A program made the position numbers and the translations under genes. A stretch of DNA of 32,000 bases. Source: Thermofilum adornatum. GTDB lineage: Archaea; Thermoproteota; Thermoprotei; Thermofilales; Thermofilaceae. A model generated the notes under the pieces. That model was not told the DNA's origin. It was given only the letters and a program-made list of their open reading frames with translations, and searched no databases. The stretch lies in the NCBI RefSeq assembly GCF_000446015.1, contig NC_022093.1, positions 810,001 to 842,000 on the forward strand. Direction: 5' to 3'. Shown here piece by piece: positions 1 to 32,000 of the stretch (positions are counted from its first letter, which is position 1; each line of letters begins with the position of its first letter).

Positions 1-870
1 CCTATATTCCTAGTCCGCGACTCCATCCTTCCACAGTTCGTAGATAGTAGCTACCTCCTGATAGCTGTAAGCTACTCTGGAAACACAGAAGAAACACTCA
101 GGGTTTTCGGAGAAGCCCTCCAAAGGAAAATCCCCATAATCTCTGTAACATCGGGAGGCCTTCTTCAGAAATATTCGGAAAAGAACTCTGTCCCAGTGGT
201 CTCCCTGCCACAAGGCTTCCAGCCAAGGGCGGCTTTCCCATACATGGCGGCAGCCCTCTTATCAATCACAGAAACCATAACCGGAGATGTCGGGCTCCTC
301 AAACAGCTCTCAGAATGCGCAGAAAACATGAAAGCCACCAGAGACGAAGCCCTCATGAAGACAATCGAGGATGCTAAAGACTTTTTCAGCAACATAGAAA
401 AAGGACTAACACCCCTCATATACTCCTATAGACCCTACATCTCTGTAGGCTACAGGTTCAAAACACAGCTAAACGAAAACGCAAAAATCCACGCATTCTA
501 CCTGGACCTCCCAGAAGCAAACCACAACGAGATAATGGGCTGGAGACAAGAAGCTTCAGACAAGTTCTTTGCGACAATAATCAGGGGCAGCCAGGAACAA
601 TACTATATGACAACGAGAATAGAGTTCCTCATAAAACACCTAGAGGCCAACAACATACCCACGATAAACTTCTTACCCGAACCACGGTACAGCGGCAAGA
701 AAATATGCGAACTGCTCGACTTAGTATTCAGGCTGGACCTCATCTCAGTCGCAACCGCCCTCAAGCTAAAAACAGACCCAACACCAGTCGACACAATCAC
801 CAAGCTGAAGAAACACCTAGAAAAACACATCGACGTCGAAAAGGAACTGTTTCCCCAAGAAAGACCATAA
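1..870 (+). CDS. Bifunctional phosphoglucose/phosphomannose isomerase (SIS-domain PGI/PMI), 5'-truncated by window edge
   Basis: Frame 1 is open from nt 1 (PIFLVRDS...LIAVSYSGNTEETLRVFGEAL...) and runs into ORF-track 196..870. It carries the SYSGNTEE SIS motif and LPEANHNEIMGW, as remembered from crenarchaeal PGI/PMI. Confidence 0.7.
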   Translation, partial: PIFLVRDSILPQFVDSSYLLIAVSYSGNTEETLRVFGEALQRKIPIISVTSGGLLQKYSEKNSVPVVSLPQGFQPRAAFPYMAAALLSITETITGDVGLLKQLSECAENMKATRDEALMKTIEDAKDFFSNIEKGLTPLIYSYRPYISVGYRFKTQLNENAKIHAFYLDLPEANHNEIMGWRQEASDKFFATIIRGSQEQYYMTTRIEFLIKHLEANNIPTINFLPEPRYSGKKICELLDLVFRLDLISVATALKLKTDPTPVDTITKLKKHLEKHIDVEKELFPQERP

Positions 871-935
871 CACATCCATGACAAAGCGAAAACCTTAAAG
901 GTTATCTACTAAGATTATTTCTGGTCACAAGCTTG

Positions 936-1023
936 GCGGGGGTGCCCGAGCTAGGACAAAGGGGGCGGACTTAGGCTCCGCTGGCGTAGGCCTGCCCGGG
1001 TTCGAATCCCGGCCCCCGCACCA
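936..1023 (+). tRNA. tRNA-Leu (anticodon UAG), class II with long variable arm, CCA encoded
   Basis: Cloverleaf folded by eye. Acceptor GCGGGGG/CCCCCGC, anticodon stem GCGGA/TCCGC, loop CTTAGGC (anticodon TAG at 972-974). Variable arm TGGCGTAGGCCTG, T-arm CCGGG-TTCGAAT-CCCGG, discriminator A1020, CCA at 1021-1023. Confidence 0.9.
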
Positions 1024-1075
1024 ACCCCTATTCTTTGACGATAATAGCAAGAAGCCTCTATTTTTCAGGAAAAAG

Positions 1076-1183
1076 TGGTGGGGCCGCGGGGATTTGAACC
1101 CCGGACCACCTGGGCTCTCGTCTCGAGATCCCAAGTCCTGCGTTAACCGTGCCAGGCATCCTTCCAGGCTGGACTACGGCCCC
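1076..1183 (-). tRNA. tRNA-Pro (anticodon UGG) interrupted by two short introns (about 16 nt at 31/32 or 32/33, and 15 nt at canonical 37/38), CCA encoded
   Basis: Minus-strand cloverleaf: acceptor GGGGCCG/CGGCCCC, D-arm GTCC-AGCCTGGAA-GGAT, T-arm CGGGG-TTCAAAT-CCCCG, discriminator A, CCA. There are 38 nt between anticodon stem halves CCTGG and CCAGG instead of 7. Only removal of about 1136-1151 and 1115-1129 restores a loop with U33 (CUUGGGC, anticodon at 1131-1133). Both inserts can form a 4-bp helix flanked by 3-nt bulges (BHB-like). Confidence 0.75.
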
Positions 1184-1661
1184 ATGATTTGCATACGTCC
1201 AAGAAGGAAAAATATCTGTCGAGGTTTAAATTTTTTGTGGGGAGGGCGGTTTTCCGCGAACTCGCATAGTAACAGTTTTTGCCTATTTGTTAACATCTTC
1301 TCAGTGTGTGGTACAAGAGTTATTTATATACTCTCTTCGGGATGGTCATTAAAAGCGGTTATGGGAAAATTCCTCATCGTAATTCAACTAAGGAAAGAAT
1401 AGATATTTCTTTGTGTCTCTTCATGTCTCTGTTACATTGTTATATATCTGTGCAACGTGAAGCCTTTTCTTTACAATACCCATAAACATGTCGTGAAATC
1501 TGAAGAACATTTCCTCGCACCTGAAGCCAGAAATCTTTGCAAAAGTAAAAACAGAGAATTTTATCGTGATATAGGACGGTGAGGAATGAGTTCCCGTGGA
1601 TATCTCTGTTGAAATGTTATCTGTACCGGGAACGAATAAATTAAAAGTTAGAGTCTAACGC

Positions 1662-1727
1662 AGGGGGTAAATATGTGGCACCAGCGGTGACCACTGCATC
1701 AGAGTGGAGGTTACCCCCTCTGTTTTT
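1662..1727 (+). ncRNA. Candidate small structured RNA (unknown class): TATA-like box, 9-bp closing stem with alternative inner hairpins, oligo-T
   Basis: AGGGGGTAA (1662-1670) pairs with TTACCCCCT (1711-1719). Inner hairpins GTGGCACC-AGC-GGTG(A)CCAC (1675-1694) and CCACT-GCATCAG-AGTGG (1691-1707) are mutually exclusive. AATAAATTAAAA sits at 1635-1646, about 25 nt upstream, and T5 at 1723-1727 follows the stem directly. No ORF is present. Confidence 0.3.
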
Positions 1728-1911
1728 GCTCCGCGCGCGGACAAGTGCTATACCATGCATGTAGTCGCTCTAGTAGTACTCTTTTCGGCAGAAATAAAAT
1801 GAATTGAAAGTTGTCATAAATCTTTCAGGGTTTATGTGTTTTTGTTCTCAGCCTTAGTTATATGAACTCTCATTCATTTTTTAAATAGTAGATGGGAGCA
1901 TTCTCGTGAGT

Positions 1912-1924
1912 AAAGTTTTTATAG
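1912..1924 (+). promoter_or_regulatory. Putative BRE/TATA box of the thermosome gene
   Basis: AAAGTTTTTATAG lies about 40 nt upstream of ATG 1961. An AGGTGG SD-like motif at 1975-1980 precedes the alternative ATG at 1985. Confidence 0.35.
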
Positions 1925-1960
1925 AAGCGATAATTTATTCTTGTCCGAAGGCGCATAAAA

Positions 1961-3643
1961 ATGGCAACGTTAGAAGGTGGTAGTATGGCGTCGGTGGCGC
2001 AGGTTGGTGGTGTACCGGTTTTGATACTTAAGGAAGGAACGTCTAGGCAGGCAGGTAGAGAGGCGCTTCACCTAAACATAATGATTGCCAAAGCTATCTC
2101 TGAAACAATCAAGACTACTCTTGGTCCAAAGGGAATGGACAAGATGCTCATCGACACTCTTGGAGACATTACTATTTCCAATGATGGAGCGACTATTCTA
2201 GACGAGATGGACGTTCAGCACCCGATCGCGAAACTGATGGTTGAGGTGGCAAAGGCCCAGGACAAGGAGGTAGGCGACGGAACAACCACTGCCGTCGTTC
2301 TAACTGGCGAGCTTTTGAAGGAGGCCGAGAAGCTTCTCGAGAAGAACATTCACCCAACAGTCATTGTTTCTGGATACAAGAAGGCTTCTGAAAAGGCAAG
2401 GGAGATACTCAAGAGCAAGGCAATCAAGGTTGACCTGAAAGACATGGATACTCTCAAGAAGGTCGCTGCAACCTCCATGCGTAGCAAGGCTATAGCGACG
2501 CTTAGAGACTATTTCGCAGAGATTGCAGTCAAGGCGGTTACACAGGTAGCTGAGCAGGTAAATGGACAAATAAGGGTAGACGTGGACAACATCCAGATAA
2601 TCAAGAAGAAGGGTGGAGCTTTCCTAGACACACAGCTGATATACGGCGTTGTAGTTGACAAGGAAGTTGTTCACCCTGCGATGCCCAAGAGAGTTGTCAA
2701 TGCTAAGATCGCTTTGCTGGACGCCCCGCTCGAGGTTGAAAAGACAGAGATCGACGCCGAGATCAGGATTTCGTCTCCAGAACAGATGCACCAGTTCCTA
2801 GAGGAGGAAGAAAAGATACTAAGGGACATGGTAGAGAAGATTAAGGAGAGTGGTGCTAATGTTGTTTTCTGTCAGAAGGGTATTGATGATGTTGCTCAGT
2901 ATTATCTTGCTAAGGCCGGTATTATGGCTGTTAGGCGTGTTAAGAAGAGTGATATGGAGAAGCTTGCCCGTGCTACTGGAGCGAAGATACTTACACGTGT
3001 AGAGGACATCTCGCCCGAGACCCTCGGAACAGCTGAGCTCGTCGAGGAGAGGAAGGTCGCAGACGAGAAGATGGTCTTCGTAGAGGGATGCCCCAACCCC
3101 AAGAGCGTCACAATACTAGTAAGGGGCGGATTCGAGAGGGCAGTCGACGAGGCAGAAAGAGCGATCAAGGATGCTCTCTATGCCGTAGCAGACGTACTCA
3201 GGAACCCCTACATATTGCCGGGAGGAGGAGCCATCGAGGCCGAGCTTGCCAGGGAGCTTAGGAAATACGCTCCAGAAGTAGGAGGAAAAGAACAACTGGC
3301 CGTCGAGGCATTCGCAAATGCCCTTGAGAGCATTCCAAGGACACTTGCGGAAAACGCGGGTCTAGACCCCATCGACATAATTGCTGACCTCAGGGCGGCC
3401 CACGAAGACTCCTCGAAGTGGGGCTACGGCGTCGACGTTGTCAATGGTGGCGTTGCCGACATGATATCTCTAGGCGTATTCGAGCCACTAGCAGTGAAGG
3501 ATCACGCCATCAAGGTGGCGACAGAGGCTGCATCAATGATACTTAGGATCGACGACATAATCTCTGCGTCAAAGCTAGAGGAGAAGAAAGGCGAGAAAGA
3601 GAAGAAAGGAGAAGAGGAAGAAAAGTCCTCCGAATTTGACTAA
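1961..3643 (+). CDS. ths: Thermosome subunit (group II chaperonin, CCT/TCP-1 family)
   Basis: [29 protein letters not shown]-like [31 protein letters not shown] motifs and an EK-rich C-terminal tail. The start could be ATG 1985 (MASVAQ...). Confidence 0.95.
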
Positions 3644-3648
3644 GAGTC

Positions 3649-3653
3649 TTTTT
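3649..3653 (+). terminator. Oligo-T tract immediately after the thermosome stop
   Basis: TAAGAGTCTTTTTCAC; archaeal termination commonly occurs at T-runs. Confidence 0.35.
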
Positions 3654-3708
3654 CACTAGGTAACGTTTAATTTATTTGGTTATTTTTCTGCAATCTTCTT
3701 GGTAGTTT

Positions 3709-4293
3709 ATGAGTAGAAGTGTTGCCAAAACAATCATAATGGTTACTGGGCTTCCTGGCAGTGGGAAAACTGTTTTCTCAAAGGTTGCCGAGACAATGGG
3801 GATCCTCGTTTTCAGGATGGGTGATGTTCTCAGAGAATATGCTGTTGAGAAGGGTCTAGACACCACAGACGAGACGCTTGGGAGACTGTCTTTGGAGTTA
3901 CGCGAGAGGTACGGGAGGGCGGTCATAGCGGAAAGAACCTTTGAGAAAATTATGGGTACTAATGCAGACATAGTTGTGGTGGAAGGGCTGAGAAACGTCG
4001 AGGAGTTCTTTTTCTTTAGGGAAAAGGCGCAAAACACTGTCTTGGTTGCGATCCATGCCTCACCCAATACCCGATATGCAAGGCTCAGGGAAAGAGGGCG
4101 AAGCGACGATCCTTCGCGATGGGAGGATTTCCTCACACGCGACCAGAGAGAGTTGAATCTGGGGTTGGGAACAGTCATCGCCCTGTCAGATATTATACTT
4201 ATAAATGACGGCAAAACCATAGAAACATTTATGGATGAATGTAGAGTTATTCTGAGAAAACTGTTGGCAAAAAGCCAAGGTTTATCAACATGA
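3709..4293 (+). CDS. P-loop nucleotide kinase-like protein (UPF0200 / dephospho-CoA-kinase-like family)
   Basis: Walker [14 protein letters not shown] near the N-terminus, size about 190 aa, kinase-like layout. The family name is from memory. Confidence 0.55.
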
Positions 4294-4736
4294 TCGTCAG
4301 AGTTAGAGCGTCTCTAAACCCAACAGAATCCCCCGAAAAAGTCTTAAAATCTATACTCAACCTTTTTGATTTCAAAGAAGCTGAATGTGAAAGAGCATCC
4401 GGCGGCGAAAAGGAATATATTATATGTGTTGCTAAGTCCGGTAGCCCACTCTACAAGCTTAGAAACTTGCTGCGGCAACAGCGCATTCTAGATGCCGCCA
4501 GATCCTATATTGAGCGTGGGATGGAAGATACCCGAACTGTGTTTTACCTGAATAAGCAGGCCGCCTTTATGGGTAAGGTTAGTTTCTGCACCTATGAAAC
4601 AGGCGAAAGCCCATTGGGAGCAGTTGTTGTCAGCATAGAGTTTGAGAATTGTGGTCCCGAACAAGTTTTGGATTGGCTTGCTCCAAGAACGGTTGATGGA
4701 AAGCCAGTTAACGAGGTTGCAGAGCTTAATTGTTGA
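4290..4736 (+). CDS. UPF0201 / COG1931-like putative RNA-binding protein
   Basis: N-terminal [12 protein letters not shown] and central [13 protein letters not shown] resemble the COG1931 family as remembered. The start overlaps the upstream stop (ATGA at 4290-4293). Confidence 0.5.
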
Positions 4737-5685
4737 GGAGGCTTATTCGTTCAACGTGGAAGATCCTAGGATATTTGAATAAGATGTTTATGATTAGTCC
4801 TTTTTCTGCGAAAATTACCCTTGGGAAAAGGGTTCTTGCCGCTATTTCTAGTTTGTCGTTGTCTCGGTAACGAGAGCTGAAATGAGTGAGTACAACTAGT
4901 TTAGCCCTTATTTTTCTGGCTAGATTTAGAGCGTCTTCTAGGCTTGTATGTGCCATGTAAGGTTTTTCGTACCAGTCGCTTTTTAGTAGGGTTGCTTCGT
5001 GAATCAGGACGTCGGAGTCTAAAGCCTTTGCGGCAAATCTAAAGTTTGGCAGTGTGTCGCCGCTGTAGGCAACTTTTATCCCGGGCACAACCTGTTTGAC
5101 AAAATCCTTCAGCTCGTAAGGGATACCGTCTTTTATTACCAGTCCATCCTGTGTGAGCTTTTTACGTTGTATAGGAGAAAGTTTCGCAGTGTTGAGTTTT
5201 TCTTCGTCTAGCCGGATTTTCTCTTTTGTCTCGAATATGTATGAAAGTGCGTTGAGAGAATGTGGGGCAGAGACGTACCTGATAGATAGGATGTTTTCTA
5301 TTAGATGAAATGTACCTTCTTCAGAGAGGAACTCTGTGACATGTACTGGAAAATTTAGTTTTTCTAAGTTGTGCATCACAATTCTTCTGAGACCAAAGGG
5401 TCCATAGATGTATACAGGTCTTCTTCTGCCAAGTAGCGAGAAGCTTTCTAGTAGGGGGTTAAGACCGTTGTAGTGGTCACTGTGTAGATGTGATATGAAG
5501 ATATATAGAGGAGAGTTGCTTCCCAGTCTAAATACTTCAAACATTTTTTGGCAGTGTTCGCCTGCGTCGAGCAAAATGATTTTTTCGTTAAGTTGTAGTG
5601 CGTTACATGGCTGTTCTAGGCGTCCCTGAGCAACAGAGCCCCCCGCGCCCCAAAGCAGTATTCTGATCATTGAGATTTCAGACAT
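4726..5685 (-). CDS. rnz: Ribonuclease Z (tRNA 3'-endonuclease, metallo-beta-lactamase fold)
   Basis: HLHSDH (HxHxDH), AYSGDT, LIHEAT, AHTS and LTHFSSRY motifs in the canonical RNase Z order, about 310 aa. The alternative start is M6 (5670). Confidence 0.85.
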
Positions 5686-6763
5686 TTTTCATCACGTAGA
5701 GGTGCCTTATTAGAGAACTGTGTTCCAGTATTTCACAAATCCTGTTGGTTTCATTGGCACTTATTTTATTTTTGTCAATAGATAGGAAGACTGCTCTGCC
5801 ATTTCTTTTCAAGATTTTTCTAACAGTTTCAAGTGTAGCTTCTAAAAGAAGACTAGGATCACGCCTATGCGTAGAGGCCAATCGACCATATGGGGGATCA
5901 AACGCTATTGCTCTGAAGGAGTCTCCACGTAGAGGCATGTATACAGAGTCAGATATAACGAGGTCAACTACTGCATGTAGGCCGAGCTGGATTATATTTC
6001 TCCTCGAGCCTCTTATCTGTTTATAGTTCAAGTCAATACCAATGCTGTAGACACCTTGAAGAGCCGACTCGATTAGGACGCTTCCGGTTCCGGCAAAAGG
6101 GTCAAGGAAAGGTTCGCTGAAATCAATGCATGAATCATTGCCACATGGCTTAGCTGAGGCCAAGTTGAACAAAACAAGTGAGTGGTATGGGGTAAGTGCG
6201 CTGGGCTGTGAATAGGGTCTCTTTTCTGTCCATCTGTACTGGAACCTGTCTTTCCTGTATTTCTTCAGTAAAATTGCTACCAAGACATGGTTGTCGTCGA
6301 GAAAAATAAACCTGAAGTCGATGCTTGGATTGCTCCTTGAAACATACGGTTTACCGGGAGACAGCTTTTCACTTACGTCCAATATTAGCTTGGATCTAAG
6401 GTCATTTTTTATACTGGGGGGAACTAGTCTCCCTATGTCCAAGAAATCGACATTGTATGATTTTTTCAACTTTATGTTCTCGACAAGAATCTCTGCAATT
6501 CTTTTTTGCGTCTCTCTATCCGACAAGAGAGAGTCTAGCCTTTCGCTAGCAATAACCCAGTAGAGGTCTTCGGTGCACGAAGATGAGTAGAGTCTTTCAA
6601 TGAGAAGACCCAGATCGCTTGCCGTGAAGAGTATTAATCGATCAAAATAAATGGTCGGTTTACTCGTAAATAGGTTCTCGATCTTCCGTAAAACTTCGTA
6701 GAGATTGCACTTTGAGAGGCAAAACCTCACGTAGATTGCATAGAGGGGGTCATTTCTATTCAT
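5678..6763 (-). CDS. THUMP-domain tRNA (guanine-N2)-methyltransferase, Trm11/Trm-G10-like
   Basis: N-terminal THUMP-sized region followed by SAM-MTase motif I DPFAGTGSVLIE and motif IV FDPPYG. Overlaps neighbouring genes by 8 nt on both sides. Confidence 0.7.
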   Translation of the reverse strand: MNRNDPLYAIYVRFCLSKCNLYEVLRKIENLFTSKPTIYFDRLILFTASDLGLLIERLYSSSCTEDLYWVIASERLDSLLSDRETQKRIAEILVENIKLKKSYNVDFLDIGRLVPPSIKNDLRSKLILDVSEKLSPGKPYVSRSNPSIDFRFIFLDDNHVLVAILLKKYRKDRFQYRWTEKRPYSQPSALTPYHSLVLFNLASAKPCGNDSCIDFSEPFLDPFAGTGSVLIESALQGVYSIGIDLNYKQIRGSRRNIIQLGLHAVVDLVISDSVYMPLRGDSFRAIAFDPPYGRLASTHRRDPSLLLEATLETVRKILKRNGRAVFLSIDKNKISANETNRICEILEHSSLIRHLYVMKNV

Positions 6764-7841
6764 GTTTTTCTCTTTTCTCGATTGTTCTTACAATAATAGA
6801 GACTATCACGCTACCCAGAACTATGAAGGCCCAGGTGAGAACGTTACGTATGTCTCCACTCCCACTTATGAATCTGCCTACCTCGAAGACGAGTTGCCGT
6901 GATAGCAGGGTTGTCCCAATAATTAGTACATCGCTGTAAGAGCTTGGCTTGCCGATTATAGCGTTATCTATTAACGTGCCGAGGATCGGTAACAAAAGTG
7001 CAAGTATAAATAGATCTAGGACGAGGAGTTGTGCTCCTACTGGCGCCAAAAGGAAGTATCCTAGTGCCCAGAGAATGTCTGGAACATTTGTTCTCAGCAG
7101 AGCGTATATGCCTTGCGTAAATGCGAGGAAAGATATAGTAATTGCCAACAAGTATGTTGCGAAAGTGACTGGTCTTGACCTATAGATTTTCGAGAAGTAT
7201 TCTTCAACATTATACCCCTTAATGAACATGAAGCTTCCAAGGGAAATAATGATTATCGGCCAAACAAATTGGGGTGCAAAGGCTGAGAGGACGCTATAGA
7301 AAACCAGGAATAAGCCTGTTAGACCTAGGGAATAGCGTTTATATTTTTCCTCAGTCAGCGCCTTCTTTATATAGTTTATTAGGAGGACGAATGTTTCCTC
7401 GACCCCTCTTGATTGCTGGACAATTACTCTTCGAATAGAGAATATAGGTAGCCTTGACTGTATCAGGGGGGCAACCAGTTCATCTGTGGGGCCGTCTGAT
7501 ACCAATACTACTCCGTCGAATTTTTTCTGGCTTAGCACTTGGTCGAGCTCTTTAAGGATCTTCATATCTGCCTCCACGTCTTCTGACTCGAGGCCAGCGA
7601 TAAGAGCCACTTCGACGTTGCTCCCATACTGTTTTCTTAGTTCTCTCAACGTCTGTATCGCGGCAAACATTGCATTTGAATCTGAGTCTTCTGGGCGGAC
7701 AAGTATGTATTCGGTTGCCGCCCTGAGTAGCTCGTTTTCTCCTATAAGGGGGGTCTTTATGTTCAAAACTGTTCCTACGTCGTTGTCGCGGTCTACACAT
7801 AGGACCAGTATTGAGGTGTTAGACGGGTGTTCCACAATCAT
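6756..7841 (-). CDS. Integral membrane protein, DUF373-like (soluble N-domain plus about 6 TM)
   Basis: ILVLCVDRDNDVG N-terminal domain of about 160 aa, followed by multiple hydrophobic helices. The family name is recalled and not verified. Confidence 0.45.
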   Translation of the reverse strand: MIVEHPSNTSILVLCVDRDNDVGTVLNIKTPLIGENELLRAATEYILVRPEDSDSNAMFAAIQTLRELRKQYGSNVEVALIAGLESEDVEADMKILKELDQVLSQKKFDGVVLVSDGPTDELVAPLIQSRLPIFSIRRVIVQQSRGVEETFVLLINYIKKALTEEKYKRYSLGLTGLFLVFYSVLSAFAPQFVWPIIIISLGSFMFIKGYNVEEYFSKIYRSRPVTFATYLLAITISFLAFTQGIYALLRTNVPDILWALGYFLLAPVGAQLLVLDLFILALLLPILGTLIDNAIIGKPSSYSDVLIIGTTLLSRQLVFEVGRFISGSGDIRNVLTWAFIVLGSVIVSIIVRTIEKREKHE

Positions 7842-7907
7842 CTCCTTGTTTTTTATGCTACTTGCTCATTTATTACAGTTTCTTTCCATTGAAAAAGAAA
7901 AAGTCTA

Positions 7908-9248
7908 TTAGATTACCATGTTATGTTTTAGAAACTCAGTAATAATGTCTCGGAGGTCAGGCTTTGAAATCTCTCTCAGCTCGAACTTTATCCTTGTCAC
8001 CGGCTTGTTGACCCTGAGATATCTCGCTATGTTGCTTGGGGTTCCAAGTACAATAGATTCTGCTGGGACATTATTAATAGTGATTTCGAGGTCTTTGAGT
8101 TGCTGTGGGCTGTATCCAAGAGCTGGCAAAACCGGACCGATATGTGGATACTTCTCGTATGCCTCTTTAATTGTTCCAACGGCATATGGCCTCGGATCAA
8201 TTATCTCTGCGGCTCCGTATTTCCTTGCCGCGTAGTATCCGGCGGCCGTGCCTAGTCCGCCATGTGTAACAGTTGGCCCGTCCTCGATCACTAGAACCCT
8301 TTTACCCTTAATAAGTTCTGGAGTGCTTGCTGTGGCTTCAGAGTGTGCCTTAACTATGACGGCTTTGCTGTTAACCTTCCTGACTGCCTTCTCAACATTT
8401 TCAACGTTGCTCTGATCCACAACATTTACCTTGTTGATAACTATCACGTTAGCGAGCTTCACATTTACGAAGCCAGGATAAGACGACAAAACGTCTCTGG
8501 GTCTAGTTGGGTCAACTACTGTGATCCAGAGGTCTGGAACATAGAAAGGCCAGTCATTGTTCCCGCCGTCCCATATCACAACTTGGGATTCTTTCTCAGC
8601 TTCACGGATTATCGCCTCATAGTCAACACCTGCATAAACAATGTTGCCCTCTTCTATGTGTTGCTCATATTCTTCCCTTTCCTCGATAGTGCAATTATGC
8701 CTCTCCAGGTCTTCAAACGTGGCAAATCTCTGGACGACCATTCTCCTTAAGTCTCCATACGGCATCGGATGCCTAATGACTGCAAATCTAACACCCAGAC
8801 CCTTTAGAATGCTTGCAACTCTCCTGCTCACAGTGCTTTTACCCGCGCCAGTCCTCGAAGCGGTTACAGCGATCACAGGTTTGTTTGACTTTATCATTGT
8901 CTCAAAGACTCCTGGTAACACAAATTCCGCGCCAGCCGCTATCACCCTGCTGGCCTTGTCTACAACTTCTTCTGCGGTCAAGTCGCTGTAGGAAAGCATA
9001 GCTTTTTCTACGTTGTATTTCTTTATCAGTTCCTCAAGCATGGATTCTGGATAGATAGGTATACCCTCAGGATAGAGAGAACCAGCCAACTCAGGGGGAT
9101 ACCTCCTATTATCTATAAATGGGATCTGTGTAGCTGTAAATGCGACAACTTCGAACTTTGGGTTGTCACGGAAGAGAACATTAAAATTGTGAAAATCGCG
9201 TCCAGCCGCACCCATGATAATAACTCTCTCACGTGTAGTCTGCGTCAT
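7908..9248 (-). CDS. COG2403-family P-loop protein (cyclic 2,3-diphosphoglycerate synthetase-like / predicted GTPase)
   Basis: N-terminus IIMGAAGRDFHNFNVLFRDN and P-loop SRTGAGKSTVS, about 446 aa, as in cDPG-synthetase-like proteins. Confidence 0.55.
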   Translation of the reverse strand: MTQTTRERVIIMGAAGRDFHNFNVLFRDNPKFEVVAFTATQIPFIDNRRYPPELAGSLYPEGIPIYPESMLEELIKKYNVEKAMLSYSDLTAEEVVDKASRVIAAGAEFVLPGVFETMIKSNKPVIAVTASRTGAGKSTVSRRVASILKGLGVRFAVIRHPMPYGDLRRMVVQRFATFEDLERHNCTIEEREEYEQHIEEGNIVYAGVDYEAIIREAEKESQVVIWDGGNNDWPFYVPDLWITVVDPTRPRDVLSSYPGFVNVKLANVIVINKVNVVDQSNVENVEKAVRKVNSKAVIVKAHSEATASTPELIKGKRVLVIEDGPTVTHGGLGTAAGYYAARKYGAAEIIDPRPYAVGTIKEAYEKYPHIGPVLPALGYSPQQLKDLEITINNVPAESIVLGTPSNIARYLRVNKPVTRIKFELREISKPDLRDIITEFLKHNMVI

Positions 9249-9470
9249 TAGAGTCGATAAAAATTGTTTAAAAGCTGGATAAATTAATTTTCATAAATAA
9301 TGTTGAAGAACTCTACGATAACTTTGTCAAAACATAATTAGACAAACACTAAGAAAAAAGATGAACAATATTTAATTTTGAATTCACTACATTTCGTATT
9401 TTTACTTTGTTTTCTTCGGTCTATCTGCCAGCAGAGTCGAGTATTTATATAACGGAGCATAAACAACGAC

Positions 9471-9881
9471 GTGCCTTCAAGCCCTTGCAAGAAAGCTCTA
9501 GTCGACACGAGTATACTAATTTATTTTGTTGAACAAAATATAGACCTTTTAGAACTCTTCCTACAAGATGAAATCTGCCAACTAATAATCACTACACATG
9601 TCCTAGAAGAATTAAAATACATGGCTACCACCGCTAGGGGAGACAAGTCACGAAAAGCTAGAGTTGCCCTCGACGTGCTAAGGGAAAAAATAAGCCTCCA
9701 CCCAGCCTTGTTTACGCTTAGACACTACCCATTAAAACTTCCTACGGACGATCTATTGATAGAAGTCGCCGCCTCCGGGAAATACATTCTACTTACGGCA
9801 GACAAAATTTTAAAGAATAAGGCGGCTAAGAGAGGCATAGATGTTCTATTTTTACGAAAGTCCAGCAAGAAGCTAACATAG
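9471..9881 (+). CDS. PIN-domain protein (Fcf1/VapC-like nuclease fold), GTG start
   Basis: LVDTSILIYF (first acidic PIN residue), THVLEELK and LLTADKIL segments. A TTTATATA box at about 9444-9451 sits roughly 20-25 nt upstream, implying a leaderless mRNA. No partner antitoxin ORF. Confidence 0.5.
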   Translation: MPSSPCKKALVDTSILIYFVEQNIDLLELFLQDEICQLIITTHVLEELKYMATTARGDKSRKARVALDVLREKISLHPALFTLRHYPLKLPTDDLLIEVAASGKYILLTADKILKNKAAKRGIDVLFLRKSSKKLT

Positions 9882-9969
9882 ATAACATTAAAAATATAAA
9901 ACTCCCAGTTACAAGGGAAACCAAAAAGCTTAAATACTAATAAAAGAAGAAAATATTGGAAAGATTTAA

Positions 9970-10959
9970 ATGGATTTCGGGCGTGGAAAAATGTTTAAAG
10001 ATAACGTTAAAAGGGAGGATTTAAATACAGCAGGCGAAAAGGAAGAGGGAGAACTACGTTGTCCACAGTGCGGTAGCACAAGGCTGATATACGACTCGAC
10101 AAGAGGCGAAATTATCTGTGCAAATTGTGGCTACGTAATGAGTGAGAGAGAAGTTGACCAAGGCGCAGAGTGGCGGGCTTTTACTCCCGAGGAACGCGAA
10201 AAGAGAAGTAGAGTAGGTGCACCAATATCCAGGTATGGATTCGAAAGCCCGGTCACAGACATCGACTGGGTTGGTAAAGACGCTGCTGGTAGAGAGATAA
10301 GCCTGAGGAAACGCCTAGAAATGCTCCGACTGAGAAAATGGCAGGTAAGAGCCAGAGCACAAAACTCTATGGAGAGAAACCTGGCACAGGCAGTAATTGA
10401 GCTTGAAAGGTTGGGAGCCCAGCTGGGCCTGCCCAAAGCGGTTCTTGACAGGGCGCTTGAGATCTATAGAAGCGCTCTAAACAGCAATCTTGTCAGGGGC
10501 AGGTCTATTGAATCAGTTATGGCAGCCGCGGTATATGCAGCCTGCAGAGAAATGCGTCTACCTAGAACCCTAGACGAGATTGCTCTCTACACGAGGGCAG
10601 GCAGAAAAGACGTGGCAAGGTGCTATAGGCTGTTGTTGAGAGAAGCATCCATAAAGGTTCCCCTTCCAAATGCTGCCGACTTTGTCCCTAGGATCGGTTC
10701 CCTGCTACGCCTGTCTGGAGCTACCATAAAAAGAGCAATGGAGATAATTGACCAGGCGAGAAATGCTGGTCTAACTGCTGGAAAAGATCCAGCAGGGCTT
10801 GCTGCAGCAGCTATCTACATAGCAGCAATACAAAACGGGGAGATGAGGACACAGAAAGAGGTCGCCAGAGCAGCGAAGGTCACCGAGGTCACCGTTAGGA
10901 ACAGATACAAGGAGCTTGTCAAAAGGCTCGACATAAAGCTTCCCATAACGAAAAAGTAA
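9970..10959 (+). CDS. tfb: Transcription initiation factor B (TFB/TFIIB)
   Basis: Zn-ribbon CPQCGS...CANCG, B-finger/linker and two cyclin-like repeats ([17 protein letters not shown]; [12 protein letters not shown]). Confidence 0.95.
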
Positions 10960-11003
10960 CTTTACGCATAAAACAAATTAGGAAAAAAGGTTTTCTGTAG
11001 CTT

Positions 11004-11846
11004 ATGCTCGTCATAGCTGGCATTGGGCTCTTCGATCTTCGGGACATTCCCCTTGGATTGCTGGAAGAAGTGAAGGATGCTTCTGCAGTGTTTATCGAAA
11101 CTTACACCAGCGTGCTTCCAGGCTTCTCGGTGGATAAGTTATCCAGGCTCCTTAACAGACAAATTATCCAGCTTGTCCGGGCAGAAATAGAAGACAAGGG
11201 CGCAAAAATTATTCTCGAGAAAGCTAAAAACGAGAAAGTTATCCTGCTTGTCGTTGGAAACCCGCTCCTAGCCACTACACATGCATCCATAATTATAGAT
11301 GCATATAGGCTAGGCATAACAGTCAAAGTTATCCCAGCGGCTTCAGTTATAGACGGTCTAATAGTCTCTACTGGTCTCCACGCGTACAAACTTGGAAAAA
11401 TAGTAACGCTTGTATTCCCAGAAGACAAAGAGCTGAAAAACTATCCCTACACGCCTTACCAGACGCTATGCGACAATTTATCTAGAGGTCTTCACACCAT
11501 ATTTCTCCTAGATATTAGACAAGAGGAGAGAAGATATCTACTCGCACCCGAAGCCGCCTCGCTCCTCTTAAAGATAGAAGAAAAGTTTAAAGAAAACGTG
11601 CTAGACGACGACACACTTGCCATAGCTGTCGCTAGGGCTACGGCTGACAATGAACAGGTCTATGTCGGTAAACTTTCGGAACTTGCAGCCAGGGATCTCG
11701 GGGAGCCACCGCACACACTTGTTATCCCTGGGCTTTTACACGACTCGGAAATAGAGTTTTTATACTATAAAACGGGAACAGCGATAGGGGTGTTCAAGGA
11801 TTGGAACAAGAAGCTAAGTGCAAGAATAATGCAGAGAAATACATAG
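11004..11846 (+). CDS. dphB: Diphthine synthase (Dph5)
   Basis: MLVIAGIGL...IETYTS N-terminus, VGNPLLATTH, tetrapyrrole-methylase-fold length of about 260-280 aa. Confidence 0.9.
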   Translation: MLVIAGIGLFDLRDIPLGLLEEVKDASAVFIETYTSVLPGFSVDKLSRLLNRQIIQLVRAEIEDKGAKIILEKAKNEKVILLVVGNPLLATTHASIIIDAYRLGITVKVIPAASVIDGLIVSTGLHAYKLGKIVTLVFPEDKELKNYPYTPYQTLCDNLSRGLHTIFLLDIRQEERRYLLAPEAASLLLKIEEKFKENVLDDDTLAIAVARATADNEQVYVGKLSELAARDLGEPPHTLVIPGLLHDSEIEFLYYKTGTAIGVFKDWNKKLSARIMQRNT

Positions 11847-12484
11847 CAAACCTAGAAGAAGCCACCAAAACATTGCAGATACAAGAAGAGGACAAAACCG
11901 TTGAACAAATAATACGTCTCGTAAATGATTACCTTAGCGACGCACGTTATTATCTTTCACAAAACGACTGCTTAACATCTATAGCATGCTCATCCTATGC
12001 CGAGGGTCTCCTAGACGCCCTAAGGCTCCTAGGAAAGGTCGACTTTAGTTGGCCCCAGCAAGGCCACCACGCAAAGCGTGTGCTTGTTGGTGGTGTCTTT
12101 GACATCCTGCATCCAGGACACATCTATTTTCTAAGAAAGGCGAGAGAACTAGGCAGAGTCTATGTCGTTCTCGCCAAGGACCAAACAGTCCTAGAATCCA
12201 AGGGCAGGCCACCCGTTCTCTCTGAAAACGAGAGGGCCGAGATCCTGAGGGAACTAAAAACAGTAACAGAAGTTATTATAGGAACTTATCCCCCAGACTT
12301 CAAGAAAATTCTAGAAGAAGTAAAGCCGGACATAGTTTTTCTAGGCCCCGACCAGTCTTACCTTGTACCCCTAATCGAGAAGTCCCTAAAAGAAGCAGGC
12401 ATCAGTGCAGAAATCAAGCAACTAGACAAGAGGCTGGAAAACTATTCTTCCACGAGGATTAAACAGTCAATTAAAAACAGCTAG
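11801..12484 (+). CDS. FAD synthase RibL-like cytidylyltransferase with about 95-aa N-terminal helical extension
   Basis: VLVGGVFDILHPGHIYFLRKARELG ... GRPPVLSENERAE ... PDIVFLGPDQ matches the RibL/CTP-transferase (HxGH) pattern. The TTG start overlaps dphB by 46 nt and is uncertain. Confidence 0.6.
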   Translation: MEQEAKCKNNAEKYIANLEEATKTLQIQEEDKTVEQIIRLVNDYLSDARYYLSQNDCLTSIACSSYAEGLLDALRLLGKVDFSWPQQGHHAKRVLVGGVFDILHPGHIYFLRKARELGRVYVVLAKDQTVLESKGRPPVLSENERAEILRELKTVTEVIIGTYPPDFKKILEEVKPDIVFLGPDQSYLVPLIEKSLKEAGISAEIKQLDKRLENYSSTRIKQSIKNS

Positions 12485-13161
12485 CATATTTCTCTACGCG
12501 CCTTTACCGAGTAATTGTGCGCCTGACGTAGCGGCTCAGGCTCCCTTAGTCCAGTCCTTGTGAAATCACGTGTAACTTGGACCGCTTTCCAGAGAGAAAT
12601 TTTGTGGCCAACACTTACATAGATAGGCTTGGCACGTGGAGAAGTCTTCAGAGCGACGCCAATCGTCTCGCCTTGATAAATCACTGGGGCAACATCATTG
12701 TTCCAGTTGCCTATTTCCCCTATCAAGAGGGACTTGGCCACACCTATAGTCGGCTTGTCGATTACCAAGCCCAGCTGACAGGCGAATCCAGCCCTGTAGG
12801 GGTGCAGTCTACCGTTTCCATCAACGAATAAAACGTCGTACTCCTCCCGGAGACCCTTCAAGGCTTTGTATGCTGGATACGTCTCCCGGAAACCGAGAAG
12901 TGTAGGAATGTATGGAAACCTTACCTCGGTCTTAGCTATCGAGACATCTATAACAGAAAACGTATCTCTATCAACTACAACTGCAACACCTATAGCATAG
13001 TTTTCTCTAAAAGAGACATCTACACCCGCGGCTCTGCGAACATGGGTTCCAACAAAGTCCTCTTCAATAACAAGTTCGGCTATCCTACGCTGGGCGTAAC
13101 GAGCTCTCTCAACCAAGAAGCCTTTAGGAATCTCGGAGTGCCTTACTCTTTCCCAGCCCAT
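12481..13161 (-). CDS. nfi: Endonuclease V
   Basis: GVDVSF, FVDGNGRLHPYRAGFACQLG, PTIGVAKS and YVSVGH motifs. Confidence 0.85.
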   Translation of the reverse strand: MGWERVRHSEIPKGFLVERARYAQRRIAELVIEEDFVGTHVRRAAGVDVSFRENYAIGVAVVVDRDTFSVIDVSIAKTEVRFPYIPTLLGFRETYPAYKALKGLREEYDVLFVDGNGRLHPYRAGFACQLGLVIDKPTIGVAKSLLIGEIGNWNNDVAPVIYQGETIGVALKTSPRAKPIYVSVGHKISLWKAVQVTRDFTRTGLREPEPLRQAHNYSVKARREIC

Positions 13162-13790
13162 TTTCCAGCCTTCTCGATTTTTTCTATGAGTTCCTGGCTC
13201 CGCTCAAAAAACATTATGTCATTCCTCGTGTTTTCTAGCAATGCCCTTGCAACGTCTACCTTGTGTCTTAGTCCAGGCGTCAAGGCTTCTGGAAAACTAA
13301 ACTTGCTTAGCTCAACATATAGCTCCTCCATTATAGCGAACGCATTCCATGCCTCCTTGAGTTCTCCCTTTCGTAGCAGGTTCAGTATATACCGCCTCAG
13401 TTCCCCAATGAAGTCTCCAACACCAGCTAGGTATGCTTGGGGGTCGACATTCAATTCTCCTAGCCCAGGTGGCTCCCGTCGGCGTAGGATAGAATAGAGA
13501 AGGCTAGCTTCAACATATTCTGTCTGTGCGCTTGACACAGCGCCGGAGTAGTATATCTGGGGGCTCTCGGTCTTAAGCTTATTTATCTCCTCAAGTATCT
13601 CCCTTGCCTTTGAGAGTTCATCCTCGGCGTGTACAAAGTCTTCCCTATGTAGTGCAAACATTGCCTCGCGGCATCTCCGAGACATTTCACGTGTAAGTTG
13701 TAGCATTTTTTCCCTTTCCATGTCTAGCCTCTCGAGTACCTGGTTTACTCCAGAGAGTTCTAGCTTTATCTTCTGTGCAAAGTTTTGCAT
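13143..13790 (-). CDS. Translin-family protein (COG2178-like, predicted RNA-binding)
   Basis: All-helical protein of about 215 aa with GVGDFIGELRRY and EEL..EL..F motifs resembling archaeal translin-like proteins. Its 3' end overlaps the nfi start by 19 nt. Confidence 0.55.
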   Translation of the reverse strand: MQNFAQKIKLELSGVNQVLERLDMEREKMLQLTREMSRRCREAMFALHREDFVHAEDELSKAREILEEINKLKTESPQIYYSGAVSSAQTEYVEASLLYSILRRREPPGLGELNVDPQAYLAGVGDFIGELRRYILNLLRKGELKEAWNAFAIMEELYVELSKFSFPEALTPGLRHKVDVARALLENTRNDIMFFERSQELIEKIEKAGKWAGKE

Positions 13791-13832
13791 AACAATTTAT
13801 TACATCGAAGAGTAATATTGTTTCTGTTGGCT

Positions 13833-14762
13833 ATGTCTATGGAAGCATCTATACTTGAAAAATACAGGAAAGCAGGTCAAATAGCATTAGAGGCCCACAA
13901 GCTGGCTGTCAATGTAGCGAACGAGGGGACCCCCCTTCTAGACATAGCAGAAAAAATAGAGAAATTCATAATCTCTAGGGGGGCTTTCCCAGCATTCCCC
14001 GTAAACATATCGATAAATGAGGTTGCCGCACACTATACACCTCTCCCAAGCGATGGCCTAGCTGTTCCAAAGGGAAGCGTATTAAAGATCGACATAGGCG
14101 TTCACGTGGACGGCTACATAGCAGACACAGCGATAACGATCGCGTTTGACCCTGCATGGAAAAAACTATCAAGAGCAGCCTTCGATGCCTTAAAGTCAGC
14201 TGGCGAAACGCTGAGACCAAAGAGGAGCATCTATGACGTTTCCAAGGCGATAAGTGAAGCCATAGCGAGGCATCAATATAGACCAATAGAAAACCTCACG
14301 GGACACAAGGTTGAGCGATACAACCTCCATGCCGGGAAAAGCATACCAAATGTTCCAATGTTTGAATATCGCCTCAGTCTCGTGGACAAGGGAGAAGTAT
14401 TTGCAGTCGAGCCCTTCGCGACCAATGGGAGAGGAATAGTAGAAGACAAGGGATGGAGCAATATCTACCGTGTCGTGTCTGTCAAGAGGGTTCCAGGTGA
14501 GGCAAAACTCAACGATGCTTTAGAGGAACTCTGGCGCGAATTCAAGAGCCTACCATTTGCTGCGCGCTGGGCAATCGAGAAGGGTTTTTCACAGAAAGAC
14601 CTGGACATGTTAGTGAAACATAAACGTCTGTACCACTACCCGAGGCTGGTCGAGATTCAGAAAGGAATGGTTGCACAGTTTGAAGACACCTTTATTATCA
14701 CGGATAGCGGAGCCACTCCAATTGTCAAGGTCACAGAGAACTTCCAGTACCTTGTCGAATAG
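13833..14762 (+). CDS. map: Methionine aminopeptidase, type 2
   Basis: AAHYTP, IDIGVHVDGYIADTA, LTGHKVERYNLHAGKSIPN, FAVEPFAT and AQFEDTFI metal-ligand motifs. I prefer ATG 13833 over the track's 13785, which would overlap the divergent translin start. Confidence 0.9.
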   Translation: MSMEASILEKYRKAGQIALEAHKLAVNVANEGTPLLDIAEKIEKFIISRGAFPAFPVNISINEVAAHYTPLPSDGLAVPKGSVLKIDIGVHVDGYIADTAITIAFDPAWKKLSRAAFDALKSAGETLRPKRSIYDVSKAISEAIARHQYRPIENLTGHKVERYNLHAGKSIPNVPMFEYRLSLVDKGEVFAVEPFATNGRGIVEDKGWSNIYRVVSVKRVPGEAKLNDALEELWREFKSLPFAARWAIEKGFSQKDLDMLVKHKRLYHYPRLVEIQKGMVAQFEDTFIITDSGATPIVKVTENFQYLVE

Positions 14763-14806
14763 CTAGCTAGCGTAAAATTTATTGGGGATCCTGCTATTCT
14801 TAACTG

Positions 14807-15304
14807 ATGAGCACCGAGTATAAGATTCTAATTATAGATGTTCCTGTACCAGAAAAAACAAACGTCATAATTGGGCAAACACACTTCATCAAGAGTGTAG
14901 AGGACATCGCAGAAGTCGTAGCTACAAGTGTACCCAACGCCAAGTTTGGCCTAGCCTTCAACGAAGCGTCAGGCGATAGACTCGTACGGTTCGACGGAAA
15001 CGACCCAGAACTTGTCCAGCTAGCAATCGAATCGGCTAAACGTATAGGGGCTGGACACGTTTTTGTTCTATACCTGAGGGACGCATGGCCCATAAACATA
15101 CTGAATCAGATCAAAAATGTCCAAGAAGTCGCACACGTTTTCTGCGCCACGGCGAACCCAGTACAGGTCGTAGTTATAGAGACATCACAGGGGAGAGGCG
15201 TCCTCGGCGTTGTCGACGGTTACACAGTGGTCGGCGTCGAGAAAGAGGAAGACAAGAAGAAGAGGATAGAGTTTCTCCGCCGAATAGGCTACAAGAGAGG
15301 ATAG
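14807..15304 (+). CDS. PF04008 ('adenosine-specific kinase', former DUF355) family protein
   Basis: GQTHFIKSVEDI, KFGLAFNEASG, GAGHVFV, ATANPVQVVV and GRGVLGVVDG resemble the family as remembered. Confidence 0.5.
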   Translation: MSTEYKILIIDVPVPEKTNVIIGQTHFIKSVEDIAEVVATSVPNAKFGLAFNEASGDRLVRFDGNDPELVQLAIESAKRIGAGHVFVLYLRDAWPINILNQIKNVQEVAHVFCATANPVQVVVIETSQGRGVLGVVDGYTVVGVEKEEDKKKRIEFLRRIGYKRG

Positions 15305-15351
15305 AACTTTTTATAAACTTTATTTTTCTTTGTACCGAGCGGTGCTTCAGC

Positions 15352-15714
15352 TTGGAGAAGCAGGAATTAAAGCAGGTCATTGTGCTGAGGAGAGACCTGG
15401 AAATGGGCAAAGGAAAAATGGTTGCACAGGGATGTCACGCGGCTGTAGAGGCGGTTCTGGAAACTATGAAAAGAGACAAACAATTGGTAGAGAGATGGCT
15501 CGAGCAGGGACAGAAAAAGATAGTGTTGCGGGTCGATAGCGAGGAAGAGCTCCTGGATCTATATCGCAGGGCACAGGAGCTTGGAATTACTGCTGTCCTA
15601 GTTGTAGACAAGGGACTAACCCAGCTACCCCCAAACACTGTTACAGCTCTCGGACTGGGACCTGCACCTGCAGAAGTCCTCGACAAGATAACGGGAAAAC
15701 TCAAGCTTTTATAG
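15352..15714 (+). CDS. pth2: Peptidyl-tRNA hydrolase, archaeal type (Pth2)
   Basis: LKQVIVLRRDLEMGKGKMVAQGCHAA ... VVDKGLTQLPPNTVTALGLGP ... is the Pth2 core of about 120 aa. In-frame TTG at 15352 follows a TTTTATAAA box (about 15310-15318). The track's 209-aa version adds an Arg-rich overlap with the previous gene. Confidence 0.85.
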   Translation: MEKQELKQVIVLRRDLEMGKGKMVAQGCHAAVEAVLETMKRDKQLVERWLEQGQKKIVLRVDSEEELLDLYRRAQELGITAVLVVDKGLTQLPPNTVTALGLGPAPAEVLDKITGKLKLL

Positions 15715-15735
15715 ATGGACGTCGAGCCATAGCCT

Positions 15736-17076
15736 ATGGCTTCGTATACGCGGACAAGCTCGGATCTTGACAAATATCTGGGTCTAGAATTCTATGCCTT
15801 GGCGTCCCCTGGTACAGGGGGTAGGCTGAAAGAGAGTCTGGAAGATTTCCTCGTGCAGGAGGTCTCAATAGATGGCGAAGTGGCTTCGCCTAAATGTTCG
15901 TATGTGGAGGGTGGGGGACAATACACTTGGCTTGTTCTAGAGAAGAGAAAGATAGATACGGTCGCTGCTGTTAAGATAGTCGCCAAGCATTTTGGTCTCA
16001 GGCTGAAAGACGTAGGCATAGCGGGGCTCAAAGACACGAATGCTGTTACTTACCAGTTTATCTCCCTGCAGGCCGACGTTACAAAGGAAATGATTGAGGA
16101 ATTTAACTCTAAACACTCTTACATCAAGTTGCATTGTCCCATGAAGAGGCCTTTTTCACTGCGTCCCGGCTTGCTTTATGGAAACTATTTTACGATCAAA
16201 GTGCGGGAAGTAGACTGTCTCAACTGCCTAGAAGACTTAGTTGAGGAGCTTTCAGAGAAAAAGATGGTTCCAAACTACTACGGATACCAGAGGTTTGGGT
16301 CTATACGGCCCGTGACACACATAGTTGGCAAAAAAATTTTGAAAGGCGAGTATAAAGAGGCAATAGACGAGCTTTTGCTGAGAATTTTTCCGGGAGAATC
16401 TGAAAATTCCCAGAAAGCTAGGAGCTTCCTCAAGGAAACAGGGGACTACCAGCAGGCCCTGGAAATTTTTCCCAAGACGTTGAGGAGTGAAAGAACAATT
16501 ATAAGGTATCTCGCCAAGCATCCAGGCGACTATGTCGGCGCCTTGAGATCAATAAGTAGCTATATCAAAAAACTGTTTATAGGGGCCTACCAGGCATACC
16601 TCTTCAACAGGTTGCTGAGCAAGCGTATGGAGTATGGCTTGTCGTATATTTATCCATCCCCTGGAGACTCTGTTGGCATCTTTAGAAGCACTTCTCAGCC
16701 AGTAATCACGGGGCTCCTGAGGGTGAACGAGACAAATCTGTCCAAAGTAAGGGAATGGATCGACAGGGGACAAGCGGCGCTGGTTTTACCGGTCTTTGGG
16801 TACAGAAGCCAGCTCTCGCTGGGACGAGTAGGCGATATCGAAAAGGAGCTTCTACGAGAAGAAGAAATAGACATTTCACTTTTCAGGCTGAAATCTATCC
16901 CAGAAGCCTCTTCAGCTGGAACCTACAGGATGGCTGCTCTCAAACCAATAGGTCTAGAGCACCAAGTTTTCGGCAACGGTTACGAGATAAAGTTTAGGCT
17001 TTACAAGGGGATGTACGCCACGGTCTTGCTCAGAGAGTTTATTAAGCCTTCTGACCCAGCTAAACAGGGGTTTTAG
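15736..17076 (+). CDS. truD: tRNA pseudouridine synthase D (TruD/Pus7-type, Psi13)
   Basis: Catalytic-Asp motif GIAGLKDTNAVT, NYYGYQRFG and TruD insertion-domain length. Confidence 0.8.
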   Translation: MASYTRTSSDLDKYLGLEFYALASPGTGGRLKESLEDFLVQEVSIDGEVASPKCSYVEGGGQYTWLVLEKRKIDTVAAVKIVAKHFGLRLKDVGIAGLKDTNAVTYQFISLQADVTKEMIEEFNSKHSYIKLHCPMKRPFSLRPGLLYGNYFTIKVREVDCLNCLEDLVEELSEKKMVPNYYGYQRFGSIRPVTHIVGKKILKGEYKEAIDELLLRIFPGESENSQKARSFLKETGDYQQALEIFPKTLRSERTIIRYLAKHPGDYVGALRSISSYIKKLFIGAYQAYLFNRLLSKRMEYGLSYIYPSPGDSVGIFRSTSQPVITGLLRVNETNLSKVREWIDRGQAALVLPVFGYRSQLSLGRVGDIEKELLREEEIDISLFRLKSIPEASSAGTYRMAALKPIGLEHQVFGNGYEIKFRLYKGMYATVLLREFIKPSDPAKQGF

Positions 17077-17078
17077 CT

Positions 17079-19472
17079 ATGCCGCTTGTACCTTTGGAAC
17101 ATCTCGACGAAGTACGGGAGGAACTCGTCAAGGCTTCGAAAAGCAAGCATCGGAGGCTACTTGTAATTATGGGCGATGACGACTCGAGGCTTATGGCTAC
17201 ACTGTTAGACTTCCTCTACGAGGTAAAGGACCTCATTGCTTCCGAAAAGGTTCTCTACACTTATCACTCATTCTACTCTGACGGGTCTATGAGGCGAGAG
17301 TTCTTCGAGAAAGGCGCCCCCAAGGATATAACAATAGAATACGTTTCTTACCATAAGCTGGACACCGTTCTAGGAAGAACCTATGGGGCATGCATCGCTG
17401 ACTTCATCAACAACCTCGAGCCAAACGACCTAGGCAAAATAATGGGCGTTGTTAGAGGTGGCGGCATCTATATTTTCCTCATGCCCACGCCCAACAGGCT
17501 CATGAGCACTGTAACAAGGTTTCAGAGCAACCTCATCGTCCCAGGCTATACGGACAAAGATCTTAAAAGATACTTCGAGAAGCGCCTCCTCAACAAGCTG
17601 ATGGAGCACCAAGGCATCGCTATATACGACGCTGACAATAGGTACTGGGTCAAAAAGTTTGGGCAAGTAGCCTCTAGGCTCTACGAGGAGCCCAAACTCG
17701 TTTTTCCAGAAAAAAGCAAGATACCCCTCAAGGTTTTTAGACTCGCAGTTACACAGGACCAGGTAGAAGTCCTAAAGATAATTGAAAACTTCTACTCGAA
17801 GGCCGAAAAAGAAAAGATGATATTTGTTCTGACAGCTGACCGTGGCAGGGGCAAGTCTTCTGCTATAGGGATAGGTGTAGGCTGGCTTGCTCATAGGTTG
17901 CGCCGGGCTAAGGGTAGATGCAACATTATTGTAACTTCTCCTTCCCCCTCCAACGTCCAAGAAGTCTTCAGATTTTCAAGAAAAGTTCTCGAGCTCTTTA
18001 AACATGAAGTTGACTCTCATGAGGACGAAGAAGGCTTCATACACAAGGTTACCGCTAAAGGTATAGAAATAGAATATGTTACTCCGTTTGAAGCTTTAAG
18101 GACTCGGGGAGACCTGCTCGTCGTAGACGAGGCAGCAAGCATACCAGTTCCCCTGCTCTTCAAATTGCTTGAAAGGTACAACAAGGTAATATACTCCTCT
18201 ACCGTTCACGGCTACGAGGGCTCAGGCAGAGGCTTCACTATTAGATTCCTGCACAGGATCAGAAACGAGAAAGGGGTCAAGCTCTACGAATACGAGATGG
18301 AAGAGCCTATACGCTATGCAAGGGACGACCCAGTAGAGAGATGGACATTCGACACCCTACTCCTTGACGCCGAGCCTAAGGAACTGTCCCAGGAAGACTT
18401 CTCCTTGATAGAGTCTCAGCAAGTTGTTTACGTGGCTCCAGACGAAGAAGAGCTGTTCCTGAAAAACGAGGATGAGTTACGGCAGTTCTTCGGAATATAT
18501 GTCATGGCCCACTACAGGAACAATCCAAACGACCTAGGAATCATGATGGACGCTCCACACCACTTTGTCAGAATGGCTAGGCTCGAAAACGGGAAAATCG
18601 TAGTCTCCATGGAGCTGGCAGTAGAGGGAAACATGGACGAAGACCTTTGCAGAGAGTCGGCAAGGGGGGCATGGCTCATGGGGAACATCATTCCAGACAG
18701 GGTAATCAAGCACTACAAGATACTAGACTTCGGGAAACTGAAGGGAATACGAGTAGTGAGAATAGCTACACACATATCGGCAATGAACAAGGGACTCGGC
18801 AGTTTTGCTCTGGCAAAGCTAGAAGAAGAGGCAAAAGAGAAGGGTTTTGACTGGGTTGGGGCCGGCTTCGGGGTTACCTACGAGCTGTTGAGGTTCTGGC
18901 TGAAAAATGGCTTCGTGCCTGTCCACATGAGCCCAGAGAGAAACCCAGTAAGCGGCGAGTACAGCATAATAGTTGTGAAGCCGCTTAGCGAAGAGGCCAA
19001 GAAAATAGTCGACGTCATAGCCAAGGAATTCAAGCAGAAATTGCTAGGCTCTTTAGCTTCGCCGTACTTTGACCTCGAACCAGAGGTAGCCCTACTCCTA
19101 CTCGAAGCACTGCCAGACCCGAATCCAAAGCTGGCTTTGTCTAAGCTCCAGTTGGCAAGGTTTCTGACCTATGCGTGGAGCGACATGACCGTCGAAAACT
19201 GCATGGACGTCTTCAACATGGTGACTAAGCACTATTTCCTTTCCTCGAGTCGTCCAACGCTCACAGAGAAACAAAAGCTTCTCCTCGTATCCAAGATCCT
19301 CCAGGCCAAAAGCTGGCGGCTCACATGCGATGAGTTAAACATGACGTTGACCGAAGCGACAAGCCTTCTAAAAGAGACTGCCCAGACATTCTCCAGACAC
19401 TATTTGGGGATAGGAAGCCCCACAGAGGCTGAAAAATACTTCTATCTCCACGTTGACAAGATTGAACCATGA
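17079..19472 (+). CDS. tmcA: tRNA(Met) cytidine acetyltransferase TmcA (Nat10/Kre33 homologue: helicase plus GNAT)
   Basis: Walker A TADRGRGKSSA, DEAA Walker B, STVHGYEGSGRGF and the GNAT segment RIATHISAMNKGLGSFAL. It starts 2 nt after the truD stop. Confidence 0.8.
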   Translation: MPLVPLEHLDEVREELVKASKSKHRRLLVIMGDDDSRLMATLLDFLYEVKDLIASEKVLYTYHSFYSDGSMRREFFEKGAPKDITIEYVSYHKLDTVLGRTYGACIADFINNLEPNDLGKIMGVVRGGGIYIFLMPTPNRLMSTVTRFQSNLIVPGYTDKDLKRYFEKRLLNKLMEHQGIAIYDADNRYWVKKFGQVASRLYEEPKLVFPEKSKIPLKVFRLAVTQDQVEVLKIIENFYSKAEKEKMIFVLTADRGRGKSSAIGIGVGWLAHRLRRAKGRCNIIVTSPSPSNVQEVFRFSRKVLELFKHEVDSHEDEEGFIHKVTAKGIEIEYVTPFEALRTRGDLLVVDEAASIPVPLLFKLLERYNKVIYSSTVHGYEGSGRGFTIRFLHRIRNEKGVKLYEYEMEEPIRYARDDPVERWTFDTLLLDAEPKELSQEDFSLIESQQVVYVAPDEEELFLKNEDELRQFFGIYVMAHYRNNPNDLGIMMDAPHHFVRMARLENGKIVVSMELAVEGNMDEDLCRESARGAWLMGNIIPDRVIKHYKILDFGKLKGIRVVRIATHISAMNKGLGSFALAKLEEEAKEKGFDWVGAGFGVTYELLRFWLKNGFVPVHMSPERNPVSGEYSIIVVKPLSEEAKKIVDVIAKEFKQKLLGSLASPYFDLEPEVALLLLEALPDPNPKLALSKLQLARFLTYAWSDMTVENCMDVFNMVTKHYFLSSSRPTLTEKQKLLLVSKILQAKSWRLTCDELNMTLTEATSLLKETAQTFSRHYLGIGSPTEAEKYFYLHVDKIEP

Positions 19473-19479
19473 GCGCGAA

Positions 19480-20517
19480 CTATTCTTCTGGAGATAGTTC
19501 CCGAATAAGCCTAGCTGTTTCACATAGAGACAGACATAGCCCACAGTTGTCGCAGTTTTTGTTTGCCGTAACGATTGATGTGTGTAGCATGGTGCTGTTT
19601 TCTTGTTTGAAGGCTTGTAGGGGGCAAACGTGCTGACAGAAGGGTTCTTTCTCGATGTCTACTGCGGGCACCATTCCCGGTGCAATGTTTGTCCATTTTA
19701 ATGGCAATGGGCCGATTTTATTACTGGGAACAATCTCGGTCTTAAAGACGAGTGCTGTATCGTATAGTAGTAGGTCGTAGGCGTTTTCTATGTCATGTTC
19801 CGTGAGCAAAGTAGGGGCCCTATCACTTATGAATGCTGTCGAGACTTCCAACCCCGCTATGAGCCCTGCCCAAAGGGAGGCGTACACTATTGAGAGTAAT
19901 GGGCTGTGCAGTCTGAAGAGGTCTCTGCCTATCGTATAGATTGGGTGCGGCGAGAAAATAACTCCGTTTATTCCTGTCTCTACTAGTAATTCGAGCAGGT
20001 CTCTTGAAAAGGGGATATTGGGTGTGACCTTCGCCAGGACGGTTTTAGGGGCAATAGATACGAATTCTTCCAGCATGTCAACTGCGTAGGCCTGAAAGCT
20101 TCTTGGGTACTGGTGTAGCAGGCCCATGAGGCCGAGGTCAACTTCGTATGCATCTACAAGATTTGAAAAGTTCGATGAGAGTGCTTTTAGCTCTGAGAGC
20201 TTTGAAGGAGCCATCGAGGCAACTATCTTTGTCTCTGGAAATTTTTCACGTAGACGTTTAGCCATTGCGAGGACTTCTTCTAGGCTGAACGAGAATGGAC
20301 GTGACACTGCTAAGTAGTCCAAAGCCGAAGAGTACTTGGCAATATAAATTCTTGTTAGAGAGGGGTTTTCTCTCGTGTCATGGGCAACTGTTGGGAGAAA
20401 TATGATTGGGGGAGGCTCCTGTTGTTCGTTGCCGAAGATTAAAAGCTTCTTAACTATGATTACGTCTTCGCTACTTATCCCCCATTTGCCATGTAGATTT
20501 AGCCCTGCGAACAGCAT
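19480..20517 (-). CDS. DHODH/dihydropyrimidine-dehydrogenase-like TIM-barrel protein with C-terminal 4Fe-4S ferredoxin-like segment (divergent)
   Basis: N-terminal GLNLHGKWGISS and a beta/alpha-repeat pattern. The C-terminus has CQHVCP plus CDNCGLCLSLC (CxxCxxCxxxC). The assignment is weak. Confidence 0.35.
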   Translation of the reverse strand: MLFAGLNLHGKWGISSEDVIIVKKLLIFGNEQQEPPPIIFLPTVAHDTRENPSLTRIYIAKYSSALDYLAVSRPFSFSLEEVLAMAKRLREKFPETKIVASMAPSKLSELKALSSNFSNLVDAYEVDLGLMGLLHQYPRSFQAYAVDMLEEFVSIAPKTVLAKVTPNIPFSRDLLELLVETGINGVIFSPHPIYTIGRDLFRLHSPLLSIVYASLWAGLIAGLEVSTAFISDRAPTLLTEHDIENAYDLLLYDTALVFKTEIVPSNKIGPLPLKWTNIAPGMVPAVDIEKEPFCQHVCPLQAFKQENSTMLHTSIVTANKNCDNCGLCLSLCETARLIRELSPEE

Positions 20518-20656
20518 GTTCTCTTCTCTTATATGCGGGTATAGCTGTCCCGCTATCTACAGGTTTAATATTTCTAAGTTTTACTTATATCTTTTAGTCT
20601 CGAGCACTCGCTACACAGCCAAAAATATATTTTACGTTGTCCATAAAGGAAAATAG

Positions 20657-20711
20657 ATGATGTTGGGTATCAAAGATGAGCATATGCAATGATTGGAGAA
20701 TTCTCGGCTGA
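20657..20711 (+). ncRNA. Candidate C/D-box sRNA
   Basis: ATGATGT (C, 6/7) - 12 nt - ATGA (D', 3/4) - 9 nt - ATGATTG (C', 5/7) - 12 nt - CTGA (D, 4/4). The 12-nt spacers are the archaeal norm, and the location is intergenic. Confidence 0.3.
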
Positions 20712-20732
20712 AAAATTAAAAAATATTTTTGT

Positions 20733-22925
<2,193 letters not shown>

Positions 22926-23001
22926 CTAAAATTATAAAAATATTTGCCGTATCCTTTGAATCAGGAATTGAAGCTAGAAACAATGCTTGTCTGTGTGGAC
23001 T

Positions 23002-24144
23002 ATGCCGACAAATTTACCTGCGGAAGCGAAGAGCAAGTGGAAAAAAGTTATGGAAGCTAGGACTCCAGAGGAAAAACTCCAGGCGCTACAAGAATTTCTC
23101 TCGGCTGTGCCCAAGCATAAAGGTACCGAGAGGCTCAGGATGCAGGTTACGCGGCAAATGGCAGCCCTCAAGAAAGAGCTGGAGGAGAGGAAAAAGAAAA
23201 AAGTAGGAGGCGGTGAGCAGTTCTTTGTTGAGAAGGAAGGAGATGTCCAGCTGGTCATCCTTGGCTTCCCTGGCTCTGGGAAAACGTCCCTGTTTAGATG
23301 CTTAACTGGAAAAGAGGAACCACCAGGGGCTTCTAGGAAGCCTGCTCCAGGAATCCTTGCCTGGAACGGTGTCTATTTCCAGGTGGTAGACACTCCGCCC
23401 ATCCTGAGCGAGTCTAGCTCCGGAAAGCTGATGGCCCTGGCGCGTAACGCTGACGCGTTGATTCTGACTATTGATTCAACGATGGATGTCTACCTCCAGC
23501 TAGACTCTCTCTTGAAGCTACTGGACGACAACAGGATAACGGTCGAGAAGCCCAAGGCGATAGTTGAGATCGAGAAGAGGGCAACGGGCGGCGTAACAAT
23601 AATTGGGGACTTGATAAACGCCACCACGCAGGACGTGATTTCACTCCTCAGAGAATACAACATATATCACGCCATTGTACGGATACAGGGCAAGGCAACA
23701 CTAGACGACATAGAAGAGGCAATCTTTGGCTCGTATGCTTACAAGCCAGCAGTCGTAATGCTGACAAAGGTAGACCTCCTGGACGGAAACACGTTGAAAA
23801 GCATGGCCGAAAAGCTGATGGAGTCCACTAGCTTGCCAGTACACCTCTTTACAAGCACACAATGTAGCTCGCTCAGAGTCGAGGAGATAGCATCCTACAT
23901 ATTCAAGGAACTAGACCTAATAAAAGTCTATACGCGTAACCCAAAGACAGGAGAAGTAGAAAAAAGACCTATAGTGATAAAAAGGGGAGCGAAAGTGATT
24001 GACGTTGCTAGGAAAATCCACTCAGACCTATACAAGAACTTCAAGTATGCAAGGATATGGAGCCCGAGACTGGTCTTCAGCCCACAGAAGGTAGGTAGAG
24101 ATTTCCAATTGGAGGACGGAGACATAATTGAGATTGTTGCATAA
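23002..24144 (+). CDS. DRG/Rbg-family GTPase with C-terminal TGS domain (G3 motif atypical)
   Basis: N-terminal helical region, G1 GFPGSGKTS, G4 TKVD, and TGS-like IKVYTRNP...GDIIEI. ATG 23002 is preferred over TTG 22987. Confidence 0.7.
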   Translation: MPTNLPAEAKSKWKKVMEARTPEEKLQALQEFLSAVPKHKGTERLRMQVTRQMAALKKELEERKKKKVGGGEQFFVEKEGDVQLVILGFPGSGKTSLFRCLTGKEEPPGASRKPAPGILAWNGVYFQVVDTPPILSESSSGKLMALARNADALILTIDSTMDVYLQLDSLLKLLDDNRITVEKPKAIVEIEKRATGGVTIIGDLINATTQDVISLLREYNIYHAIVRIQGKATLDDIEEAIFGSYAYKPAVVMLTKVDLLDGNTLKSMAEKLMESTSLPVHLFTSTQCSSLRVEEIASYIFKELDLIKVYTRNPKTGEVEKRPIVIKRGAKVIDVARKIHSDLYKNFKYARIWSPRLVFSPQKVGRDFQLEDGDIIEIVA

Positions 24145-24149
24145 TATCA

Positions 24150-24521
24150 TCATCCTCGTCCTATGATTATTTTATCGCTACCCCTCTCTATGCGGAATAT
24201 TATTTTTCCCCGAAAACATATGTTTTTACCTTCAAAGCCCTCAAGAACAATGCGAGCGTCAATACTTGTAGTGTTGCTTTGCGAAAAACAATACGGAAAA
24301 ATGGGCGTCTCAGAAACTATTTTCCCATTCACAAAGCAAACGTCCAGACTGTAGACGTTTGTGATTACTGTTCCTGGTGGAGAAAGCCAGATGTAACATA
24401 GGTCTCTGGCGAATTCATCATTGGAACTCGGAGACCAAGCTACATACGAGACCCAGAAAGAAAAAACAATCAATGCGGTTGCAATTAGAAGAATGCTGAA
24501 TAGTGCCTCTGAAATTTCCAT
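24150..24521 (-). CDS. Small prepilin-like membrane-anchored protein, 'EALF' N-terminal class, 4 Cys
   Basis: N-terminus MEISEALFSILLIATALIVFSF, then a beta-rich ectodomain with 4 Cys. The ATG abuts the upstream TAA, and GGTGGTGGG (24525-24533) acts as an SD. Confidence 0.6.
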   Translation of the reverse strand: MEISEALFSILLIATALIVFSFWVSYVAWSPSSNDEFARDLCYIWLSPPGTVITNVYSLDVCFVNGKIVSETPIFPYCFSQSNTTSIDARIVLEGFEGKNICFRGKIIFRIERGSDKIIIGRG

Positions 24522-25109
24522 TTACCCACCACCGGGTATCAGTATCTCTGCCCCCCACTTGTCTCTAAGGACACAAGGTGTCCCCAATGGAATCTCTATT
24601 GTGCCATCTCCATTGAGTATGTTTTCGCAGTTTGGCGTGAGATTTACGTCTAGGACAATTACATAGTCATACTGTGGTAGCTTGAATTTTTGTTGTGCCT
24701 CGACGAAATATATCCTCGTTACTCTCCCAGTTCCAATATCATTCCTGAAGCCTATGAGGCGATAGGTATAGTTTAGCTCGAAGGAGGCAGAGGTCCCGAT
24801 GTTGGTAAAGATAACGTAGCTACAGTATTTTTTTCCTTCGGTAAATCCGAAGGCCTCATAGTCATCGATAAGAGAATGGTTTATAGAGAGGGGAAAAGTA
24901 AAGTTTTCAACCTTTTTTACTGAATCTTGGAAATCCGTTTTTCTTGCACAGCTATACCTCGCAGTAACAAGAAACATCGCATAAACGTTTTCCCCTGCAT
25001 ACAGAACGCGTAGCTCTGCAGTACTCCTATAGCGTTGCATAACAGCTAGACTAAGCAGTACAACTGCTAACAGTGCTATTACGCCTTTTCTCTTCTTTAT
25101 GGGCCCCAC
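24522..25109 (-). CDS. Prepilin-like protein, '[KR]GVIA' class III signal-peptide-like N-terminus, 4 Cys
   Basis: GTG start; (M)GPIKKRKG|VIALLAVVLLSLAV fits the archaeal class III signal pattern (basic residues, Gly, hydrophobic helix). GGGGG lies 5 nt upstream. Confidence 0.6.
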   Translation of the reverse strand: MGPIKKRKGVIALLAVVLLSLAVMQRYRSTAELRVLYAGENVYAMFLVTARYSCARKTDFQDSVKKVENFTFPLSINHSLIDDYEAFGFTEGKKYCSYVIFTNIGTSASFELNYTYRLIGFRNDIGTGRVTRIYFVEAQQKFKLPQYDYVIVLDVNLTPNCENILNGDGTIEIPLGTPCVLRDKWGAEILIPGGG

Positions 25110-25375
25110 GAGAACCCCCTAACTACTGGAGTATCGTTGCACCAGAGAAGAATGGCTCCAGTTGGGGCATTGGGTAGAGGCGTGGATGCATTCACAGCTT
25201 CTAGGTAGGAGTCAACATCGTTGCAGGAGGCCCTGAACATTATCCAGGCCGCGATTGTTTCAAGGTTTCTTTCCTCTTTGAGGGTGGCAAAGGTGTTTGT
25301 CTTCAGGGACGGATAGGTATAGGCGAGAGTGTAGAGAACTATGAAGGCTACAAGGGTTGCTATCACTCCCCTCAT
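25097..25375 (-). CDS. Small prepilin-like protein, '[KR]GVIA' class, 2 Cys
   Basis: MRG|VIATLVAFIVLYTLAY; overlaps the next gene by 13 nt. Confidence 0.55.
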   Translation of the reverse strand: MRGVIATLVAFIVLYTLAYTYPSLKTNTFATLKEERNLETIAAWIMFRASCNDVDSYLEAVNASTPLPNAPTGAILLWCNDTPVVRGFSWGP

Positions 25376-25620
25376 GTTTTCTCCCAGGCGAGGATATTGT
25401 TGTTGTTTTTACATATGTAGAGAAGCTTGCCAGATACGTTTGCCTGCGTGACTGTGATTGTTTTGTCAGACATTACTACGATGCATGAGCCGTTAGGTAG
25501 CTGAGAGATTGTCGCTGATAGGGAGTCTTTTTCTATATGCTGAGACGCATAGATATATGACACTACCCCTGCAAGCAGGAGAAACTCTAGAAACGTGAAC
25601 AAAGCCTCGTCAACCGTCAT
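25372..25620 (-). CDS. Small prepilin-like protein, 'EALF' class, 2 Cys (paralogue of 29126..29413)
   Basis: MTVDEALFTFLEFLLLAGVV; SCIVV...LLYICKNN motif pair. ATGA overlaps occur at both ends, and GAGGTGG (25628-25634) sits upstream. Confidence 0.55.
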   Translation of the reverse strand: MTVDEALFTFLEFLLLAGVVSYIYASQHIEKDSLSATISQLPNGSCIVVMSDKTITVTQANVSGKLLYICKNNNNILAWEKT

Positions 25621-26126
25621 CCTCCTGCCACCTCAACTATTTTTACTTTAAGTATTAAAGGGGAATGCAGGTAGAACGTATAAGCTCCGACATTGAGAGT
25701 ATCAATGTAGCTCTTAAAAATCATGTTTTTCGTTGAAAAGTAGAGTCTTCTAAACGACCCATTGTTTACAGCGCTTACAACTACGAGTTCGCCAGAGGAC
25801 AGATTTAGCAACGGTGTAAACATAATTCTGCATGTATCTCCCAATCTTTTTATAGTGAAAGTGTCTGTCGCTACCTCAGCTCCATAACACTTTGAAACCT
25901 CGATCATTGTCTGGTTGTATCTTACTACTTCTTTTCCATTGATTCTTATGGATGAACTATTTACATGTATAGCAACATCGACCGGGAGCTCGATGTAGCT
26001 ACTTCCCTCGTAGATACCTGAAAGGAGGACATACAAGCTTTCAGTCGATATTTTCGCTTGTCCTTGGCTAATGGGCACATGGAAAACCTGGAATACTAGT
26101 AGGATGGATGCAATTGATAGAATCAA
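25617..26126 (-). CDS. N-terminally anchored small secreted/membrane protein, 2 Cys; start uncertain (possibly ATT at 26153)
   Basis: The track start is TTG 26126. The same frame is open and hydrophobic back to 26159. GAGGTGA (26160-26166) lies 6 nt before the in-frame ATT at 26151-26153. Confidence 0.5.
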   Translation of the reverse strand: MILSIASILLVFQVFHVPISQGQAKISTESLYVLLSGIYEGSSYIELPVDVAIHVNSSSIRINGKEVVRYNQTMIEVSKCYGAEVATDTFTIKRLGDTCRIMFTPLLNLSSGELVVVSAVNNGSFRRLYFSTKNMIFKSYIDTLNVGAYTFYLHSPLILKVKIVEVAGG

Positions 26127-26169
26127 AAAGATAGAAAAAGAAGCGATGCTAATGACTCTTCACCTCTGC

Positions 26170-29133
26170 CTATAGTTTCTCGACCCAGGGTACTACCACA
26201 ATGTCTTTTGTCTCCTCGGGGACAAATGTTAAATAAAGGGAGTATCTGTTTAGATCGTAAAAAGGTATAGAGGTGTCTTTTCCTGGCTCAACGAAGCCCC
26301 TCCAATAGATGTAAGTCTTATTTCTAATTTCTAGAAGCAGTTTCCCAGATATGTTACTAGTTAATGCATTGGGGATCAATATTGTTCTATTCCAGGAGAC
26401 TCTCCAGCTTCCATTTGCCATGTTAAATGCAACTACCGGTACTGCGTAGACAACCGGGATAGAAACACTGCCTTGGCTAGCTAGAAGAGTTCCGCCCCAT
26501 GTCGCATAGATAGACAAGTTGCCTACGTCCAGCTCGTCTGGGAAGCTCGAGTAGGGTATCTCTATCGAGGAGCTGTTTGCCGGGGCCCACCCGAGCGTTT
26601 GACCCTGGAAGACGGCAACAACGCTCAGTGCTTCCCAGAGGGGTTGAACCAAGTAGTGTATTGTTATGTGTGTCTCGTTGTAGGATATTTTCGTCAGGGT
26701 TAGGTTGACCGGTACGGATTCATAGATAAAGGTGCTCTCGTTGAGCTTTAGAACAGTTGTTCCAACGTTTTTTGGGGCTTGAATGGCTAATAACATATAC
26801 CTGGTGCCGTCTCCAAGCGTAACAATAGGCATGCTTGTGACATCACTCGGTAAAGATCTTGAGAGGGTTGCTCCAAAAGTTTCTTTCTGGAATAATGTCC
26901 AGTATGACCCAGTCTTTATAGTCCTGCCAAAAGTAGTGTTAACGTAGAGTTTACCAGAAACATTGTTAAACATCATGATTTTTCCATACTTGTCCAGTAG
27001 CCACAGGGTAGCGTTTGTCCACAGGTAATAGACGCCAGGCGGCAACGCTAAGAAATGTGTTGTGTTGAAAGGTAGGAGCGAGATTCCTGGGGGCCCTTTA
27101 AGAATGTATGTCCCCTTGTTGTCTCTGGATAGTTTCGAGTACTTGGCAACGAGAAGAATGGCTTTGCCAGAAGAAACAAAGCCCCTAACAGAGCTGGATG
27201 AAACAGAGGTAATTAAGCTCACCGGCTCGAAGTAAACATTGTGTGGGATGGTCCAAGAGTCTCTCGTAAAAGTTGCCTCGTAGACGTCCCAGCCCTCAAA
27301 GAAATAGTCAGTAAAGTTTTCTAGTTGTATAGTATATGAAACTCTGAGAGCATATACTTGGTCGTTGGGTTGTAGCTTCAAGTATAGGATCGTGTAGAGC
27401 TTCTCTCCAGAAAGGCTGGACGCGTTGAGTAGGGTTAGTGGTTTGTTTTGTCTAGCTGAGAGCCAGCTTGGGCTTACGACGTCAATAAGACGTATAGAGG
27501 AGATAAGTCTAGCATTGGAAAAGTTCAGCCTGTAGACAATTATGCTATTTGGGTTCTGTGTGCGGAGAACATAGTAGACCAGGCCAGGGTTTGCAATAAC
27601 AATGGGTGAAGACAGATTTTTCTGAGTATAGACTTCAAGTATATCGCTCGAGTTAAGCGTCCCAAGAATTTTGTAGAAGTTGTTTGTGCTCCCATTGTAT
27701 ACAAGGTTTTTGAAGCTGTTTGATTCTTTTGATAGGTAAAATGTTATTGAGGACTCTGGGAGGATCCTTAGACCCCAAGCATTCCTAGGTATGTCGAGAA
27801 CTAGGCCGGAAAGCGAGAGGTTGAAGAGTTGGGGCACATTTACTATGCTTCCGAGAATTATGGGCTGATTAGTGCTGTAGTAGTTGCCAAAATTGTAGTA
27901 CCAGTCAAAGTAGGCTTGGTAGCTCAATGCTGTCCAATTAGAGTATTTTCTCACCATTTCTGCCACTTTGAGGTCATAGCTGAAGGGTGAAACAGTAAAG
28001 AAGGCCCCCTCACGATAATTAACGTATTCGCTCCCTCCGCCGAAACGTATAAGTGTGTTACCAAACTGGTGAATATAGGGGCTGGTCGCAGGGTAAAGTA
28101 TAGAGCTCTGGGACATTTTGGGACGGTTATAGATGTTTGGACCAAGCTGTTCGTTGCTTGGTACAGAAGATATGCCACCAGGCAACAGAGAATAGTTTCC
28201 AAAGAGAATTCCACTTATTGGTACCGGGCAGTCTAGATTAGTGGACACTGCTAGATAGCTATAGAGAAACTGGAACACGGCCGTAGCCTGCAGGTTACTG
28301 TTGGTCTTTAGCTCCAGGATGTTTGACCTTATTATTGTTCCGTTGGAAAGTCTCCAATAAGAAAAGTACAGCGGAAAATCTATGTAGCTTGAAAGGGTTA
28401 CCTTGTGTGTTCCAATAGCGTTTGAAAATTCAGCGATATACACGAGATGTTCATTATTCAGTACTATATTCTTTAGCCGAAGAGAATAAAGCGAGTAGGG
28501 GCCGGCGGGGGCAAGAGACAAGTTCTGGTAAATGGTTCTACATGTCGATAGATCATACGGGCTTGAACACGCATACACATAGACTTTTCCCGGCTCGCCT
28601 TTAGTGCTTGTTTCGTCCAAGGCCGAAAAATTGTATATGCCTGAGAGAGGTCTAACGCTGAAAAGCGTGAATTTCTTGCCCTCCAGAACCGTTCCAATAA
28701 GACTTATGTCGCTATAATTGAAGTAGTACCTCGTATAGACAATGTTTGGTGCAATTAGTCTTAGCATTGAGCCTTCTCTTACTGACAGGGTAGCCGTAGC
28801 AGGTGGAGAGCCTCTAAGTCGAAGTTGTATAGTGTTTGAAGAGTTTTCAAGCACTACAGAGAAGTTTGCGGTAGCAAAAATTTTTCCGTTGACTTTTATT
28901 GCTCCGTCGAATACTACGCTACCATTAAAAACGACACTATCATATGTAGACCTGGTTGGAACGAGGAAATATACGTTTGGAGGCGGCCCACTCCACCATA
29001 ACGGATAGTTTTGATTTCCTGGCACAGAGAGGTCCACGGACAACGCCAAGGTCACGTTTTGTTCGGCGTAGGCAAGAGTCGATAAAAAAGCCGGCAACAA
29101 GAGAACTATGAGAATGGCAAGTCTGCTAGCCAT
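26170..29133 (-). CDS. Large secreted, sequon-rich (putatively heavily N-glycosylated) surface protein; candidate adhesin/tip or S-layer-like component
   Basis: Sec-type signal MASRLAILIVLLLPAFLSTLAYA|EQ, about 30 N-x-S/T sequons by hand count, and S/N/Y/L/V-rich beta-like composition. It has only 3 Cys and no hydrophobic C-terminal anchor. AGGTGG (29139-29144) lies 5 nt upstream of the ATG. Confidence 0.7.
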   Translation of the reverse strand: MASRLAILIVLLLPAFLSTLAYAEQNVTLALSVDLSVPGNQNYPLWWSGPPPNVYFLVPTRSTYDSVVFNGSVVFDGAIKVNGKIFATANFSVVLENSSNTIQLRLRGSPPATATLSVREGSMLRLIAPNIVYTRYYFNYSDISLIGTVLEGKKFTLFSVRPLSGIYNFSALDETSTKGEPGKVYVYACSSPYDLSTCRTIYQNLSLAPAGPYSLYSLRLKNIVLNNEHLVYIAEFSNAIGTHKVTLSSYIDFPLYFSYWRLSNGTIIRSNILELKTNSNLQATAVFQFLYSYLAVSTNLDCPVPISGILFGNYSLLPGGISSVPSNEQLGPNIYNRPKMSQSSILYPATSPYIHQFGNTLIRFGGGSEYVNYREGAFFTVSPFSYDLKVAEMVRKYSNWTALSYQAYFDWYYNFGNYYSTNQPIILGSIVNVPQLFNLSLSGLVLDIPRNAWGLRILPESSITFYLSKESNSFKNLVYNGSTNNFYKILGTLNSSDILEVYTQKNLSSPIVIANPGLVYYVLRTQNPNSIIVYRLNFSNARLISSIRLIDVVSPSWLSARQNKPLTLLNASSLSGEKLYTILYLKLQPNDQVYALRVSYTIQLENFTDYFFEGWDVYEATFTRDSWTIPHNVYFEPVSLITSVSSSSVRGFVSSGKAILLVAKYSKLSRDNKGTYILKGPPGISLLPFNTTHFLALPPGVYYLWTNATLWLLDKYGKIMMFNNVSGKLYVNTTFGRTIKTGSYWTLFQKETFGATLSRSLPSDVTSMPIVTLGDGTRYMLLAIQAPKNVGTTVLKLNESTFIYESVPVNLTLTKISYNETHITIHYLVQPLWEALSVVAVFQGQTLGWAPANSSSIEIPYSSFPDELDVGNLSIYATWGGTLLASQGSVSIPVVYAVPVVAFNMANGSWRVSWNRTILIPNALTSNISGKLLLEIRNKTYIYWRGFVEPGKDTSIPFYDLNRYSLYLTFVPEETKDIVVVPWVEKL

Positions 29134-29413
29134 CTAATCCACCTGTAAGAATAGAAGAGACGTTGACCTGCAAGTTGCCTCGACAAATATAGAGCATCTC
29201 TTTCACTGTACCATTCGTACCTATGGCTCTTACTGATACTATCGGTGGGCAAGTTTTTCCAACCTGGGACACTTCCACCTTAGCCACGGAGAAGCCTTGC
29301 ACCGTTACGATACAACTACAGATGGTTCTAGAGGAGGCTACATATGCATCCAAAATGGTTGGAGATGCTACCAGCATTACCAGTAGTCCTATAGCCAGAA
29401 AGATTCGAGACAT
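29126..29413 (-). CDS. First gene of the operon: small N-terminally anchored protein, 4 Cys (paralogue of 25372..25620)
   Basis: MSRIFLAIGLLVMLVAS anchor; CSCIVTV...MLYICRGN motif pair. A TATA-like TTTTATTTAG (29436-29445, minus sense) about 28 nt upstream implies a leaderless mRNA. Overlaps the 987-aa gene by 8 nt. Confidence 0.55.
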   Translation of the reverse strand: MSRIFLAIGLLVMLVASPTILDAYVASSRTICSCIVTVQGFSVAKVEVSQVGKTCPPIVSVRAIGTNGTVKEMLYICRGNLQVNVSSILTGGLDG

Positions 29414-29539
29414 ATCATCCCTTTTTAGACACTCTAAATAAAACGCTCAAGAGGGAAAATCTTCCCAGAACCACCTTATAAGCATAATGAGAAATGTGAA
29501 TGGTGAGCAAAAACGTCGGAAGAAGTTGGAAGAAGCCTT
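29414..29539. promoter_or_regulatory. Divergent promoter region of the two surface-protein transcription units
   Basis: Minus-sense TTTTATTTAG (29436-29445) and plus-sense CTTATAAGCATAA (29475-29487), with inverted repeat GGGAA-N4-TTCCC (29453-29466) between them. Confidence 0.35.
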
Positions 29540-29911
29540 ATGCTGATAATCACACTGAGCGTTGTAGCACTAATTGGTTTCTTCATGTACAGTGTGGCTT
29601 CTTCAGCCACAAACAGACCCGTACTTGTCCAGGCCGGAGACGCACTTATATCTGGAAATCCACCCACCTACACTGTAACAATATACCTCCAGAACATCGG
29701 GACCTCCACTGTTGACTTGACTGGAATAAATCTAAATGTTCCAGACATTGGAGCCAACACATCACTGACCTGTAATCCACCAACATTAAAAAGCGGCGAA
29801 ATAACGAAGTGCACAGCATCACTCAGCACTACGTCCACTATAACCACGGCGAAAACAGCAATCATAGAGACAAAGTATGGCGCATTAAAGATCACACTCC
29901 TAAGGGCTTAA
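29540..29911 (+). CDS. Pilin/FlaF-FlaG-like small protein: N-terminal TM helix plus Ig-like beta domain, 2 Cys
   Basis: MLIITLSVVALIGFFMYSV, then YTVTIYLQNIGTSTVDLTGINLNV (a CARDB/archaeal pilin-like beta-sandwish pattern; resemblance only). No in-frame upstream start is available. Confidence 0.5.
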   Translation: MLIITLSVVALIGFFMYSVASSATNRPVLVQAGDALISGNPPTYTVTIYLQNIGTSTVDLTGINLNVPDIGANTSLTCNPPTLKSGEITKCTASLSTTSTITTAKTAIIETKYGALKITLLRA

Positions 29912-29934
29912 GAACAAAACAAGGGTAGATTTTT

Positions 29935-31041
29935 TTGCTTGACGACCTGGAACTTTTACTACTCCTTGTTTTTTCTGAAGCACAGCCCTCCTTTATATTC
30001 TCGTGGCTATCAAACAATGGCTACACCTATAAAGCTACGAGCAGACTGATAGAGTTGGCAAAGCAGGACGAGATGAATGGCTCGAGAGAAGCCCTCAAAA
30101 CACTTCTCTACGAGAAAATCCAGCAACTCCGGCTGAACCTAGAAATTTTCAGCAAGAAATCTGAGACGCTAACGGAGATTTTCACACTTACCCTTTTAAC
30201 GGCACCCATAATGCTCTACTCTTTGGGGATATTTCAGCCGTGGCTCCTCCCACAAATTACAATTGTACTCATGGCTCTTAACATGTTGATCCTCGTGCTT
30301 TATAGTAATTTATACCCAAGAGAACTCCGCGTCATGAAGTTGCCGAGAAAAATGTTACCAATTATACTCTACCCAGCACTCGTAACGCCATTAACAAAAA
30401 TTCTTTTTCTAGACATACCGCTCGAAAAACTCTTGCTAATCTTTCTGGCAACTTCTTTCCCTGCAAGCATACTAATATATCGGGAAACGAGACAAATAAC
30501 AAAGGAACTCCAAGAAAACCTAGAAATCCTCGTAAAGGCCTCATCAAGCCCCTTCCACGTCTTCTCTCATTTAGACCTCAGTCTACTCAAGAAGGACACG
30601 AAGACTGAGCTTTCAAAAACTGTCAGAATAGCTGTATACCTTCTTGGACTCTGGGGCTCGGAAAGGACGGGTCTAGCAGAACTCAAAAACATCTACGAAG
30701 AAATACTCAAAACACTAAAAGCAATACGTGCCCGTGGAACAATTAGCGCACTAAGCAACCTGGTCTCTCTTTTCCTCCTCGGCTTCAGCTCAAGCCTAAT
30801 AACACAGCTACTCTCAACGCTTGCCTCAAGAGACATGCTGGCATCACTAGGAATAATAATAGACCCTGCCCAACTATACACCTGGATAGAGCTCTACCTC
30901 ATATATGCCTCTATCGTATATACACTTGGCCTAGCCCTACTATCCCTAGGCTCACCATCCTTCTACCCCCTCTGGTTGCCGCTAAGCATACTCACGACAC
31001 TTGCAGGTCTCATCTCCGGGAAAAAGCTTCTCGGGTGGTAA
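29935..31041 (+). CDS. Polytopic membrane protein (7-8 TM) with two helical cytoplasmic segments; possibly a TadC/FlaJ (T2SS-F)-like platform protein
   Basis: TTG start. The pattern [helical soluble segment plus TM cluster] occurs twice (about res 30-180 and 183-365). No motif-level confirmation is possible by eye. Confidence 0.4.
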   Translation: MLDDLELLLLLVFSEAQPSFIFSWLSNNGYTYKATSRLIELAKQDEMNGSREALKTLLYEKIQQLRLNLEIFSKKSETLTEIFTLTLLTAPIMLYSLGIFQPWLLPQITIVLMALNMLILVLYSNLYPRELRVMKLPRKMLPIILYPALVTPLTKILFLDIPLEKLLLIFLATSFPASILIYRETRQITKELQENLEILVKASSSPFHVFSHLDLSLLKKDTKTELSKTVRIAVYLLGLWGSERTGLAELKNIYEEILKTLKAIRARGTISALSNLVSLFLLGFSSSLITQLLSTLASRDMLASLGIIIDPAQLYTWIELYLIYASIVYTLGLALLSLGSPSFYPLWLPLSILTTLAGLISGKKLLGW

Positions 31042-31044
31042 CCA

Positions 31045-31185
31045 GTGGATAAAACACTATACGGCTTCATAGTTATCCTAGCTCTACTTGTCCTACTATT
31101 ACTATTCATTGAGACAACTGTCACCCGTGAAGCACCAACCATCTACATTAATTCTACCTGTCACCTCGTAATCGCTAAAGGATAG
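31045..31185 (+). CDS. Unannotated 46-aa micro-ORF with prepilin-like N-terminus (below the ORF-track cutoff)
   Basis: GTG at 31045, 3 nt after the upstream TAA and 6 nt after GGGTGG (31033-31038). Translation is VDKTLYG|FIVILALLVLLLLFIETTVTREAPTIYINSTCHLVIAKG, with TAG at 31183-31185. Confidence 0.45.
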   Translation: MDKTLYGFIVILALLVLLLLFIETTVTREAPTIYINSTCHLVIAKG

Positions 31186-31268
31186 CTAGCTATAAAATGG
31201 GTATATCTTTTACAAAATAAACCGAGAAAGAAATATATATCCACGATTTTTTCTACACTGCGGGAAGA

Positions 31269-31496
31269 ATGGTAAAGGGCTACATCTTAGTCACAACCAA
31301 GCCCGGAAAAGAATACGATGTTGCCGAGCAAGTCAAGAAGTTTCCATTCGTGAACGACGTTGACGTCACATATGGCCTATGGGACATAGTTATACGTGTC
31401 CAGCCACCTACACTCTCCGAGCTAGACAAAGTCATATCAATGATAAGGAGTCTAAAAGAAGTAGAGCAGACAGTTACCCTTGTCTCACACGAGTAG
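31269..31496 (+). CDS. Stand-alone Lrp/AsnC-type ligand-binding (RAM) domain protein
   Basis: 75 aa; MVKGYILVTTKPGKEYDVAEQVKKFPFVNDVDVTYGLWDIVIRV is a typical RAM-domain beta-alpha-beta-beta-alpha-beta pattern without an HTH. An AATATATAT box lies about 30 nt upstream. Confidence 0.6.
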   Translation: MVKGYILVTTKPGKEYDVAEQVKKFPFVNDVDVTYGLWDIVIRVQPPTLSELDKVISMIRSLKEVEQTVTLVSHE

Positions 31497-31501
31497 CCTA
31501 A

Positions 31502-32000
31502 CTAGATTATCCACTCCTTGTTCGCTATTTTCTCGGGTATATAGACGTTGCTGAGGAACTTGAAGCCGTGGCCCGAAAGAGCCTCTATCTCTATCTTTTC
31601 GCCGCGCTCTATGAAGAGCTGAAGCTCCTCCATCCAGCGTTTTGACTCCTTGAACCACGGGTAGTTCATCAGCTCCTTTGCACGCTTTATGTCGCGCTCA
31701 GTCGCCTTGATAATATAGTTCTTCGGTATCTTGTAGCGCTCAATGTCAGACGTAGAGACGCCTAGAAACCTAGCCTCAGGCGTAGCAAGCCTCTCACTCT
31801 CGTAGCTCAAAGAGATAGACCCGCTCCTATAAACGCTGTAAATATAGTACCCATAGCTGTCAGCGTCCGTCAATATATACACCGGCAAGTCAAACTCCTC
31901 CCAAAGTCGACGAACCATTCTCCTAGTGCTGCGGTCAGGCTGGCCCTTACCCGTCACCAGTATACATTTGTTCTTCTTCCAGAATTCTTCCTCGTTCAAT
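31502..32000 (-). CDS. top6A: DNA topoisomerase VI subunit A (Spo11-like), C-terminal Toprim part; 5' end outside window
   Basis: TGKGQPDRSTRR, ILTDADSYGYYIYSVY (Toprim DxD), LGV..SD and ELMNYPWF motifs. The ORF stays open to the window edge. Confidence 0.85.
   Translation of the reverse strand, partial: LNEEEFWKKNKCILVTGKGQPDRSTRRMVRRLWEEFDLPVYILTDADSYGYYIYSVYRSGSISLSYESERLATPEARFLGVSTSDIERYKIPKNYIIKATERDIKRAKELMNYPWFKESKRWMEELQLFIERGEKIEIEALSGHGFKFLSNVYIPEKIANKEWII

Follow-up and report, generated by a model that had tools for sequence, protein, structure and literature searches.

The closest described systems to the locus analyzed here are Thermoproteales loci previously catalogued computationally as 'clade/subsystem 4G' (Makarova, Koonin & Albers 2016, PMC4858521; Sivabalasarma & Albers 2026 preprint), which were described mainly for Pyrobaculum/Thermoproteus and Vulcanisaeta/Caldivirga. 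Their published hallmarks comprise two ATPases, one a diverged secretion ATPase and the other MinD/FleN-like; a TadC-like membrane protein, also diverged; a pilin of the PilA family; numerous small minor pilins that contain cysteines and evolve fast; and large proteins with signal peptides, called 'adhesin or minor pilin'. The 2016 catalogue also describes pilin loci of a split, '4E-like' type, without ATPase or TadC, in Vulcanisaeta, Caldivirga and Thermofilum; its authors suggested that these are served by an orphan ATPase, and two Thermofilum species are mentioned (PMC4858521). In the Sulfolobus bindosome (BasABC/BasEF) and other archaeal TFF bases, machinery and substrates lie at separate loci and components are shared in trans. 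In bacteria, the fimU-pilVWXY1E and PilHIJK-PilC operons combine, in a single transcript, genes for several small pilin-like proteins with one for a secreted, non-pilin protein of ~1000 aa, and these tip-complex genes are encoded apart from the ATPase.

We analyzed a 32,000-nt window of the Thermofilum adornatum chromosome, in which a sequence-only reading had noted a series of minor-pilin-like genes beside a large secreted glycoprotein. Both this arrangement and the suspected kinship with type IV pili were supported by our analysis. The seven tightly packed minus-strand genes were all present as ORFs: g95 (29126-29413), the first gene of the operon, g987 (26170-29133), g169 (25617-26126), g82 (25372-25620), g92 (25097-25375), g195 (24522-25109) and g123a (24150-24521). 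A divergent intergenic region of 126 bp (29414-29539, assigned to no strand) separates them from the plus-strand genes g123b (29540-29911), g368 (29935-31041) and g46 (31045-31185). The flanking genes were indeed housekeeping (thermosome, TFB, TruD, TmcA, CDC48, DRG GTPase and Topo VI-A), and the position of the locus, between DRG GTPase and AsnC/Topo VI, was fixed across two genera. Comparison of synteny in relatives, which had been proposed as a check, indicated that the ten-gene set recurs in the same order in five Thermofilaceae lineages, namely the window clade, L013/L001, the cultured Thermofilum pendens Hrk5 (L018), L014 and an Infirmifilum MAG (L008), with g95 in Thermofilum lineages only. 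We refer to the window-like ATPase-less loci of these lineages as W-type. Orthologs across the five lineages were 24-72% identical with intact ORFs, and dN/dS within the window clade was 0.04-0.42, indicating purifying selection; synonymous sites were saturated already in the comparison with L013. Judged by sequence conservation, the ORFs of the block are more than chance ORFs. In the close strains L011 and L010 the operon was absent or truncated, and it is dispensable, since in L011 it has been replaced entirely. Such strain-level replacement of gene content would fit a cassette from an integrated virus or mobile element, with genes for the surface proteins of virions or for conjugation, as would the fast-evolving orphan character of the proteins and a GC content slightly below that of the flanks. 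The block had been judged by eye to be more AT-rich, which was correct, but the difference was merely 2.6 points (0.439 vs 0.465 for the rest of the window). However, the same housekeeping neighbors were found across two genera, no integrase, flanking tRNA or repeats were detected at the block (the sole tRNA of the window lies at 936-1023), and the g368 phylogeny tracks the Thermofilum/Infirmifilum split. We regard a mobile-element origin as exceedingly improbable.

No T2SSE ATPase or A24 peptidase was detected in the window by tblastn or by Pfam scans of all window ORFs of 110 aa or more, in agreement with the earlier reading. Likewise, no secretion ATPase was found within ~10 kb of the locus in the window or in five further lineages, and no MinD-like ATPase gene was found at the window locus or its orthologs. 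The locus had been considered unlike ATPase-centered archaeal T4P loci. This separation did not hold, because g368 homologs, with the same gene series, adjoin both a T2SSE (PilB/FlaI-type) ATPase and a MinD-like ATPase in five loci (L005, L006, L007, L020 and L021). The T2SSE ATPases beside g368 homologs scored 56.5, 56.8 and 29.6 bits, above the Pfam gathering score. L020 had the same divergent layout as the window, with an ordered series of 833/180/69/117/197/129 aa and matching N-terminal motifs, and the corresponding series at the I. uzonense locus was 903/193/97/103/207/109 aa. We also ran leave-out searches, in which profiles from W-type sequences only were run against the ATPase-linked loci. 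The g368 profile matched homologs in those loci with E-values of 3e-10 to 2.5e-16, the g123b profile found their pilins (E 1e-6 to 2e-4), and g195 matched the collinear 207-aa gene of I. uzonense (E 7e-4, or 1.3e-6 with L019 added). When the proteins were compared by hhalign with 11 I. uzonense candidates, the collinear gene was the best match for four of seven. At the level of profile comparison, these searches showed that g368, g123b and g195 are homologous to genes of ATPase-linked loci. The module as a whole is collinear with those loci. In the g368 tree, six ATPase-less and five ATPase-linked loci were split with 90% bootstrap, which we counted in favor of a single loss. The g368 linkage, the L020 architecture and the profile links therefore suggest that the window locus derives from a complex type IV filament system and is a lineage-specific, ATPase-less version of it. 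We put at roughly 0.68 the probability that the block is a chromosomal, vertically inherited Thermofilaceae type IV filament module whose dedicated ATPase genes were lost or relocated.

The five ATPase-linked loci have the published 4G hallmarks given above in common with the catalogued loci, and the parent system of the window locus resembles subsystem 4G as described there; the window type differs from 4G in lacking both the ATPase and the MinD-like gene. The window locus is similar to the '4E-like' loci in that its pilin and candidate adhesin genes lie away from any ATPase, but those loci, in the catalogue's account, carry the arCOG05475 signature pilin and no TadC, whereas the window locus retains its own platform candidate. 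In the bindosome, ATPase and platform (BasEF) are together and the substrates distant, while here the platform is with the pilins and the ATPase distant. The ATPase and the prepilin peptidase that serve the window locus are probably encoded elsewhere. For T. pendens, which has the locus, three clade-4 secretion ATPases (PMC4858521 Table S3, arCOG table) and one A24 prepilin peptidase (PMC4858521) are listed elsewhere in the genome. As the earlier reading had suspected, our searches found no match of the locus to a characterized operon or named family.

The plus-strand unit contains the putative platform and the putative major subunit. The polytopic protein g368 has ~7 TM segments and two cytoplasmic helical domains, and its AF2 model was all-helical (pLDDT 80). 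It had been listed earlier as a '7-8 TM protein' without interpretation. Its family is small: a search through 1.84 billion proteins found 22 representatives, every one from Thermofilaceae or Thermoprotei, and exhaustive phmmer searching found no member outside Thermofilaceae-like Thermoprotei, a distribution that differs from that of 4G. All Pfam matches of g368 were sub-threshold; the top match of the family consensus was T2SSF (E 0.002, 18.4 bits, under the 25.2-bit cutoff), so that T2SSF membership is a sub-threshold assignment. The UniRef label of the I. uzonense homolog is GspF-domain. Comparison with bacterial TadB/TadC by hhalign gave an E-value of 0.71, no internal repeat was detectable, and Foldseek of the model against PDB gave no match. 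We consider g368 a candidate for a highly diverged TadC/FlaJ-type platform protein. The PilA-like g123b, a candidate for the major pilin subunit, has an N-terminal hydrophobic helix followed by a beta-rich domain with 2 conserved Cys, and its sub-threshold Pfam matches were Pilin_N, Arch_flagellin and CARDB. It aligned with related-locus pilins bearing R..GG|IPPxVTV. The class III leader was missing from the pilin in the window clade and T. pendens; in the window clade this is because a 10-nt direct repeat shifts an upstream ATG (29500) out of frame. The third gene, g46, lies directly 3' of g368 and encodes a 46-aa single-helix membrane micro-protein with orthologs in L013, L018, L008, L014 and L019 (motif MDKxLY[GA]...).

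The frameshifted leader could be taken as a sign that the locus is a decaying, non-functional pilus remnant left after ATPase loss, as could the absence of ATPase, MinD-like gene and peptidase from the locus and the loss of the operon by some strains. Against such decay, ORFs have stayed intact in five lineages despite the low identity of the orthologs, with dN/dS in the range given above (0.19 for g123b and 0.04 for g46) and synonymous sites saturated; cysteines, sequons and terminal motifs were also conserved. A remnant is thus highly improbable, and we return to the reading of the block as a filament module.

The six small proteins each have one N-terminal hydrophobic segment and an even number of cysteines, as had been stated (4, 2, 2, 2, 4 and 4 for g95, g169, g82, g92, g195 and g123a). 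The earlier count of four prepilin-like N-termini was overstated, since only g92 and g195, both minor-pilin-like, had a canonical class III motif ([KR]G and then a hydrophobic stretch), whereas g82 and g123a have acidic, non-canonical N-termini. The g195 N-terminus reads KKRKG|VIALL, its C-terminal motif is L.D[KE][WFY]G, and its family, the signature component of the series, was found in nine loci including ATPase-linked L005, L020 and L021, with [KR]R[KR]G|[QVA] conserved across all nine. The g92 N-terminus, MRG|VIATL, matched in three Thermofilum lineages, while Gly-1 was replaced by Thr in L008 and L014; the g92 family, with 2 conserved Cys, reaches L019, and g92 was weakly linked to the collinear gene of 103 aa in I. 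uzonense (E 0.02). The mini-protein g82, also with 2 conserved Cys, has the motif M..DEA|LFTFLE with an acidic residue at +6, conserved in five lineages and common to the collinear genes of I. uzonense (MIDEA|IIVLAE) and L020 (MLDEA|IFAL); its best hhalign match was the collinear I. uzonense 97-aa gene (E 0.008). The last small protein, g123a, begins MEISEA|LFSIL and had orthologs in the five W-type lineages and L019. The collinear L020 129-aa gene begins MMELE..., and no significant sequence link was found between g123a and the I. uzonense 109-aa gene. The membrane-anchored g169, which leads the five small-protein genes, had orthologs in five of five W-type lineages, and its best match among the 11 I. 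uzonense candidates was the collinear 193-aa gene (E 0.003). The N-terminus of g95 is of Sec or anchor type, with orthologs in L013 (30%) and T. pendens (23%, E 1e-5) and none at Infirmifilum-type loci.

The large beta-rich protein g987 was confirmed as Sec-secreted, sequon-rich and unanchored, with a Sec-type signal peptide and no further hydrophobic segment. It had 30 N-X-S/T sequons vs 12.4 expected from composition (z = 5.8), of which 18 were common to L013 and 9 were kept across three lineages. It aligned over its full length with a 1003-aa protein of T. pendens (30% identity, E 1e-126). Searches of Pfam, NCBIfam and PDB gave no match, comparison with the large proteins encoded at ATPase-linked loci revealed no similarity, and the AF2 model was too poor to use (pLDDT 33). 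A large, secreted, glycosylated, beta-rich protein beside small membrane-anchored proteins could also form part of an S-layer, or of a complex anchoring one, with no relation to type IV filaments, and S-layer-like proteins are noted within Thermoproteales T4P loci in the 2016 catalogue (PMC4858521). However, g987 has no C-terminal TM anchor, and the PySLP-type candidates of T. pendens (A1RY64) and I. uzonense (A0A0F7FI64) are other, anchored proteins (10.64898/2026.08.21.746120). The operon losses in L011 and L010 and the homology of three components to ATPase-linked pilus-locus genes also argue against an S-layer function, which we consider very unlikely. As a component of the proposed filament module, g987 is a candidate pilus-associated tip adhesin. 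At the extreme C-terminus of g987, the motif ..VVVPW[VIE]E[KR]L was conserved, and the last 12 residues ranked 5 of 976 windows for invariance; bacterial PilY1/PilC likewise have a conserved extreme C-terminal strand, by which they dock (PMC13533445), and this makes the tip-adhesin role testable. The likeness to the bacterial minor-pilin/PilY1 tip complex is an analogy only: no sequence similarity to the window proteins was found, the window N-termini depart from the bacterial G-1/E+5 rule, and in the window locus the platform gene accompanies the pilin genes.

We propose that one unit would supply the PilA-like pilin g123b, the g368 platform and the 46-aa membrane protein, and that the divergent operon would supply N-glycosylated, secreted g987, followed by the anchored, disulfide-containing g169, g82, g92, g195 and g123a, with g95 added in Thermofilum lineages. 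N-terminal helices would insert the small proteins and the pilin into the membrane, and the single PibD/FlaK-type peptidase of the genome would trim the class III-motif proteins g195 and g92, such processing being predicted from their signal peptides. The g368 platform would then recruit a T2SSE ATPase encoded elsewhere and polymerize g123b into a putative filament, with the small proteins as a priming or tip complex bearing g987, docked perhaps via its C-terminal strand. The products might instead form a short pseudopilus or bindosome-like structure, on the model of T2SS or the Sulfolobus Bas system, that exports g987 or holds it at the cell surface. The unanchored, heavily sequon-rich g987 is co-transcribed with five minor-pilin-like genes, there is a single PilA-like gene that is leaderless in the window clade, and the bindosome is an archaeal TFF base serving non-pilin class III proteins encoded elsewhere (10.64898/2026.04.22.720090). 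However, the g987 signal peptide is Sec-type and not class III, and g987 itself is therefore not a pilin-like substrate; related loci have up to four tandem PilA-like pilins (L007), typical of filament builders, and no ABC transporter or solute-binding domain was found in or near the locus. We therefore consider a short, non-pilus structure unlikely, and favor the filament module.

The minus-strand junctions were exactly as reported earlier (an 8-nt overlap, a 43-nt gap, overlaps of 4, 4 and 13 nt, then 0). The TATA box described ~28 nt upstream of the first gene was found as TATA-like TTATTTAG at -28 of the g95 ATG, and a second TATA-like box, CTTATAAG, lies ~30 nt upstream of the ATG at 29500 on the g123b side; the two are putative promoters, one for each transcription unit. 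GGTGG-type SD motifs had been assigned to the internal genes in general; we found them at the right spacing for g987, g82 and g123a, weakly for g92, and not for g169 or g195. A right-spaced motif of this type was also present 5' of g46, with GGTGG at -11.

We re-derived the open reading frames of the block and found that the map given by the sequence-only reading was exact to the nucleotide. Seven genes run on the minus strand from 29413 down to 24150 (in order g95, g987, g169, g82, g92, g195 and g123a, each number being the length of the product in amino acids), and three divergent genes lie on the plus strand at 29540-31185 (g123b, a candidate PilA-like pilin; g368, a candidate platform protein; and g46, a micro-protein). 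Along the operon, the first two genes overlap by 8 nt, a gap of 43 nt comes next, the following genes overlap by 4, 4 and 13 nt in turn, and the last pair abut directly. As had been claimed, a TATA-like box is found 28 nt ahead of g95, each small protein has a single hydrophobic segment, at the N-terminus, and cysteines in even number, and g987 has a Sec-type signal peptide and no second hydrophobic segment; g987 also carries 30 sequons, where its composition predicts 12.4. Two claims stood only in part. GGTGG-type Shine-Dalgarno (SD) motifs, said to precede the internal genes, were found at a functional distance from g987, g82, g123a and g46 but not from g169 and g195, and the supposed AT-richness amounted to a GC content only slightly lower than that of the window remainder (0.439 vs 0.465). 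A Pfam analysis of every ORF of at least 110 aa bore out that the neighbours in the window are housekeeping genes, and none of the ten block proteins had a significant match in Pfam or NCBIfam. The g169 start (window 26126-26165) is a TTG without an SD motif, and the hydrophobic segment extends in frame upstream of it (RVISIASFSIF). A GGTG is present 7 nt ahead of an in-frame ATT at 26153, upstream of the TTG, suggesting that the start codon of g169 is non-canonical. The orthologs of g169 have longer N-termini (MDREAL..., MGRKAL...).

Synteny in relatives, which had been proposed as a test, was borne out, with the full set of genes recurring in five places: the window clade (L010 and L012), a lineage about 60% identical (L001 and L013), Thermofilum pendens Hrk5 (L018; CP000505, 609709-630809), where every gene is annotated as hypothetical, the locus L014, and an Infirmifilum MAG (L008). 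The flanks are constant in all five: DRG GTPase/CDC48 border the locus at one end and AsnC-like/Topo VI at the opposite end. Hot-spring metagenomes were the source of near-identical contigs, and among named proteins those of Thermofilum sp. MAGs were the closest. Within the clade, dN/dS was 0.04-0.42 across every gene, the 46-aa ORF included, and relative to L013 the non-synonymous divergence of the block was 2-5 times that of its housekeeping neighbours. Taken together, the recurrence, the dN/dS values and the divergence indicate that the genes are functional, fast-evolving and vertically inherited. A tree of g368 recovered the Thermofilum/Infirmifilum split with 100% support. We rejected a decaying pilus remnant on the strength of the purifying selection, and a mobile element because the synteny is fixed across genera. 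When the window was compared with strain L012 (95% identical), dS of the pilus genes was 0.04-0.25, which is 2-9 times that of the adjacent DRG GTPase gene (0.027), a hint that alleles of the locus have been exchanged or are older. Adjoining the locus (window 31269-31496) is a 75-aa protein that consists of the Lrp/AsnC ligand-binding (RAM) domain alone, without an HTH. It is kept in all five orthologous lineages at 69-85% identity and is absent from the related locus L019; it is probably conserved housekeeping synteny rather than a dedicated regulator.

Four parts define an archaeal type IV filament system: ATPase, platform, pilin and peptidase. Pfam analysis of all ORFs of at least 110 aa, together with tblastn for a T2SSE/FlaI/PilB ATPase, detected neither a secretion ATPase nor an A24 peptidase in the window, in agreement with the sequence-only reading, and no T2SSE/FlaI/PilB ATPase occurred within ~10 kb of the locus in L018, L013, L008, L014 or L019. 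When 1.84 billion representatives were searched exhaustively with phmmer, only 22 relatives of g368 were returned, all from Thermofilaceae or unclassified Thermoprotei. At five of the homologous loci (L005 of I. uzonense, L006 and L007 of two MAGs, L020 and L021), a T2SSE ATPase and a MinD-like ATPase lie no more than 3 kb from the g368 homolog. The T2SSE scores at these ATPase-linked loci were 56.5, 56.8 and 29.6 bits (gathering score, 24.9); of the MinD-like genes, that of L021 matched AAA_31 at 29.6 bits and that of L020 had a deviant Walker A. The architecture of L020 is that of the window. One of its divergent units encodes the MinD-like protein, a 98-aa protein, the ATPase, a pilin, the platform homolog and a 102-aa protein, and the opposite unit encodes proteins of 833, 180, 69, 117, 197 and 129 aa with matching N-terminal motifs (MLDEA..., KSRG/Q..., MMELE...). 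I. uzonense has an equivalent series in a single direction (903, 193, 97, 103, 207 and 109 aa). The earlier view that the block is unlike the ATPase-centred archaeal pilus loci was thus not upheld. A second ATPase-less variant, L019, occupies another chromosomal context. The g368 tree separated ATPase-less from ATPase-linked loci with 90% bootstrap, and read with this bipartition, the locus is probably a type IV filament module whose ATPase and MinD genes were lost or relocated once.

The size of g368 fits a platform protein, its homologs in the ATPase-linked loci invariably neighbour the ATPase, and the protein is polytopic and helical; its AF2 model (pLDDT 80) has about seven transmembrane helices and two cytoplasmic helical domains. 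When the family consensus was compared with Pfam, the top match was T2SSF with an E-value of 0.002 and 18.4 bits, below the 25.2 cutoff, in the region where hhalign placed bacterial TadB/TadC. One family member matched T2SSF at an E-value of 0.054, hhalign of the family against five annotated bacterial TadB/TadC gave 0.71, and the I. uzonense homolog bears an automated UniRef label, 'GspF domain'. A search for an internal repeat scored no better than the reversed control, and neither sequence search, family-profile search nor Foldseek of the model produced a relevant PDB match. With every T2SSF score below threshold, g368 is a candidate platform of the T2SSF/TadC/FlaJ type.

We then compared the components using leave-out profiles built from the orthologous, ATPase-less loci only and searched against a local database of 1122 ORFs. 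The g368 profile found the ATPase-linked homologs with E-values of 3e-10 to 2.5e-16, and the g123b profile found the pilins of these loci (1e-6 to 2e-4). The g195 profile detected the collinear 207-aa gene of I. uzonense (7e-4, or 1.3e-6 with L019 added), and that of g92 detected its collinear partner at 0.02. In an all-against-all hhalign, the best match was the collinear gene in 4 of 7 families (11 candidates); no significant link to the collinear counterparts in ATPase-linked loci was obtained by hhalign or profiles for g92, g123a or g95. All nine loci with the g195 family keep [KR]R[KR]G/[QVA] and a C-terminal L.D[KE][WFY]G. Both g195 and g92 fit a FlaFind-style class III motif, and g82 and g123a have an acidic residue at +6 and A/T/S/N at -1. 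The pilins of related loci have canonical R..GG/IPPxVTV leaders; the window copy of g123b has no leader, and its Pilin_N and Arch_flagellin matches in Pfam were all sub-threshold.

We know of no explanation for the great diversity of archaeal type IV filament systems in hyperthermophiles. The locus presents a stable, selected arrangement in which a candidate platform keeps company with pilin-like proteins and a large glycoprotein and the ATPase would be encoded at another site, implying that platforms share an ATPase; the module would rely on machinery encoded in trans. An orphan Thermofilum ATPase serving distant pilin loci was already proposed by the authors of the 2016 census (Makarova, Koonin & Albers, PMC4858521). 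For T. pendens, a carrier of the locus, that census counts three clade-4 ATPases and one A24 peptidase and gives no archaellum, and arCOG02298, the class III signal peptidase (PibD/FlaK, A24), has one gene in every genome column shown of its arCOG table, T. pendens among them (PMC4858521). By GI prefix, the T. pendens genes of the locus are not among the listed rows of the census supplements, and the 2026 census (Sivabalasarma & Albers, preprint) makes no mention of Thermofilales. The Thermoproteales subsystem 4G has been described as having a MinD-like ATPase, a diverged ATPase and TadC, large proteins resembling adhesins and many minor pilins that contain cysteines, and the ATPase-linked relatives fit this description. 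Subsystem 4G co-encodes a MinD/FleN-like ATPase with several minor pilins and large adhesin-like, Ig-rich proteins; no MinD-like gene was found in the window or the orthologous loci. The '4E-like' loci of Vulcanisaeta, Caldivirga and Thermofilum, reported without ATPase and TadC, have a split layout that resembles that of the window; unlike them, the window keeps its platform candidate together with the pilins. Known here from its genes, the locus appears to be a variant within a catalogued filament class, split with the platform candidate retained, and it extends that class without overturning current understanding.

Among 5.8 billion clusters, g987 had only two relatives, whether a single sequence or a six-sequence profile was used. 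A genome scan with the g987 profile gave no match, a search of PDB sequences with the g987 alignment gave nothing relevant, and hhalign and BLAST against the large proteins of I. uzonense detected no similarity, nor was any detected to the large proteins of the ATPase-linked loci. AF2 from a three-sequence alignment gave a model with a pLDDT of 33, and for this reason it was not taken into fold search. The extreme C-terminus (..VVVPW[VIE]E[KR]L) is kept throughout the five lineages; scored for invariance, it comes 5th among 976 sequence windows, and the large protein of L019 has a similar tail. In bacteria, a C-terminal strand of 6-10 residues in PilY1/PilC inserts into a minor pilin and licenses assembly (PMC13533445). 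The conserved tail makes the analogy to a tip complex and its adhesin testable. By that analogy, a complex for priming or for the tip would be built from the five small pilin-like proteins, with g987 as the adhesin that it carries, perhaps docked through its C-terminal strand as in PilY1/PilC. Of the bacterial complex, neither the C-terminal beta-propeller of PilY1 nor GspK/PilX-type minor pilins with the G-1/E+5 signature were matched here by Pfam or NCBIfam, and the likeness is one of functional analogy only.

To our knowledge, no archaeal tip or priming complex has been established experimentally, and the locus supplies a concrete candidate. We give roughly one chance in five to the reading that it encodes an equivalent, the first in archaea, of the minor-pilin/tip-adhesin initiation complex of bacteria, in which the five pilin-like proteins prime the filament and hold g987 by beta-strand addition of its ..VVVPWxEKL tail, the complex is assembled on a dedicated platform that has been ATPase-less since before the Thermofilum/Infirmifilum split, and the pilin is 'pre-processed'. 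On this tip-complex reading, a platform without its own ATPase would mean that one secretion ATPase had to serve several different platforms, and the 10-nt repeat described below, by removing the leader, would make the major pilin independent of the prepilin peptidase. That the same proteins build a pseudopilus or a bindosome-like display device instead of a long pilus we consider rather improbable. An S-layer role for g987 is unlikely and was rejected: the protein has neither a C-terminal hydrophobic segment nor a membrane anchor, the PySLP-type candidates of T. pendens and I. uzonense are different proteins, and the operon, missing in L011 and truncated in L010, is not present in all strains. 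In the Infirmifilum-type loci (L008, 5909-9474; L014, 5924-9485), the large protein is ~720 aa, aligns only with residues 164-289 and 642-987 of g987, and is preceded by an extra, lineage-specific secreted protein of ~475 aa; L019 (11331-14959) has a pair of 500 and 709 aa. These loci and L019 lack g95.

A 10-nt direct repeat (GGAAGAAGTT/GGAAGAAGCC; window 29500-29542, L018 about 9572-9612) shifts the body of g123b into a different frame from that of the upstream start codon. The protein consequently begins with MLIITL, almost exactly at the predicted start of the mature pilin. The repeat is present in T. pendens Hrk5, a culturable carrier of the locus, and in all window-clade strains. L013/L001 (2200-2260 in L001), L008 and L014 have no extra copy, and MSEEVGRS[LI]M... 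is in frame. The state of the repeat is discordant with the phylogeny and suggests that slippage has recurred. The repeat could act as an on/off switch for the leader or be the source of a peptidase-independent, 'pre-processed' pilin.

In two strains, L011 and L010, g368 is 93-94% identical, yet the g95-g123a operon is wholly replaced (L011, 75-6707) or cut inside g92 (L010, 18-5206). The replacement is a gene pair. One member encodes a membrane protein (295 aa in L011; in L010, the 202-aa ORF that opens the locus), and the other a ~1530-aa protein that has N-terminal transmembrane segments and a long helical C-terminus; L011 also has a 387-aa gene. The replacement genes had no Pfam match. Homologs of the pair end the ATPase-linked pilus loci of I. 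uzonense (L005, 19877-21218) and L006 (1-4018), and the replacement may reflect recombination between paralogous pilus loci. That the candidate adhesin operon is replaced between strains suggests diversifying pressure on the surface structure; viruses with pili as their receptors would be one possible source. Upstream of the I. uzonense pilus locus (L005, 91-6309) are genes for a DUF87/HerA-like ATPase, a KaiC/RadA-like ATPase, a C2H2 zinc-finger protein, a STAND-like NTPase and ParB_N; the ParB, zinc-finger and NTPase genes recur in L007, and the region may be a conserved accessory or mobile region beside the pilus genes. Elsewhere in the window, a 446-aa protein with only a weak cobW/GTPase-domain match (7908-9248) and a PIN-domain protein (9471-9881) are encoded in the region of lowest GC content (0.37 at 9001-10000).
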